The translations under genes were made by a program, and so were the position numbers. The notes under the pieces were generated by a model. The model saw only the letters and a program-made list of their open reading frames with translations. It ran no database searches and was not told the origin of the DNA. This document shows, piece after piece, positions 1 to 41,205 of a DNA stretch of 41,205 nt; the first letter of the stretch is position 1; every line of letters starts with the position of its first letter. This stretch comes from an uncultured bacterium (GTDB lineage Bacteria > Hydrothermota > UBA3072): assembly GCA_964604245.1 (NCBI GenBank), contig CAZRYJ010000001.1:23686-64890 (forward strand), given 5' to 3'.

Positions 1-90
1 GCCTCTGCGGTTAATTAGATACCGGGTTTCAGGTTTTAGTAAAAACAATAAATATTTTCGTGTATTTTGTAGTTAAAAATACAAATTTAA

Positions 91-183
91 GGGGTGTAGT
101 GGTGTTTCGTGTTTTTTGTGTGTTTAGTGGTTAATATCAGGGTTGTGGGTGTGGCTTTGCGCTCTCCGCGCCTCTGCGGTTAA
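91..183 (-). repeat. two tandem 44-nt three-word intergenic modules (minus orientation: G-rich tail, three words, GGTTAA head)
   Basis: 91-134 ggggtgtagtggtgtttcgtgttttttgtgtgtttagtggttaa; 140-183 gggttgtgggtgtggctttgcgctctccgcgcctctgcggttaa. The same dimer layout (tail-tgata-head) recurs on the other strand at about 8761-8827. Confidence 0.8.
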
Positions 184-187
184 TTCT

Positions 188-1489
188 TCAATTGCCATTA
201 AACCGGAAATATATTCTCCCTTCTGAAGGAGAAATATCTTTTGGGACAGCATATTCTAAGGTAAATTTCTTGATATTAAGACCAAATCCATAAGAATATT
301 GCCATCTGTTATAAAAAAAATTGGCATCTACAAACGGATAGGCGGTCAAAATTCCAAATTTACTTCTAAATTCAAGTCCAACAATTGCACCCTCCTTAAC
401 AACTATGCCCGGATAACCTCTAAACGATCTGAAAAAAGTTAAATCACCTTCATCAAAGGAAAGTTTAAAATATTCGAGTTTAAGAACAAAAAAGAAAAAA
501 TATATATTGGCTAAGGTTTCAAGGTCCCATCCTTTACCCTTCCGAAATCTTTCTTTGTAAAAAATATCAAACGGCTTTGAGTTATATGAAAAACCAACGT
601 CTAAGAAAGGGTAAGATTCACTTAAACTTTGACTCGAAATAATCTCGAGACCTAACTGGCTCAAAAACGAAGCATCATGATAAAAATATTCCAACCCAGA
701 AGAAAAAGATATTAAATTATAATGATCTTTAATATAATTATGATTTAAAGAAAAATTTAAATTTAACGGTAGAGACAATATAGCGGGTTCAGTATACTCG
801 AATACTTCATTTTGATATTCTTCACTCTCCCTTTCCAATTTTATATTGACTTCCCTACCTTTACCGAAAAGATTTGCATTATTAAAAGCAAGTAGACCAC
901 CAAAACCTCCGTTATTCGAATACGAAACAACACCTTGTAAATTTCCACTGGTTTGCTCTCTTAAAAAAACAATTACATCAACCCAACCCTCCTCTACTGA
1001 CGGCACCAACTTAAACGAATCAACATTAATATAATCTATTTTATCTAATTCACTAATCGCTCTGGCTATTTTTGTTTCACTAAAGATATCAGCTTGTCCT
1101 ATTTGAATTTTTTGTCTAAGATAATCCGGTTTAGTATACGAAAGACCTTCTATTAAAATATTTTTAACTTTCTGCAAATGACCTGGTTCAATTATAAATT
1201 TCCAATTTATGTAGAAAGAATCCATAGAAAACTCCACTATCTTAACCTGTATAAAAGGAAATCCCTGATCCGAATAGAAAGTTATAATTTCTTCGATATT
1301 TTTCTCGAACAATTCCTTGCTAAAAACTGTTCCTTTTCGAGACAATAAACTTCTCAGTTTTTTCTCAGAAAAAATGATATTTCCCGAAAAAGTTATATCG
1401 CCAACTTTAAAAGAACTATTCGCTAAAAAAGAAGACCCGGAGAACTTATCTCCGGGTATCAACGCAAAAATTATGGCTACAACCACCAA
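188..1489 (-). CDS. Omp85-family outer-membrane protein (POTRA repeats plus small beta-barrel; BamA/surface antigen D15-like)
   Basis: 433 aa. N-terminal POTRA-like segments (GNIIFSEKKLRSLLS...FYSDQGFPFIQVKI; NILIEGLSYTKPDYLRQKI...), then alternating aromatic/polar strands typical of a beta-barrel. Starts 4 nt after the stop of the upstream gene. Confidence 0.6.
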   Translation of the reverse strand: MVVVAIIFALIPGDKFSGSSFLANSSFKVGDITFSGNIIFSEKKLRSLLSRKGTVFSKELFEKNIEEIITFYSDQGFPFIQVKIVEFSMDSFYINWKFIIEPGHLQKVKNILIEGLSYTKPDYLRQKIQIGQADIFSETKIARAISELDKIDYINVDSFKLVPSVEEGWVDVIVFLREQTSGNLQGVVSYSNNGGFGGLLAFNNANLFGKGREVNIKLERESEEYQNEVFEYTEPAILSLPLNLNFSLNHNYIKDHYNLISFSSGLEYFYHDASFLSQLGLEIISSQSLSESYPFLDVGFSYNSKPFDIFYKERFRKGKGWDLETLANIYFFFFVLKLEYFKLSFDEGDLTFFRSFRGYPGIVVKEGAIVGLEFRSKFGILTAYPFVDANFFYNRWQYSYGFGLNIKKFTLEYAVPKDISPSEGRIYFRFNGN

Positions 1490-1492
1490 AGA

Positions 1493-1849
1493 TTACTTCC
1501 GACCGGGATAATAAACAGTATCAGAAAATGAAAATTTAAAGAGTATAGTTTTATAATTGAATATCGATAAAGAATCAACGTACCCAAAATTCAAAACCCT
1601 AATACCTGCCCAATCATCAACATATATCTTTATATTTTCCTCTCTCAAAGGGATTTTCTGTTCTTTGGCTTTCTCAACTAATCTGCCTGGCACTTGAGAG
1701 TATGGACAACTAGAAGCCGGGCTGAAGAGTCTTTCAGCTTCACTTTTCATACTTGAATAGTCCAAACGTACCTTCGTCCATCGTATACCAAACAAAATAC
1801 AGTAACCCAAAACAACAGCAATTAAAATCCATAGAAAAAATTTACCCAT
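1493..1849 (-). CDS. hypothetical membrane-anchored protein (single N-terminal TM helix)
   Basis: 118 aa with hydrophobic N-terminus FFLWILIAVVLGYCILF. Tightly packed in the same-strand operon. No recognisable family motif. Confidence 0.5.
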   Translation of the reverse strand: MGKFFLWILIAVVLGYCILFGIRWTKVRLDYSSMKSEAERLFSPASSCPYSQVPGRLVEKAKEQKIPLREENIKIYVDDWAGIRVLNFGYVDSLSIFNYKTILFKFSFSDTVYYPGRK

Positions 1850-1887
1850 AAAATTTCCCCCTAAAAAAAATTAGAACTACAAAAAAA

Positions 1888-3048
1888 TTACCACCTGACC
1901 TTCTTAACCTGTTCTATGTTCTTTTGTGAATTATTTATGCCCCTTTGAGCATATTGTATCCACTTAGAATCACTTGTCTTCGTTATCGTTTTTTTCCAGA
2001 TTCTTATGGATTCCTCAAATTTTTCTATTGATGGATTCCACTTTTTATCCTGCATATAATTTAATCCCAAACGATAATAGTACTCTCCGTAAAGAGCTAA
2101 AAGAATTGCGTCGCCCGGATCAATAGAAAAACCTTCATTAATATATTTTTTAACACCTGGAAGATTCTTCCGGGTAAGCTCAAGATTAATCAATTGATAA
2201 TATACACTTAGATTGCCAGGTTCGATTTTTAATGCTTCTTTATAGTAACTCTCAGCTTTCTGATATTGCTTTAATTTTAAATACGCGTTTCCAATTTGTA
2301 TTCTGCTGGAAACATGCCTGGGAATTATTTTAATTATGGATTTGTATTCTTCGATAGCATTTCCGTATTCCCCAAGTTCGCTGTAACATTCGGCAAGCTT
2401 TTTAATTATTTCGATATCGTCAACAAAAGCCTCTTTAGCTTTTTTAAAAAACTTAACCGCTTCGCGATAACGCTTACGTTCAAAATAAGCATTTCCCAAC
2501 CTGAAAGCCACTCCGCTATCATCAGGGTTATATTGATAAGCTTTTTTATAGTTGTTTAAAGCTTCATCGTACCTACCCTGTGATTCAAGATAACTCGCAT
2601 ATAAGTCATAACTGTTGGCATCTTCAGGAAATTCTTTTATGACTTTTTTAAAAAGTAGCTCTGCTTTTTCAGGTTCTCCTATCATCGCATACAGGGAAGC
2701 AATAGCCTTTGCCATTTTACGATTACTCTCCGCATCAGGAAAACATCCAAACTTTTCCTTGCAAATTGCAAGGGCTTTATTTGTATCTCCAACTTCAAGA
2801 TACACCTGTCTCAATGCGAGATAAGCATCTACATAGTTGGGATCCGCTTTAATGGCCTTCTCCAAAAGAGGAATTGCTTCATTATAATTTTTCTGTTTCA
2901 TATGTTCGAAAGCAAAACTGTAGAATTTTTCCGCCTCGGAAACTTCCTGTGTTTGAGTACCTTCGTTTCCATCTTTTTTATCTCGAGCAGACGCACAGTT
3001 TGCTAAAACTAATAGAGAAAAAAGAAAAAAGACCCTTAAAAATTTCAC
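1888..3048 (-). CDS. TPR-repeat lipoprotein
   Basis: 386 aa. Signal peptide with lipobox (LLVLANC). Many 34-aa TPR-like repeats (A..Y...G.Y..A...Y..AL...P pattern). Its start codon abuts the stop of the upstream gene (3048/3049). Confidence 0.75.
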   Translation of the reverse strand: MKFLRVFFLFSLLVLANCASARDKKDGNEGTQTQEVSEAEKFYSFAFEHMKQKNYNEAIPLLEKAIKADPNYVDAYLALRQVYLEVGDTNKALAICKEKFGCFPDAESNRKMAKAIASLYAMIGEPEKAELLFKKVIKEFPEDANSYDLYASYLESQGRYDEALNNYKKAYQYNPDDSGVAFRLGNAYFERKRYREAVKFFKKAKEAFVDDIEIIKKLAECYSELGEYGNAIEEYKSIIKIIPRHVSSRIQIGNAYLKLKQYQKAESYYKEALKIEPGNLSVYYQLINLELTRKNLPGVKKYINEGFSIDPGDAILLALYGEYYYRLGLNYMQDKKWNPSIEKFEESIRIWKKTITKTSDSKWIQYAQRGINNSQKNIEQVKKVRW

Positions 3049-4425
3049 TTATTGATCCCCCTTTCCTTTTGATTTCGGTCTTGCCGCAAGAATCGTTTTT
3101 TCAACATCCTTTGCTTTAACCCAGACAAAATAAGTCATACCCGTATCATCAGTTTCATAATATGGACCTTCAGAAAAAGACTCTTCGACAAGTTCCTTAT
3201 AATTGTTAATAAAATTAACCTCCATAACTAACTGGGTCCTATTTTCATCCTGAGCTTCAGAGGTTAATCTATAACCATTAGCTGAAATCTCTAAATAAGG
3301 ATCGCTCAATAGATCATTTTTTATTTCTTTCATTGCTTCTTCTTCTTTAAACAATTCATAAAGATTACCCTGTGGAATAATATCTTTCTCATCCTCGTAA
3401 AGTTTAACCATAGAAACAAGATTCAAAAGAGAAGAATAACCGTTGAGAACTCTATTATTATTTAAAACATCAAATCTCTCCGAATAAAAAGAATTGAAAA
3501 GATTTACCGCTAAAGGGATTTTCTTCTTAAAAGTAACAATATCGCCAAGAAAATCGATTTTTCTGCCTCCATTCACATAGGAAACCATTTTATCGTCAAA
3601 TTCTTTTAGATCATTTATTAAAATTACATCCTTTTTCGAATCAAGTACATTGATAATCTTTTTAACTTGTTCATGAATACTTTCTGAATACAAAGGAATC
3701 GTATCCGTTTCATCTACCGATTCGGGTATATCCTTGCTTTGAACTGCCAAAAGCGGATTTTCCAATTTCTTCTCGATATGCCCAAACAGAAACCGAACAA
3801 CATCTTCTTCTATCAGATCACTTCTTCTCAAACTATCCCTTATCAAAAGACTATTTTGGATTCCTGAAATCATATAAGCAAGTTCTTCATTTTCCTGTAC
3901 CATCAAACTTATAACCCTGTCTTTTTCCTTTTCTATATTAATTCCGGAAATATAACGCAAAAGGCTATTTAATTCTGGTTCAATATTTCTATAATCATAT
4001 TCTCTCGCTTCTTTAATTTCATAAGCGGCAAAAGTTAATGCGGAATCAATCGGATAAAGATATTCAGATATCTTGATTTGCAGGGAACTATCCGCAGTAA
4101 ATAAATCTTTCTTTAATTCCTTAACTATACCCTCACATTGAGTAATTTTGGTTTTTGCTCTCATTACAGACATTTTCCTTCTTGTTATCCACTCGGGATC
4201 AGGATTTATTTCTTTCCTGAAATAAGGTTCTAAAACCCTTTCCCATTCGACTTCCAAAGGATATTGTCCGTTCTTTATCATATATTTTTCCAGCGCATTT
4301 CTTATTTCTTTGAGTCCCTTCTCAGCCTTCAATCGATGCGCCCTGCCGGCAAAGATAGCTTCTCCACCACAGGAGATAAAAACCAAAACACAGGATAATA
4401 CTATTAAAACCAGCGATTTCCTCAT
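3049..4425 (-). CDS. hypothetical secreted protein or lipoprotein
   Basis: I start it at ATG 4425 (MRKSLVLIVLSCVLVFISCGG, signal peptide with a Cys). The ORF-track start at 4518 reads through the tRNA gene and is an artefact. No family recognised. Confidence 0.6.
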   Translation of the reverse strand: MRKSLVLIVLSCVLVFISCGGEAIFAGRAHRLKAEKGLKEIRNALEKYMIKNGQYPLEVEWERVLEPYFRKEINPDPEWITRRKMSVMRAKTKITQCEGIVKELKKDLFTADSSLQIKISEYLYPIDSALTFAAYEIKEAREYDYRNIEPELNSLLRYISGINIEKEKDRVISLMVQENEELAYMISGIQNSLLIRDSLRRSDLIEEDVVRFLFGHIEKKLENPLLAVQSKDIPESVDETDTIPLYSESIHEQVKKIINVLDSKKDVILINDLKEFDDKMVSYVNGGRKIDFLGDIVTFKKKIPLAVNLFNSFYSERFDVLNNNRVLNGYSSLLNLVSMVKLYEDEKDIIPQGNLYELFKEEEAMKEIKNDLLSDPYLEISANGYRLTSEAQDENRTQLVMEVNFINNYKELVEESFSEGPYYETDDTGMTYFVWVKAKDVEKTILAARPKSKGKGDQ

Positions 4426-4451
4426 AAAAAATAACCCTCCATTCAAACCTT

Positions 4452-4524
4452 TGGAGCCGACGGGACTTGAACCCGTGCCCTTCTGACTGCCAGTCAGACG
4501 CGCTACCAACTGCGCCACGGCCCC
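4452..4524 (-). tRNA. tRNA-Ala (anticodon GGC)
   Basis: Minus-strand sequence GGGGCCGTGGCGCAGTTGGTAGCGCGTCTGACTGGCAGTCAGAAGGGCACGGGTTCAAGTCCCGTCGGCTCCA folds into a 73-nt cloverleaf: 7-bp acceptor, GCGC D-stem, TCTGA/TCAGA anticodon stem, loop CTGGCAG, TTCAAGT T-loop. It has the G3:U70 alanine identity pair. CCA is not encoded. Confidence 0.93.
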
Positions 4525-4537
4525 TATTATATAAATT

Positions 4538-4566
4538 TATATTAATGTAAAAAATTGAATTGTCAA
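4538..4566 (-). promoter_or_regulatory. putative sigma70-type promoter for tRNA-Ala and the downstream envelope operon
   Basis: Minus strand has TTGACA (4566-4561), a 17-nt spacer and AATATA (4543-4538), about 14 nt upstream of the tRNA 5' end. Confidence 0.4.
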
Positions 4567-4585
4567 GATTTTAAATCAGGTTATC

Positions 4586-4675
4586 TAACCACAAAGAACA
4601 CAAAACCCACACCACATCCCTTTTTATTTAATTGTACCGCAAAGACACAGAGTGCACAGAGCCACACCTCACTCC
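4586..4675 (+). repeat. two three-word modules (plus orientation)
   Basis: 4586-4620 taaccacaaagaacacaaaacccacaccacatccc; 4635-4675 taccgcaaagacacagagtgcacagagccacacctcactcc. Confidence 0.75.
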
Positions 4676-4759
4676 ACTTTCTCTATTGTATTTTAATTAA
4701 ACAACCTCAAAATCCGAAAAACCGATTTAACCACAGAGAGCACCATGCCCTGCCTGTTC

Positions 4760-4955
4760 CGAGAAGATTAACTATCTTTCCCATATGAAGTGTACTTGTA
4801 ACAATAAGAATATCCCTGATATCAGCAAAAATCAATTGTTTAATAGGATTGTAAATCACAGACTCTTTGCCAACCGGTAAAAAATGTTTATTTGTAACTT
4901 TTGTTAAAGGATACAGCCTGTCCCCTTTTCCTCCTGCGAGTATTACACCTTTTAT
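4760..4955 (-). pseudogene. N-terminal remnant of a sugar-phosphate nucleotidyltransferase (RmlA/GalU-like)
   Basis: Minus-strand translation reads (I)KGVILAGGKGDRLYPLTKVTNKHFLPVGKESVIYNPIKQLIFADIRDILIVTSTLHMGKIVNLLGTG. GxLAGGxGxRLxPLT is the nucleotidyltransferase signature. ATA occupies the position of the expected ATG. Homology stops after about 65 codons where repeat-module sequence begins. Confidence 0.6.
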
Positions 4956-5173
4956 ATATCTTAAAAATAAAAATATACTTACTTTTTGTGTAGTTCCCTG
5001 GAATATTTGTATTCCAAAGAGAGTTCATCCCGTGAAATAGCTTGCTATTCCACGGGACAGGCCCGAGAGCGGAAGTGGTGGCTTCCTCTGCTTTCAGAAA
5101 TCAACCACGGCTTTTTGAGGGATTCAGGCTCCGCCTTTTAAAAAAATGGGGAGATGCAAGTGTAGTTGCACTA

Positions 5174-5202
5174 TTGACAATAAGAAACTTTTCTGTAATT
5201 AT
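5174..5202 (+). promoter_or_regulatory. putative promoter placed for a leaderless or near-leaderless transcript of the GT-C gene
   Basis: TTGACA 5174-5179, a 16-17 nt spacer, then TAATTA/AATTAT 5196-5202. The ATG is at 5208 and no Shine-Dalgarno sequence is present. Confidence 0.4.
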
Positions 5203-5207
5203 GGCTA

Positions 5208-7301
5208 ATGTTTAATAAATATAAAAATCGAATAAAGAGTTCTCTTGTATTAGTATGGGGTACTGTTGTTGTTATTTACTTTTTCAGACGTTTCCCAATC
5301 ATTCACCTCTCTGAAGTCATCTTAAATGTGTTTGCTCTTTTTATACTACTATTATTTTTTACAGCTTTAGGTAGATATATATTAAAAAAATTCCGGTTCA
5401 AATGGAATTCATTCGTTGAAGAATGTTGTTTCTCTTTCGGTATCGGTTCCGGAATTTTCATTTTGTTAATTATCGGTCTTGCTTTTCTGAAATTGCTTTT
5501 CGAAATTATAATCGTTTCGCTTTTCCTAATACTTTTTATTTTAGTTTACAAAGATGCCAAATATCTTGCTATTACAGGATATAATCAACTTTTAAAATTC
5601 CTTTCAAGTAAAAAGTCTTCTCACGAGAAAGTTTTTATTGGCTTTATCTTTGTTGGTATTATTCTAACTCTTCTAACAACTCTAACGCCCCCTTTCTTTT
5701 ACGATGCATTATCATATCATCTGGCAGTTCCGCAGAAGTATCTTGTTAACCATGGTTTTTCCTTTCTTCCTCTTAATTATTTCTCGAATTTTCCCGCGAA
5801 TCTCGGCATGTTATTTGTTTTAGCTTTCAGTCTTTCAGGTGATTTGTTAGCTAAGTTGATTTCCTGGGCATATGCTCCTCTTACCACTCTGGCGGTTTAT
5901 TCTTTTACTAAATCTCTTTGGGGAAATCGAGTCGGAATACTCTCTGCGGCTATATTTATATTTGTACCCGGAATAATGATTCTTTCCACTTTAACTTCAA
6001 TAGACCTCGCGGTTACATTTTATTCTTTTATGAGCCTGTATTCGCTGCTTTACTGGTGTAAATCTCCTCAAAAAAGATGGTTTATATTTTCAGGAATATT
6101 TTGCGGTCTTGCAATGGGAACAAAATACACTGCAATCTTAGTTACCTGGTTAACCCTTGAAACGATTTTGCTTGTTCACTTATATTTCATTAAAAAGAAA
6201 TCGTTTATTAATGGATTAAAATATTGTATTTGTTTCGGCTTAATTGCCCTCCTCTGTTTTTCTCCCTGGTTAATAAAAAATATTATCTATACTAATAATC
6301 CTTTGTATCCTTTTTCGCATTCTTTGTTGAAATCAGACAGTTCAAAAATCAATAATTATAGCCACGTAATGCGGCGAATAGGCAATCCTGTCCATTCCTG
6401 GTTTTATGCATACAAAAATAACGATAGGTCTTTGTCGGAAGGAATTAAATTAATCCTAAGTAGTCCCTGGAAGGTTACAATGACTATGAATGGAGCTGCT
6501 GGAAAAACAGGGATAATTTTCTTCTTAGGATTACCATTCATATTTCTTCTCAAGAAAATACCGCTCATCATTCGTTACTTATTGTTTTTTTCGATATGTG
6601 TTTTTCTTTTATGGATATTATTATTACCATGGATTTTACGTTTTGCCTTCCCGATGTTCCCTCCACTAAGTATTATCCTCGCCTATGTCTTTTGTCAATT
6701 ATCGGAATATTCTAATAGAAAAAAATGGATCGCTGCCGGCATTGGCATTGTTTTAATATACCACTTGTTTTTATTTTTTTCTGAAATGGTTTCAGTTTTA
6801 CGCCCTTTTCCTTATTTATTCGGAAATCAATCAAAAGAGGAATTTCTGGTATCACATGGCGTCAATTACTACCCGGTAATCCAATGGGCAAACAATACAA
6901 TCCCAACTAACTCCAAGATTTTATTTGTTGGCGAGTTGCGAGGTTACTATTGCAGGAGAGACTATCTCTTACATGTTGGAATACAGGGCGTCGATGAGGA
7001 AAAACTGATATTGCGTAACTTTATTAAAAAAGCCAACAGCGTTGATGAAATACTGCAGAATTTAAATAGCTTAGAGATTACTCATATTTTAATTAACTTT
7101 TCCGAAATGTCTCGACTTGCCAAAAATTATCTTTCTTTAAATTCATATTTTGATTTCCCCGATAAGGAAAAAAGTGAACTGGTTGAAGAATTTTTTTCAG
7201 ATTATTTACACCCTTTAGCTTCAAAATATAACGTCACACTTTACAAAATAAACTATCCCGAAGACATCTTGAAACAGAAACCACAAGATTCCACAGATTA
7301 A
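5208..7301 (+). CDS. polytopic membrane glycosyltransferase, GT-C fold (ArnT/PMT-like)
   Basis: 697 aa with more than 12 hydrophobic helices followed by a soluble C-terminal domain. Early loop motif PPFFYDALSYH resembles the acidic first-loop motif of GT-C enzymes. The last codons and the TAA stop lie inside a repeat module. Confidence 0.5.
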   Translation: MFNKYKNRIKSSLVLVWGTVVVIYFFRRFPIIHLSEVILNVFALFILLLFFTALGRYILKKFRFKWNSFVEECCFSFGIGSGIFILLIIGLAFLKLLFEIIIVSLFLILFILVYKDAKYLAITGYNQLLKFLSSKKSSHEKVFIGFIFVGIILTLLTTLTPPFFYDALSYHLAVPQKYLVNHGFSFLPLNYFSNFPANLGMLFVLAFSLSGDLLAKLISWAYAPLTTLAVYSFTKSLWGNRVGILSAAIFIFVPGIMILSTLTSIDLAVTFYSFMSLYSLLYWCKSPQKRWFIFSGIFCGLAMGTKYTAILVTWLTLETILLVHLYFIKKKSFINGLKYCICFGLIALLCFSPWLIKNIIYTNNPLYPFSHSLLKSDSSKINNYSHVMRRIGNPVHSWFYAYKNNDRSLSEGIKLILSSPWKVTMTMNGAAGKTGIIFFLGLPFIFLLKKIPLIIRYLLFFSICVFLLWILLLPWILRFAFPMFPPLSIILAYVFCQLSEYSNRKKWIAAGIGIVLIYHLFLFFSEMVSVLRPFPYLFGNQSKEEFLVSHGVNYYPVIQWANNTIPTNSKILFVGELRGYYCRRDYLLHVGIQGVDEEKLILRNFIKKANSVDEILQNLNSLEITHILINFSEMSRLAKNYLSLNSYFDFPDKEKSELVEEFFSDYLHPLASKYNVTLYKINYPEDILKQKPQDSTD

Positions 7302-7367
7302 CACAAGATTACCCCACCACTCCCCAAATTAATATCACCGCAGAGACGCAGAGCCCCACCACACCCC
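7279..7367 (+). repeat. two three-word modules overlapping the 3' end of the GT-C gene
   Basis: 7279-7325 aaccacaagattccacagattaacacaagattaccccaccactcccc; 7329-7367 ttaatatcaccgcagagacgcagagccccaccacacccc. Confidence 0.8.
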
Positions 7368-7574
7368 AGATAGTAACCACAAGATTTCACCCTGGTACAG
7401 TCGTGTTAATCTGCAGCTATTATTCGGGGTAGAGGGGTTAAAGACAATAAAAAACTCTACGTTCTCTGTGGCTATTATTTAGGGTATAGGATATAGGGTT
7501 TAGGGTATAGAAAAAAACAAAAGAAAAAAACAAAAACTCTGTGGGGCGTGTGTTGACTGGGAATACTATAATCA

Positions 7575-7604
7575 GAAAAAAGGACGCCTGAGCGCCCTTT
7601 TTTC
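7575..7604. terminator. bidirectional rho-independent terminator downstream of the pilin gene
   Basis: aaaaaaggacgcctgagcgccctttttt: a GC stem (ggacgc/gcgccc with one G:U pair), loop ctga, with an A-run on one side and a T-run on the other. Located 28 nt after the pilin stop codon. Confidence 0.65.
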
Positions 7605-7631
7605 TAAAAGTTTTATATGAAAAATTTACGA

Positions 7632-8066
7632 TTACCTACCTGGTACCAATGTTAAAGTAGACGAAAGACCACCTTTACAACCACCCTCTATAGTATAAGA
7701 TGTTCCAGTAAAACCAGTACCAGAAACCGCTTCATAACCTACTTGTCCTTCGTTAGTCTCAAGAGAAAAATTAAACGCCCCCGGAGTAACTGCAGCATAA
7801 CGAGACCTTGTACCATCGTACGGATTCATGAAGTTTGTCGGTATTTCATTTATAAGCAATGGTTCGGCATCATTTGGATATCTACCCATTTCATCTATAG
7901 ACAACGACTCAACAGTTACCTGCAAAGTATGCTGATTAGCTTTCACCGAAGCGCATTTAGCTCTGTCCACTATCTTTACAAAGTTCGGGATGGCTATAGC
8001 TGCAAGAATACCAATGATGACGACCACAACCATTAACTCGATAAGCGTAAAACCACGTTTCTTCAT
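7632..8066 (-). CDS. type IV pilin (prepilin-type N-terminal cleavage/methylation domain)
   Basis: 144 aa. MKKRGFTLIELMVVVVIIGILAAIAIPNF is a class III signal peptide with Glu+5. Two Cys residues could form a C-terminal disulfide. Strong SD (taggaggtcat before the ATG). Confidence 0.85.
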   Translation of the reverse strand: MKKRGFTLIELMVVVVIIGILAAIAIPNFVKIVDRAKCASVKANQHTLQVTVESLSIDEMGRYPNDAEPLLINEIPTNFMNPYDGTRSRYAAVTPGAFNFSLETNEGQVGYEAVSGTGFTGTSYTIEGGCKGGLSSTLTLVPGR

Positions 8067-8273
8067 ATGACCTCCTAAATTTAAAAGTTTAACTTAACTA
8101 CCACAATAAACAAATCAATAGTAATCATATACCAATATCTATACAAGAAGCATTCCTGAAAAAAAGACATTGATTTCCAAATACTTAAACCTGATCATGT
8201 TTGCAAAGTGCAAATTTCCTTGCAAAATCCGTAAAATAAATTTAACATAAAACTCTCAGAGTTCATCGTAAAA

Positions 8274-8681
8274 TTAGTAAATTCTGCCTGCAGTAAGAAT
8301 AAGGTTAAGCGGAATTGCATTTTTACCCAAACCGGTAATAGTGTAATTGTCGTATGGATTCGTTTTGTACTCCACCACGCCTTCAACATCGGCACCAGTT
8401 TCATCCTGAACTACCGGAGCAAGCGGGTTAAAAGGATTATTCATTCCCGGAGGCAAATCATCAGAAAACAAAATGACAGAAGCTGGATAACTTCCCGGGT
8501 TATCCAAACAATAAAACTCTACTTCAACTTGAGTTGTATGCATATTAGCTTTTACTTCCGCTACCTTAGCTTGAACAACAATTCTAACATAGTTAGGTAT
8601 TGCTATTGCAGCAAGAATGCCAATGATCACAATTACTACCATGAGCTCAATTAACGTAAACCCCTCTTTCTTCCTTATCAT
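8274..8681 (-). CDS. type IV pilin paralog
   Basis: I start it at ATG 8681, giving MIRKKEGFTLIELMVVIVIIGILAAIAIPNY with a short pilin leader. The ORF-track start at 8729 would add 16 non-pilin residues and contains a TTGACA box. Confidence 0.8.
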   Translation of the reverse strand: MIRKKEGFTLIELMVVIVIIGILAAIAIPNYVRIVVQAKVAEVKANMHTTQVEVEFYCLDNPGSYPASVILFSDDLPPGMNNPFNPLAPVVQDETGADVEGVVEYKTNPYDNYTITGLGKNAIPLNLILTAGRIY

Positions 8682-8786
8682 ATACTTAAAAATACGAAAA
8701 AAATCAAAAATGTCAAGGCTAAAATTCATTTTCCATAAATTAATTAAAAAAATTTACTACAAAAAGCACACCCGCAACCCCTGATA

Positions 8787-8938
8787 TTAACCACGAAACA
8801 CACGAAAAACACGAAACCCAACCCCCCGGAATGGGACGCAGATGCACGCAGATTTTCAGGATTTGAATCCCCCTTCCACCCCAGATTAATTAGCCACAGA
8901 TTTGTACTGATAGACACGGATACCCTTCCCACCACCCC
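8787..8938 (+). repeat. three consecutive three-word modules
   Basis: 8787-8827 ttaaccacgaaacacacgaaaaacacgaaacccaacccccc; 8833-8882 gggacgcagatgcacgcagattttcaggatttgaatcccccttccacccc; 8886-8938 ttaattagccacagatttgtactgatagacacggatacccttcccaccacccc. The middle and last units recur at 20885-20950. Confidence 0.8.
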
Positions 8939-9009
8939 ATTTTTTATTATTGGTAAGTCAAAAAAAAATTGAAATCCGTGTAGATACGCCTGCCCTGCCT
9001 GTCCCGCTT

Positions 9010-9043
9010 GCCCCGTAAGGAAGAATAACCGTATCGGGGTGTC
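9010..9043 (-). repeat. 34-nt element, left copy of an inverted pair (partner at 10901-10934)
   Basis: The reverse complement of 9010-9043 is gacaccccgatacggttattcttccttacggggc. 10901-10934 reads gacaccccgatacggtcattcttccctacggggc (32/34 identical). Confidence 0.8.
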
Positions 9044-9085
9044 CTCTGTGTTAAAAAATGTTGGGTTTGTGGGGAAAACCCGGCG

Positions 9086-9113
9086 TTGACAATTTGAAGA
9101 AAAAAACTATAAT
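9086..9113 (+). promoter_or_regulatory. near-consensus sigma70 promoter of the four-helix-bundle gene
   Basis: TTGACA 9086-9091, a 16-nt spacer, TATAAT 9108-9113. Followed by hairpin gcggcaaagccgc (9123-9135) in a 47-nt leader. Confidence 0.6.
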
Positions 9114-9160
9114 AACCCTAGCGCGGCAAAGCCGCTAAAATGTAAAAATTAAATATCAAA

Positions 9161-9532
9161 ATGGAAAATGATAAATCAAAGTTCAAAAATGAATTCAAAA
9201 AAAGGCTATACAACTTTGTCCTGAAGCTTATTGAATTTTTAGATGTCTTACCTAAAGATAATGTTTCTAAAAGACTTGGAGATCAATTGCTTCGCAGTGG
9301 TACAAGTATCTTAGGTAATTACGTTGAAGGTCAATCTGCAAGCAGTAAGAAAGATTTTACCAATTATTTCAATTATTCTCTTAAGTCTACTAATGAAAGT
9401 AAGCTATGGATTAATCTTCTTAAGGATAGCAAAAGAGCTACACAAGAACAAGTTAACTGGTTTTTAGAGGAATTGGATGAAATAAGCAAGATTTTCGCTT
9501 CAAGTATTCTTATCCTGAAGGGCAAAAGATGA
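9161..9532 (+). CDS. four-helix-bundle protein (23S rRNA intervening-sequence protein family; same family as DGR Avd)
   Basis: 123 aa. Family-typical pattern ...LPKDNVSKRLGDQLLRSGTSILGNYVEGQSASSKKDFTNYFNYSLKSTNESKLWINLL. Confidence 0.8.
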   Translation: MENDKSKFKNEFKKRLYNFVLKLIEFLDVLPKDNVSKRLGDQLLRSGTSILGNYVEGQSASSKKDFTNYFNYSLKSTNESKLWINLLKDSKRATQEQVNWFLEELDEISKIFASSILILKGKR

Positions 9533-9660
9533 TTTTACATTTTTATTTGTCATTTTGCTTTTTAAATTTTGATATTTTATTTATCAGAAAAAGGCGGTGG
9601 AATTAAATGGGATATTTTTTTGCAAAAAAACAAAAAGTTGACTGACAGTACCACAGGTTT

Positions 9661-10884
9661 ATGATAAATATTAACGAAAATTACTTAAAATTAAAATCAT
9701 CCTATCTCTTTACAGAGATAGAAAAAAGGGTAACAGCATTCAGAGATACTAATCCCGATAAAGAAATTATCAGTTTAGGTATAGGTGATGTTACAAAAGC
9801 CTTGCCTCGTGCCTGTATTAAGGCTTTCCAGAGGGCTGTTAAGGAAATGTCGGACGATAATTCCTTCCGAGGATACGGTCCATATAAAGGATATTCCTTC
9901 CTTCGCGATAAAATTGCCGAAATAGACTTTAACTGCCGGGGAGCGGATATTTCTCCGGATGAAATATTTGTAAGTGACGGGGCAAAATGCGATACCGGTA
10001 ATATCCAGGAGCTTTTTTCTCTAAATTTGAAGGTTGCCGTGCCGGACCCCGTTTACCCTGTTTACGTGGACACAAACGTTATGGCTGGTCGTACGAATGA
10101 GTGGGAAGATGGCAGGTATAATGGTTTGATATACTTGGATACAACAGAAGAAAACGATTATGTTCCCTCTTTACCCCACGAAAAAGTGGATTTAATATAC
10201 CTCTGCTTTCCAAATAATCCTACCGGAGCGACTATTGACAGGGAAAGACTAAAAAATTGGGTAGATTACGCAAAAGAAAATAATGCCCTGATTCTCTATG
10301 ATGCCGCATATGTAGCCTTTATACGGGATAGCAGCATACCGCAGAGTATTTACGAAATAGAAGGCGCAAAAGATATAGCGATAGAATTCAGAAGTTTCTC
10401 CAAAACTGCCGGATTTACAGGTACTCGGTGCGCCTATACCGTTATTCCAAAAAAATGTATGGCTTATGATAAAAACGGAAACAAGCACTCAGTACATAAT
10501 CTGTGGGACAGACGTCAAACCACTAAATTCAACGGAGTTTCTTACCCTGTGCAGAGAGCGGCAGAAGCCGTTTATACACAGGAAGGGCAGAAACAAATAC
10601 GTTCTTTAATTGATTATTACCTACAAAACGCCAAGGTAATAAGAAAAGCGTTCGAAGAATTAGGATATAAATGTAATGGCGGAGATAATGCACCTTATAT
10701 CTGGATAAAAACAGGAAAAGACTCCTGGGAATTCTTTGATTTACTGTTAAATAAAGCCAATATAATCTGTACACCCGGCAGCGGATTCGGCAGATGCGGA
10801 AAAGGCTATATCAGAATAAGCTCATTTAACAGTCAAGAAAAAGTAAAAGAAGCCGTAAACCGTATTAAAACAGCACTCAGGTGA
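9661..10884 (+). CDS. dapL: LL-diaminopimelate aminotransferase
   Basis: 407 aa. N-terminus [21 protein letters not shown] and the PLP-lysine region [22 protein letters not shown] are characteristic of DapL-type class I aminotransferases. Confidence 0.85.
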
Positions 10885-10900
10885 AAGAATATGCTGCAAA

Positions 10901-10934
10901 GACACCCCGATACGGTCATTCTTCCCTACGGGGC
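10901..10934 (+). repeat. 34-nt element, right copy of the inverted pair bracketing the 4HB gene and dapL
   Basis: See 9010-9043. A weaker relative is at about 20958-20990 (ggtacgatcgttcctccctacagggcaggc). Confidence 0.8.
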
Positions 10935-10961
10935 AGGCAGAGAACACGAAGCCGCACCACA

Positions 10962-11072
10962 CCCCAAAAGATTTAGACAGGATTTACAAGATTAACAGGA
11001 TAAGGTGTTTATTTAAAGCCCATCCCAACCCCAAAAGATTTAGACAGGATTTACAAGATTAACAGGATAAGG
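10962..11072 (+). repeat. 44-bp direct repeat (two copies) forming the left flank of GxxExxY copy 1
   Basis: ccccaaaagatttagacaggatttacaagattaacaggataagg occurs at 10962-11005 and 11029-11072. A third copy is at 23038-23080. Confidence 0.85.
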
Positions 11073-11092
11073 ATATAAATAAGATAAAATAA

Positions 11093-11470
11093 ATGAAATA
11101 CGAAAAGCTTACTGAAAAAATAATCGGTTGCGCTTATCAAGTTTACAATAAAATGGGGTTTGGCTTTTTGGAATCGGTTTATGAAAAATGCTTGATGATT
11201 GAGTTGAAGAAAACGGGACTCAAAGCTGAATCACAACATCCTATTGTAGTTCATTATGAAGATACAGTTGTAGGAGAGTTTGCAGCTGATATCATTGTTG
11301 AAGATTCGATTATACTGGAAATAAAAGCTGTAAGACATATAGCCAAGGCACATGAAGTTCAATTAGTCAACTATCTAAATGCAACCCAAAAGGATATAGG
11401 GTTGATTATCAATTTTGGAGAAAAAGAAGTCGAAATAAAGAGAAAAATTCGAAAATTGCCAGAAAAATAA
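11093..11470 (+). CDS. GxxExxY protein (PD-(D/E)XK nuclease-fold family), copy 1, apparently intact
   Basis: 125 aa. GFGFLESVYEKCL contains the GxxExxY motif; ADIIVEDSIILEIKA contains D...E-x-K core residues. TAA immediately precedes the ATG (aaaataaATGaa). Confidence 0.8.
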   Translation: MKYEKLTEKIIGCAYQVYNKMGFGFLESVYEKCLMIELKKTGLKAESQHPIVVHYEDTVVGEFAADIIVEDSIILEIKAVRHIAKAHEVQLVNYLNATQKDIGLIINFGEKEVEIKRKIRKLPEK

Positions 11471-11517
11471 TTTCATTTGGTCACTCAAATAACAAATAAT
11501 TTTTTTTATCTTTATTT

Positions 11518-11735
11518 CCTGTTATCCTGTCTATCTTTTTTTTATAACATATATTATTTCTTTATCCTGTCCATCCTGTTATCCTTTTTATGTTTTTTTA
11601 CAACAAAACTATTTTTTTTATCCTGTTGATCCTGTCTAAGTTTCTTTTAAATAAATTGTATCTTTATCTAGTCTACCCTGTTATCCTGTCTATCTTTTTT
11701 TTATAACATATATTATTTCTTTATCCTGTCCATCC
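11518..11735 (+). repeat. 59-bp direct repeat (two copies, 159 bp apart) in the right flank of GxxExxY copy 1
   Basis: cctgttatcctgtctatcttttttttataacatatattatttctttatcctgtccatcc occurs at 11518-11576 and 11677-11735. Its atcctgt words are the inverse of the left-flank acaggat words. Confidence 0.85.
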
Positions 11736-11896
11736 GTGCAAATCCGTGGCAAATTAGAACAAAAAATAAATTGGGTGTGGTGGGGCAATCTTGTGCTAAT
11801 CTCGTGTAATCTCGTGGTTCAAAACTGAAATCCTCACTTCCATCAGTATAGATAGAAATGAGGACCTCAGAGAAATGCAAGAAAGGAAGGAAAATC

Positions 11897-12781
11897 TTAC
11901 TGCATTTCGCTTTTTTTCAAATCCAGGGTAAAGGAATTACTACTCTCTCCCCCTCTTTCATCCCTGGCTTTTATTTTAACCAAAAACGAGGTATCTTTAT
12001 CAACTTCCGGAGCTTCCCAGATAAGCCTATTACCTTGAAGGCTCATGCCGGGTGGTCCTTCTTCGAGAGTCAAATTAAAATTATCGCCGTCCGCATCTTC
12101 CGCTTCTATCTCGTATTTCATTAACCCTTTTTCCCCCTGGAGTGAACCTATTATTATTTCAGGAGGCGTATTCTGCACGGCAATTTTTTCTATTTTAACT
12201 TTCTTTCCCCTGCCAAAACCATCGAAAGGCTCGACTTCCGCGTGAATCTCATCTCCTGCCTTTATTTTACCCCCGGGTAATTTTTCTCCACTAAAAGCGT
12301 ACTCTCCGTTTATGAACCACTCAACTAAAAAACTTACACTATCTTTCTCATCTGGATCTCTCACATCACCCTGAACAGAAAGCTCATCTTCATTGCGTGG
12401 TTCTGACGGTTCTATTCTTACCCAATTGATCTCCGGTTTTGTATTCGCGATAACAACTGGTCCTACCCTCTTTTTCTCTTTTCCGTCAATTAGAATTAAA
12501 CACACAACGGTATCTCCTTTTGAAAAATGATTCGGAGATAACAAAGCTTTATCAACTCCTTTAGCGACCCCATTAACCAACCATTCAAACTCAGCATTTC
12601 CTCCTGAGATTAAAGTCGCGTCAATGGTAATAGGATCTATTGTCCTCGGGTTTACGGGCGAAAACTTTGAGGATACAAAACCTACCGCATCAGCTCCAGC
12701 GGAGGAATCCTTTTCTCCGCCGCAGCCGAATATCAAAAAAAGAATTGCGCAGAAAATTAATCCCGATCTTCGTCTTTCCAT
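11897..12781 (-). CDS. lipoprotein with Ig-like/cadherin-like repeats, last gene of the minor-pilin operon
   Basis: 294 aa. Lipobox LFLIFGCGG. Repeated beta-sandwich-like segments, the last resembling a putative-Ig/cadherin-like domain (DADGDNFNLTLEEGPPGMSLQGNRLIWEAP). Overlaps the pilY1-like gene by 25 nt. Confidence 0.55.
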   Translation of the reverse strand: MERRRSGLIFCAILFLIFGCGGEKDSSAGADAVGFVSSKFSPVNPRTIDPITIDATLISGGNAEFEWLVNGVAKGVDKALLSPNHFSKGDTVVCLILIDGKEKKRVGPVVIANTKPEINWVRIEPSEPRNEDELSVQGDVRDPDEKDSVSFLVEWFINGEYAFSGEKLPGGKIKAGDEIHAEVEPFDGFGRGKKVKIEKIAVQNTPPEIIIGSLQGEKGLMKYEIEAEDADGDNFNLTLEEGPPGMSLQGNRLIWEAPEVDKDTSFLVKIKARDERGGESSNSFTLDLKKSEMQ

Positions 12782-15700
12782 TGTATATGTTCCCTAAATG
12801 ACATAAATGACCCAATATTTTGAACCTCAATCTTACCACCCGATTGAATTATTTTTTTACCTTCGCCTGATATACTAAAGCTATAGCTGGGCGGCTGGGG
12901 CATACCTGAACCCATTTCTACTCCCGAGGAGTTATGCGAACCACCTGTTCTTATATGGAAACAATAAGAACGCGCTTCAGAACCTTCTCCGCCAATATCA
13001 CAGGGGCTGACTGTCGAGGAACCATCTCCAGGAGAAAAAGTATAGAATTCAAGAGAATCCTGGAAATAAATAGCCGGTGTTACCACTTTTTCTCTATCAT
13101 GGGTAAGCACAGTCATCCAGCCGTGTGTAGTCGGAGTTTCAGGTATTATCCCAAGATCACTTTCGGTATAAAGCGGTACCGCAGACGTATCGTTAAACGC
13201 ATCAACATCGTAATGAATAGCATAAAAACGTTCCGCGGAGTTACTAAAAACATCCGAACGGTTGCCCGTACCATACGCAATCCAGTAACCGCCGTAAGCT
13301 GGGTCTTTCCATACAAGAGGTCTGTAAAACGCAGGATGCCATTTAACAAGTTGTGATATATCATTGGAAGTAGGGAATGTAAGAGGCTGGAATATCTTCC
13401 TTGCTCTCCAATCGGCTGGATCTGAAAATCTGAGGTCCACAAACCAGAGCTGACCTGCCGCATCCGGAATGAATAAAAAGTCATAACGGTTGCCGAATTG
13501 AGGATCTATATTTACAACCGCGGGTGAAGCCACAAACGGATAACTCATACTCCCTCCTGTTCCTGTGGGAGGTATAAAAATATAACTGCTATTAATTTCC
13601 GTAGTGGCAGCTTTCCAAACATCAAAAGCAATAATTACATTTCCATCCACTGTTCCCGCGGAAATCGAATCAACAAGTGACAGATCCATTGGGTCAGGGA
13701 ACTGACCTCCCCCCACAAAACCGTAAAAACGGTCGATAATACGTCCCGCATAACCTGGCCAGTTTGTACCAACCTTATACATTACCGGAGTTGAAGTAGT
13801 GAAACCCAGTTTATTCTTGAGAGTATTACTTTGCCATGCGTCAAACAGAAAAGTAAGGGAATCCACAGGATGAGAAGTTTCATTAAGCGGATCCGTAATA
13901 TCGAGAGCCATGAATGACTTTCCTCCTTCTCCCTGAGCAGCAATTAAAACTGTGTGCCATTCATTCCACTCCTTCGTACTATCATTTCCACTAGCCGGGA
14001 ACCACACATCAGCTGCCATAGGATCTCCGTCCACAAAGTAATCATGAACGGTAAGCATGTTTTTTACTTTAGAAATGAAATTCATCGGTATGATACCGGC
14101 AACTTCATGCCCTCCTTTTCCACCCTGACCTTTTATGGTATCCGCAAATACGTGAAGCATCCCGTCATTGCCGCCCGCGTATAACAGCGAGCTTCTATTT
14201 TTACTCATTACATTATAAAAACTATCCCACCCTTCGTCCTCGAAGAAATAATTCGGAGATTGTATTCGCAAAGGAGATGAATGGAAAATATCTCCTAATT
14301 CACCCAAACTATCATCAGTACAACCGTCTCTTACCCTGTCAATCACACTTATTGCCTGGGCCCCGGAAGCAACATCCAGATCGGCAGCAGTGAAATTCAA
14401 AGTGTCAAATGGAAGCATACTGCCATCCGACTTAATACCATGAATTGGACGAGAATCAGCCGCGTCATCTGCCAGAGAATCCCCTGCCGACCAGATAATA
14501 AGATTCGAATCTATATCATTCAAATCGATTTCGCCAGTCGTCAATTTCAAAGCTCTGAGATCACCATCCCATATAGGTGTTGAATCGGGTAGAAAGGAAG
14601 CTATATACAACCTCGATTGATAATTCGTCGATAAAAACTCTTCTTCCACCGAGGTTACCGCTGCCGACGTATAAGATTGATTTTGCTGGGATTCAATTCC
14701 CATGAATATGCTTATGAGGGCATTTGAAAGGTCTTGCGCGTCTTCCGCAATAAAGGCGTAACCGGTTAAAGGTTGCTCCTGAGGATTTATAGAAGCAGGT
14801 ACCGTATAATAATCAGGCCACCCCGTTTCGGGATTATCCCCCCTACAGCCGGAAGAAGGGTCAATAGCCATATCATTTCCCGCCATTATAGCCGAATCTG
14901 CCCACGTGCCACCCCATCTCGCTGTCCAGTTGAGAACATTCGCACAATTTGCATCAATATCCGTACCGTAGCCAACAGTATAGACCCGTATAGAATCAGG
15001 ACCGGAAATGGTATCGTTATCTCCGTGAAATGCCAGATATGCCGATCGAACAAGATCCACCGCTCCTCGTCTTAGATCATCCGTATAGTCAATCCTGTCG
15101 GGTGGCCCTCCAGGATCAATAGCCGTTGATGGATAACAATTAGTCCGGGGTACATTAGGCGTTCCATCAGTAATAAGAACAATGCTAAATTTCATACACC
15201 ATAATTCAGGATGTTCATTTCGGTATTCTGCTATACGTTGAACCGCGGCGTCCACCAGCATACCATTAGGGGTAGAACCATCCATCTCTGTAGTGTTTAC
15301 ATGCGCCCATATGGAGTCGACAGATGTACCCATCGTATCGGTGTGCAGATATCGCCAACCAGTCAGATCGTTCACCCAGGTTTTAGTCACCTGATCCCAC
15401 CTGACAGGATCATAAGAATTAGGCGGAACGTTGGTACGGATATCATGAGAATCTGCATCATAGTAATGGGCTGTATCACCCACAAACACTCTTGAATCAT
15501 CAAAAAAACCCTGACCTAATTGTATAGGAAATTCATCATCCCCATCAACAAGTCCGTCTCCGTTCACATCGAGCAGAGAATGAATAACAAGAAGAGCATC
15601 CTTCATTCTATCTGATGTAATTCCAACTCCAGGCGTATGCAAAAGATGTACTTCAACATGATCAATTTTAAGCCCATCATCGGTCGTATATTCGACATAA

Positions 15701-16209
15701 CATTCAACATCTTCGATATTTCCCAGACCTGATACCGGAATCGTTATATCTTCTCGCTGATCTCCGTATCTATTATGCCAACTGTAAGTCCCTCCTGGAA
15801 TAACATTCCAGCCCGTAGCATCACGAATTTTTAATGTCCAGGTTAAATCTAAATCACACGACCTTGGCCTAGATCCAGGCTCCTGCCACGTTATATTCAA
15901 AACCCAGTCTCCGTCTGCGGGATCTCCGGCAAAATTCATCATATCGTTAAGGGGGTAATTATAGGGATACTGTGTACTATCAAACCACGCACTAAAATTC
16001 TCAACATCGGGTACAGAGGAACTAAAAGTACGATTCAAAAGTTCAACATCTACACTAAATGTTTCTGTTTCCTCTTTCATTGACCCGGATCTATCCAGGA
16101 GGAGAATAGCACCAGCGGGAACCCTCAAGGTTTTAAACAGCCTTTCATCTTGAATGTGAGCAGTCAATAAAAGAGGTACAAATATAAGAACTAAAAATAT
16201 CTTTTTCAT
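12757..16209 (-). CDS. pilY1: PilY1-like type IV pilus tip adhesin with N-terminal vWA domain
   Basis: 1150 aa. MIDAS motif LLLDRSGSM near the N-terminus, later VLITDGTPN, and the PilY1 beta-propeller signature LLYAGGNDGMLHVF. Sits where pilY1 sits in fimU-pilVWXY1 operons. Confidence 0.8.
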   Translation of the reverse strand: MKKIFLVLIFVPLLLTAHIQDERLFKTLRVPAGAILLLDRSGSMKEETETFSVDVELLNRTFSSSVPDVENFSAWFDSTQYPYNYPLNDMMNFAGDPADGDWVLNITWQEPGSRPRSCDLDLTWTLKIRDATGWNVIPGGTYSWHNRYGDQREDITIPVSGLGNIEDVECYVEYTTDDGLKIDHVEVHLLHTPGVGITSDRMKDALLVIHSLLDVNGDGLVDGDDEFPIQLGQGFFDDSRVFVGDTAHYYDADSHDIRTNVPPNSYDPVRWDQVTKTWVNDLTGWRYLHTDTMGTSVDSIWAHVNTTEMDGSTPNGMLVDAAVQRIAEYRNEHPELWCMKFSIVLITDGTPNVPRTNCYPSTAIDPGGPPDRIDYTDDLRRGAVDLVRSAYLAFHGDNDTISGPDSIRVYTVGYGTDIDANCANVLNWTARWGGTWADSAIMAGNDMAIDPSSGCRGDNPETGWPDYYTVPASINPQEQPLTGYAFIAEDAQDLSNALISIFMGIESQQNQSYTSAAVTSVEEEFLSTNYQSRLYIASFLPDSTPIWDGDLRALKLTTGEIDLNDIDSNLIIWSAGDSLADDAADSRPIHGIKSDGSMLPFDTLNFTAADLDVASGAQAISVIDRVRDGCTDDSLGELGDIFHSSPLRIQSPNYFFEDEGWDSFYNVMSKNRSSLLYAGGNDGMLHVFADTIKGQGGKGGHEVAGIIPMNFISKVKNMLTVHDYFVDGDPMAADVWFPASGNDSTKEWNEWHTVLIAAQGEGGKSFMALDITDPLNETSHPVDSLTFLFDAWQSNTLKNKLGFTTSTPVMYKVGTNWPGYAGRIIDRFYGFVGGGQFPDPMDLSLVDSISAGTVDGNVIIAFDVWKAATTEINSSYIFIPPTGTGGSMSYPFVASPAVVNIDPQFGNRYDFLFIPDAAGQLWFVDLRFSDPADWRARKIFQPLTFPTSNDISQLVKWHPAFYRPLVWKDPAYGGYWIAYGTGNRSDVFSNSAERFYAIHYDVDAFNDTSAVPLYTESDLGIIPETPTTHGWMTVLTHDREKVVTPAIYFQDSLEFYTFSPGDGSSTVSPCDIGGEGSEARSYCFHIRTGGSHNSSGVEMGSGMPQPPSYSFSISGEGKKIIQSGGKIEVQNIGSFMSFREHIQWKDEDRD

Positions 16210-16211
16210 TG

Positions 16212-16817
16212 CTAATCTCCTTTTGGAACCAAATTGTCCATATATTCTTCAATCTTCTCCGCAAGGGGACAGAGTTTTATCACTACCGGAATGATTTTTA
16301 CCGTTCTATCTTCCTTGATCTCTATGAACGAATAATAAGTTTTTGCCGGATACTTTATCCCTGCCATTTTCTCAACTATTAATCCCGGTTCGATTTCTCC
16401 TTCTTCATCTTTATAGTCCTCTTCGGGTAAAAATTTTCTTAATTCCTCTAATGAAAGAGAAGAAATTCCGAGTTTCCTCGCCGATTCTTTCTCCAAATCC
16501 TCCCATGCCTGCTTCAACTCTCCTTTTTCATAAAGAGCGCAATATCTATCGAATTTTTTCATCTTTATTGCTCTCTTCATAAAATTTAAGCCCCGGGGTA
16601 ACCCCTCTATCGCAGTACCTTTTGAAAAGAGTACCTTGCATCCGCCCCCAAATATGCCGGAATCCAAGTAGATAAACCTCTTCTCGAGATTGCGCTCTCC
16701 ATATCCTTTTGCCATTGAAGATTCCATGATCTCCCTGGAAATTCCCCCTGCGTTGGTTCCTTCTAATTGAACCCATTCAAATTCACTGTAAAACGATAAA
16801 ACTAATAAAAATAACAT
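16212..16817 (-). CDS. hypothetical protein between the pilX-like and pilY1-like genes
   Basis: 201 aa with a short hydrophobic N-terminus and no recognisable motif. Only 2 nt from the pilY1-like start. Confidence 0.45.
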   Translation of the reverse strand: MLFLLVLSFYSEFEWVQLEGTNAGGISREIMESSMAKGYGERNLEKRFIYLDSGIFGGGCKVLFSKGTAIEGLPRGLNFMKRAIKMKKFDRYCALYEKGELKQAWEDLEKESARKLGISSLSLEELRKFLPEEDYKDEEGEIEPGLIVEKMAGIKYPAKTYYSFIEIKEDRTVKIIPVVIKLCPLAEKIEEYMDNLVPKGD

Positions 16818-16841
16818 AAATCCTCCTTTAATATAAAATAT

Positions 16842-17423
16842 TTAATACATCGTATGTCCAAGACCGGCTCCTCCCGAAGGGATAGTAAAAGCGCTGGCAT
16901 TCTCAATCCGTCGATATGCTACAATATCGTCGCTTCGCTCCAAAACTCCTCTTGTTCTGTAGTAAATTAGAGCACCATCCTGGGTAAAAACCGGATTCGC
17001 CCAGGTAGTATCAGCACTGTCTGTAACAGTTGGTATGGATGCAATGATAGAGGAATCTTTGCTATAATCTATGAAAGAAGGCAAAGCTAAACAACCAATT
17101 ATTAAAGAATCCATAGATAGATAAAGCGGGTACGAATAAACCGTATCCATATTTTGCCTTTCATAAAACACTTTATTGTAATTAGTATCAAAGAATAGCG
17201 TATCCAGTTCATGTAACTTTTTATACTCAGGCAGATAGGAAATCAAAAAATCACTGGGAGCTTCCGCGGCTCTTAAAGTTCTGTATCTCTTCCTCAGATT
17301 TATCGCTGAAGTTATATCACTAGAAGTCATTAAAGCAGTAGCGGCGACGACAACCGTCAATATGGTCACTATCCATAAAACAACAATCATTGAAATACCT
17401 TTTTTCCCTTCTTCTTTCTTCAT
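16842..17423 (-). CDS. PilX-like minor pilin / pilus assembly protein
   Basis: 193 aa. N-terminus KKGISMIVVLWIVTILTVVVAATALMTS matches the PilX_N/GspK-type hydrophobic segment. Position follows the pilW-like gene. Confidence 0.55.
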   Translation of the reverse strand: MKKEEGKKGISMIVVLWIVTILTVVVAATALMTSSDITSAINLRKRYRTLRAAEAPSDFLISYLPEYKKLHELDTLFFDTNYNKVFYERQNMDTVYSYPLYLSMDSLIIGCLALPSFIDYSKDSSIIASIPTVTDSADTTWANPVFTQDGALIYYRTRGVLERSDDIVAYRRIENASAFTIPSGGAGLGHTMY

Positions 17424-17431
17424 ACTCCCTC

Positions 17432-18058
17432 CTAATTTGCTCTCGGTCCTCTTATGTTTCTAATCTGGACCGTTTCACGATAAGTTACTTTTTTTTCGCC
17501 ATCCGGATATACAAATCGAACGGCATAATCAATCATGTTTATAGGATAGCTTCCCGGATCTTTTCCCGGCGTCGCTGGATCTGGCATCACCCAATTCCCA
17601 ACTCCATCAACTTCCGAAACACTACCAGCAGTAATAGTATCACCATTTACATCGATATAAGTAAATCCAAGAGAGTCAAGAAAGTTTGCAGCCCTGTCAC
17701 CATCTATAAACAGAGTATCTCCTCTTTTCGTTATCGAATGAATGTCTTCGGGATTATCCACAACACCTTCTGTATCACCAAAAACATCATGCGTATACAA
17801 AATCGAATCGCTGCTTCCCTTAATGATTCCAAAATTATCATCCGGAGAGAGCGGTCTCTGACAAAAACCTACATGCCTGAGTTCATTTACAATGTACTCG
17901 CTTGCCCTCCTGGCTTTAATATTTACTCGGGAAAATCCTTGCTGGTTTCTTAATCCTCTCTGCTGCAATATAAACAGCTGATAGATAAAAGCAGAAATAA
18001 TACCCATAAAAACCAAGACCACCATCAATTCAATTAATGTAAAACCTTTCTTTTTCAT
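17432..18058 (-). CDS. PilW-like minor pilin (prepilin N-terminal methylation motif)
   Basis: 208 aa, MKKKGFTLIELMVVLVFMGIISAFIYQLF. Third pilin-like gene in the operon. Confidence 0.65.
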   Translation of the reverse strand: MKKKGFTLIELMVVLVFMGIISAFIYQLFILQQRGLRNQQGFSRVNIKARRASEYIVNELRHVGFCQRPLSPDDNFGIIKGSSDSILYTHDVFGDTEGVVDNPEDIHSITKRGDTLFIDGDRAANFLDSLGFTYIDVNGDTITAGSVSEVDGVGNWVMPDPATPGKDPGSYPINMIDYAVRFVYPDGEKKVTYRETVQIRNIRGPRAN

Positions 18059-18072
18059 TTTTTCTCCTCAAT

Positions 18073-18552
18073 TTAACGGTGATGACTAAAGACCGTTTGC
18101 ATTTCCATAGAGTCTCCGTCAGATAAATTTTTGGTTCTGACTGATACCCAAATACGCGAACCAGAATCAAAGGTTCTTGCATCATCCTTATCTACTGTAT
18201 GCGTCTTACTTGTATCAAACTCAAAAGAATCTATAACTATCTCGCTATTAAAAACCACTCCATTTATAATGTCCGTACTGGTAAAAACAGTGTTTCCTAC
18301 ATCATAAGTTACCCATATTGAATCAAAAACAAGTTGAGAATATACCGGTCCATCATACATTCTCTCCATTAAGACACCTTTGAATCCTTCATAAACCCTT
18401 TCAGCTGCGACCTCCATTCTTGCACTTTTTTCGCTATGTATGATCCTCCTGCTATTATTTGCATAGAAAAGAGCAATTCCAGCACTTGCAATACCAAAGA
18501 TAAGAACTGAAACGATCAACTCTATAAGAGTAAAACCCTTCCTTCTCTTCAT
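18073..18552 (-). CDS. PilV-like minor pilin
   Basis: 159 aa, MKRRKGFTLIELIVSVLIFGIASAGIALF. Overlaps the upstream gene by 4 nt (ATGA). Confidence 0.65.
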   Translation of the reverse strand: MKRRKGFTLIELIVSVLIFGIASAGIALFYANNSRRIIHSEKSARMEVAAERVYEGFKGVLMERMYDGPVYSQLVFDSIWVTYDVGNTVFTSTDIINGVVFNSEIVIDSFEFDTSKTHTVDKDDARTFDSGSRIWVSVRTKNLSDGDSMEMQTVFSHHR

Positions 18553-18998
18553 TGTAACCTCGCTTCCATTACCCCAAGAGGGGAAATATAAAAAGTTATC
18601 AACTTTCCTGTCTCATCATCTTCCACAGAGAAATCTCTAACATTATTTTCGGCTCTGACAAATCCGTCAACATGTACGATTAGCTCAATAGGGTTTGTAC
18701 CACCATCAAAATCCAAATCCAGCCCCTCCCGCAAAACTAATTCACCATTCCTTGAAACATCAGCACTAATATATCCCAAAAGATCATCCTCTCTATCTAT
18801 CCTAATTATATATCTAGATCCCTCGGTTACAGCCTTCTTATTCACCCCCTCATAAAAAGCCCTTACCTCATTCATTGTCTCTTCCAACCTGCTCCTCGCA
18901 AAAAGGTCCCTATAAGAAAAAACCGCAATACCGGCAAGCAGTCCAATTATCACGATAACAACTAACAATTCAATAAGCGTAAAACCTTTAGTTTTCAT
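18549..18998 (-). CDS. FimT/FimU/GspH-like minor pilin, first gene of the operon
   Basis: 149 aa, MKTKGFTLIELLVVIVIIGLLAGIAVFSY. SD gaggag lies 4 nt upstream of the ATG. Confidence 0.65.
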   Translation of the reverse strand: MKTKGFTLIELLVVIVIIGLLAGIAVFSYRDLFARSRLEETMNEVRAFYEGVNKKAVTEGSRYIIRIDREDDLLGYISADVSRNGELVLREGLDLDFDGGTNPIELIVHVDGFVRAENNVRDFSVEDDETGKLITFYISPLGVMEARLQ

Positions 18999-19215
18999 TT
19001 TTTCTCCTCTTTTTTATTATACAAATTACGTTCCTGAAATTAAGGCATTCATTTTCAATAACTTATTTTCGAAGACTATGTAATCGCCTTCGAATGTATG
19101 TAATCCGTTTCATAGTATAAAGTATTGGTTTCGAGTTATAGTGTCTGAAAGAAATATGAGTTAAGTAAGAGAATATAAGAATTCTCACCTTTTAACAGTC
19201 GACTTAAAGTATTCT

Positions 19216-20760
19216 CTAGGAGGTTTCTTCGAAGCCATTCACCCTTTCAGAGGCAAACTCAACCCTGTTTCCGCCTTTTTCTTTCGCAAGATAACACGCA
19301 TTATCAGCATATCGAACAAGCTCGACAAGATCTTTCCCATCATAAGGAAAAACTCCTATTCCAATCGAAAGAGTCAATCCTTCCAACATTTCATTTTCTT
19401 TTACCTTTTTAAGCATCTGACTCGCAACTTTTATGGCTCTTTGAATATCCGTTTTAGGTAAAAGAGAAATAAATTCATCACCACCGTACCTTCCCAACAA
19501 ATCGCTATCTTGAAGAGTTTCTTTTATCATGAGTGAAAAAGATAAAAGACCTTCATCTCCTCTCTGATGTCCGTATTTATCATTAAATTCTTTAAAATTA
19601 TCAAGATCCAGAAAAAGAATGGCAAACTCCTCATTGTTTATCTTAGCCTGAGAAATTTCCTGCATTAACTTCTCTTCCATTATTCTTCTATTAACCGCAC
19701 CGGTCAACGGGTCTTCAGTGGAAAGTCTTCTGGTTTCCTCAAAAAGCCTGGAACGTTCAATTGCCATCGCAATCTGAGCACCAAGAGCCACCAATAAATT
19801 CCTTACCGATTTAGGAAAAGCATCCATGCGAAGGCTCTCAATATCCAGAACCCCAATAATCTTATTCTGAATCTTCAAGGGTATTGAAAATTCCGATTTC
19901 TTTTTAAATTCCTTTGGACCATGAAAAGGAACCATAGAAACATCAGCGGCATAATAAGGCTGTCCCGACTCAATCACCCTGCCAATTATACCACCTTCAC
20001 CAATATCGATCTTCGTACCCCTAAACTCACTTATCGCATCCACAGTCCACTCAAGCGTAGCATGTTCCCCATCATCATCCACAAGATAAATCCCTATGAT
20101 TTCATAGCCGAAATGTGTAGTTATCTGCTTTACTATCTGACGAATAAGTTCATTAACATTTAAACTGGATATCATCGCCCTGCTCATTTCATAGGAAATT
20201 CTCAACTCCCTCATAGCTGTATCAAGCTTCTGATAAAGCCTGGAATTGGCAAGAGCAAAAGCTAAAACAGGAGAAAGGCTTTTCATCAATTCCTTTACTT
20301 TTTCTAAGGCATCGGGAAATTCCTCAAAATAATATAAATATAAAATACCCTCCACCTCTCCACGCAGTATTATGGGAACTGCGACTAAAGATGTATTCTC
20401 GCTATTTTGTATTTCATCGCCTCGATTCGAAAGCTCAGAAGGATCTCTTGTAACTACAATATCTCTCTTTCTTATCACTTCACCCTCCATGCCTGTAGCA
20501 AGTCTTGCCATACTCTTATGAGTCGAAATTTCTTCTTTCCGTGTCGAATAATCATAGGCAGTCTTTTCAGGATTTTCCTTGAGTATCAAAAGAGAAGAAT
20601 AATCGGCACCGGTGATTTCAGGCACCATCCTCAATATCTCTCTTATTACCCCTTCCTGTCTACTGAAAAGAGAAATATTTCCAAGTAATTGTCCTACCCA
20701 TTTAAAGAAACGGACTTCGTTATAAACCTCCATGTTAAAAATATACCGTTTAATTCGCAA
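19216..20760 (-). CDS. GAF-domain diguanylate cyclase (GGDEF)
   Basis: 514 aa. C-terminal DPLTGAVNRR...FLDLDNFKEFNDKYGHQRGDE...RYGGDEFISLL is a canonical GGDEF domain. It is preceded by two GAF-like regions. Confidence 0.85.
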   Translation of the reverse strand: MRIKRYIFNMEVYNEVRFFKWVGQLLGNISLFSRQEGVIREILRMVPEITGADYSSLLILKENPEKTAYDYSTRKEEISTHKSMARLATGMEGEVIRKRDIVVTRDPSELSNRGDEIQNSENTSLVAVPIILRGEVEGILYLYYFEEFPDALEKVKELMKSLSPVLAFALANSRLYQKLDTAMRELRISYEMSRAMISSLNVNELIRQIVKQITTHFGYEIIGIYLVDDDGEHATLEWTVDAISEFRGTKIDIGEGGIIGRVIESGQPYYAADVSMVPFHGPKEFKKKSEFSIPLKIQNKIIGVLDIESLRMDAFPKSVRNLLVALGAQIAMAIERSRLFEETRRLSTEDPLTGAVNRRIMEEKLMQEISQAKINNEEFAILFLDLDNFKEFNDKYGHQRGDEGLLSFSLMIKETLQDSDLLGRYGGDEFISLLPKTDIQRAIKVASQMLKKVKENEMLEGLTLSIGIGVFPYDGKDLVELVRYADNACYLAKEKGGNRVEFASERVNGFEETS

Positions 20761-20821
20761 TATGTCAAGCCCAATGTTATTTTAACTGGAACTTTACGAT
20801 TTTTTCATGACACCATAATAT

Positions 20822-21239
20822 AAATTAAATATCAAAATTCAAAAAGCAAAATGACAAATAAAAATACAAAAACTAAAAATGATAGGACGCAGATGAACAC
20901 AGATTTTCAGGATTTGCCCCACTCCACTCCAGATTAATTAGCCACTGATTTTCAGCCTGGTACGATCGTTCCTCCCTACAGGGCAGGCTGATAGGCACTG
21001 ATCCCCCCACCTAACCCATATTTTAAACTAAAAAAATATCTTATATCTGTATACATCTCTGTCAATCTATAGTTAATTTAGGTGTTGTGGGTTGAGGAAA
21101 ACAAAAAAAAATCCTGTTAATCTTTTTTTTATCCTGTCAAAATATTGGGGATCTGGGTTGGGATTTAAACAAAAAAAATCTTGTAAATCTACGTTCATCT
21201 GCGTCCAATTTTCGGTGGTAGTGGGTGCGGCTTTGCCGC
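20822..21239. repeat. gene-less composite of repeat modules, a 4HB-flank relic and a solo GxxExxY-type terminal repeat
   Basis: 20822-20872 resembles the reverse complement of the 3' flank of the 4HB gene (9538-9590). 20885-20950 matches 8833-8903. 21108-21166 (atcctgttaatc...atcctgtcaaaatattggggatctgggttgggattt) matches the GxxExxY right-end repeat. 21190-21207 is an inverted copy of 20885-20905. Hairpin gcggctttgccgc at 21227-21239. Confidence 0.7.
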
Positions 21240-21245
21240 ATGGTA

Positions 21246-21274
21246 TTGACAAATGCATCCTTAAATTTTATGAT
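21246..21274 (+). promoter_or_regulatory. putative promoter placed for a leaderless transcript of the membrane-protein gene
   Basis: TTGACA 21246-21251, a 17-nt spacer, TATGAT 21269-21274. The ATG at 21281 is 7 nt after the -10 box and there is no SD. Confidence 0.5.
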
Positions 21275-21280
21275 AGAATT

Positions 21281-22921
21281 ATGACTCTATTCCTCATAAA
21301 AATAAGACTCCTGAGGGCTTTTAAGTCTATTTCATCAACAAGAAAGTCGAATCTTATTGTCTATTCTCTTGTTTTTTCCATTTTTCTATCAGGCGTTTTC
21401 CTTTTCTTTTTTAGAATCTTCTTATTTTTAGCTCCGATAGAAGTTATAGGTACTATCATAGCCGATAAGCTTATCACTTATTCATTCTTCATTTTTACCC
21501 TTCTCCTTTTTATGAGCAACGGAATTACAGCCCTTTCCACGCTATACCATTCCAAAGAACTCGATTATCTTCATTCCACTCCACTGCAACCCTTTTGTAT
21601 ATTTTCGCTAAAATTAATTGAAACTGCTTTCTACTCATCCTGGGCAACCCTGATTGGCGGATTACCTATCATCTTATCTTATTTAATTGCTTTTTCATCG
21701 TTTCATATAAAAATAATATTAATAATCTTTCCTTTACTCACTTTTATCTTTATTCCTTCCGGATTAGGTGTTTCAACTATAATTATCCTAAAAAGAATAA
21801 ACCCTCGCTGGACCATAAAGCAATTAGCCGCCGGACTGGGTACTCTTTCTGCTCTTTATGTTTTTATCTACATACAAACTACACCTTACAATTTTAACGT
21901 ACCTGACACCCTAAATCTCGAAGCGATAAATCAGTTCGTTCAAAGCTTAAAAGTTTCAAACCCTTATTTCCCGAACGAATGGTTTTACAAGTGCGTTTCC
22001 GCTCTTGCGAATAATAATTTCGAGATATTTATAAAAAACCTGACCCTCCTCCTTTCGGGAAGTTTAATTTCAATATCTCTTGCCTTTCTACTTTCAAATT
22101 TATTCTACCGGACAAGCTGGATGTCGGCTGAAAGTAATTCCGGGTCGTTTTTAATACATAAGAAACTTCTATCTAATAAGTTACCTACAATATTAAATAT
22201 TCTACAGAAAGATATAAAAATATTTCTACGTTCCCCTCTTCAATGGTCCCAACTTATGATAATAGGAGTACTACTAATAGTTTATACTTTTTCCCTAAGA
22301 AGAACACCTTTGTACGTTAGAGATCCCTTCTGGCTATCCGTTCTTGCTCTTGTAAATACAGGTTTTATTGGCTATATAACGGCTACTCTTTCTCTTCGCT
22401 TTGTTTACCCGGGTATAAGCCTGGAAGGCAGAACCTGGTGGAGCCTCAGGAGTGTACCTCTATCTCCCGAACTCATACTTCATTCCAAAAGTATATTATT
22501 TTTCTTAATCAATTTCCTTATTGCGGAAGCTGTAATAATACTCTCGAATTTTATTCTTGTTAGATACGCGATAATAGTGTTATTATCAGCTGTTTTATCC
22601 GCAATTTTTTCTTTTGTTTCAGTTTACTTAAACGTCTCTATGGGAACTTTATTTGCCGATTTCAAAGAAACAAACCCGGCAAAAATTGCCTCCGGAACGG
22701 GAGGTCTTTTAACAGCAGCTATAAATCTACTCTATATAGCTATATCAATGGTTCTTTTTGCGACACCAATATCTATCTATATAAAAAATCGCCTGGAAGG
22801 AAATTTGATTTCAATTCATACACCACTAATCATATCATCTTTTATATTTTTAATTATTACTTTATTAATAGTATTTATACCGCTTAAATACGCCAAAAAA
22901 AGAATAAAAGAAATTGAGTAA
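21281..22921 (+). CDS. polytopic integral membrane protein (possibly ABC-2/putative-exporter permease-like); function unknown
   Basis: 546 aa from ATG 21281, with more than 10 hydrophobic helices. The ORF-track start at 21092 runs through repeat modules and the promoter and is rejected. Confidence 0.55.
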   Translation: MTLFLIKIRLLRAFKSISSTRKSNLIVYSLVFSIFLSGVFLFFFRIFLFLAPIEVIGTIIADKLITYSFFIFTLLLFMSNGITALSTLYHSKELDYLHSTPLQPFCIFSLKLIETAFYSSWATLIGGLPIILSYLIAFSSFHIKIILIIFPLLTFIFIPSGLGVSTIIILKRINPRWTIKQLAAGLGTLSALYVFIYIQTTPYNFNVPDTLNLEAINQFVQSLKVSNPYFPNEWFYKCVSALANNNFEIFIKNLTLLLSGSLISISLAFLLSNLFYRTSWMSAESNSGSFLIHKKLLSNKLPTILNILQKDIKIFLRSPLQWSQLMIIGVLLIVYTFSLRRTPLYVRDPFWLSVLALVNTGFIGYITATLSLRFVYPGISLEGRTWWSLRSVPLSPELILHSKSILFFLINFLIAEAVIILSNFILVRYAIIVLLSAVLSAIFSFVSVYLNVSMGTLFADFKETNPAKIASGTGGLLTAAINLLYIAISMVLFATPISIYIKNRLEGNLISIHTPLIISSFIFLIITLLIVFIPLKYAKKRIKEIE

Positions 22922-22928
22922 GAATTCG

Positions 22929-23005
22929 ATTAGCCACTAAGCCACGAAGGCACAAAGAAAAAAAACTAATATATTTTAACCACGAAACACACTAAAGACA
23001 CGAAA
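22929..23005 (+). repeat. two three-word modules directly after the membrane-protein stop codon
   Basis: 22929-22957 attagccactaagccacgaaggcacaaag (AAG-type words, like 40288-40320). 22976-23005 ttaaccacgaaacacactaaagacacgaaa. Confidence 0.75.
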
Positions 23006-23024
23006 TTTTTTTGCTTTACTAAAT

Positions 23025-23080
23025 CCCAACCCCAAAACCCCAAATATTTAGACAGGATTTACAAGATTAACAGGATAAGG
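23025..23080 (+). repeat. left terminal inverted repeat of GxxExxY copy 2
   Basis: cccaaccccaaaaccccaaatatttagacaggatttacaagattaacaggataagg. Its reverse complement aligns with 23461-23507. Confidence 0.75.
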
Positions 23081-23100
23081 ATATAAAGAAAACAAAATAA

Positions 23101-23361
23101 ATGAAATACGAAAAACTTACTGAAAAAATAATTGGTTGCGCTTATCAAGTTTATAATAAAATGGGGTTTGGATTTCTGGAATCGGTCTATGAAAAATGTC
23201 TAATGCTCGAATTGAACAAAACAGGGCTCAAAGCTAAAGCACATGAAGTTAAATTAGTCAACTATTTGAATGCAACTCAAAAGGATATAGGGTTGATTAT
23301 CGATTTTGGAGAAAAAGAAGTTGAAATAAAAAGAAAATTTCGAAAATTGCCAGAAAGTTAA
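23101..23361 (+). pseudogene. GxxExxY protein copy 2 with an in-frame 39-codon internal deletion (catalytic core missing)
   Basis: 86 aa and about 90 percent identical to copy 1 on both sides of the gap. ...KTGLKA|KAHEVKLVNYL... lacks ESQHPIVVHYEDTVVGEFAADIIVEDSIILEIKAVRHIA. The reading frame is retained. Confidence 0.7.
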
Positions 23362-23460
23362 TTTGTTGGGTTTTTTAAATAACAAATAATATTTTTTTAT
23401 CCTGTCCATCCTGTTATCCTGTCCAAATATTTCGGGGTTGTGTTGGGTTTTAAAAAACAA

Positions 23461-23507
23461 AAAATCCTGTAAATCCTGTTGATCCTGTCAAATATTTGGG
23501 AATTGGG
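23461..23507 (-). repeat. right terminal inverted repeat of GxxExxY copy 2 (a second partial copy at about 23396-23450)
   Basis: aaaatcctgtaaatcctgttgatcctgtcaaatatttgggaattggg is the inverse of the left end (atcctgtc-aaatatttggg / cccaaatattt-gacaggat). Confidence 0.75.
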
Positions 23508-23575
23508 CTGGTAGTGTTTTAATAAACCATCCAATCAAAAATCTTGTGTTAATCTAGTGTAATCTTGTGGTTATT

Positions 23576-24376
23576 TTAGAAGACACTTACTTTTACATAT
23601 TTTCCGGGGTTTTTCCTGAACTCCACAAGCAAAGTATCAAGACTGGCTGCCGCTCTGGTCAGGTTATCATAGAGTTTCTCGTCATAAATAAGTTTGCCCA
23701 TAGTCCCTTGTTTACTATTTATTTGTTTTAAAGTTAAATCCAGCTCCTTTATAGAAGAATCCATATTATCTATAAGAACCTGAGTCTTCTCAAGGTTCGC
23801 GCTCCCCCCCTCAATCGTTTTCTTTAATTCTTTCCTGTTCTCTTTTAAAAGAAGTTCCATTTCCCTAAGGGTAGAACTCAACCGCTCAAAAGTTCCTTCA
23901 CTACCTGCCATACCGCTCCTAAGAGTTTTCAACAAATCCTCGACCTGTTCAGTAATCCCTCCAACCTCTATAGTAGAAAGCCCCCTGTTAGGAGCCCCCC
24001 GCAAAGTCATGGAAATATCTAAAGCCTTATCTGAGACTCCGGGATGAATAACCAAAGTTTTTGTACCGCTGATCATCGCAACATCCTGAATCAACGCTCT
24101 GGCATCTTCTTTTAACACAACACTGTTTTCAATCCATACTTTAACCAAAACACCATCCTTTTCCATATTCATACCCATAACTTTGCCTTTTTTTATACCA
24201 TAAACTCTAACCGGATCCCCTTTGGTCAACCCGCTAACATCATCATAAAATATATTCAAATAAAAACCTTCCCTGCCAACATTAAAACGCAGAAGCCAGA
24301 GTTGACCAACAATAAAAATAACAAAAACTACCGTTAAAAAAACACCAACCTTTATAGCTTTTTCTTTTTTAACCAT
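23576..24376 (-). CDS. mlaD: MlaD/MCE-family periplasmic lipid-transport protein
   Basis: 266 aa. N-terminal TM anchor plus MCE domain (FYDDVSGLTKGDPVRVYGIKKGKV). Immediately downstream of the MlaE-like permease gene. Confidence 0.75.
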   Translation of the reverse strand: MVKKEKAIKVGVFLTVVFVIFIVGQLWLLRFNVGREGFYLNIFYDDVSGLTKGDPVRVYGIKKGKVMGMNMEKDGVLVKVWIENSVVLKEDARALIQDVAMISGTKTLVIHPGVSDKALDISMTLRGAPNRGLSTIEVGGITEQVEDLLKTLRSGMAGSEGTFERLSSTLREMELLLKENRKELKKTIEGGSANLEKTQVLIDNMDSSIKELDLTLKQINSKQGTMGKLIYDEKLYDNLTRAAASLDTLLVEFRKNPGKYVKVSVF

Positions 24377-24384
24377 AAAACCTC

Positions 24385-25146
24385 CTATGTAAAAACGATT
24401 CTCGAAAGAACATAATCAAGAAAAAGAATTAAAATTGTAGAAGATATAACAGCCTTAGTAGTCGCTTCACCTACCCCCTCCGCACCACCTTCCGCCCGAA
24501 GACCGTAATAGCAACCCATAATCGTAAGCGTCAACCCAAAAGCAGTAGCTTTAATCAAACCGCCATAAAGCGTTATAGGATAGTAGTTAAGCCTTACTCC
24601 TCTCCAGTAAATAGCGGATGTGATATTCAAACTCATTACTGCAAGAATCCATCCTCCGATAACACCTGTAACCTCAGCTATAACCGTAAGAACCGGCATG
24701 ACAATAATTCCGGTGAAAACCCTGGGCACAACAAGATGCTCTATAGGATCTATCGCGAAAGCTTCAAGAGCGTCTATCTGTTCCGTTACTTTCATCGAAC
24801 CAAGCTCTGCTGCAATCGAAGAAGAAACTCTCCCGGCAATCACGAGACCTACAATCAGGGGACCAAGTTCAATAAATAACGCCTTACAAACAGACATCCC
24901 GATATAAACATCGGGCATGTATTGCTTTGCCTGATAATAAGCTTGATACGCGGTAACCATACCCATAAAAAGGGAAGTAAATACTACAATAGAGATAGAT
25001 TTAACACCCTGAAAGAATATCTGCTCCACAAACAAATCAAATTTTCTGAATAAACCCCTTATTCTCATAAAAGTATGCGCAGTAAGGATAAAAATCCCTC
25101 CTATATACTCCATGCTTGAAATTATACTGTCTTTTATAAGTGTCAT
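24385..25146 (-). CDS. mlaE: MlaE-family ABC transporter permease
   Basis: 253 aa multi-TM protein. The conserved tail ...GAEGVGEATTKAVISSTILILFLDYVLSRI is typical of MlaE/YrbE permeases. Confidence 0.8.
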   Translation of the reverse strand: MTLIKDSIISSMEYIGGIFILTAHTFMRIRGLFRKFDLFVEQIFFQGVKSISIVVFTSLFMGMVTAYQAYYQAKQYMPDVYIGMSVCKALFIELGPLIVGLVIAGRVSSSIAAELGSMKVTEQIDALEAFAIDPIEHLVVPRVFTGIIVMPVLTVIAEVTGVIGGWILAVMSLNITSAIYWRGVRLNYYPITLYGGLIKATAFGLTLTIMGCYYGLRAEGGAEGVGEATTKAVISSTILILFLDYVLSRIVFT

Positions 25147-25153
25147 AATCTAT

Positions 25154-25921
25154 TTATATAATATTATTTTGCACAAAGTCAAGCAGGAATTTCTGCACGT
25201 AAGGAGTTCCTGAAACAATAGTGCCTTCTAAAATCTTATTTCCTCCTCTCTCATCCGTTATCAATCCACCTGCTTCCTCTACCAATATCCAGCCTGCTGC
25301 TACATCCCATGGAGATAAAGCAAATCCCATATCACCATCAATCCTGCCCGCCGCAATCTCAGCCAACTGCAACGCCGCGGCGCCAAAAATCCTTATAGAG
25401 TTGACCTTTAGTATCAGATGCTTCAAGGCATCCATTATTCTTCCTCTTATTTCATAGGCTGAAACTGGGATACCGACGGTAACCAATGCTCTGCCTATGT
25501 TTTCTTCTCCCGAGTGTTTCATCCTCTTTCCGTTTAAGAAAGCTCCTCTCCCCTTTTCCGCAGAAAAAAGCTCATCTTTAACCGGTTCATAAACGACACC
25601 TACTTTGATTTCAGAATCTTCCTCATAAGCAATAGAAACACAAAAACGCGCTATACCATGCATAAAATTATGAGTTCCGTCTAAAGGGTCGACAATAAAT
25701 CTTCCTTTTCCCGAAATCGCATCACCTTCTTCAGAACAAATACCCACACCGGGGAAGTTTTTCTGTAATTCATTTATTATAAATTCCTCGGAATCCTTGT
25801 CCGCTTTGGTAACGAAATGACTAAAACCTTTTTCTTGAATGTCACCCTTTTTCAAAGACCCGTAATAGTCACGAATCAAATTCCCTGAACCCTTAGCGAT
25901 TTCGACTATCTTGTCTAAAAT
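25154..25921 (-). CDS. suhB: inositol monophosphatase family protein (SuhB-like); probable non-canonical ATT start
   Basis: Motifs SEEG, IVDPLDGTHNFMHG and WDVAAG. The frame stays open 14 codons upstream of the ORF-track TTG (25879) and encodes ILDKIVEIAKGSGN, which matches the conserved N-terminal helix. AGGAGG (25932-25927) lies 5 nt before ATT 25921, and TAG lies just upstream. Confidence 0.7.
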   Translation of the reverse strand: MLDKIVEIAKGSGNLIRDYYGSLKKGDIQEKGFSHFVTKADKDSEEFIINELQKNFPGVGICSEEGDAISGKGRFIVDPLDGTHNFMHGIARFCVSIAYEEDSEIKVGVVYEPVKDELFSAEKGRGAFLNGKRMKHSGEENIGRALVTVGIPVSAYEIRGRIMDALKHLILKVNSIRIFGAAALQLAEIAAGRIDGDMGFALSPWDVAAGWILVEEAGGLITDERGGNKILEGTIVSGTPYVQKFLLDFVQNNII

Positions 25922-25936
25922 ATTAACCTCCTAAAA

Positions 25937-26044
25937 TTAACCACAGATTACACAGATTAACACAAGATTACCACACACAACTACCCCATTTAATTTTTTT
26001 TTAACCACTAAACACACGAAAAACACTAAACCCCACAACACACC
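25937..26044 (+). repeat. two archetypal three-word modules
   Basis: 25937-25987 ttaaccacagattacacagattaacacaagattaccacacacaactacccc. 26001-26044 ttaaccactaaacacacgaaaaacactaaaccccacaacacacc, which closely matches the reverse complement of 91-134. Confidence 0.85.
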
Positions 26045-26202
26045 ATTTTTATCATGTTTTTAAAACTAGCCCCCCATACCCAAAAATTAGAAACAACGAA
26101 TTGCACGAATAGCACAAATAAAGTTTTTTGTTTCTTTTTCTGAATCCTAAATCCTAATTTTTTCATTTTGCTTTTTAATATTTAATTTTTAAACTTCTTA
26201 TG

Positions 26203-27072
26203 CTATGCTCTCGGATGAGCTTTTTTATATTCTTCTTTTAATTTTTCAATACTTACATGCGTGTAAATCTGAGTAGTAGATAAGGATTCATGGCCCAAAA
26301 GCTCTTGAACTGCCCTGAGATTCGCACCCCGGTTCAAAAGATGGGTCGCAAAAGTATGGCGCATCGTATGGGGACTCATCTGATTAAGTGTGGCAACTTT
26401 TACGATTGCTTTTTTTACTATACGCTGAAGATCTCTCTGTCCTAATCTTCTTCCGGATTTACTCATAAAAAGAGGTCCGTCCCTGTATCCTCTTGTCTCG
26501 GATATATATCTATTCAAAGTTTCAAAAGCAATTCTTGCAACGGGAAGTATTCTCTCTTTTTTGCCTTTTCCGTAGACCCTGAGCAGCTTATTTTTCATAT
26601 CAAACATCGAAAGATCAAGATTGACCAATTCGGAAGCACGAATGCCTGTAGCATAAAGCAGTTCGAGAATAGCTTTATTTCTAATATCAAATTCCGTATT
26701 CATAGAAGAAAAATCAAGGATTTTCTCTATTTCTTCTTCGGAAAGAAACGATGGAATAAATTTATCGGTCCTGGGAGTTTTAACTGAGAGAGAAGGATTC
26801 CTTTTTAAAATTTTGTTCCTTTCAAGAAATTTGCAAAATGATTTTATTGCCGAAAGCTTCCGGGAAACAGATGATTTTTTGTATCCGTAGGAAAGAAGCT
26901 CGCCCATAAATCCTCTTATATCTTTTCTGTCCATATCGGAAAATTCATTTTTTCCATTCTTCTGTAAAAAAGAACTGAATTCTTCAAGATCAGTCTTGTA
27001 ACTTTTTACTGTAAAATCCGAAAACCTTCTGCGTACTAATTCTTCAATATAACTATCTATTAATTTATCCAT
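26203..27072 (-). CDS. tyrosine site-specific recombinase, XerC/XerD type
   Basis: 289 aa. SAM-like N-domain plus catalytic residues: ATGIRASEL (Arg), HTMRHTFATHLL (HxxR), LGHESLSTTQIYTHV (His/Tyr). Confidence 0.85.
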   Translation of the reverse strand: MDKLIDSYIEELVRRRFSDFTVKSYKTDLEEFSSFLQKNGKNEFSDMDRKDIRGFMGELLSYGYKKSSVSRKLSAIKSFCKFLERNKILKRNPSLSVKTPRTDKFIPSFLSEEEIEKILDFSSMNTEFDIRNKAILELLYATGIRASELVNLDLSMFDMKNKLLRVYGKGKKERILPVARIAFETLNRYISETRGYRDGPLFMSKSGRRLGQRDLQRIVKKAIVKVATLNQMSPHTMRHTFATHLLNRGANLRAVQELLGHESLSTTQIYTHVSIEKLKEEYKKAHPRA

Positions 27073-27173
27073 TTATCAACAAAAAAAACTTCTCACACGG
27101 AGACACAGAGAACACAGAGTTTTTCATTTTGTTTTTTACTAAATCCTAAATCCAATTTTTTTCATTTCCTATG

Positions 27174-28385
27174 CTATGTTTTAAGTTTTTTCTTTTTAAC
27201 GGCAGGAAGGAGTAAATTATTCAATATTATCCGATAACCCGGCGAATTTTTGCGAAACTCCAGATAAGTGGGTGGATCTCCCACAAGATGTGTGTAATCT
27301 TCAGGATCATGTCCTCCAAGGAAGGAAAAACTACCCTTATCACATTCTCCATATATATATCTGACTTCTTTTGTATTTGGGATACCTCCCAGAATAATAA
27401 TATCAACTTTCAATTTTTCCCTATCAAAACCGGTATCCTGACCTAAAAATTCTTTTATTCTTACAGTATGATTCTGGGTTAAAATAGCAGGAATAATATC
27501 TCTTTTTGCCATAAAAGTACGGAGAAAAAAATAGCTATTTTTTCCTCTTCGCTGCGCAAGGTAGGTTATATCAACATCCGAATGCTCGTAAATATTCAAA
27601 GATGTTATAAGGCGTATATTCTTTAAAAAAAGTGTATTATTATAATCCGCTTTTATATTTGACTTAGAATCGATTCCATCGCCATCGATTTGTGAAGGAA
27701 CGATATCCACACCATAGTAACAAAGGGCAATATCCAGAGTAATCGGAGCGGAACACATGGCAAAAAGAAATCCGCCTTTGGAAACATAGTCCTTTATTAC
27801 CTTGGCAACATCATGTTTCATTTTCCAGACTTTAGAATAACCCAGGCTTCGCGCCTTCCTTTCGTTAATGTTGACAACTTCCCTGTACCAGGCAGCATTC
27901 GCATAATGACTATAAAATTTCCCGTACTGTCCGGTAAAATCCTCGTGATGAAGATGCAGCCAGTCATAATTGATGAGGGCACCTTTAAGAATATCATCAT
28001 CCCATATTCTTTCATACGGAACTCTGGCGTATTCGAGAGCAAGAGCAACCGCATCATCCCAGGGACCTTCTGTTTCGGGTATATACACCGCAACTTTGGG
28101 GGCTTTTTCCAACTTTACCCTTTCCATATTTTCTCTCTCAATGATCGCATAGATATCGTTTACCTGATCTTCATTTACCCAAAATGAAGCTACTCCCCTT
28201 TTATCTGCTTCTTTTTTTATTCCCTCAAGCCCAGGAAGAAGGAAACTGCCACCTCTGTAATTAAGAAACCACTCGGCATTAAGCCCCTCGTTTAAAACCC
28301 AGTACGTAAGACCGTAAGCTTTTAAATGATCTGTCTGCGCTCCATCCATCGGAACAAGTAAACTCGCAATAATTATAAAAAACAT
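27174..28385 (-). CDS. conserved secreted hypothetical protein; function unknown
   Basis: 403 aa from ATG 28385 (MFFIIIASLLVPMDGAQTDHLKAYGLTYWVLNEG...). The ORF-track start at 28562 reads through repeat modules. I vaguely recognise the DHLKAYG...NYRGGSF N-terminus from FCB-group proteins of unknown role but cannot verify it. Confidence 0.5.
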   Translation of the reverse strand: MFFIIIASLLVPMDGAQTDHLKAYGLTYWVLNEGLNAEWFLNYRGGSFLLPGLEGIKKEADKRGVASFWVNEDQVNDIYAIIERENMERVKLEKAPKVAVYIPETEGPWDDAVALALEYARVPYERIWDDDILKGALINYDWLHLHHEDFTGQYGKFYSHYANAAWYREVVNINERKARSLGYSKVWKMKHDVAKVIKDYVSKGGFLFAMCSAPITLDIALCYYGVDIVPSQIDGDGIDSKSNIKADYNNTLFLKNIRLITSLNIYEHSDVDITYLAQRRGKNSYFFLRTFMAKRDIIPAILTQNHTVRIKEFLGQDTGFDREKLKVDIIILGGIPNTKEVRYIYGECDKGSFSFLGGHDPEDYTHLVGDPPTYLEFRKNSPGYRIILNNLLLPAVKKKKLKT

Positions 28386-28460
28386 TTGTAAAAAAGTACC
28401 TATGTTAAACAATAAGTCAAGTGCAAAACGCGGCAAAACACCAACAACCCCCCAAACAGA

Positions 28461-28568
28461 AACCACAAGATTGCACAAGATTACCACAAGATTTCTTATT
28501 TGTTTAAAATACTTTCCACAACCCCAAAAAACAATTTTACCGCAGAGAACACAGAGCCACACTACACC
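28461..28568 (+). repeat. three-word modules upstream of the secreted-protein gene
   Basis: 28461-28494 aaccacaagattgcacaagattaccacaagattt; 28537-28568 ttaccgcagagaacacagagccacactacacc. Confidence 0.75.
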
Positions 28569-28682
28569 TTATTTTTATTTTATTTATTTAAGACCCTACT
28601 CACAACCCCTAAATTAGCCACAGATTAACATGGATACAAAAAAATTCTAAAAAATTCTAAAAATTAAAAACAATAAAAAAAC

Positions 28683-28728
28683 GGGGTAGTAGGGTAATCT
28701 GGTGTTAATCTGTGTAATCTGTGGTTAA
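28683..28728 (-). repeat. three-word module, inverted near-identical partner of 25937-25987
   Basis: ggggtagtagggtaatctggtgttaatctgtgtaatctgtggttaa. The reverse complement ttaaccacagattacacagattaacaccagattacc matches 25937-25972 at 35/36 positions. Confidence 0.85.
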
Positions 28729-28733
28729 TTAAA

Positions 28734-29465
28734 TCAAAATACTTCTGGATTATTGGAAATTATATTTCTTAAATCTCCTGCAAACTTTGTCGTTAAGAGC
28801 TTATCAACGTTTCCCAATGAATACTCATAGCCCGCGTCAAAATCTATTTTCCCTAAAAAAGGAACATTAAGAGAAGTCAATTTATTCTCTTTTTCTTCGA
28901 TTTCTGAAATTGCTATATTTTCAACGAGGCCAATCACCTTTTTCTTTGCCTCATTAGTCATACGCAATACTTTTTTCAAGGTTTCTAAAGTCAACTTCGA
29001 CTGGTTCCCAACCATAATAAACTCTATGTTATTTATAACTCTTATAACATCTAAAGTGATATCCCCGATACCCGGAGGCATGTCGATAACGAGATAATCA
29101 AGACTCCCCCATCTCGTTATAGCCAGTAGTTCAATTATTGCATTCGAAAAATCTTCTCCCCTGAGAGGCAAAGGATTCTCTCCTGCAAAATAAACAATAG
29201 ACATAAACATAATTCCTCTTACTTCAGGAGGAATAATACCCTTTTCCTCTTCGGGAAAAACATCCCCAGCACCAAGAATTATATGGTCAGTCGGACCGCT
29301 TAGATCAAGATCAAGAAGACCCACCTTGTTTCCCATGTCCTTAAGGATTAAAGCGAGCATAGAAGAGACAGAACTCTTTCCTACTCCTCCCTTACCTCCA
29401 GAAACGGCAATTATCTTCTTAATACCGGAAAACCTGGAATCAATTACATTAAATCTGGGATCCAT
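28734..29465 (-). CDS. Mrp/MinD-family P-loop ATPase, cysteine-free (candidate ATPase-type HypB partner of HypA)
   Basis: 243 aa. Deviant Walker A IAVSGGKGGVGKSS and switch region LVIDMPPGIGD. No Cys anywhere, so the CxxC Fe-S ligands of ApbC/Mrp carriers are absent. Adjacent to hypA. Confidence 0.7.
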   Translation of the reverse strand: MDPRFNVIDSRFSGIKKIIAVSGGKGGVGKSSVSSMLALILKDMGNKVGLLDLDLSGPTDHIILGAGDVFPEEEKGIIPPEVRGIMFMSIVYFAGENPLPLRGEDFSNAIIELLAITRWGSLDYLVIDMPPGIGDITLDVIRVINNIEFIMVGNQSKLTLETLKKVLRMTNEAKKKVIGLVENIAISEIEEKENKLTSLNVPFLGKIDFDAGYEYSLGNVDKLLTTKFAGDLRNIISNNPEVF

Positions 29466-29539
29466 AAAATTAACTTACCCCTTTCATAGTATTACCGATA
29501 AATTTTCCGTATTTACTCCACAAGGTAATACCCCTGATT

Positions 29540-29697
29540 GAGGCGAGGGTTGACCGTTCAGAAGGACGTCTCGGAAGCCGAGCGGCCACGGTCTCTTGAA
29601 ATACACTTATTTCAAGAGGAGCAAGGCTGAGAGCGAGCGGCAATTTCCTCGGTGGGGAAATTGACCGCGTTCCTGATGAATGGCTAACCCTCGCCTC
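29540..29697. ncRNA. candidate structured RNA (multi-helix junction); family not identified, strand unresolved (flanking genes are on minus)
   Basis: 12-bp closing helix 29540-29551 (gaggcgagggtt) with 29686-29697 (aaccctcgcctc). Inner helices: 29552-29557/29588-29593 enclosing hairpin 29570-29582; an 11-bp hairpin at 29593-29618; a 12-bp hairpin at 29637-29668. Local GC is far above the AT-rich background. The only ORF across it (29470-29907) overlaps hypA and looks spurious. Confidence 0.5.
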
Positions 29698-29764
29698 TCT
29701 TTTAATTTCAAATGCCTTAAGCTCCAGATGGTGCGTCAGGTTCTCCGTGGTTGATTTTTGCATT

Positions 29765-30172
29765 TTATAGGCTCTCCCCCTCAATGTATTCAATCCAGAC
29801 TCCCCGCCCCCTCGAAACTTCAAAATCCGGACTTCCGCAACGAGGACACTTCGAATAAACTCGAATGATATCCGGAATAAAGTGTACATACTCAGATTCG
29901 TCTTCATCTAAACCCTTAATACTTTCTTCGAAATCCCACTTGCGCCCACAAATTCTACACTCAAATGACGCATTTTCTTCTTCTACAACAAATTTGCACG
30001 TTATATTTTTCAATTTTGAAACTTCATCTAAAGCAGAATTAAAGATATCTATCTCTATCTGCTGTAATTTGCCAATTCGGACAAGCACTTTATTAACCTT
30101 CAAAAGTTTTTTTTCTTCTTTATATTTTAAAACGGTATTCGCAACCGATTCGGCTAAAGCCCACTCATGCAC
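29765..30172 (-). CDS. hypA: hydrogenase nickel-incorporation protein HypA
   Basis: 135 aa. N-terminal MHEWALA nickel-site motif and two CxxC zinc pairs (CRICG...CPRCG). Confidence 0.85.
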   Translation of the reverse strand: MHEWALAESVANTVLKYKEEKKLLKVNKVLVRIGKLQQIEIDIFNSALDEVSKLKNITCKFVVEEENASFECRICGRKWDFEESIKGLDEDESEYVHFIPDIIRVYSKCPRCGSPDFEVSRGRGVWIEYIEGESL

Positions 30173-30337
30173 AAGTTACACTCCTTTTTTTAACCTATTC
30201 AGCAAGATTCAATTGAGTATAAATTAATTTAAAGCGAAAGTCAAGGAGAAGTAAAACGACATCTACAAAATACAATTATAAGAAACCAATTATTTTTTTT
30301 ACCAGTTTACTTACATAAATCAACAAAATAAAGAATC

Positions 30338-30366
30338 TTGACATATCGGTTTGTTCTCAATATACT
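30338..30366 (+). promoter_or_regulatory. putative sigma70 promoter of the alpha-2-macroglobulin/pbpC operon
   Basis: TTGACA 30338-30343, a 17-nt spacer, TATACT 30361-30366. SD gaggagg lies 5 nt before ATG 30470. Confidence 0.5.
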
Positions 30367-30469
30367 AAATAACACTGATTTAAAAAAAATAAATTTGAGG
30401 GGGTTCTTTATCACTAATCTTCAAATTAAAATAATGTAATTATATCTATAAATTTTGAGGAGGTTGTAG

Positions 30470-33400
30470 ATGAAAAAAGATAGAAAGAAAATTTCGAAAA
30501 AAGCGACAAAAAGTTCAAAAAAAACACCTAAGATAAAAATAGACAGAAAAAAAATTTTAGAAAAAGCCAGGCAAAAAAAAGTATGGATTCCAGCACTTGC
30601 AATTATAGCTTTGATTTTAATCGCCTTTTTACTATACCCAAAAATGAAATTCGAGCAAAAACGGATAAAACAGGATACATACGAGGGCACATATCAATAT
30701 ACCCATGAAGGACTACCGGGTGAAAGCACACCACCAACTACACTGTCCAAAGAACTCAAAATAACATCTTACGGTCCGAAAGGTGAATCTCGCGGACAGG
30801 TTCAAATAAAAATATATTTCAACAATCCAATAATACCCTTAACCACTCTAAGCGATAAAATGCGAGATTCGATTTTGAAACACATTAATCTGGAACCCAC
30901 TATAAAAGGCAAATTCAGGATTCTAGGAACTTCAGGTGTGGTTTTCGAACCGGAGCACAGCCTCCCTATGGCTACTCATTATACTGTAACAATTACAAAG
31001 GGAATAAAGGATATAGCAGGAAATACACTTGCTGAAGATTTCAGCTGGGAATTCAAAACTCCTCTGCCACAAATAAATATTAATCCATATAACGGTTCAC
31101 ATCATATAGAACTCGATCAGGAAGTAAATATAAGAAGTAATACTCCTTTGGATTTAAAATCGTTAAAAAATAAAATAGAATTCTTCGAAACAGAGACAAA
31201 AAGAAAAGTAACATATGAATTTCTTGAACACGAAAAAAACCCAAAAGACAACCAGGATATCGGAACATATTACGTAAGGTATAATTATATTCTAAAACCG
31301 AAAAAAGAGTTGAAGAAAGGCACCGGATATACCGTTACACTTAACCCGGGGGTAATGACGAAAAGAGGGAATAGACCAACAGAACAAAAATATACTTCAA
31401 TTTTCCAGACCTATCCTCTATTTAGATTTACCGGATCCGGCTTCTGTAGTGACTGTGGGTACAAACTTACAACGATTCCCTATGTGGCTTTTACCAATAC
31501 ACCTGATTGGGAAAGCGTTGAAACAAACGTTACTGTTTTTCCGGGAAGTGAAAAAGACCTATTAAGCAGATATTCAGGGTGTATGAGTTATTCCTTTGGG
31601 TTCAATGAATATTTATTGGAACCTAATACTGAATATAAAGTAAACCTGAACTATGAACTGATAGATATTTACGGACAAAAATTAGAAAACCCTCAAGAAA
31701 CCTCTTTCATAACCGGAGAATTGACTCCGAAAATGTGGGGTCCAAGCGGATATCAGATTGTAACACCCAATATAGAACCCAAACTTGGAATAAAAACGGT
31801 TAATATAAACAAAGCCTTTTATGTGATCCAGGGATTGGAACCTAAAGATATTCTGGTTAGAGAACAGTTAGCTTCTTACTACATAACAGACGAACTGATA
31901 AACAATCTAAAAGTAAAAGAATCCCGACAGGACATCAAATTAAACGAAGAAAAAGTAGGAAAAGCCTATTTTGACCTCAGCCCACACCTGCGAGGCGGAA
32001 AATTCGGAGCAGTTGCCTACCGGTTCACTTCTCCAACAGTAGAGTGTTACTACGAACCAATAAAATTTAACGGTCTTATACTTCGAACAAATATCGGAAT
32101 ATACACCCAGTTACACCCTACAGGAGGTATTGTTAAATTAAACCGGCTTACGGACGGGAAACCCGTCGCTAAAGCAAAAGTCAAAATATACAGAGAAGAC
32201 GACCTGCCGAGACTGGAAGAAATCTGGGACCTGATTACCGACAAAAATATAAACAGGATATCTCCTTGCTTTAGAGGAACAACGGATTCAAAGGGAATAC
32301 TCACACTTTCAGCCGCAGAAATGCAGAAATGTACAGAAAGAAGAATAAGTAATAAAATATTGAATGAACTCTACCCACCTGAAGCAGACCCTGACGATAT
32401 TCTATACGATGCCAAAAGATATGGATTCGCCGAGCCTCCGCGTCTTTTGATAGTCGCGGAAAAGGATGATGACTGGACTTTTATTCATACAGAAGAGGGA
32501 GGAAATCCCTCTCTCTGGACTTTTGGCATAAATCCCGCATGGGAAGCAGAAAGACCCCTCTGCAGGGGAACGATATTCACAGACCAGCATCTGTATCGCC
32601 CGGGAGACACTGTTAGATTAAAAGGGATTTCAAGATATTTACTCTACGGAAAATTGCAAACCGGAAAAGGATTATCCTTTGAAATCAAGCTCCGGAATCC
32701 GCATGGTGAAGAAAAACGAATCAAAAAAGTTAAAGTGAACGAATTCGGCACTTTCAATCTTGAAATAGCCACAAAAGAGGGTCAACCACTCGGGTATTAC
32801 AGTATCACGGCAGAAAATACTAAACATAATCTAAAATTCTATGGTAATTTCAGATTAGCTGAGTTTAGAGTTCCGGAGTTCGAAGTCAAGATGGATATAA
32901 ACAAAAAAATAGTTACAGCGGGAGAACCCTTTAAAACTTCCTGGGAAGGAAATTATTATTTCGGAGCACCTATGGCGAAAGCTTCCGCATCACTTAATAT
33001 AACCCGTAGAAGAACATACTTTAGACCAAAAAACTGGGATGATTTCTCTTTTGGAGTTCCATCTTACCTGCAGGATAAAAAATCATCAATCGGCGGCAGT
33101 TACTTAAGAGAGACCATTAACCTGGATAATGATGGAAAAGCATCCAAAACCATCACTCTTCGCCGTGAAGATGTCCCTTACCATATGACTTATCTATGCG
33201 ACGCGGAAGTGACGGATGTATCAATGCAAACTTCTTCCGCAAACAAAAGCATAACGGTTTTGGCGGACAAACGTCTTATTGGCGTAAAACTGGACGACTG
33301 GATAATTGCAGCAAAAGACAAATTGAAAGCATCGGTGATAGTATCCTCACCCGAAGGCAAAGCCTTAATAGGAATACCCGTAACGGTCAAACTTATAAAA

Positions 33401-36400
33401 AGAGAATACCACTGTGTTAAAACAAAAACCCCGGAAGGAAAATTCAAAGTAGAAAATACAATGGTAAAAAAGGTCGTCAGTACTAGAGAAATAATAAGCG
33501 GTAAAGAACCAAAAGATTTAACATTCTCTCCTGAGAAAGCAGGATCATACGCCATATTTGCTGAGCTTAGAGACAGCCCCAAAAGCGGCACCGCTGCAGC
33601 AGCTTCAATATGGGTAGCGGGAGAAAGTTATGTCCCCTGGGAAGAAACCGGTGAAGATAAGTTAGAAATTATAATGGATAAAAAAGAATACAAGGTCGGA
33701 GATACTGCAAAGGCTTTCATTAAATCACCTTTTCCTGAAGCGGAATTATTTCTAACGGTCTGCAGAGAGAAGATTTTCCTCAAAGATTCAAAAGAAATAA
33801 AAGGAGGCGGCTTTACTTATACCTTTGTCGTAACTGAAGACATGTTGCCAAACGCGTACGTCGGAGCCGTACTTTACCGTCTGGGCGATCCTATTGTCCC
33901 CGTAGAAGAAGAAATAGGAAAACATATGGAAAAAATTGGATTTACAGTATTCAAAGTCTCAGTTAACGATAAATACTTGAACGTGGAAATTTCCCCGGCC
34001 AGTAAAAAACTCAGACCGGCAGAAAAATTGGATGTTGACATTAAAGTAACACGAACGGATAAAAAAGGACATAGAAGCGAACTTACAGTTATGATTGTAG
34101 ATGAAGCCGTCCTTTCTTTAACGGGATATACTCCTCCCGATCTTGTAAAAATAGTGTACTCGCACAGAGGACTTTCCGCGAGAATTACCGATAATCGTCC
34201 GTTTATCATAACAAAAGAAGAATTAATGCAGAAAGGCCAGGGCTACGGAGGCGGTACCGGCGCAATGGTTGGCGGACCAAGGGTTAGAAAGAAGTTTTTG
34301 AAATTAGCTTATTATAACCCTGCTCTTGTAACCGATAAAAATGGAATAGCACACTTTAGTTTTAAACTGCCTGATAATCTAACAACCTGGAGAATAATGG
34401 TAGTCTCTGTCGGAGAAAATAATTTATTCGGATATAAAGATGAAAAAGTAGTTGCAACACAACCATTCGTACTAAGATCCGTTCTTCCCAGATTTGCCAG
34501 GATTGGTGATAAATTTTCTTCAGGAGTTGCGATTACGAACGCTACGGAAGGTGAAGGCAGTGTTAAGGTATCAGCCGAACTTTCGGGTGAATCGGTAACC
34601 CTTAAGAAAAACGAACTGCAAGCAAACGAAACTACTATAAAATCAGGGCAATCAAAAACAATTCTTTTCCCGTTCGAAGCTGCCGGAAAAGGAGAATCAA
34701 AATTAAAATTCACCGCGTTCTTTACCGGTACCTTTGGAGGAAAAGAAATAACGGAATCCGACGCAATAGAGATACCTCTTCAGGTTAAAGAACTGCTTGC
34801 GACGGAAACAGTCGTCGCGGTCGGAGAAACACAGGAAAAAGCGGAACAAGCTATCAAAGTTGACAAAAGTGTAAGAAAAGATATGGGTGGATTACAGGTC
34901 ACGCTTTCCAGTACAGCCCTAAGTAATATCGGTGAAGGAGCAAAATACCTCGTCGAATACCCGTACGGATGCCTGGAACAGACTTCGAGCAGACTTTTAG
35001 CTCTTATTCAACTCAATTATCTTTCCGACAAATACGGATTCTCGCTTGAAGCGATAAAGTGCGTAGATAAAGTAATAGATGCAAATATAAGAAAAATCCT
35101 TCTTATGCAAAATTCCGACGGCGGATTTAAATTCTGGCCAACAAGCTGGCGATCGGATTGTTATCTCTCGCCCTATGTCGCTTATCTTTTCAAAAGATGC
35201 GATGACCTTGGATATGAAATCCCCGAAGACGCAACAGTTAACTTGCTTGGTTTTCTCGAACATACCTTAAGCAACCCCTGTTATACCTTTCTCACCTGGA
35301 AAGCATTGGCAGAATACAGAATCAATATCCTGCTGGGTATGCATTATCTGGGCAAAAAAGACGAAACTTACTTCGAAGAATATTTCAACAAAAGAAATGA
35401 ACTGAGTTATGGAGCCCAAATTAGCCTCGCATACCTGCTTTATAAATCTTCAAGATGGGAAAAAGAAGCAAGCATACTCTTAGAAGAGATCAAAAATGGA
35501 ATGTTTGTTACCGCACAGACTGCACATTTAGAAAGTCCGAAAGATTTACCCCCATCATGGCTATTTATGTATTCACCTGTAATTACAACCGCCGAAGCTA
35601 CTAAACTTTTCCTTGAAATGGAGCCTGAGAGTGAATTTATATCAAAATTTGCCCGTTATATGCTTAACGCAAGGAAAAACGGAAGATGGCGCTATACATA
35701 CGAGAACGCCAAAGCCATAGACGCCCTTGTAGAAATTTCTCTTAAAAGAGAAGCAAAACCTCCAAAATATTCGGCAGACATATTTATTGCAGGAGAAAAA
35801 GTGCTGACGCACATGTTCAAAGGACATCAATATAAACCCTTCGAAGAATTTATACCTATTACAAAATTACCGGAAACTCAGAGTAAAATCGATATTTTCA
35901 AAAAAGGCCGCGGTTACTTGTATTACGTACTCTCCTATTCATACAGACTAAAGGGAGCTCAAACCTCACGAAACGAAGGGTTTACAATAAAAAGAACGGT
36001 AAAGGATAAAGATTCCGGCAAACTCATCGCAAAATATGAAGCCCAACCCCTTGAACCTATAAAAATCGATGCGGGTGACGTTCTTGAAGTCGAGCTTGAA
36101 TTCAAAGTCAATCAGACCTCTTACCATCTTGTAATTGACGACCCCATTCCTTCGGGACTTGAAGCAATCGATGCTTCCCTGAAAACAACCTCAACACGAT
36201 ATGATACAGACTCTCAGAGTAGAACAACCATTGGGGGCTCCTGGAATCCAATAAATCACACAGAAATGAGAGATGATAGAGTTGCTCTCTTCGCCGATAT
36301 GGTTAAGCCCGGAATATATAAGTATAAATATTTACTCAGAGCAACAACATCAGGCTACTTTTTGTGGCCCTGCTCAAAAGTTAGCCTCATGTACGAACCC

Positions 36401-36451
36401 GAACAGTTCGGGACAAGCAGTGAAGGATTTATTGAAATATTGAATGATTGA
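30470..36451 (+). CDS. bacterial alpha-2-macroglobulin family protein with intact thioester
   Basis: 1993 aa. Thioester motif YPYGCLEQ (CLEQ encoded at 34970-34981). Long series of MG-like beta-sandwich regions. Lys-rich N-terminal tail followed by one TM helix (WIPALAIIALILIAFLLY). Overlaps pbpC by 8 nt. Confidence 0.85.
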   Translation: MKKDRKKISKKATKSSKKTPKIKIDRKKILEKARQKKVWIPALAIIALILIAFLLYPKMKFEQKRIKQDTYEGTYQYTHEGLPGESTPPTTLSKELKITSYGPKGESRGQVQIKIYFNNPIIPLTTLSDKMRDSILKHINLEPTIKGKFRILGTSGVVFEPEHSLPMATHYTVTITKGIKDIAGNTLAEDFSWEFKTPLPQININPYNGSHHIELDQEVNIRSNTPLDLKSLKNKIEFFETETKRKVTYEFLEHEKNPKDNQDIGTYYVRYNYILKPKKELKKGTGYTVTLNPGVMTKRGNRPTEQKYTSIFQTYPLFRFTGSGFCSDCGYKLTTIPYVAFTNTPDWESVETNVTVFPGSEKDLLSRYSGCMSYSFGFNEYLLEPNTEYKVNLNYELIDIYGQKLENPQETSFITGELTPKMWGPSGYQIVTPNIEPKLGIKTVNINKAFYVIQGLEPKDILVREQLASYYITDELINNLKVKESRQDIKLNEEKVGKAYFDLSPHLRGGKFGAVAYRFTSPTVECYYEPIKFNGLILRTNIGIYTQLHPTGGIVKLNRLTDGKPVAKAKVKIYREDDLPRLEEIWDLITDKNINRISPCFRGTTDSKGILTLSAAEMQKCTERRISNKILNELYPPEADPDDILYDAKRYGFAEPPRLLIVAEKDDDWTFIHTEEGGNPSLWTFGINPAWEAERPLCRGTIFTDQHLYRPGDTVRLKGISRYLLYGKLQTGKGLSFEIKLRNPHGEEKRIKKVKVNEFGTFNLEIATKEGQPLGYYSITAENTKHNLKFYGNFRLAEFRVPEFEVKMDINKKIVTAGEPFKTSWEGNYYFGAPMAKASASLNITRRRTYFRPKNWDDFSFGVPSYLQDKKSSIGGSYLRETINLDNDGKASKTITLRREDVPYHMTYLCDAEVTDVSMQTSSANKSITVLADKRLIGVKLDDWIIAAKDKLKASVIVSSPEGKALIGIPVTVKLIKREYHCVKTKTPEGKFKVENTMVKKVVSTREIISGKEPKDLTFSPEKAGSYAIFAELRDSPKSGTAAAASIWVAGESYVPWEETGEDKLEIIMDKKEYKVGDTAKAFIKSPFPEAELFLTVCREKIFLKDSKEIKGGGFTYTFVVTEDMLPNAYVGAVLYRLGDPIVPVEEEIGKHMEKIGFTVFKVSVNDKYLNVEISPASKKLRPAEKLDVDIKVTRTDKKGHRSELTVMIVDEAVLSLTGYTPPDLVKIVYSHRGLSARITDNRPFIITKEELMQKGQGYGGGTGAMVGGPRVRKKFLKLAYYNPALVTDKNGIAHFSFKLPDNLTTWRIMVVSVGENNLFGYKDEKVVATQPFVLRSVLPRFARIGDKFSSGVAITNATEGEGSVKVSAELSGESVTLKKNELQANETTIKSGQSKTILFPFEAAGKGESKLKFTAFFTGTFGGKEITESDAIEIPLQVKELLATETVVAVGETQEKAEQAIKVDKSVRKDMGGLQVTLSSTALSNIGEGAKYLVEYPYGCLEQTSSRLLALIQLNYLSDKYGFSLEAIKCVDKVIDANIRKILLMQNSDGGFKFWPTSWRSDCYLSPYVAYLFKRCDDLGYEIPEDATVNLLGFLEHTLSNPCYTFLTWKALAEYRINILLGMHYLGKKDETYFEEYFNKRNELSYGAQISLAYLLYKSSRWEKEASILLEEIKNGMFVTAQTAHLESPKDLPPSWLFMYSPVITTAEATKLFLEMEPESEFISKFARYMLNARKNGRWRYTYENAKAIDALVEISLKREAKPPKYSADIFIAGEKVLTHMFKGHQYKPFEEFIPITKLPETQSKIDIFKKGRGYLYYVLSYSYRLKGAQTSRNEGFTIKRTVKDKDSGKLIAKYEAQPLEPIKIDAGDVLEVELEFKVNQTSYHLVIDDPIPSGLEAIDASLKTTSTRYDTDSQSRTTIGGSWNPINHTEMRDDRVALFADMVKPGIYKYKYLLRATTSGYFLWPCSKVSLMYEPEQFGTSSEGFIEILND

Positions 36452-38759
36452 CTTCAATAAGTTCAAAATTACAATAAATAAGAAAAAGGCGATTCGGAGC
36501 TTTTTCGGTTGTTTAAGTATATTCGTGCTCGGTTTCAGACTGACACCTTATCTATTTCCAATAACCGAAAAAAAAATATCAAAAGAGAGTTTTCATTCCG
36601 TTAAATTCTACGATAGAAACGGAAAATTGCTTCAAGAAGTCCTGTCAGAAAACTCGAGTCGCTCAATACACACTGATCTAAATAGAGTATCCTCTTACTT
36701 TGTAGAAGCAATCATTGCCTCCGAAGATAAAAATTTTTATCACCATAATGGTATCGATTATATAGCTGTCATAAGAGCAGCCTGGCAGAATACAAAAGAA
36801 AGAAAAATTATATCAGGGGCATCCACAATAACTTTACAACTGGCTCGAATGATACGACCCGGAAAAAGGACATTACTTAAAAAGATAAAAGAAGCATATT
36901 TCGCCTATCGCCTGGAGGCAGGACTGGGTAAAGAAAGAATTCTTGAATCTTATATAAATAGGATACCGATGGGTGGAAATCTTTACGGTATCGAAGGCGC
37001 AACCAGAGCTTACTTCGGTATATCATCTTCGGATTTAACTCTTGCACAAGCTTCTTTCCTGGCTTCCATACCCAATTCTCCGACCCGTTTAAACCCTTAT
37101 AATAATCTGAAAGATATTAAGATCCGGCAGAGATACGTACTTGAAAAAATGGAAAAACAAAATCTTATTAAAAAAGAAAGAATCGACAGGATTCTCAAAG
37201 AAGATATTTCTTTAAGACCGCAAACAGCATCCTTTCTTGCCCCGCATTTTGTTTTTACACTCATGAAAAGACTACCGGAAGAAGCACAAAATATAAAAGT
37301 TACTATCGACCGTGAATCACAAAAGCTAGTAACGGAACAAACAAATAGGATAGTAAAATCCTTAAAGCATCTTAACGTTACCAATGCCGCTGTTATATTA
37401 CTCGATAACCCAACAGGTGAAATCCTTGCATATGTCGGCTCGGCAGATTTTTTCAATTTAGAAAATGAAGGAGAAAACGATGGAGTAAGCGCTCTAAGAC
37501 AACCCGGATCTACGTTAAAGCCTTTCCTATATCAGCTGGCCTTAGAAGATGGTCTTACAGCCTCAACGATAATTTCCGACATACCAACCTATTATAAAAT
37601 GCCAACCGGTATATACAATCCCAAGAATTACTCCGAAGATTTTTACGGACCGGTACGATTAAGAGAAGCCCTGGCAAATTCGCTTAATGTACCGGCAGTA
37701 AGAGTCCTTGCTAAAATAGGTATAGATAAGTTCTTATCCCGTCTTAAGGAGTATGAATTTAATTCTCTAAACAAAGATGCCGACTATTACGGTGTGGGAC
37801 TCGTACTGGGAGGAGGAGAAGTATCTCTTTTCGAATTAGCAAGAGCTTACATGTGCTTATCGCGAAGAGGAAGTTTTATTCCGAGTAAAGAAATTCTTGA
37901 AATCAATGGAGAAAAACAGAAAAATACAGAATCCGAAAAAACAATCTCTTATCCCGAATTGAATTATATACTAACCGATATTTTAAGCGACAAATTTGCA
38001 CGTACCTCCGAATTCGGATTTAACTCTGTGCTGAATTTCCCTTTTCCTTGCGCAGTTAAGACCGGCACTTCATTCCGTTTTTGTGATAACTGGACAGTAG
38101 GGTTTACCAAAGATTATACCCTGGCTGTATGGGTGGGGAATTTCGACCATACTTCTATGCAGAAAGTTTCAGGTGTCTCCGGAGCCGGACCTTTGTTTGC
38201 GAATATCATGCATCTACTCTACAGTGAAAAGGAATGGCCGGAGAAAGATCCTTTGCCGGAAAAACTCACGCGAGTATCTATCTGTCCGATATCAGGTAAA
38301 AGACCAAACCACAATTGTCCTTCTTCGATAGAAGAAATAATAATCAAAAAGGATATTGCATCTTACAATAAAGACAGTTGCGACATACACACTCATTATA
38401 AGGGGAAAATTCATACGGTATTACCGGGAAAATATAAAGAATGGGCAGAAGGACTTGAGGCAAAAAATTCCTCAAACGAAATAAAACAGGAAGAAAGATT
38501 TAGAATAACAAAACCACAGGAAGGAGCAATCTTCTACCGATTATCTAATGTAAAACCCGAATATCAATCCATAAAGGTAGAACTTGTAACTACCGAAAAA
38601 GATGAAAAAGTAACGTGGTTATTAAACGGGAAAAAATTAAGAGAAACCGCTAAAGAACACAGTTTTCTCTGGCAAATAAAACCCGGAGAATATTGCCTTA
38701 TGGCTAAATCGGATAATGATAAAAACTTATCAAGCAGTATAAATTTCGCGGTCAAATAA
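36444..38759 (+). CDS. pbpC: penicillin-binding protein 1C (bifunctional glycosyltransferase/transpeptidase)
   Basis: 771 aa. GT51 motifs EDKNFYHHNGID and GASTITLQLAR. Transpeptidase motifs STLKP (SxxK), SLN (SxN) and KTGTS (KTG). Classic pairing with alpha-2-macroglobulin. Confidence 0.85.
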   Translation: MIDFNKFKITINKKKAIRSFFGCLSIFVLGFRLTPYLFPITEKKISKESFHSVKFYDRNGKLLQEVLSENSSRSIHTDLNRVSSYFVEAIIASEDKNFYHHNGIDYIAVIRAAWQNTKERKIISGASTITLQLARMIRPGKRTLLKKIKEAYFAYRLEAGLGKERILESYINRIPMGGNLYGIEGATRAYFGISSSDLTLAQASFLASIPNSPTRLNPYNNLKDIKIRQRYVLEKMEKQNLIKKERIDRILKEDISLRPQTASFLAPHFVFTLMKRLPEEAQNIKVTIDRESQKLVTEQTNRIVKSLKHLNVTNAAVILLDNPTGEILAYVGSADFFNLENEGENDGVSALRQPGSTLKPFLYQLALEDGLTASTIISDIPTYYKMPTGIYNPKNYSEDFYGPVRLREALANSLNVPAVRVLAKIGIDKFLSRLKEYEFNSLNKDADYYGVGLVLGGGEVSLFELARAYMCLSRRGSFIPSKEILEINGEKQKNTESEKTISYPELNYILTDILSDKFARTSEFGFNSVLNFPFPCAVKTGTSFRFCDNWTVGFTKDYTLAVWVGNFDHTSMQKVSGVSGAGPLFANIMHLLYSEKEWPEKDPLPEKLTRVSICPISGKRPNHNCPSSIEEIIIKKDIASYNKDSCDIHTHYKGKIHTVLPGKYKEWAEGLEAKNSSNEIKQEERFRITKPQEGAIFYRLSNVKPEYQSIKVELVTTEKDEKVTWLLNGKKLRETAKEHSFLWQIKPGEYCLMAKSDNDKNLSSSINFAVK

Positions 38760-38826
38760 AGACATCTTTCCCAAAAAACTTATTGACTTTCCCGGCAATC
38801 GCATTACTCTTAATATTGAAATCGAG

Positions 38827-39696
38827 ATGATAAAAATAACCAAAAAAAACATTGAAAAAAAACTGCTGGAAGCAATTAAAAAGGCTGAAACGGAACTTCC
38901 GATAGATGTAATAAAAGCCTTGAAAAAAGCAAAGAATATAGAAAAGGGACTTGCCAAAATCCAATTGGAGGCAATCCTCGAAAACGTTAGAATTGCTTCA
39001 AAAGAAAGTATCCCAATGTGTCAGGATACAGGTATAATGACATTCCACATAGAAGCAGGCACTGAATTTAAATACCTTGCCGACTTAAAGAAAATACTTA
39101 GTAACGCGGTAAAAAAAGCGACTGAAGAAATACCTCTCAGACCCAATACCGTTGATCCCTTTACCGGTAAAAATCCCGGGAACAATCTGGGCAGAAATAT
39201 CCCTCATATTACATGGGACATCACTAACGGAAAAGAATGCACGATACACATCATACCAAAGGGAGGCGGATCGGAAAATATGAGTGCTCTAAAAATGTTA
39301 AATCCCGGTAAAGGACTGCTTGAATCGAAAAAATTTATCATAGAGCATATAATAAAAGCAGGCGGTAAACCCTGTCCCCCAACCATCGTAGGTATAGGTA
39401 TCGGAGGCGGCTCCGATATCTGTCTGGCACTCGCAAAGAAAGCTCTTTTACGTAAAATCGGAGAGCGACACAGCGAAAAACATGTAGCAAAAATGGAAGA
39501 AGAGCTGCTCGAATTAATAAATAAATCAGGTGTAGGTCCGATGGGAATCGGGGGTAAAACAACGGTTTTGGACGTACATATAGAATACGCACACCGCCAT
39601 CCCGCGTCGTTTCCTTTAGGTTTAGTTTTACAGTGCTGGGCAGATAGAAGAAAAACAATAAAGTTTACAAAAAACGGTTCCATAAAAGTCATATAA
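38827..39696 (+). CDS. class I (Fe-S) fumarate hydratase / tartrate dehydratase, alpha subunit
   Basis: 289 aa. MCQDTGI cluster-ligand motif and IPKGGGSEN. Followed immediately (TAAATG) by the beta subunit gene. Confidence 0.8.
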   Translation: MIKITKKNIEKKLLEAIKKAETELPIDVIKALKKAKNIEKGLAKIQLEAILENVRIASKESIPMCQDTGIMTFHIEAGTEFKYLADLKKILSNAVKKATEEIPLRPNTVDPFTGKNPGNNLGRNIPHITWDITNGKECTIHIIPKGGGSENMSALKMLNPGKGLLESKKFIIEHIIKAGGKPCPPTIVGIGIGGGSDICLALAKKALLRKIGERHSEKHVAKMEEELLELINKSGVGPMGIGGKTTVLDVHIEYAHRHPASFPLGLVLQCWADRRKTIKFTKNGSIKVI

Positions 39697-40323
39697 ATGA
39701 AAAAAATCCAGTTGCAAACACCCTTATCAGCAAAAGACGTAAAAAATTTATCTGTGGGAGATACTGTTTTTTTAAGCGGTAAACTTTTCACCGCAAGGGA
39801 CGAGACACACAAGAAAATGCTTGAACTAAAAAGAAAGGGCAAAAAAACACCCTTCAACCCCAACGAAATGGCTTTATTCCACTGTGGTCCCGTTGTTAGG
39901 AAAGAAAAAAACGAATGGGTAATAATATCCGCAGGACCTACAACTTCAATTAGAATGGAAAACTTTGAAAGTGAATTCTTATCAACGTTCGGAGTACGGA
40001 TGATAATCGGTAAAGGCGGAATGGGAGAACAGACCTTAAAAGCCCTAAAAAAAACAGGGGCTGTATATACACATCTAACCGGTGGAACGGGTGCACTCGG
40101 GGCAAAAGCTGTAAAGAAAGTAGAAAACGTTTACTTTCTTGAAGAACTCGGAATACCGGAAGCTGCCTGGATACTTACCGTAGAGAATTTTGGCCCTCTC
40201 ATAGTAACAATGGATGCAAAGGGAAACAGTTTTTATGCCCACTTAGAAAAGGAAAGAAGAAAAAATCTTGAAAAAATCAATAAAGAAATTAGCCACAAAG
40301 ACACGAAGACACAAAGAAAATAA
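39697..40323 (+). CDS. class I fumarate hydratase / tartrate dehydratase, beta subunit
   Basis: 208 aa. LSGKLFTARDETHKKM and IGKGGMG motifs. The last 11 codons (ISHKDTKTQRK) and the stop are encoded by repeat module 40288-40320. Confidence 0.8.
   Translation: MKKIQLQTPLSAKDVKNLSVGDTVFLSGKLFTARDETHKKMLELKRKGKKTPFNPNEMALFHCGPVVRKEKNEWVIISAGPTTSIRMENFESEFLSTFGVRMIIGKGGMGEQTLKALKKTGAVYTHLTGGTGALGAKAVKKVENVYFLEELGIPEAAWILTVENFGPLIVTMDAKGNSFYAHLEKERRKNLEKINKEISHKDTKTQRK
40288..40320 (+). repeat. AAG-word module, left inverted flank of GxxExxY copy 3
   Basis: attagccacaaagacacgaagacacaaagaaaa. The inverse partner is at 40718-40742. Confidence 0.75.
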
Positions 40324-40716
40324 ATGAACTTTAAACCATTATCTAAGAAAGAAGAAGAAATAGCAAAAAAAATCGTAGATTCTGCATATACGGTTCATAA
40401 AGAATTAGGTGCAGGTTTACTTGAAAAAGTATACGAAACATGCTTTTGCCACGAATTATCTAAACGGGGAATTGAATTCAAAAGACAAATTCCGATTCCA
40501 ATAATCTATGACGGGGTCAAATTCGATGAAGGATTACGTTTGGATGTTCTCATAGAAGACAAAATTATATGTGAATTAAAAGCACTCGACCAAATGAATC
40601 CCGTATGGGAAGCTCAAATATTAAGTTATTTAAAATTAACTAACAAACGCTTGGGGTTTCTCATAAATTTTAATGTACCATTAATAAAAAAAGGTATAAA
40701 AAGATATGTTTTATAA
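40324..40716 (+). CDS. GxxExxY protein (PD-(D/E)XK fold), copy 3, divergent from copies 1 and 2
   Basis: 130 aa. GAGLLEKVYETCF contains the GxxExxY motif; RLDVLIEDKIICELKA contains D...E-x-K. The ATG directly follows the fumarase beta stop codon (aaaataaATGaa, the same junction as copies 1 and 2). Confidence 0.8.
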   Translation: MNFKPLSKKEEEIAKKIVDSAYTVHKELGAGLLEKVYETCFCHELSKRGIEFKRQIPIPIIYDGVKFDEGLRLDVLIEDKIICELKALDQMNPVWEAQILSYLKLTNKRLGFLINFNVPLIKKGIKRYVL

Positions 40717-40717
40717 T

Positions 40718-40742
40718 CTTAGTGCCTTGGTGCCTTCGTGGC
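40718..40742 (-). repeat. AAG-word module, right inverted flank of GxxExxY copy 3
   Basis: cttagtgccttggtgccttcgtggc. The reverse complement gccacgaaggcaccaaggcactaag has the same ccac-xAAG-xcac-xAAG-xcac-xAAG pattern as 40288-40320. Confidence 0.75.
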
Positions 40743-40763
40743 ATAAAAAATAAGGAATAATCA

Positions 40764-41205
40764 ATGGCTGATAATAAAAATCATGATATCGAAAAACTGA
40801 TAAAGAAAGCCGAACTGCCGCAAAAGATATCCCCAAAATGGCATGAACACTACCGGGGAAAAATCGAAAGTTCTTTGAAATGCTCCGTAACAAGCACGGA
40901 CGACTTCAGTATATGGTATACTCCGGGCGTTGCGGAACCGTGCAGAATGATAAATAAAGATCCCTCACTTGCTTACAAATTTACAAATAAGTGGAACAAT
41001 GTCGCAATAGTATCCGACGGCTCAAGAGTTCTTGGTCTTGGAGATATAGGAGCTCTTGCAAGTCTTCCTGTCATGGAAGGAAAAAGTCTTTTGTTTAAAT
41101 ATTTGGGAGGAGTAAGCGCTTTTCCGATTGTCCTTGATACAAAAGACCCGGAGAAATTCATCGAAACAGTAAAAATAATCGCTCCTGCTTTCGGAGGAAT
41201 AAATC
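40764..41205 (+). CDS. NAD(P)-dependent malic enzyme, N-terminal part (runs off the window)
   Basis: Not in the ORF track because no stop codon falls in the window. ATG 40764 gives MADNKNHDIEKLI...IWYTPGVAEPC...VAIVSDGSRVLGLGDIGALASLPVMEGKSLLFKYLGG, typical of MaeB-type malic enzymes. Confidence 0.8.
   Translation, partial: MADNKNHDIEKLIKKAELPQKISPKWHEHYRGKIESSLKCSVTSTDDFSIWYTPGVAEPCRMINKDPSLAYKFTNKWNNVAIVSDGSRVLGLGDIGALASLPVMEGKSLLFKYLGGVSAFPIVLDTKDPEKFIETVKIIAPAFGGIN

Follow-up and report, generated by a model that had tools for sequence, protein, structure and literature searches.

What are the short modules that occupy almost every gap between the genes of a 41,205-nucleotide stretch of DNA from an uncultured bacterium, and why do the words within one module change together? 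The stretch (the window; 41.2 kb, GC ~35–40%) carries housekeeping genes, among them a BamA-like gene, pilin genes and genes for DapL, MlaDE, XerC and fumarase, together with one tRNA-Ala gene; the window scan found no rRNA gene. Judged by sequence, the host genome groups with candidate division WOR-3, in which XerC homologues are 76–80% identical. The small genes of the window are one four-helix-bundle (4HB) gene (9161..9532, plus strand; TIGR02436/PF05635) and three GxxExxY genes (TIGR04256/PF13366 family), all on the plus strand: GxxExxY-A (11093..11470), GxxExxY-B (23101..23361), which is a shortened 86-aa copy, and GxxExxY-C (40324..40716). An earlier note on this DNA had described a window-wide family of units with a single architecture, consisting of a head, three words of about one helical turn each with a shared suffix, and a C-rich tail. 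It judged this pattern to be unlike the outcome of simple MITE decay or slippage and offered phased protein binding or RNA-level elements as explanations. The two focal units lie on the plus strand at 25937..25987 (AGATT type) and 26001..26044 (GAAA type). The former is composed of the head TTAACCAC, the words CACAGATTA, CACAGATTAA and CACAAGATTA and a C-rich tail, the latter of a head, three 9-nt words and a C-rich tail, and each is a solo arm.

The modules proved to be real. All 19 listed units were recovered at the same coordinates and on the same strands. We scanned de novo for 7-mers repeated three times in tandem (at most one mismatch, period 8–11) and obtained 19–20 triple-word arrays in the intergenic DNA (~5.4 kb), whereas 50 second-order Markov shuffles yielded 0.46 on average and never more than 2; the coding DNA (35.8 kb) contained 11 arrays in the same scan, two of which were modules at gene ends. 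The head TTARCCRC occurs 18 times in the window (4.0 expected), a number reached in none of 100 shuffles. Our catalogue comprises ~47 modules, which account for ~41% of the intergenic bases in the window and are found in 13–14 of the 18 intergenic gaps of at least 60 nt. The repeats are thus genuine, but their architecture is less uniform than had been described: the full head is present in 9 of the 19 listed units, the others having AACCAC, TACCGC, GCCAC or the unlike head GGGACGC, while three words are found in ~15 (units 7329 and 28537 have two) and a C-rich tail in 13. Three is the modal word copy number. The period is tight but specific to each type (8–11 nt) rather than uniformly near 10 nt: it is 9 nt for GAAA (370 of 390 spacings), 8–9 for AAG, 9 for CAGGAT, mostly 10 for CAGAT/CGGAT and 9–11 for AGATT. 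We also found the word types CGAAT, AATCCTA and TAGGGTA, as well as ACAGGAT arrays around two of the GxxExxY genes and A/T-rich heptamer arms around the 4HB gene, none of which had been listed.

The modules are distributed over the whole window. At its left end, an AGAG unit cut by the window edge (1–14), a GAAA unit (91–134) and an AGAG unit (140–183), the latter two with tails and all on the minus strand, form a composite (1..183) directly downstream of the BamA-like gene that is 86% identical to locus L043. On the plus strand, there are a two-word AAAG unit with tail (4586–4620), an AGAG unit with tail (4635–4675), an AGAG fragment (4727–4743), an AGATT unit with tail (7279–7325) that contributes the 7 C-terminal codons and the stop codon to gene 5208–7301, a two-word AGAG unit with tail (7329–7367) and a single AGATT word (7373–7391); an AGAG unit with an A/T spacer and a C-rich tail (7426..7474) is on the minus strand. 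A GAAA unit (8787–8827), a CAGAT/CAGGAT unit (8833–8882) and a mixed xGAT unit (8883–8938) are arranged head-to-tail on the plus strand, each with a terminal C-rich tail, and this region (8787..8938) differs throughout in the strain variant L202. A single AAG word with tail (10942–10965) and a CAGGAT unit with spacer and tail (10966–11032) are on the plus strand, and a two-word CGGAT unit (11732–11757) and an AGATT unit with tail (11773–11819) on the minus strand. Then come a solo 4HB-type arm (20822–20872), a CAGAT unit with tail (20885–20930) and a mixed xGAT unit with tail that is broken by a 40-nt hairpin insert (20931–21017), all on the plus strand. The plus-strand region 26069..26194 contains a second C-rich tract (26069–26081), CGAAT words (26092–26123), AATCCTA words (26140–26158) and a 4HB-type arm remnant (26158–26194). 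The same strand carries a three-word CAGAG array (27092–27119), AATCC words with a 4HB-type arm remnant (27120–27169), an AGATT unit without tail (28461–28494) and a two-word AGAG unit with tail (28537–28568), both inside an over-long ORF call, and a C-rich tract with AGATT/GGAT words (28594–28637). An AGATT unit with tail on the minus strand (28683–28728) is near-identical in head and words to 25937–25970 and differs from it in the tail. Modules also coincide with assembly breaks and strain variation.

The remaining modules surround the small genes, and here the suggested link to the GxxExxY and 4HB genes was borne out, the modules being the arms that bracket them. Inverted arrays enclose all three GxxExxY genes of the window, of the AAG type around C and of the CAGGAT type around A and B. 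In cassette A, a duplicated CAGGAT unit (11033–11083, plus strand) forms the left arm, and the right-arm CAGGAT arrays (11517..11735, minus strand) make up a 57-nt tandem repeat of ~4 copies. Three stacked arms on the plus strand (22929..23080) all point at GxxExxY-B: an AAG unit (22929–22957), a GAAA unit with spacer and tail (22976–23041) and the CAGGAT left arm (23042–23080). A minus-strand stack (23362..23574) points at it from the opposite side and consists of the CAGGAT right arm (23362–23433), a CAGGAT unit (23434–23497) and an AGATT unit (23498–23574), with spacer and tail on each arm. We rejected simple nested insertion as the origin of these stacks because their left and right types are unpaired. 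The AAG-type left arm of GxxExxY-C (40288..40323, plus strand) includes the final codons and stop codon of the fumarase gene and runs up to the ATG, and the AAG-type right arm (40717..40742, minus strand) begins directly after the stop codon.

This arrangement is not confined to the window. Inverted word arrays bracket GxxExxY genes tightly at ~90 other loci, and bracketing was seen for every complete GxxExxY gene examined (the three of the window, the complete ones among the eight genes in the genome loci and four targeted look-ups). Among 61 metagenome cassettes with 100 nt available on both sides, 75% share at least two inverted 7-mers within 100 nt, compared with 32% under random pairing. 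In the metagenome cassettes, the median distance from arm to ATG is 19 nt and that from stop to arm 7 nt; often, the last left-arm word provides the ATG (...GAT+G) and the stop abuts the first right-arm word. An unbiased search led to the same picture, in that inverted array pairs with loops of 370–500 nt nearly always contained a GxxExxY ORF that fills the loop. Three further observations count against reading these loci as cassettes: some genes have arrays of the same orientation on both sides or a complete hairpin on each side, heterotypic hairpins exist, and none of the gene-bearing cassettes found had TTAACC-headed arms of the AGATT or AGAG type. AGATT and AGAG are the two commonest unit types in the window.

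The 4HB gene is the cargo of a parallel cassette of ~540 nt, which is inserted between promoter and ATG of DapL. Its left end (9116..9160, plus strand) consists of the hairpin GCGGCAAAGCCGC and A-rich heptamer words that reach into the ATG, and its right end (9533..9577, plus strand) carries an inverted copy of these words (TTTTACA, TTTGTCA, TTTTGAT). Two 4HB genes besides that of the window were present in the fetched loci, one of them with direct instead of inverted flanking words; as 4HB genes were so few, support for their arms as a general feature comes solely from WOR-3 loci. A GxxExxY gene has the same direction as its upstream neighbour in 51 of 59 loci (p = 9e-9) and as its downstream neighbour in 45 of 58. 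Taken with the insertion of the 4HB cassette into the DapL leader, this co-directionality points to expression of the cassettes by host read-through transcription.

The GxxExxY genes of the window score 147.3, 146.6 and 77.9 bits with TIGR04256 (cut-off 35), and the Pfam PF13366 score is 142 bits (cut-off 22). Residues D66, E76 and K78, which are conserved in GxxExxY-A, are invariant. An AF2 model of the protein (pLDDT 92) has a PD-(D/E)XK core, and the best Foldseek matches are Cas4 SSO0001 (E 9e-5) and lambda exonuclease. The 125-residue cargo is accordingly described here as a predicted small PD-(D/E)XK nuclease. No recognised transposase was detected; searches of Pfam, NCBIfam, PHROGs and PADLOC returned only PDDEXK_3/GxxExxY and weak Cas4 similarity, PHROGs contained no phage family for GxxExxY, and a search of solved structures by sequence gave no significant match. 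A survey of the PD-(D/E)XK superfamily lists the function of PF13366 as unknown and notes multiple transfers (PMC3424549). The PF13366/TIGR04256 family is very large, with at least ~8000 clusters at 90% identity matched per search. Only 8 of 72,556 plasmid records carry GxxExxY genes, so plasmids are not an obvious main vector of the cassettes.

The modules are similarly widespread. We scanned one genome per GTDB species for a single exact 24-base GAAA pattern, TTAACCACNAAACACACNAAANACAC, which the focal unit 26001..26044 also carries, and found it at no fewer than 118 loci in genomes of 33–69% GC. Among the matches listed are Verrucomicrobiota/Opitutaceae, Kiritimatiellae, Victivallales, Gemmataceae/Planctomycetaceae, Acidobacteriota, Chloroflexota, Desulfobacterota, Fibrobacteraceae, Cloacimonadota and WOR-3. 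In the scanned genomes, the GAAA-type head is also combined with the suffix classes AAG, AGAG, GGAT, TAAT and GAAT, and the rule of one architecture with a concerted suffix, proposed for the window, therefore holds across phyla; the suffix changes in concert within a unit because each subfamily has its own word. Loci were picked by pattern or by gene, which biases all such frequencies. An inverted downstream partner was found for 46 of 125 GAAA arms and an upstream partner for another 12, the rest being solo. The loops between a GAAA arm and its downstream partner measure either 12–191 nt or ~390–406 nt. Solo arms thus make up more than half of the GAAA arms, and the 837 kb around the 125 arms contain only 8 GxxExxY genes; both facts count against the cassette reading.

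Gene-less hairpins nevertheless retain fragments of gene-bearing cassettes. In the 102-nt hairpin loop of locus L008, 51 nt match, at 96% identity, the stretch that separates the stop codon from the right arm in the L108 cassette, and in the loop of L025, 34 nt match the 3' end of the ORF in L045 at 91%. The loops of empty hairpins are mostly unlike one another.

The type of word follows the clade of the protein. Flanks are more alike in their k-mers the more identical the proteins are (Mantel r = 0.21; not equalled in 500 permutations), and protein clusters share information with word classes (AMI 0.22; not equalled in 2000 permutations). The EESYxIxGACFEVY clade is associated with AACCACGAAA, the IIGCAYxVYN..GFGFLESVYEKC clade with GACAGGAT, the IIKIFYKVYN clade with GGAC[GA]CAGAT and the VIGAAMTVHS clade with GACAGAAT. 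The clade of GxxExxY-C was examined separately: its proteins are 75–89% identical in WOR-3, Ignavibacteriales, Cloacimonetes and Desulfobacterales, and all members examined, including one from a 60%-GC MAG, have AAG arms. AAG-type inverted arms were present in four of four cassettes looked up, in unrelated gene contexts, and also in L110 and L083. Word type is therefore inherited with the protein subclade across phyla and unrelated contexts. Since clade matches word type, the encoded nuclease is probably the reader of the words, but the correlation could also reflect mere co-inheritance of gene and arms.

Comparison of close relatives revealed rapid turnover. We compared the window with four syntenic WOR-3 loci, L220, L221, L222 and L223 (XerC identity of 93, 88, 86 and 80%, respectively). 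The focal units are present in L220, which at the gap 28461–28733 has units entirely unlike those of the window. L221 has 17 nt in place of the focal AGATT and GAAA units and their tails, and L223 has gaps of 0–8 nt at all four intergenic sites, with 0 nt at the focal site, so that the focal AGATT unit is missing in both. The CGAAT and 4HB-type parts of 26069..26194 are kept in L220–L222. The GxxExxY-B cassette is missing from its site in all four relatives, and 4HB cassette ends, the left end (9116..9160) among them, are present without the gene in L221 and L222. In the strain variant L202, the DapL promoter adjoins the DapL ATG with no 4HB cassette between them; in the window, the identical 32-nt promoter (9084–9115) is followed by the cassette and only then by DapL. 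Given these differences among L202 and L220–L223, the modules are lineage-specific insertions and not conserved host sites. Target-site duplications were not visible at the junctions of the 4HB cassette or at the focal units relative to L221, the junctions lying in A/T runs, and a defined insertion junction was not found in either comparison, which counts against the cassette reading. Look-ups of identical proteins, mostly from the same population, showed no variation in the focal gap, and some units are kept at orthologous positions in Verrucomicrobiota.

The data also bear on whether the words act as DNA or as RNA. The word cores do not vary among 44 GAAA hairpins, and at the five variable positions the arms of a hairpin match at a rate of only 0.62, compared with 0.57 ± 0.017 for shuffled partners. 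RNA folding of solo units gave a minimum free energy of 0, and Rfam 15, at gathering and E-value thresholds, identified only the tRNA in the window and 18 hairpin-bearing loci. The weak covariation, the absence of a fold and of an Rfam match, the tight period and a word number near three speak for recognition of each word by its sequence and against selection for pairing. The uniform 10-nt period of the earlier proposal is not supported, but phased binding of an oligomeric protein is still the likeliest role of the words, given the invariant cores, the tight period of each type and the slight covariation between arms. The C-rich tail is G-free and unstructured and lies on the inner side of the words. 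Tails differ between copies with near-identical words, and 10 of 11 tailed GAAA arms are from low-GC, WOR-3-like loci. Several other readings were tried and rejected. C-rich/G-rich tails do not extend a stem, as the tails of opposite arms are not complementary; the reverse-complemented head GGTTAA is not the Gly-stop of a coding repeat, as periods of 8–10 nt are not multiples of three; a Rho-loading site or terminator is at odds with the mixed orientation and with the units missing in relatives; and iterons of a replication origin are 17–22-bp repeats, whereas these words measure 8–11 nt and are dispersed over at least 14 gaps with no rep gene. A Chi-like role of the G-rich strand would be speculation.

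On balance, we favour, with moderate confidence, the view that the modules are TIR-like terminal arms of minimal selfish cassettes, together with MITE-like and solo derivatives. A cassette of ~0.45 kb would consist of an arm, one small gene and an inverted arm, each arm comprising an outer head and two to four (usually three) tandem 8–10-nt words; the C-rich inner tail is an extra feature confined to WOR-3-like genomes. The cargo would be the GxxExxY/PF13366 PD-(D/E)XK nuclease or, in the parallel cassette type, the 4HB gene, and it would be expressed via host read-through transcription. Each word is a putative recognition site for one nuclease protomer, the fixed spacing of the words may phase an oligomer along the arm, and the nuclease may cut at or between the arms. 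Spread would then occur by homing-like recombinational copying or by transposition. Most modules of the window may be gene-less descendants, namely short-loop hairpins and, above all, orphaned solo arms. The view that mobile-element biology does not predict such a pattern is not supported, because the data fit the terminal arms of tiny mobile cassettes and their gene-less derivatives.

Pairing at the RNA level, the alternative raised previously, seems unlikely to us. The inverted arms would pair in the transcript with the ORF in the loop, and a double-strand-specific RNase would excise the element, as in 23S intervening sequences, the words serving only for pairing. Such an element would account for the loop exactly filled by the ORF, the overlap of arms with start and stop codons, the co-directionality with host genes and the location of the 4HB cassette in an mRNA leader, and relatives of the 4HB family (PF05635) do occur inside rRNA intervening sequences. 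However, the arms barely covary and the word cores are invariant across phyla, a stem needs neither a three-word build nor a fixed period for each type, Rfam has no match, and most modules of the window are solo units with zero predicted structure. We see a similarly small chance that the word hairpins form a separate and older family of repeats, selfish or beneficial to the host, whose loops GxxExxY genes enter by homing as secondary invaders. The PD-(D/E)XK fold occurs in homing endonucleases, the genes are far fewer than empty hairpins and solo arms, the loops of empty hairpins mostly differ, and the gene remnants seen in loops are compatible with cyclic invasion, decay and loss; yet word type follows protein clade, so each gene lineage would have to stay with one type of hairpin. 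This scenario and the cassette explanation are hard to tell apart by sequence data alone.

Host regulatory or structural sites, such as nucleoid- or transcription-factor arrays, Rho-loading sites or terminators, are improbable. Modules do lie at gene boundaries, often right after stops or just upstream of −35 boxes, with C-rich, G-free, unstructured tails, and the units at orthologous positions in Verrucomicrobiota are what such sites would predict. Against this stand the 0–8-nt gaps at four of four sites in L223, the absence of the focal units from L221 and the unlike units in L220 at 28461–28733. In addition, orientation to genes is mixed (~16 co-directional and 8 opposed), the focal units are antisense to both neighbour genes, and a separate host factor would be required for every unrelated word type. 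Slippage microsatellites or chance low complexity in AT-rich intergenic DNA can scarcely be the explanation: the short tandem periods and the tandem amplification of one arm region (11517–11735) recall slippage, but neither the excess of arrays over shuffled sequence, nor an identical 24-base pattern across many phyla and the whole GC range, nor a copy number fixed at about three is expected from it.

Among known systems, the cassettes that we propose have their closest analogue in REPIN/RAYT, which form dispersed inverted doublets and singlets, where a dedicated gene lies between copies of its own repeat and each gene subfamily is repeat-specific (PMC3116915, PMC3337134); the REP unit is a 20–40-nt imperfect palindrome with a GTAG or CGTC tag at one end (PMC3733652). 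Both systems have short extragenic repeats scattered in intergenic DNA as inverted hairpin doublets and singlets, and a small dedicated gene flanked by inverted repeat copies, each gene subfamily being tied to its own repeat. In contrast to the Y1/HUH transposase of RAYTs, the enzyme here is a predicted 125-aa PD-(D/E)XK protein; the arm has three tandem 8–10-nt words with no palindrome (MFE 0); the heads are TTAACCAC, GGGACGC or TTGACAGG with no GTAG/CGTC tag; and the gene is multicopy, with near-identical copies across phyla, and often lies inside the hairpin loop. Terminal inverted repeats, gene-less internal-deletion derivatives that outnumber coding copies and fast turnover are shared with MITEs. 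The features that define a MITE, inverted ends without coding and a coding parent, are present in the paired GAAA arms (46 of 125), with loops of 12–191 nt and retained cassette fragments. Unlike in MITEs and insertion sequences, no known transposase family is involved, the autonomous unit is only ~450 bp and single arms are many.

Other comparisons are more distant. The words are 8–11 nt long, abutting and about three per array; CRISPRs have 23–47-nt repeats with unique spacers. The intervening sequences of 23S rRNA (S23p/4HB ORF, PF05635) likewise place a small ORF of this family between the halves of a long inverted repeat within a host transcript, but the cassettes are located between protein genes or in mRNA leaders rather than in rRNA helices, and their arms are built of repeated words with no compensatory covariation. 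Free-standing homing endonuclease genes are also small selfish nuclease genes that are patchy across phyla and leave decayed copies; here, there is no intron or intein host, word arms lie on both sides and gene-less arms are very many. Homing proper proceeds by site-specific cleavage of an empty allele into which the gene is then copied; the cassettes show presence/absence and decayed copies. The ends of Mu and Tn7 resemble the arms in having two to four similar short tandem sites per end, with the ends mutually inverted, but the sites here are 8–10 nt and abutting, the element is ~20 times smaller and no DDE transposase is present. Cyanobacterial STRR sequences are short tandem heptamer words in the intergenic DNA of repeat-rich genomes, but they form longer runs of one heptamer and lack a head, a fixed number of three copies and gene bracketing. 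The earlier statement that the modules belong to no named repeat family therefore holds: they are not REP/BIME or CRISPR, Rfam has no match, and a literature search by sequence strings, family accessions and family names found no description of them.

The cassettes thus apparently represent an undescribed form of miniature selfish DNA with a cognate enzyme, which as such is a known kind of element. For PF13366/TIGR04256, this provides a genomic role and a candidate partner DNA. The cassette family makes up ~40% of this WOR-3 genome's intergenic DNA and also explains why AT-rich hairpins stand out in high-GC Verrucomicrobiota, Planctomycetota and Acidobacteriota. The modules also mislead gene callers, which predict false N-terminal extensions, and they supply host genes with C-termini and stops. 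The pairing of a repeat with a dedicated enzyme, known so far mainly from REPIN/RAYT, gains a second and mechanistically different example, and there is a substantial chance that the mobilising mechanism itself is new. It is also possible, although we advance this only tentatively, that the arrays and GxxExxY nucleases constitute an unrecognised multi-phylum superfamily of the smallest autonomous bacterial mobile elements, in which each subclade reads its own 7-nt word, three in phase. A lone 125-aa PD-(D/E)XK protein acting on triple-word arms would then have no counterpart among known transposases or homing enzymes, and in lineages such as WOR-3, much of the intergenic DNA would consist of gene-less arms. 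If word recognition holds, the family would offer small nucleases that are sequence-specific and have simple, modular sites, and the superfamily as a whole would be a natural library of small-nuclease/DNA-word pairs.

Within 9084-9660, a roughly 540-nt cassette carrying the four-helix-bundle (4HB) gene lies between the DapL promoter (TTGACA-16-TATAAT) and the DapL ATG, and in a strain variant (L202, 1527-1570) the DapL promoter stands immediately 5' of the DapL ATG. The adjoining pilin region is only 86% identical between the window and this variant. A contig from another sample (L001) is 99.5% identical to the window, with 35 differences in all, 26 of which fall within 177 bases (9361-9537) that make up the 3' half of the cassette gene, 4HB (9161-9532). 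Such clustering suggests either that 4HB paralogues have undergone gene conversion or that the assembly is a mosaic. At the cassette of GxxExxY-A, a gene for a PD-(D/E)XK nuclease (11093-11470), the arms are of the CAGGAT word type; a segment of the right arm is amplified to form a 57-nt tandem repeat of about four copies (11517-11735), and the left arm is duplicated twice with a period of 67 nt (10966-11083).

The modules also distort gene calls (27174-28562, 7279-7301 and 40288-40323). A 462-aa ORF called at 27174-28562 runs across the units at 28461-28568, while its orthologues are 403-420 aa long, and the genes at 5208-7301 and 39697-40323 have their final codons and stop codons inside units. 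The inositol monophosphatase gene (minus strand) probably starts at an ATT at about 25922-25924, 5 nt after AGGAGG; ORF lists place its start at a later TTG. Three syntenic WOR-3 relatives (L220, L221 and L222) conserve both this ATT/ATC codon and the TTA GA. that comes next. For the 489-aa protein, the longest ORF (3049-4518) overlaps tRNA-Ala(GGC) (4452-4524) on the same strand, and the real start must therefore lie further downstream.

The window harbors a second small repeat family, which is unrelated to the word units and is marked by a separate hairpin (CCCCGATACGG...CCGTATCGGGG, and GGGCAGGC / CAGCCTG...CAGGCTG). Its copies are located at 8987-9045 (+), 10897-10945 (-), 20951-20995, 4745-4775 and 7385-7402, and one hairpin copy interrupts the word unit at 20931-21017. 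Additional short word repeats that are not of the CAC-word form, namely TAGGGTA heptamers and AATCCTA / CTAAATC heptamers, are present at 7480-7510, 26140-26158 and 27139-27153; in relatives, repeats of this kind adjoin remnants of 4HB-type arms.

Beyond the window, predicted viral contigs from IMG/VR contain the GAAA arm pattern in 12 stretches (L224-L235), with four copies on a single contig. At two loci of Verrucomicrobiota/Opitutaceae (L083 and L088), the hairpin arms differ in word type, the left being GAAA and the right CACGGAA. Annotated GxxExxY genes of cultivated organisms are likewise flanked by words: on the Fusobacteria plasmid pZRK30-1 (L236), arrays in the same orientation lie on either side of the GxxExxY gene, and on pTS1 of Treponema saccharophilum (L237), the GxxExxY gene is flanked by a single inverted CACGGAT word.

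Follow-up and report, generated by a model that had tools for sequence, protein, structure and literature searches.

The gap between the hypA gene and the gene of an Mrp-type ATPase carries a strongly structured element of 158 nt (positions 29540–29697, plus strand, of the window, i.e. the whole stretch of 41,205 nt that was analysed), which folds into a three-way junction. The element belongs to a low-copy family of about 155–160 nt, with two subtypes, which is dispersed in intergenic gaps and is gained, lost and duplicated. The selected strand is the plus strand of the window, antisense to hypA and mrp. With moderate confidence, we propose that the element is most likely a small predicted RNA from the strand opposite its neighbours, with a core of hairpin P3, the junction and the inner part of the closing helix P1 serving as a platform, and with copies that are spreading.

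The hypA gene (29765–30172, minus strand; Pfam HypA, E 5e-22) and the gene of the Mrp/NUBPL-type P-loop ATPase (28734–29465, minus strand; PF10609, E 4.5e-49) are separated by 299 nt, as an earlier sequence-only reading of this DNA had noted. The same reading had described a GC-rich segment in AT-rich DNA, closed by a perfect helix of 12 bp. Both descriptions hold: the GC content is 0.563 in the element and 0.375 in the window, and GAGGCGAGGGTT (29540–29551) is the exact reverse complement of AACCCTCGCCTC (29686–29697). The minimum free energy of the element is −87 kcal/mol on the plus strand (z −8.8) and −76.5 kcal/mol on the minus strand (z −7.1), and none of 200 shuffled sequences folds as stably; a covariance model (R1) scores the core at 183 bits. 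Among the 4106 segments of 158 nt taken from both strands, the element ranks first in stability (−84; mean −27, standard deviation 8.4), and it remains the largest stability outlier after regression on GC. Its stability in the 41-kb window is real and far beyond chance. A second close copy of GAGGCGAGGGTT was not found within the window, and repeat finding gave no second copy of the element there.

Fifteen distinct copies, with 85–97% DNA identity, were gathered through matches to a pseudo-ORF that spans the gap and through one metagenome scan using their alignment. They form alignment A2, to which five copies of the second subtype were added in alignment A5, giving 20 related copies drawn from WOR-3 metagenomes and MAGs. 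On the 15 copies, RNAalifold returned a three-way junction with junction strands of 0, 1 and 2 nt. Standard pairs fill 98.5% of its 885 pair cells (59 pairs in 15 copies), and two-sided changes occur in 18 of the 59 pairs. The A5 alignment, which was fitted to the model and so leans toward it with somewhat inflated pair counts, presents compensatory two-sided changes in 34 of the 59 pairs, with 97% of the cells paired. None of 500 shuffles matched the alignment on any of five pairing measures, and a control with the pairing partners slid gave 37–46% pairing. Covariation of the helices in homologous copies, which had been put forward as a check, was found in both the 15-copy and the 20-copy alignments.

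The closing helix P1 pairs 29540–29566 with 29671–29697 and comprises about 25 bp plus a tandem GA/GA internal loop: 21 bp (29540–29560), the tandem GA (29561–29562) and 4 bp (29563–29566). Its 3′ strand holds a conserved CUGAUGA, whose GA goes into the tandem loop. Compensatory changes are seen in 11 of 23 pairs of P1 in A2, and in 16 of 19 plus 3 of 4 in A5. The P2 arm (29567–29635) is built from two long-range stems (29567–29572/29631–29635 and 29576–29583/29621–29628) with purine-rich internal loops, and it ends in an apex hairpin of 11 bp (29593–29603/29608–29618) with a hypervariable loop (29604–29607). Here, compensatory changes are located in A2 columns 31–97 (C-G to A-U), 37–92 (A-U to G-C), 41–89 (C-G to U-A), 44–86 (G-C to A-U), 59–80, 60–79 and 67–72, and more appear in A5. 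The P3 hairpin (29637–29668; 14 bp, one bulged A and a GGU loop at 29651–29653) has the highest sequence conservation of any part of the element. Conserved unpaired nucleotides are very few. Pairing of the P3 loop with the GCCACGG internal loop as a pseudoknot was considered and rejected, since the standard and variant subtypes show no covariation between them.

This structure replaces the four-way junction that had been drawn from the single sequence: the copies keep P1, P2 and P3 around a three-way junction instead. Two of the hairpins then proposed, of 11 bp at 29593–29618 and of 12 bp with a bulge at 29637–29668 (12–14 bp), are real and conserved across the copies. The other two, a helix of 6 bp (29552–29557/29588–29593) and a hairpin of 5 bp (29570–29582), can be drawn in the window, but their pairing over the 15 copies reaches just 88.9% (10 broken cells) and 88.0% (9 broken cells) of cells, with almost no compensating changes, whereas the competing pairings of the extended P1 and the long-range P2 stem covary and are 97–100% paired. 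A further hairpin of 8 bp, placed between the element and the ATPase gene (29489–29496/29524–29531), is present in the window, imperfect in the closest relative (L019) and missing elsewhere.

The same 59 pairs indicate which strand has been maintained. Read on the plus strand, they comprise 807 Watson-Crick, 65 G·U and 13 mismatched cells; on the minus strand, 807 Watson-Crick, 5 G·U and 73 mismatched cells. The plus strand is the selected one because one-sided changes yield G·U pairs on it, while they yield C/A mismatches on the minus strand. Columns with G·U number 23 on the plus and 4 on the minus strand, the consensus energies from RNAalifold are −82.9 and −58.3 kcal/mol, respectively, and G·U pairs at two positions are preserved in 13 of the 15 copies. 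Wherever the two neighbours run in the same direction (seven contexts), the structured strand is antisense to the pair; the sole sense-oriented case is the second copy of L022, relative to its upstream gene. Folded single-stranded DNA also tolerates G·T wobbles, tandem G·A pairs and GAAA loops, so the strand asymmetry alone is no proof of RNA.

A search of the whole window with Rfam 15 at the gathering threshold, which had been advised beforehand, returned only the tRNA at 4452–4524. At E ≤ 10, the region 29400–29850 gave three chance-level matches, with 12–15 bits against cut-offs of 42–80, and eight related loci and the composite copies described below gave no match in Rfam 15; NiCo, hammerhead, 6S, SRP, Y RNA/YrlA, HEARO/omega RNAs and retrons are among the families covered. 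No similarity to phage or plasmid records was found, a conserved 28-mer is absent from IMG/VR, and a literature search for non-coding RNAs of WOR-3 found nothing. The family is therefore absent from Rfam 15, and no paper describing it was found; being conserved, covarying and without an Rfam match, the element keeps the status of candidate novel structured RNA that it was first given. A hammerhead ribozyme was also considered because of the conserved CUGAUGA (CUGACGA in L011), and was rejected: the GA of this motif is engaged in the tandem GA/GA loop of P1, facing a strand with the sequence UCAGAAGGA that is not in register for a hammerhead core, and at E ≤ 10 there was no match to a hammerhead model.

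The element occurs in at least 11 different intergenic contexts with unrelated neighbours. Besides hypA/mrp (the window and L019), these are purD/rarA (L012, L013, L014), hisF/exo-endonuclease (L017, L031), and gaps next to genes for an MFS transporter, an FAD oxidase and a TonB receptor, an isocitrate/isopropylmalate dehydrogenase, a sugar nucleotidyltransferase, PEMT and GH43, and DUF498 and MreB, among further ones. None of the other loci overlaps the window. The neighbours of the copies are housekeeping genes; no reverse transcriptase, transposase, RAYT, integrase or Cas gene is among them. Homologues of RarA assign the lineage of the copies to candidate division WOR-3, and the family is known only from a narrow clade.

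Orthologous gaps without the element were found in L010, L035, L036 and L037. The hypA/mrp gap of L010, a relative with an 81% identical Mrp protein, lacks it; this gap holds other repeats of the lineage, so that no clean insertion boundary can be read. Other intergenic palindromic repeats are abundant in these genomes. The purD/rarA gap carries the standard subtype in L012, L013 and L014 and the variant subtype in L034 and L039, an HNH endonuclease gene and AT-rich repeats in L035, and AT-rich repeats only in L036; in L037 it measures 28 nt and is too divergent for base-level mapping of junctions. In the hypA/mrp gap of L011 and L038, the variant subtype is in place. Since L034 and L038 belong to one MAG (GCA_016930175.1), a genome can hold at least two copies, here 89.5% identical, and where they differ, in the outer P1 and at the apex of P2, the changes compensate each other, which indicates that the structure is maintained over time. 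L022 has two copies within 2.6 kb, 2.3 kb apart and in opposite orientation. Copy density is low: there is one copy in the 41-kb window, and about 85 kb of the L034–L037 loci contain no copies apart from those in the targeted gaps. The objection that the element could be one more dispersed repeat holds by half: it is a dispersed, low-copy family, but its structure is clearly under selection on a single strand.

Some sites are composite, namely hypA/mrp in L011 and L038, purD/rarA in L034 and L039, and the second copy of L022. Such a site consists of a full variant element plus fragments. L034 has, 9 nt past its full variant copy, the terminal 51 nt of a standard element, which start at core position 108 and are 100% identical to L012. 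One or two additional 3′ fragments are found in L011 and L038. At the L022 site, the segment of one copy reaching from the P2 apex to the 5′ strand of P3 has given way to another, complete copy, and the full copy of L039 is preceded by two 5′ fragments that both break off within the 5′ strand of the P2 apex. The five 5′-truncated 3′ remnants begin within 4 nt of the P3 loop, at positions 108 and 118 in standard numbering (loop 112–114) and at 106, 106 and 110 in variant numbering (loop 107–109), and the distance from full copy to fragment is 9–60 nt. The composite copies have a constant 3′ junction, at the P3 loop, and a 5′ junction that varies. This arrangement can be explained by insertions directed into hairpin loops of copies already in place, and also by stalling at these very stable hairpins with subsequent template switching or gene conversion among paralogues.

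Conservation continues beyond P1. Across contexts, homology extends about 50–95 nt on the 5′ side and about 55–62 nt on the 3′ side, and the conserved unit in the window spans approximately 29485–29752. The flanks of either side come in two interchangeable types. The 5′ flank of the window (29485–29539, plus strand) shares CATAGTATTACC ... TATTTACTCCACAAGGTAATACCCCTGATT with the other copies of type A and is without about 45 nt present in L022, L024, L025 and L031. The 3′ flank (29698–29752, plus strand), also common to the type A copies, begins with UCUUUUAAUUU, includes a small hairpin (29721–29734) and finishes with CUCCGUGGUU; this terminus is complementary to the AACCAC gene-end motif of the lineage. 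A GAAA-capped hairpin is present in four type A tails, and roughly half of the copies have a U-rich tract directly after P1. No terminal inverted repeats bound the conserved unit, and no target-site duplication is visible at five junction pairs; a MITE defined by its terminal features was rejected for these reasons. RNAalifold suggested a pairing of 4 bp between the ends of the type A unit, with some compensation, which is too short to be trusted.

On the structured strand of the window, a sigma-70 scan gave one 9/12 match against 0.8 expected by chance, and no sigma-70 promoter was found on this strand in L022, L023 and L033. The strong promoters of L023 and L033 face the opposite way, toward the neighbouring genes. 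By eye, TGCTATAA or TGCTACAA can be seen about 35 nt upstream of P1 in the type B copies L023, L033 and L032, the former resembling an extended −10 box, and TATTAT/TATTTA lies at a similar distance from P1 in type A copies. Scans of the window, L022, L023 and L033 found no intrinsic terminator.

If the element is a small RNA, its structure would act in the transcript, as a small, independently transcribed non-coding RNA. The conserved P3, junction and inner P1 would be the scaffold for a trans-acting protein, and the outer P1 and the P2 apex would be free to vary; should the RNA have such a partner, the invariant core of P3 and the junction is the place to look. New copies would come from duplication or from insertion, with a preference for gaps between genes and for hairpin loops in copies already present. 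The kept G·U pairs, the GAAA-capped tails and the −10-like TGCTATAA are hints of this type of RNA. The chance-level promoter scan, the lack of a terminator in the scans, the narrow clade and the fact that no partner protein for the predicted RNA was found weigh against it, and the few conserved unpaired nucleotides, together with the 85–97% identity of the stems, would also fit a recently spreading DNA element.

Such an element, non-autonomous, mobile or recombinogenic, with a fold that matters in single-stranded DNA and with no functional RNA, is the main alternative; we regard it as possible, but clearly less likely than the small RNA. Folds of single-stranded DNA act at the ends of IS200/IS605-type elements, in REP/RAYT repeats, in integron attC sites and in the attP hairpin of the CTX phage. 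The strand-specific pairing, with G·T tolerated, agrees with it, and it would account for the presence or absence of the element at orthologous gaps, the two copies in one MAG and the subtypes swapping at sites. Nesting and truncation of copies, with hairpin loops as the breakpoints, the high identity of the stem sequences, promoters and terminators that are not clear in the scans, and genomes rich in other intergenic palindromic repeats point the same way. On the other hand, no transposase, RAYT, integrase or reverse transcriptase adjoins any copy, and no Y1/HUH transposase gene was found within the examined loci. The conserved unit exceeds P1 without terminal inverted repeats or target duplication, the copy number is low in the 41-kb window and in the approximately 85 kb of the L034–L037 loci, and the differences between paralogues in one genome are compensated. 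In addition, if co-directional genes follow replication, the structured strand would be the leading-strand template, whereas the active strand of IS200/IS605 and REP-RAYT elements is on the lagging-strand template, the sense strand of genes co-oriented with replication.

The composite copies allow a further reading, which we consider rather unlikely: a self-targeting, structure-dependent mobile non-coding element, possibly moving via an RNA intermediate, that enters the hairpin loops of resident copies. Entry would always occur at the P3 loop on the 3′ side, with a variable 5′ point that falls twice within the P2 apex. It would be a bacterial analogue of SINE-like or template-switching retro-elements, or a new hairpin-directed recombination; an adjacent enzyme gene is absent. 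The footprint itself, with a 3′ breakpoint fixed in one hairpin loop and a variable 5′ one, is unusual and testable, and could reveal hairpin-directed insertion or template switching without an adjacent enzyme gene.

The antisense orientation in seven of seven co-directional contexts and the U-rich stretch after P1 in about half of the copies would also suit an insulator or terminator, in which the long GC-rich P1, together with the U-rich tract (UCUUUUAAUUU) behind it, would keep antisense and read-in transcription from passing between genes of the same direction, and the element would persist because its orientation is harmless or mildly useful. This function is improbable, as a three-way junction of 158 nt with a near-invariant P3 is far beyond the needs of a terminator, the U-tract is missing in L026, L027, L012 and L014, and the terminator scan was negative.

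The element is not a cis-regulator of hydrogenase maturation genes. A role in nickel or hydrogenase-maturation control, or in intercistronic processing, had been guessed from its neighbours, and a cis-acting RNA of the hypA-mrp operon of this kind, such as a nickel/cobalt riboswitch, would have in its favour that, in the window as in L019, the genes on both sides serve hydrogenase maturation, and that a minus-strand transcript would still fold (−76.5 kcal/mol). It is very unlikely, since the helices are kept on the opposite strand, antisense to both genes. The link with hypA and mrp is also broken by the copies, which, with 85–97% identity, are carried by at least 10 unrelated contexts, while the hypA/mrp gap of L010 is empty of the element and that of L011 and L038 has the other subtype. 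No match to the NiCo or other riboswitch models was obtained, and the guess on nickel and hydrogenase appears as an accident of position.

A very divergent housekeeping RNA (6S, SRP, RNase P, tmRNA or Y RNA), missed by the Rfam models, deserves equally little credit. GC-rich structured islands in AT-rich genomes are often RNAs of this sort, and the closing helix is formed by the 5′ and 3′ ends; even so, the two paralogues in one MAG, the truncated and nested copies and the absence at the same site in close relatives do not suit a housekeeping gene, and the distribution is narrow, with no signature motifs and no weak Rfam match at E ≤ 10.

Public gene callers (JGI contigs) annotate a 97-aa ORF across the gap (29470–29763, minus strand), with its ATG 1 nt past the hypA stop and its stop 4 nt ahead of the mrp start. 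A search with the translation found four more clusters with 60–74% identity, whose conserved core coincides with the structured segment and whose ends diverge. A true protein gene between hypA and mrp can practically be dismissed: despite the exact filling of the gap and a central peptide that looks conserved in P0001–P0005, variable columns are evenly spread over codon positions 1, 2 and 3 (29, 25 and 24 over 15 copies, with no third-position bias), length changes shift the frame in 7 of 15 copies, in-frame stops occur in 10 of 15, the product has no Pfam domain, and a profile search of 1.84 billion representative proteins gave only 5 matches. Judged from these sequence comparisons, the ORF is an artefact of the conserved GC-rich element and no gene, and the 97-aa “hypothetical protein” a recurrent false gene call in public annotations of WOR-3.

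For WOR-3, a phylum that has received little study, these analyses provide a new structured element with good support, together with a model of its structure, its selected strand and a usable covariance model. Orphan structured non-coding RNA motifs have been found as GC-rich islands in AT-rich intergenic regions (PMC11109978, PMC6429828, PMC8723152). The element resembles them in its long GC-rich island, its covariation in several helices and its narrow phylogenetic range, and differs from them by having no conserved gene association and by its duplication, turnover and composite copies. Unlike candidate riboswitches and ribozymes, it has very few conserved unpaired nucleotides. With the NiCo (czcD) riboswitch, a four-way-junction sensor of Ni2+/Co2+, the only likeness was the first impression of a four-way junction near a nickel gene; there is no covariance model match, the junction is three-way, the strand is the wrong one and no metal gene is linked to the family.

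Dispersed intergenic palindromes with presence/absence polymorphism and nested copies, such as REP/BIME, ERIC, Correia/NEMIS, RUP and the Rickettsia palindromic elements, share these traits with the element, and gene callers may read ORFs through them and MITE-like elements, too. Unlike REP and MITE-like repeats, however, it has a very low copy number and a three-way junction rather than a simple hairpin, its unit extends past the closing helix without terminal inverted repeats or target duplications, and its structure is selected on one strand, with compensated paralogues. The full copies followed by 3′ fragments that begin in a symmetric hairpin loop (P3) recall integration sites in tRNA and tmRNA genes (attB), from which they differ because no integrase-bearing island lies between them and the full copy is no hybrid of host and element. 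Retron msr-msd RNAs (about 150–250 nt) also have a closing helix formed by both ends (a1/a2) around hairpins and are strand-specific, but the element has no Rfam retron match, and a retron RNA was rejected since a reverse transcriptase domain is found in no neighbour of any copy. The element is of the orphan structured intergenic kind, and differs from the REP, MITE, retron and riboswitch classes.

Public databases hold 'hypothetical proteins' of 75–151 aa that are translations of the non-coding structured element; in the window, the 97-aa ORF called across it spans 29470–29763 on the minus strand. These include the entries P0001–P0005 and P0126–P0129, and one translated entry is the WOR-3 protein with locus tag JW879_04730. 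On its 3′ side, the conserved unit of the element ends in the complement of a motif of the ATTA[A/G]CCAC type. This intergenic motif occurs throughout the lineage and is followed by about three tandem units of ~10 nt (e.g. TTAACCACGAAACACACGAAAAACACGAAAC); exact matches to ATTARCCAC number nine, against 0.59 expected. Its occurrences lie at window 127–135 (minus strand), 8786–8822, 8889–8897, 20937–20945, 22929–22965, 25935–25972, 28613–28621 (plus) with 28721–28729 (minus), and 40288–40324, as well as at 2330–2480 of L010, the hypA/mrp locus of a relative in which the hypA–mrp gap is free of the structured element. In gene orientation the motif is often located directly past the stop codon, and in some cases inverted pairs share one gap. 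It may represent gene-end punctuation or a protein-binding array.

A second structured, GC-enriched intergenic stretch is located at window 4900–5200 on the minus strand, upstream of the tRNA at 4452–4524. It presents perfect hairpins of 15 and 11 bp (MFE −87.3; z −4.75), and the scan of the window against Rfam 15 at the gathering threshold gave no match for it. Also on the minus strand, 11780–11990 (z −4.4) contains a perfect hairpin of 20 bp and, after it, a CCAC-type repeat. This hairpin stretch is adjoined by tandem repeats of 56–57 nt at 11482–11758, which have a related copy at 23374–23434. Two non-coding segments, 212 and 133 nt long, are duplicated between window 11024–11473 and 23032–23364; the copies are 89–91% identical and 12 kb apart.

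Scattered over the window, at 9138–9188, 9533–9584, 20819–20871 and 26159–26196, are copies of a palindromic repeat rich in A and T, AAATATCAAAAT..CAAAATGACAAATCAAAGTTCAAAA. As inverted pairs, this repeat occupies the purD–rarA gaps of relatives lacking the GC-rich element, namely L035 (8860–8920 and 9870–9930) and L036 (9739–9930). The L035 gap also includes a free-standing HNH endonuclease gene (9159–9779; 206 aa; PF01844, PF14279), where the structured element stands in related genomes.

Among the coding regions, four minus-strand genes share a prepilin-like N-terminal segment (repeat family D3; window 7993–8076, 8602–8685, 17985–18068 and 18925–19008), which indicates several type IV pilin or pseudopilin genes.

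In the hypA region (window 28734–30172), the gene after hypA encodes a P-loop ATPase of the Mrp/NUBPL type (PF10609), rather than a canonical HypB GTPase. This association resembles the pairing of HypA with an Mrp/MinD-type 'HypB' described in Thermococcales.

Follow-up and report, generated by a model that had tools for sequence, protein, structure and literature searches.

A GxxExxY cassette between fumB and the malic enzyme gene

The window, by which we mean the whole 41,205-nt stretch of DNA that was analysed, contains a fumA-fumB-malic gene string. The fumarate hydratase beta gene (fumB, 39697-40323, + strand) matches PF05683 over residues 2-182 and NF004708 over residues 4-195 of its 208 residues, and the malic enzyme gene (PF00390, NF009501), its direct neighbour in relatives, is represented by its 5' part at 40764-41205 (+ strand). 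Between the two lies an ORF of 130 aa (40324-40716, + strand) belonging to the GxxExxY / PD-(D/E)XK family, whose ATG at 40324 is the base immediately after the fumB stop codon TAA (40321-40323). The ORF is enclosed by two inverted modules, each built of three CAC-N-AAG-N words. The left module, ATTAGCCACAAAGACACGAAGACACAAAG (40288-40316, + strand), consists of a head, TTAGCCAC, followed by the words CAC-A-AAG-A, CAC-G-AAG-A and CAC-A-AAG. The right module, CTTAGTGCCTTGGTGCCTTCGTGGC (40718-40742; reverse complement GCCACGAAGGCACCAAGGCACTAAG), begins 1 nt past the stop codon and, with its head, forms an inverted arm at 40718-40746 (- strand) in which three CTT-N-GTG words are followed by GTGGCATAA. 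All coordinates and sequences given for the cassette, its modules and the stop/ATG junction in the original prediction proved exact on re-checking. The arms, over 22 nt, are 77% complementary and thus constitute terminal inverted repeats, and the inverted repeat of this copy extends only briefly past the head. With up to one mismatch allowed, the pattern CACNAAGNCACNAAGNCACNAAG was matched three times in the 41-kb window, at 22935 (+), 40294 (+) and 40718 (-), as against a mean of 0.00 matches in 100 shuffles of the window, and two of these three matches are those that flank the ORF in inverted orientation to each other.

The junction itself, AAAATAAATGAA (40317-40328, + strand), holds both the fumB stop and the cassette ATG. 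This 12-nt string is common to all three GxxExxY copies of the window (40317, 11086 and 23094), as had been predicted of a shared TAA-ATG junction, but the TAA terminates a real gene at this copy (copy 3) only, and at copies 1 and 2 it closes an open stretch of nine codons. The AAAATAAATG junction is moreover specific to one lineage, being found in the window and in the related loci L004 and L005 only; homologs elsewhere have a GGA-rich spacer. The right arm of cassette 3 is kept in L004, in L005 and in the homolog set described below.

The encoded protein

The protein encoded at 40324-40716 scored 146.6 bits against the TIGR04256 profile (cut-off 35) and matched PF13366 (PDDEXK_3) with E = 1.4e-41 and 142 bits (cut-off 22). 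These were its sole Pfam and NCBIfam matches, and no transposase was among them. It carries the motifs G31xxE34xxY37-E38 (G31-L-L-E34-K-V-Y37), D74, E84xK86 and Q98xxxY102; E38, D74, E84-x-K86 and Q98-x-x-x-Y102 are conserved in the family, and D74, E84 and K86 show little or no variation among 73 aligned sequences. The AF2 model (pLDDT 93.6) has an alpha-beta nuclease core, and the nearest folds retrieved with Foldseek were Cas4, lambda exonuclease, a splicing endonuclease and a PD-(D/E)XK homing endonuclease, with no transposases among them. Even the best of these, to Cas4 SSO0001 and to lambda exonuclease, are weak matches (E >= 5e-3, TM ~0.45), and a sequence search of the PDB returned no relative. 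The protein shares with the RecB/Cas4/lambda-exonuclease branch both the fold and the motif order E...D...ExK...QxxxY, but differs in being a minimal stand-alone domain with neither an Fe-S cluster module nor partner domains. Comparison with the L004 ortholog gave a dN/dS of 0.11 (pN 0.18; pS 0.82, synonymous sites being saturated), and the ORF thus appears to have been maintained under strong purifying selection since insertion.

Other cassettes and modules in the window

Copy 1 (11093-11470, + strand) encodes a 125-aa protein of a second GxxExxY subfamily, 38% identical to that of copy 3. Two ACAGGAT-class left modules (TTAGACAGGATTTACAAGATTAACAGGATAAGG; 10973-11072, + strand) stand upstream of it, and an inverted array of ATCCTGT-class modules (11499-11735, - strand), with a higher-order period of ~57 nt, stands downstream. 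Copy 2 (23101-23361, + strand) is an 86-aa remnant from which an in-frame internal deletion has removed the catalytic core; it has one ACAGGAT-class left module (23048-23080, + strand) and two inverted ATCCTGT-class modules downstream (23397-23493, - strand). Copies 1 and 2, with ACAGGAT words upstream and ATCCTGT words downstream in both cases, are paralogs that were duplicated along with their flanks, so that the window offers only two independent cassettes for comparison. A four-helix-bundle (4HB, PF05635) gene at 9161-9532 forms a separate cassette of like architecture.

Word modules are not specific to cassettes in the window. Of the 17 longer intergenic regions listed, 12 are filled by modules, which belong to many classes and often have no ORF near them, and the sole other CAC-N-AAG-class module, a solo copy at 22935-22957 (+ strand), lies right after the stop codon of the gene at 21092-22921. 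No Rfam family fell on any window module; the only Rfam match in the window was a tRNA.

Word classes pair with GxxExxY subfamilies

The GxxExxY/PDDEXK_3 family is very large, with at least 8000 candidates in both searches, and spans many phyla as well as viruses. For the survey of architecture we used 80 homologs of copy 3, at 65-82% aa identity, on unrelated metagenome contigs. Modules of the copy-3 type were found on both sides of the ORF in 64 of these 80 loci, among neighbour genes that show no relationship between loci. Between the left arm and the ATG there are about 7 nt (typically 6-10), the right arm begins 1-2 nt past the stop codon, and arms and heads together reach ~40 nt. Those named homologs that reach at least 78% aa identity belong to WOR-3, Ignavibacteriales, Cloacimonetes and Desulfobacterales.

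Across the 893 kb of DNA examined, 71 of 99 adjacent module pairs were arranged forward-then-reverse, and their inner distances clustered either at 401-403 nt, which is the ORF length, or at 15-39 nt. Forward-reverse pairs of the CAC-N-AAG class enclose the copy-3 subfamily or nothing. Within 150 nt on each side, copy-3-type loci (n=82) had on average 5.27 CAC.AAG and 0.04 ACAGGAT words, whereas copy-1-type loci (n=8; the window copies at 11093 and 23101 and six outside loci) had 0-1 CAC.AAG and 1-8 ACAGGAT words, the latter being present at all eight. Two more GxxExxY subfamilies pair with CACAGAT and CACGAAT words, and another 4HB cassette with tandem-word inverted repeats was found at locus L081. 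The proposal that left and right flanks match in word class within a cassette and differ between types thus holds for 82 and 8 loci, respectively, and different GxxExxY subfamilies carry different word classes. In the arms of the copy-3 type the CAC and AAG triplets are essentially invariant and the N positions random, and the number of modules differs between strains through tandem duplication. Neither copy 1 nor the 4HB gene had a relative in the viral contigs scanned. We found no description of the flanking word arrays in the literature on GxxExxY, PDDEXK_3 or intervening sequences (IVS).

The fumB-malic junction in relatives

Relatives of the window organism, which is WOR-3/Stahlbacteria-like, have fumB-malic junctions that are empty, differently filled or occupied, in sister positions. 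In L003, L008 and L010 there is zero intergenic space between the two genes, and in L001, L006 and L011 only two other modules lie there. The left module is kept and the ORF absent in L002 and L007; in L002, the closest relative, other modules take the place of the ORF and right arm, an arrangement that implies a history of this locus other than simple insertion or excision. The cassette had been described as splitting a fumarase / malic enzyme cluster, and with empty sites in three relatives it is indeed an accessory insertion in the fumA-fumB-malic string. The left module and the junction supply the last ten codons and the stop codon of fumB (40291-40323). Upstream of these, the fumB tail ..LEKINKEI matches the native long tail of L014; the C-terminus of the enzyme is rewritten, as proposed, in its terminal SHKDTKTQRK and stop, which are module-derived.

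While comparison of relatives thus supplied the expected empty sites, it yielded neither an exact boundary nor a convincing target duplication. A precise insertion boundary was rejected because the junction has been rearranged differently in almost every relative. The candidate duplication at the window copy, ATAAAGAA/ATAAGGAA, was likewise discarded: it is AT-rich and matches at 7 of 8 positions, a value that ~8% of null loci equal, and its two copies fall at different positions in the L014 outgroup sequence.

Evidence for mobility

Direct evidence came from the family at large. In L107 a 477-nt element lies between two copies of CCATGGGC; when the element and one CCATGGGC were removed in silico, the restored ORF aligned gap-free to P0242, P0243, P0246 and P0247, and this collinearity indicates an 8-bp target duplication. 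At four of 40 loci (L091, L107, L145 and L121) the inverted-repeat ends are directly bordered by exact direct repeats of 8 bp, as compared with a null mean of 0.41 and a maximum of 3 in 300 permutations. Modules interrupt a gene in L107 and rewrite the end of an Mfd-like gene in L145, while L107, L116 and L120 (two copies) carry one shared unit in different flanks. Derivatives with internal deletions keep both ends, the RBS, the start codon and a small number of codons; copies with a dead ORF or with none have survived, and an ORF-less module pair was found in a viral contig. These comparisons demonstrate that elements of the copy-3 GxxExxY family insert into new sites, coding sequence included, with duplication of 8 bp, and that internal deletions reduce them to hairpin-like pairs with no ORF. 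Of the two options offered in the original prediction, a mobile unit with terminal inverted repeats is thus borne out at the level of the family by the target duplications and the restored ORF of L107. Recent spread to several loci was not seen, the identical proteins P0001 (22 contigs), P0166 (24) and P0224 (12) occupying one locus each.

A probable compact selfish cassette and its putative mobilising enzyme

The reading that we favour, and to which we give slightly better than an even chance, is that in 40288-40746 we have an old and probably immobile member of a family of compact selfish DNA cassettes with terminal inverted repeats, and that it inserted between fumB and the malic enzyme gene in an ancestor, replacing the native end of fumB. 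A full element measures ~450-480 bp and comprises a terminal inverted repeat, a 7-nt spacer with the RBS, a 130-aa GxxExxY gene and, beginning 1-2 nt past the stop codon, the second repeat. Each repeat is made up of a head (..GCCAC, preceded in some lineages by GTAACTNNTCAG) and three 8-nt words CAC-N-AAG-N. The encoded nuclease may recognise and cut its own word arrays and so drive or assist movement. If the ORF-bearing 23S rRNA IVS are a guide, the arms could pair in a read-through transcript with the ORF looped out, and the paired arms might offer an RNase III site that makes insertions within operons tolerable.

It is possible, and we put it forward tentatively, that GxxExxY is the mobilising enzyme of hitherto unrecognised minimal autonomous elements of ~0.45-0.48 kb, in which a RecB/Cas4-like nuclease of 125-130 aa would read subfamily-specific 8-nt word arrays and make 8-bp duplications; ORF-bearing 23S IVS and the intergenic word modules of WOR-3-like and other genomes would then be products of the same system. 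To our knowledge a nuclease domain of 130 aa has no means of joining strands, and we know of no transposon that relies on a PD-(D/E)XK protein only.

Strand transfer being beyond any known capacity of a nuclease domain alone, the cassette may instead be non-autonomous, its ends read by a transposase or recombinase encoded elsewhere, with GxxExxY and 4HB as passengers that benefit element or host, for instance through toxin/defence or addiction functions. An 8-bp target duplication is typical of several families of DDE transposases and would fit such an enzyme, and the persistence of ORF-less and ORF-dead copies agrees with it. Two unrelated small families, GxxExxY and the four-helix-bundle S23p, moreover occur in the same tandem-word inverted-repeat cassettes (PMC4990558), and the presence of 4HB in this architecture, at 9161-9532 of the window, in L081 and in the Coxiella IVS, implies that the ORFs may be cargo and not the mobilising enzyme. 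However, no transposase gene recurs beside the cassettes, whose neighbours differ from locus to locus. Each GxxExxY subfamily also retains its own word class across saturating divergence, and CAC-N-AAG pairs enclose no other subfamily; such fidelity and exclusive enclosure would follow from a reading of the words by the enclosed protein, but co-inheritance might produce them too. The strong purifying selection on the ORF likewise speaks against a mere passenger, and we regard this alternative as rather unlikely.

Sequence constraint on the arms

The second option of the original prediction was a long RNA stem enclosing the ORF. Folding of flank, ORF and flank (40270-40765) did predict one: the arms were paired in both the MFE and the centroid structure (5+3+3+3+3+4 bp with five 1x1 mismatches), with z = -3.95. 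Taken alone, the left arm folded at 0 kcal/mol and the right arm at -7.8 kcal/mol (z = -1.6), so the modules are not individually palindromic. Between fumA and the malic enzyme gene there is no excess of promoters or terminators, which makes co-transcription plausible, the RBS and the stop codon lie right next to the arms, and in Coxiella RNase III cleaves the IVS stem at the tandem repeats (PMC4990558). These points favour a stem selected for RNase III processing as in the 23S IVS, or for translation control, on a DNA unit that is not mobile.

The pattern of change in the arms, however, does not look like that of a stem. Between-arm matches at the five N positions, observed against permuted, were 17/13.2, 15/16.9, 13/12.5, 12/16.4 and 6/12.8 over 47 loci, which is no excess of complementarity, and mismatches at conserved positions showed no G:U bias (17 of the G:U type on the sense strand, 15 of the A:C type and 18 others). 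What does co-vary between the arms is the head base (43 of 47 loci, against 29.2 expected). Thirteen arm positions were altered on both arms together, where by our own estimate about one would be by chance; these changes include the CTC/GAG variants of L135 and L136, which are seen also in the flanks of L160. The paired triplets are conserved as sequence and not merely as complementarity. N positions without co-variation, together with the absence of G:U bias, suggest that the constraint is sequence-specific and probably not that of an RNA stem, and fixed CAC and AAG triplets with a free N are what a protein that reads sequence, and not base pairing, would be expected to leave. In view of both counts, covariation and wobble, we therefore discarded a base-paired stem as the feature that selection is likely to maintain. 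Since the target duplications and the restored L107 ORF further mark insertion as a DNA unit, and none of 40 homolog loci lay in rRNA (Rfam), the RNA reading as a whole is improbable. An integron attC-type cassette was dropped, as the modules stand on both sides, are conserved in sequence and come with no integrase, and coding constraint on the words was excluded because their period, 8, is not divisible by 3.

Relation to known systems

The selfish-cassette reading can be set beside three kinds of known element. The 23S rRNA IVS of Coxiella burnetii, a selfish element of 428 nt, carries a small ORF within an inverted-repeat stem; three tandem GACAGAT heptamers precede its ATG, and the first repeat is the site of RNase III cleavage (PMC4990558). 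IVS are regarded as selfish and possibly once mobile, their mobility being only a hypothesis (PMC4990558). These IVS, and likewise the IVS ORFs of Leptospira, Xanthomonas and Brucella, resemble the cassette in size (428 against ~450-480 nt), in having one small ORF immediately bounded by inverted repeats, in the tandem 7-8-nt words before the ATG (GACAGAT x3 in Coxiella, CAC-N-AAG-N x3 here), in word-copy numbers that vary between strains, in ORF decay by internal deletion and in a patchy distribution. In contrast, IVS lie in helix 9, 25 or 45 of 23S rRNA, whereas the cassettes lie between or inside protein genes; the IVS ORF is a four-helix-bundle S23p (PF05635) and that of cassette 3 a PD-(D/E)XK GxxExxY (PF13366); and target-site duplication is seen in the cassette family, whereas the mobility of IVS is treated as a hypothesis only (PMC4990558). 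The link to 23S rRNA IVS that the original prediction drew for both protein families is documented for 4HB/S23p (PMC4990558); for GxxExxY, 0 of 40 homolog loci lay in rRNA.

With insertion sequences and MITEs the cassette has in common terminal inverted repeats that abut one ORF, a fixed 8-bp target duplication, insertion into coding sequence and ORF-less internal-deletion derivatives with both ends. It differs from insertion sequences in that it encodes no DDE, HUH, serine or tyrosine transposase, its sole ORF being a nuclease-fold domain of 130 aa, and in that its ends are three-word arrays of 8-nt words and not a single terminal repeat. It is also shorter than any autonomous IS of which we are aware.

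In RAYT/REPIN systems a gene is flanked by inverted dispersed repeats and protein subfamilies pair with repeat classes. The cassette shares with them a small gene set between short inverted repeats, of which further copies are dispersed over intergenic regions, and the pairing of subfamilies with distinct repeat classes. RAYT, however, is an HUH Y1 (IS200/IS605-like) enzyme and the cassette protein has a PD-(D/E)XK fold, REPs are individually palindromic and the modules are not, and the spread of REPINs, as far as we know, leaves no target duplication. It is nevertheless conceivable that the window holds a domesticated system of this type, in which modules are host intergenic repeats serving mRNA stability, termination or nucleoid structure, GxxExxY proteins are vertically inherited processing nucleases, and presence or absence at fumB-malic arose by repeat-mediated deletion and duplication. 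Besides the shared layout and pairing, the abundance of modules in intergenic regions, often away from any ORF, and their tandem duplication between strains would suit this account, as would the cassette at fumB-malic being about as diverged as its neighbour genes (87% against 78-92% aa identity). We consider it very doubtful, as the copy-3 subfamily recurs at 78% identity or more in several phyla, an ORF-less pair sits in a viral contig, elements have inserted into coding sequence with an 8-bp duplication, and the modules are not palindromic singly, the left arm folding at 0 kcal/mol.

Significance

The function of GxxExxY/PDDEXK_3 is listed as unknown (PMC3424549), and the origin of ORF-bearing rRNA IVS has been open since the early 1990s (PMC4990558). 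In practical terms, the modules rewrite gene ends, as in fumB and the Mfd-like gene of L145, interrupt genes, as in L107, and inflate ORF calls in metagenome annotation. From the loci compared here, a GxxExxY subfamily evidently travels as a discrete unit, recognisable by its inverted word arrays, its 8-bp target duplications and its decay to ORF-less pairs. Both questions thereby gain a concrete model, in which a 130-aa nuclease would act on the word array that flanks its gene. Should the nuclease prove to be cargo, the arrays would imply some other mobilising activity; should it be the mobilising enzyme, it would represent a transposition chemistry of a new kind, in the smallest of all known autonomous elements.

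A GxxExxY cassette between fumB and the malic enzyme gene

The source organism of the window (41,205 nt, 37% G+C) is a relative of candidate division WOR-3/Ca. Stahlbacteria MAGs. Profile matches at 38827-41205 (+) identified the genes for fumarate hydratase alpha (PF05681) and beta (PF05683, fumB) and the 5' part of a malic enzyme gene (PF00390). Between the latter two lies a GxxExxY ORF of 130 aa (40324-40716, +; TIGR04256, 146.6 bits; PF13366, E = 1.4e-41), the ATG of which immediately follows the fumB stop codon TAA (40321-23). The left module, ATTAGCCACAAAGACACGAAGACACAAAG (40288-40316, +), is located within the fumB frame and encodes the last fumB residues, SHKDTKTQRK, and the right module, CTTAGTGCCTTGGTGCCTTCGTGGC (40718-40742, -), begins 1 nt past the ORF stop. 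Both consist of three copies of an 8-nt unit (TRF), and a repeat search of the window recovered them together as a 22-nt inverted repeat with 77% complementarity. The three-word pattern CACNAAGNCACNAAGNCACNAAG (at most 1 mismatch) matched the window three times (22935 +, 40294 + and 40718 -), as against a mean of 0.00 in 100 shuffles. The coordinates, profile scores and pattern matches confirmed the original prediction of a GxxExxY cassette directly behind fumB with inverted word modules.

The question of insertion was addressed using 15 fumB loci of related genomes, the closest to the window being L002 (DNA identity ~89%). In L003, L008 and L010 there is no intergenic space, with the fumB end ..NSFYEK* at or across the malic start; in L014 the fumB gene has a native long tail (..DLRKEIEKNLEKIHAKIENS*), followed by a gap of 17 nt, and L001, L006 and L011 have 77-80 nt containing two CACAGAG-class modules. 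In L002 and L007 this same long fumB tail is fused to the left module found in the window (..EISHKDTTTQNKKT*), the ORF is absent and 261-268 nt of other modules are found. An orthologous GxxExxY gene is present in L004 and L005 (87-88% aa identity; in L005 with an in-frame TAG), and both loci share the proximal left module, AAAATAAATG junction and right module of the window. A rough NJ tree built from the upstream 3.3 kb paired every occupied genome with an ORF-less close relative (window/L002, L004/L003, L005/L007), indicating that the cassette is an accessory unit separating the fumB and malic genes, which are otherwise contiguous. With the last 10 residues of fumB replaced and empty sites present in relatives, the proposed splitting of the fumarase/malic cluster and rewriting of the fumB C-terminus were borne out. 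The locus is too rearranged for one clean event to be resolved, and a clear insertion footprint was not found for the window copy. A ~1-kb patch over fumA (38797-39796) is 99-100% identical to L002, with surrounding DNA at 75-94%, and represents either recent inter-lineage recombination or chimeric co-assembly in one MAG.

Flanking modules travel with the gene

Homologs were sampled by querying metagenomes with the 130-aa protein; this gave, among the matches listed, 80 loci of 65-82% aa identity on unrelated contigs, which were chosen by protein similarity, and the flanks played no part in the choice. The pattern CCAC.AAG.CAC.AAG.CAC.AAG was present on both flanks in 64 of the 80 (up to 5 substitutions allowed, most having 0-1). 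The forward left module usually stops 6-10 nt short of the ATG, leaving a GGA-rich spacer, and the inverted right module begins 1-2 nt past the stop. Modules of this class numbered 97 forward and 86 reverse in the 893 kb examined, and adjacent pairs were forward-then-reverse in 71 of 99 cases, with an inner distance that either clusters at 401-403 nt, the length of the ORF, or is 15-39 nt. In the short pairs the RBS and start codon survive along with a few codons of GxxExxY, which marks them as internal-deletion derivatives.

An ORF-less CAC-N-AAG pair was also seen in a predicted viral contig (L202, 290-395; IMGVR_UViG_3300024353_000100, IMG/VR), in an intergenic position just upstream of a gene. 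Comparison of L193 (1593-1812) with L196 revealed a 167-nt presence/absence polymorphism downstream of the GxxExxY gene, which corresponds to a second, tandem cassette with an internal deletion: between its left and right modules it has the ATG, a few codons and the final 11 codons. Head-to-head arrangements of a reverse and a forward module, separated by 8-36 nt, are frequent (L174, about 200-400 and 800-900; L108, 4406-4468; L155, 3748-3829), as if elements insert side by side; L174 has a pair of this kind on either side of the gene.

The left and right flanks had been noted to share a word class that differs from cassette to cassette, and this holds for both types analysed. Within 150 nt either side, copy-3-type loci (n = 82) contained a mean of 5.27 CAC.AAG-type and 0.04 ACAGGAT-type words. 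Copy-1-type loci, comprising two window copies and L095, L171, L174, L175, L176 and L178, the latter six in unrelated contexts at 70-84% aa identity, had 0-1 CAC.AAG words and 1-8 ACAGGAT words. Other GxxExxY subfamilies, met by chance, carried CACAGAT words (L081, L083, L090) or CACGAAT words (L104), and a 4HB (four-helix-bundle S23p) gene in L081 has inverted CTAAAGT words on its flanks.

Evidence for mobility

One sub-lineage has an inverted repeat reaching 12 nt past the head (GTAACTNNTCAG-CCAC ... GTGG-CTGANNAGTTAC). Exact 8-bp direct repeats abut the element ends in L091 (AAATCAGC), L107 (CCATGGGC), L145 (CAATTTCT) and L121, that is, in 4 of 40 loci, whereas permutations averaged 0.41 cases (at most 3 over 300 permutations), albeit in a small sample; the repeat in L097 matches at 6/8 positions. 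In L107 a 477-nt element lies between CCATGGGC copies at 3119 and 3604. In silico removal of the element and one CCATGGGC copy gave ..PFHWWPSMGGGKDGAKQNFVQEKYARHD.., and the restored ORF aligned without gaps to uninterrupted homologs such as P0242 (..PVHWWPSVDGGKDGAKSKFVQDKYARHD..), which makes L107 the decisive case for mobility. The interrupted gene (2800-3171, 3606-4211) has an additional frameshift upstream of the insertion and belongs to a family (P0242-P0247) of about 320-350 aa without a Pfam domain; this family could in turn belong to a mobile element.

In L145 the element lies within the 3'-terminal codons of an Mfd-like gene, where its terminus GTAAC provides a new stop codon, a C-terminal rewriting of the same kind as at fumB. 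Named homologs of at least 78% aa identity were, among the matches listed, from WOR-3, Ignavibacteriales, Cloacimonetes and Desulfobacterales. Of the two readings first offered, a terminal-inverted-repeat mobile unit or a long RNA stem enclosing the ORF, the former is supported at the family level by 8-bp target duplications, the restored ORF of L107, variable presence in close relatives and decay to ORF-less pairs.

Constraint on the arms

Across the ORF family, synonymous change has reached saturation (mean pS 0.82, pN 0.18), with a dN/dS of 0.11 for the window copy against L004, and the CAC and AAG triplets are near-invariant despite this divergence. Both the ORF and the word triplets are under purifying selection. 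The base at the head (G or A, preceding CCAC) is shared by the two arms in 43 of 47 loci (29.2 expected), and both arms had changed at once at 13 positions, for which we estimate a chance expectation of ~1; among these, CTC/GAG replaces CAC/GTG in L135 and L136, and the same variants occur in the L160 flanks. The arms evolve together.

An RNA stem formed by flank-ORF-flank transcripts is physically plausible in a read-through transcript, as a ViennaRNA fold of 40270-40765 paired the arms in both MFE and centroid (5+3+3+3+3+4 bp, five 1x1 mismatches, z = -3.95). The substitution pattern, however, gives it no support. At the five N positions, inter-arm matching over 47 distinct loci was not above permutation (17/13.2, 15/16.9, 13/12.5, 12/16.4 and 6/12.8, observed/expected), and at the conserved positions 970 Watson-Crick pairs were accompanied by 17 G:U-type, 15 A:C-type and 18 other mismatches, so that an RNA wobble signature is absent. 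A stem may arise as a by-product, and transcripts may be processed at the arms. No excess of promoter-like or terminator-like sites was found from fumA to the malic gene. A coding constraint is excluded by the word period of 8. The pattern is that of a site for a sequence-reading protein, occurring at both ends, and not of a helix kept for pairing.

Other cassettes and modules in the window

Two further GxxExxY loci were found by tblastn. Copy 1 (11093-11470, 125 aa) shares 38% identity with copy 3, the fumB cassette, and copy 2 (23101-23361, 86 aa) is a copy-1-type gene with an in-frame internal deletion, which has lost the D...ExK core, kept both flank modules and appears to be an intermediate towards ORF-less module pairs. 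Both have TTAGACAGGATTTACAAGATTAACAGGATAAGG upstream and ATCCTGT word arrays downstream, and as these flanks are near-identical the window holds only two independent cassettes. A TAA-ATG junction had been proposed for all three copies; AAAATAAATGAA is indeed present at every start codon, but the TAA closes a real gene only at copy 3. The ATCCTGT modules 3' of copy 1 (11499-11735) form a higher-order tandem array (period ~57 nt, 4 copies). In strain contig L163 the gene-to-neighbour distance is 267 nt instead of the 426 nt of L161, and module number is thus polymorphic in the population.

A 4HB "23S rRNA IVS (intervening sequence) protein" gene (9161-9532; PF05635/TIGR02436), distinct from GxxExxY, is bounded by a separate AT-rich inverted repeat (43 nt, 74% complementary; flanks 9137-9188 and 9533-9582), one arm overlapping the start codon and the other beginning directly past the stop, and a predicted RNA fold pairs the two flanks. 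The cassette logic is the same as that of GxxExxY, with different words. Gene-less sequence like its right flank occurs at about 20822-20880, 26160-26190 and 27120-27140. A 38-nt inverted repeat, GCTTGCCCCGTAAGGAAGAATAACCGTATCGGGGTGTC (9006-9043/10901-10938, 92% complementary), encloses 1857 nt containing the 4HB gene and an LL-diaminopimelate aminotransferase gene, with relatives, judged by eye, near 20955-20990, 7385-7400 and 4745-4770.

Word modules of many classes occur in both orientations in 12 of the 17 longer intergenic regions listed for the window, with TTA[AG]CCAC heads and CACGAAA, CACAGAT, CACGGAT, CACAGAG or CGCAGAT words. At 28618-28733 an inverted CACAGAT-class pair with an AT-rich spacer and no ORF folds into a hairpin (-22.7 kcal/mol, z = -4.3) and resembles a MITE-like derivative of a different class of cassette. 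C-rich boxes, CCCCACCACACCCC (G-rich on the opposite strand), adjoin many modules, mostly on the non-head side (for example 7312-7325, 7354-7367, 8818-8826, 8925-8940, 10960-10972, 23022-23045 and 25975-25990). The called ORF 3049-4518 overlaps at its 5' end with a tRNA gene (4452-4524, -; Rfam, 72 bits), and the true start of this ORF must therefore be further downstream.

The predicted nuclease and known systems

The AF2 model of the GxxExxY protein is confident (pLDDT 93.6, pTM 0.87) and shows an alpha-beta nuclease core preceded by two helices at the N-terminus, and the conserved residues are G31xxE34xxY37-E38, D74, E84-x-K86 and Q98xxxY102. Foldseek gave weak matches only (E >= 5e-3), to Cas4 SSO0001, lambda exonuclease, tRNA splicing endonucleases, Hjc and the PD-(D/E)XK homing endonuclease I-Bth0305I, and a PDB sequence search found no relative; PDDEXK_3 is listed as "Unknown" (PMC3424549). 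The predicted nuclease would act on the ends of its own element.

The 428-nt IVS in 23S helix 45 of Coxiella burnetii has been described as a selfish element in which an S23p (4HB) ORF is enclosed by an inverted-repeat stem, with three tandem GACAGAT heptamers before the ATG, their copy number strain-dependent, and an RNase III cut at the first repeat; its authors regard the origin as unresolved and cite an old mobile-element hypothesis in which the ORF serves mobility (PMC4990558). The architecture is common to both, but GxxExxY cassettes, unlike the IVS, reside in ordinary DNA, whether intergenic or coding, and their ORF has a nuclease fold. Terminal inverted repeats, target duplication and deletion derivatives are shared with IS elements and MITEs, although there is no recognised transposase. 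The cassettes resemble REP/RAYT systems in that a gene is flanked by its own dispersed repeat, whereas enzyme class and repeat structure differ. GxxExxY cassettes combine a conserved architecture and subfamily-specific words with 8-bp target duplication and decay to ORF-less pairs, an observation that reaches far beyond the window.
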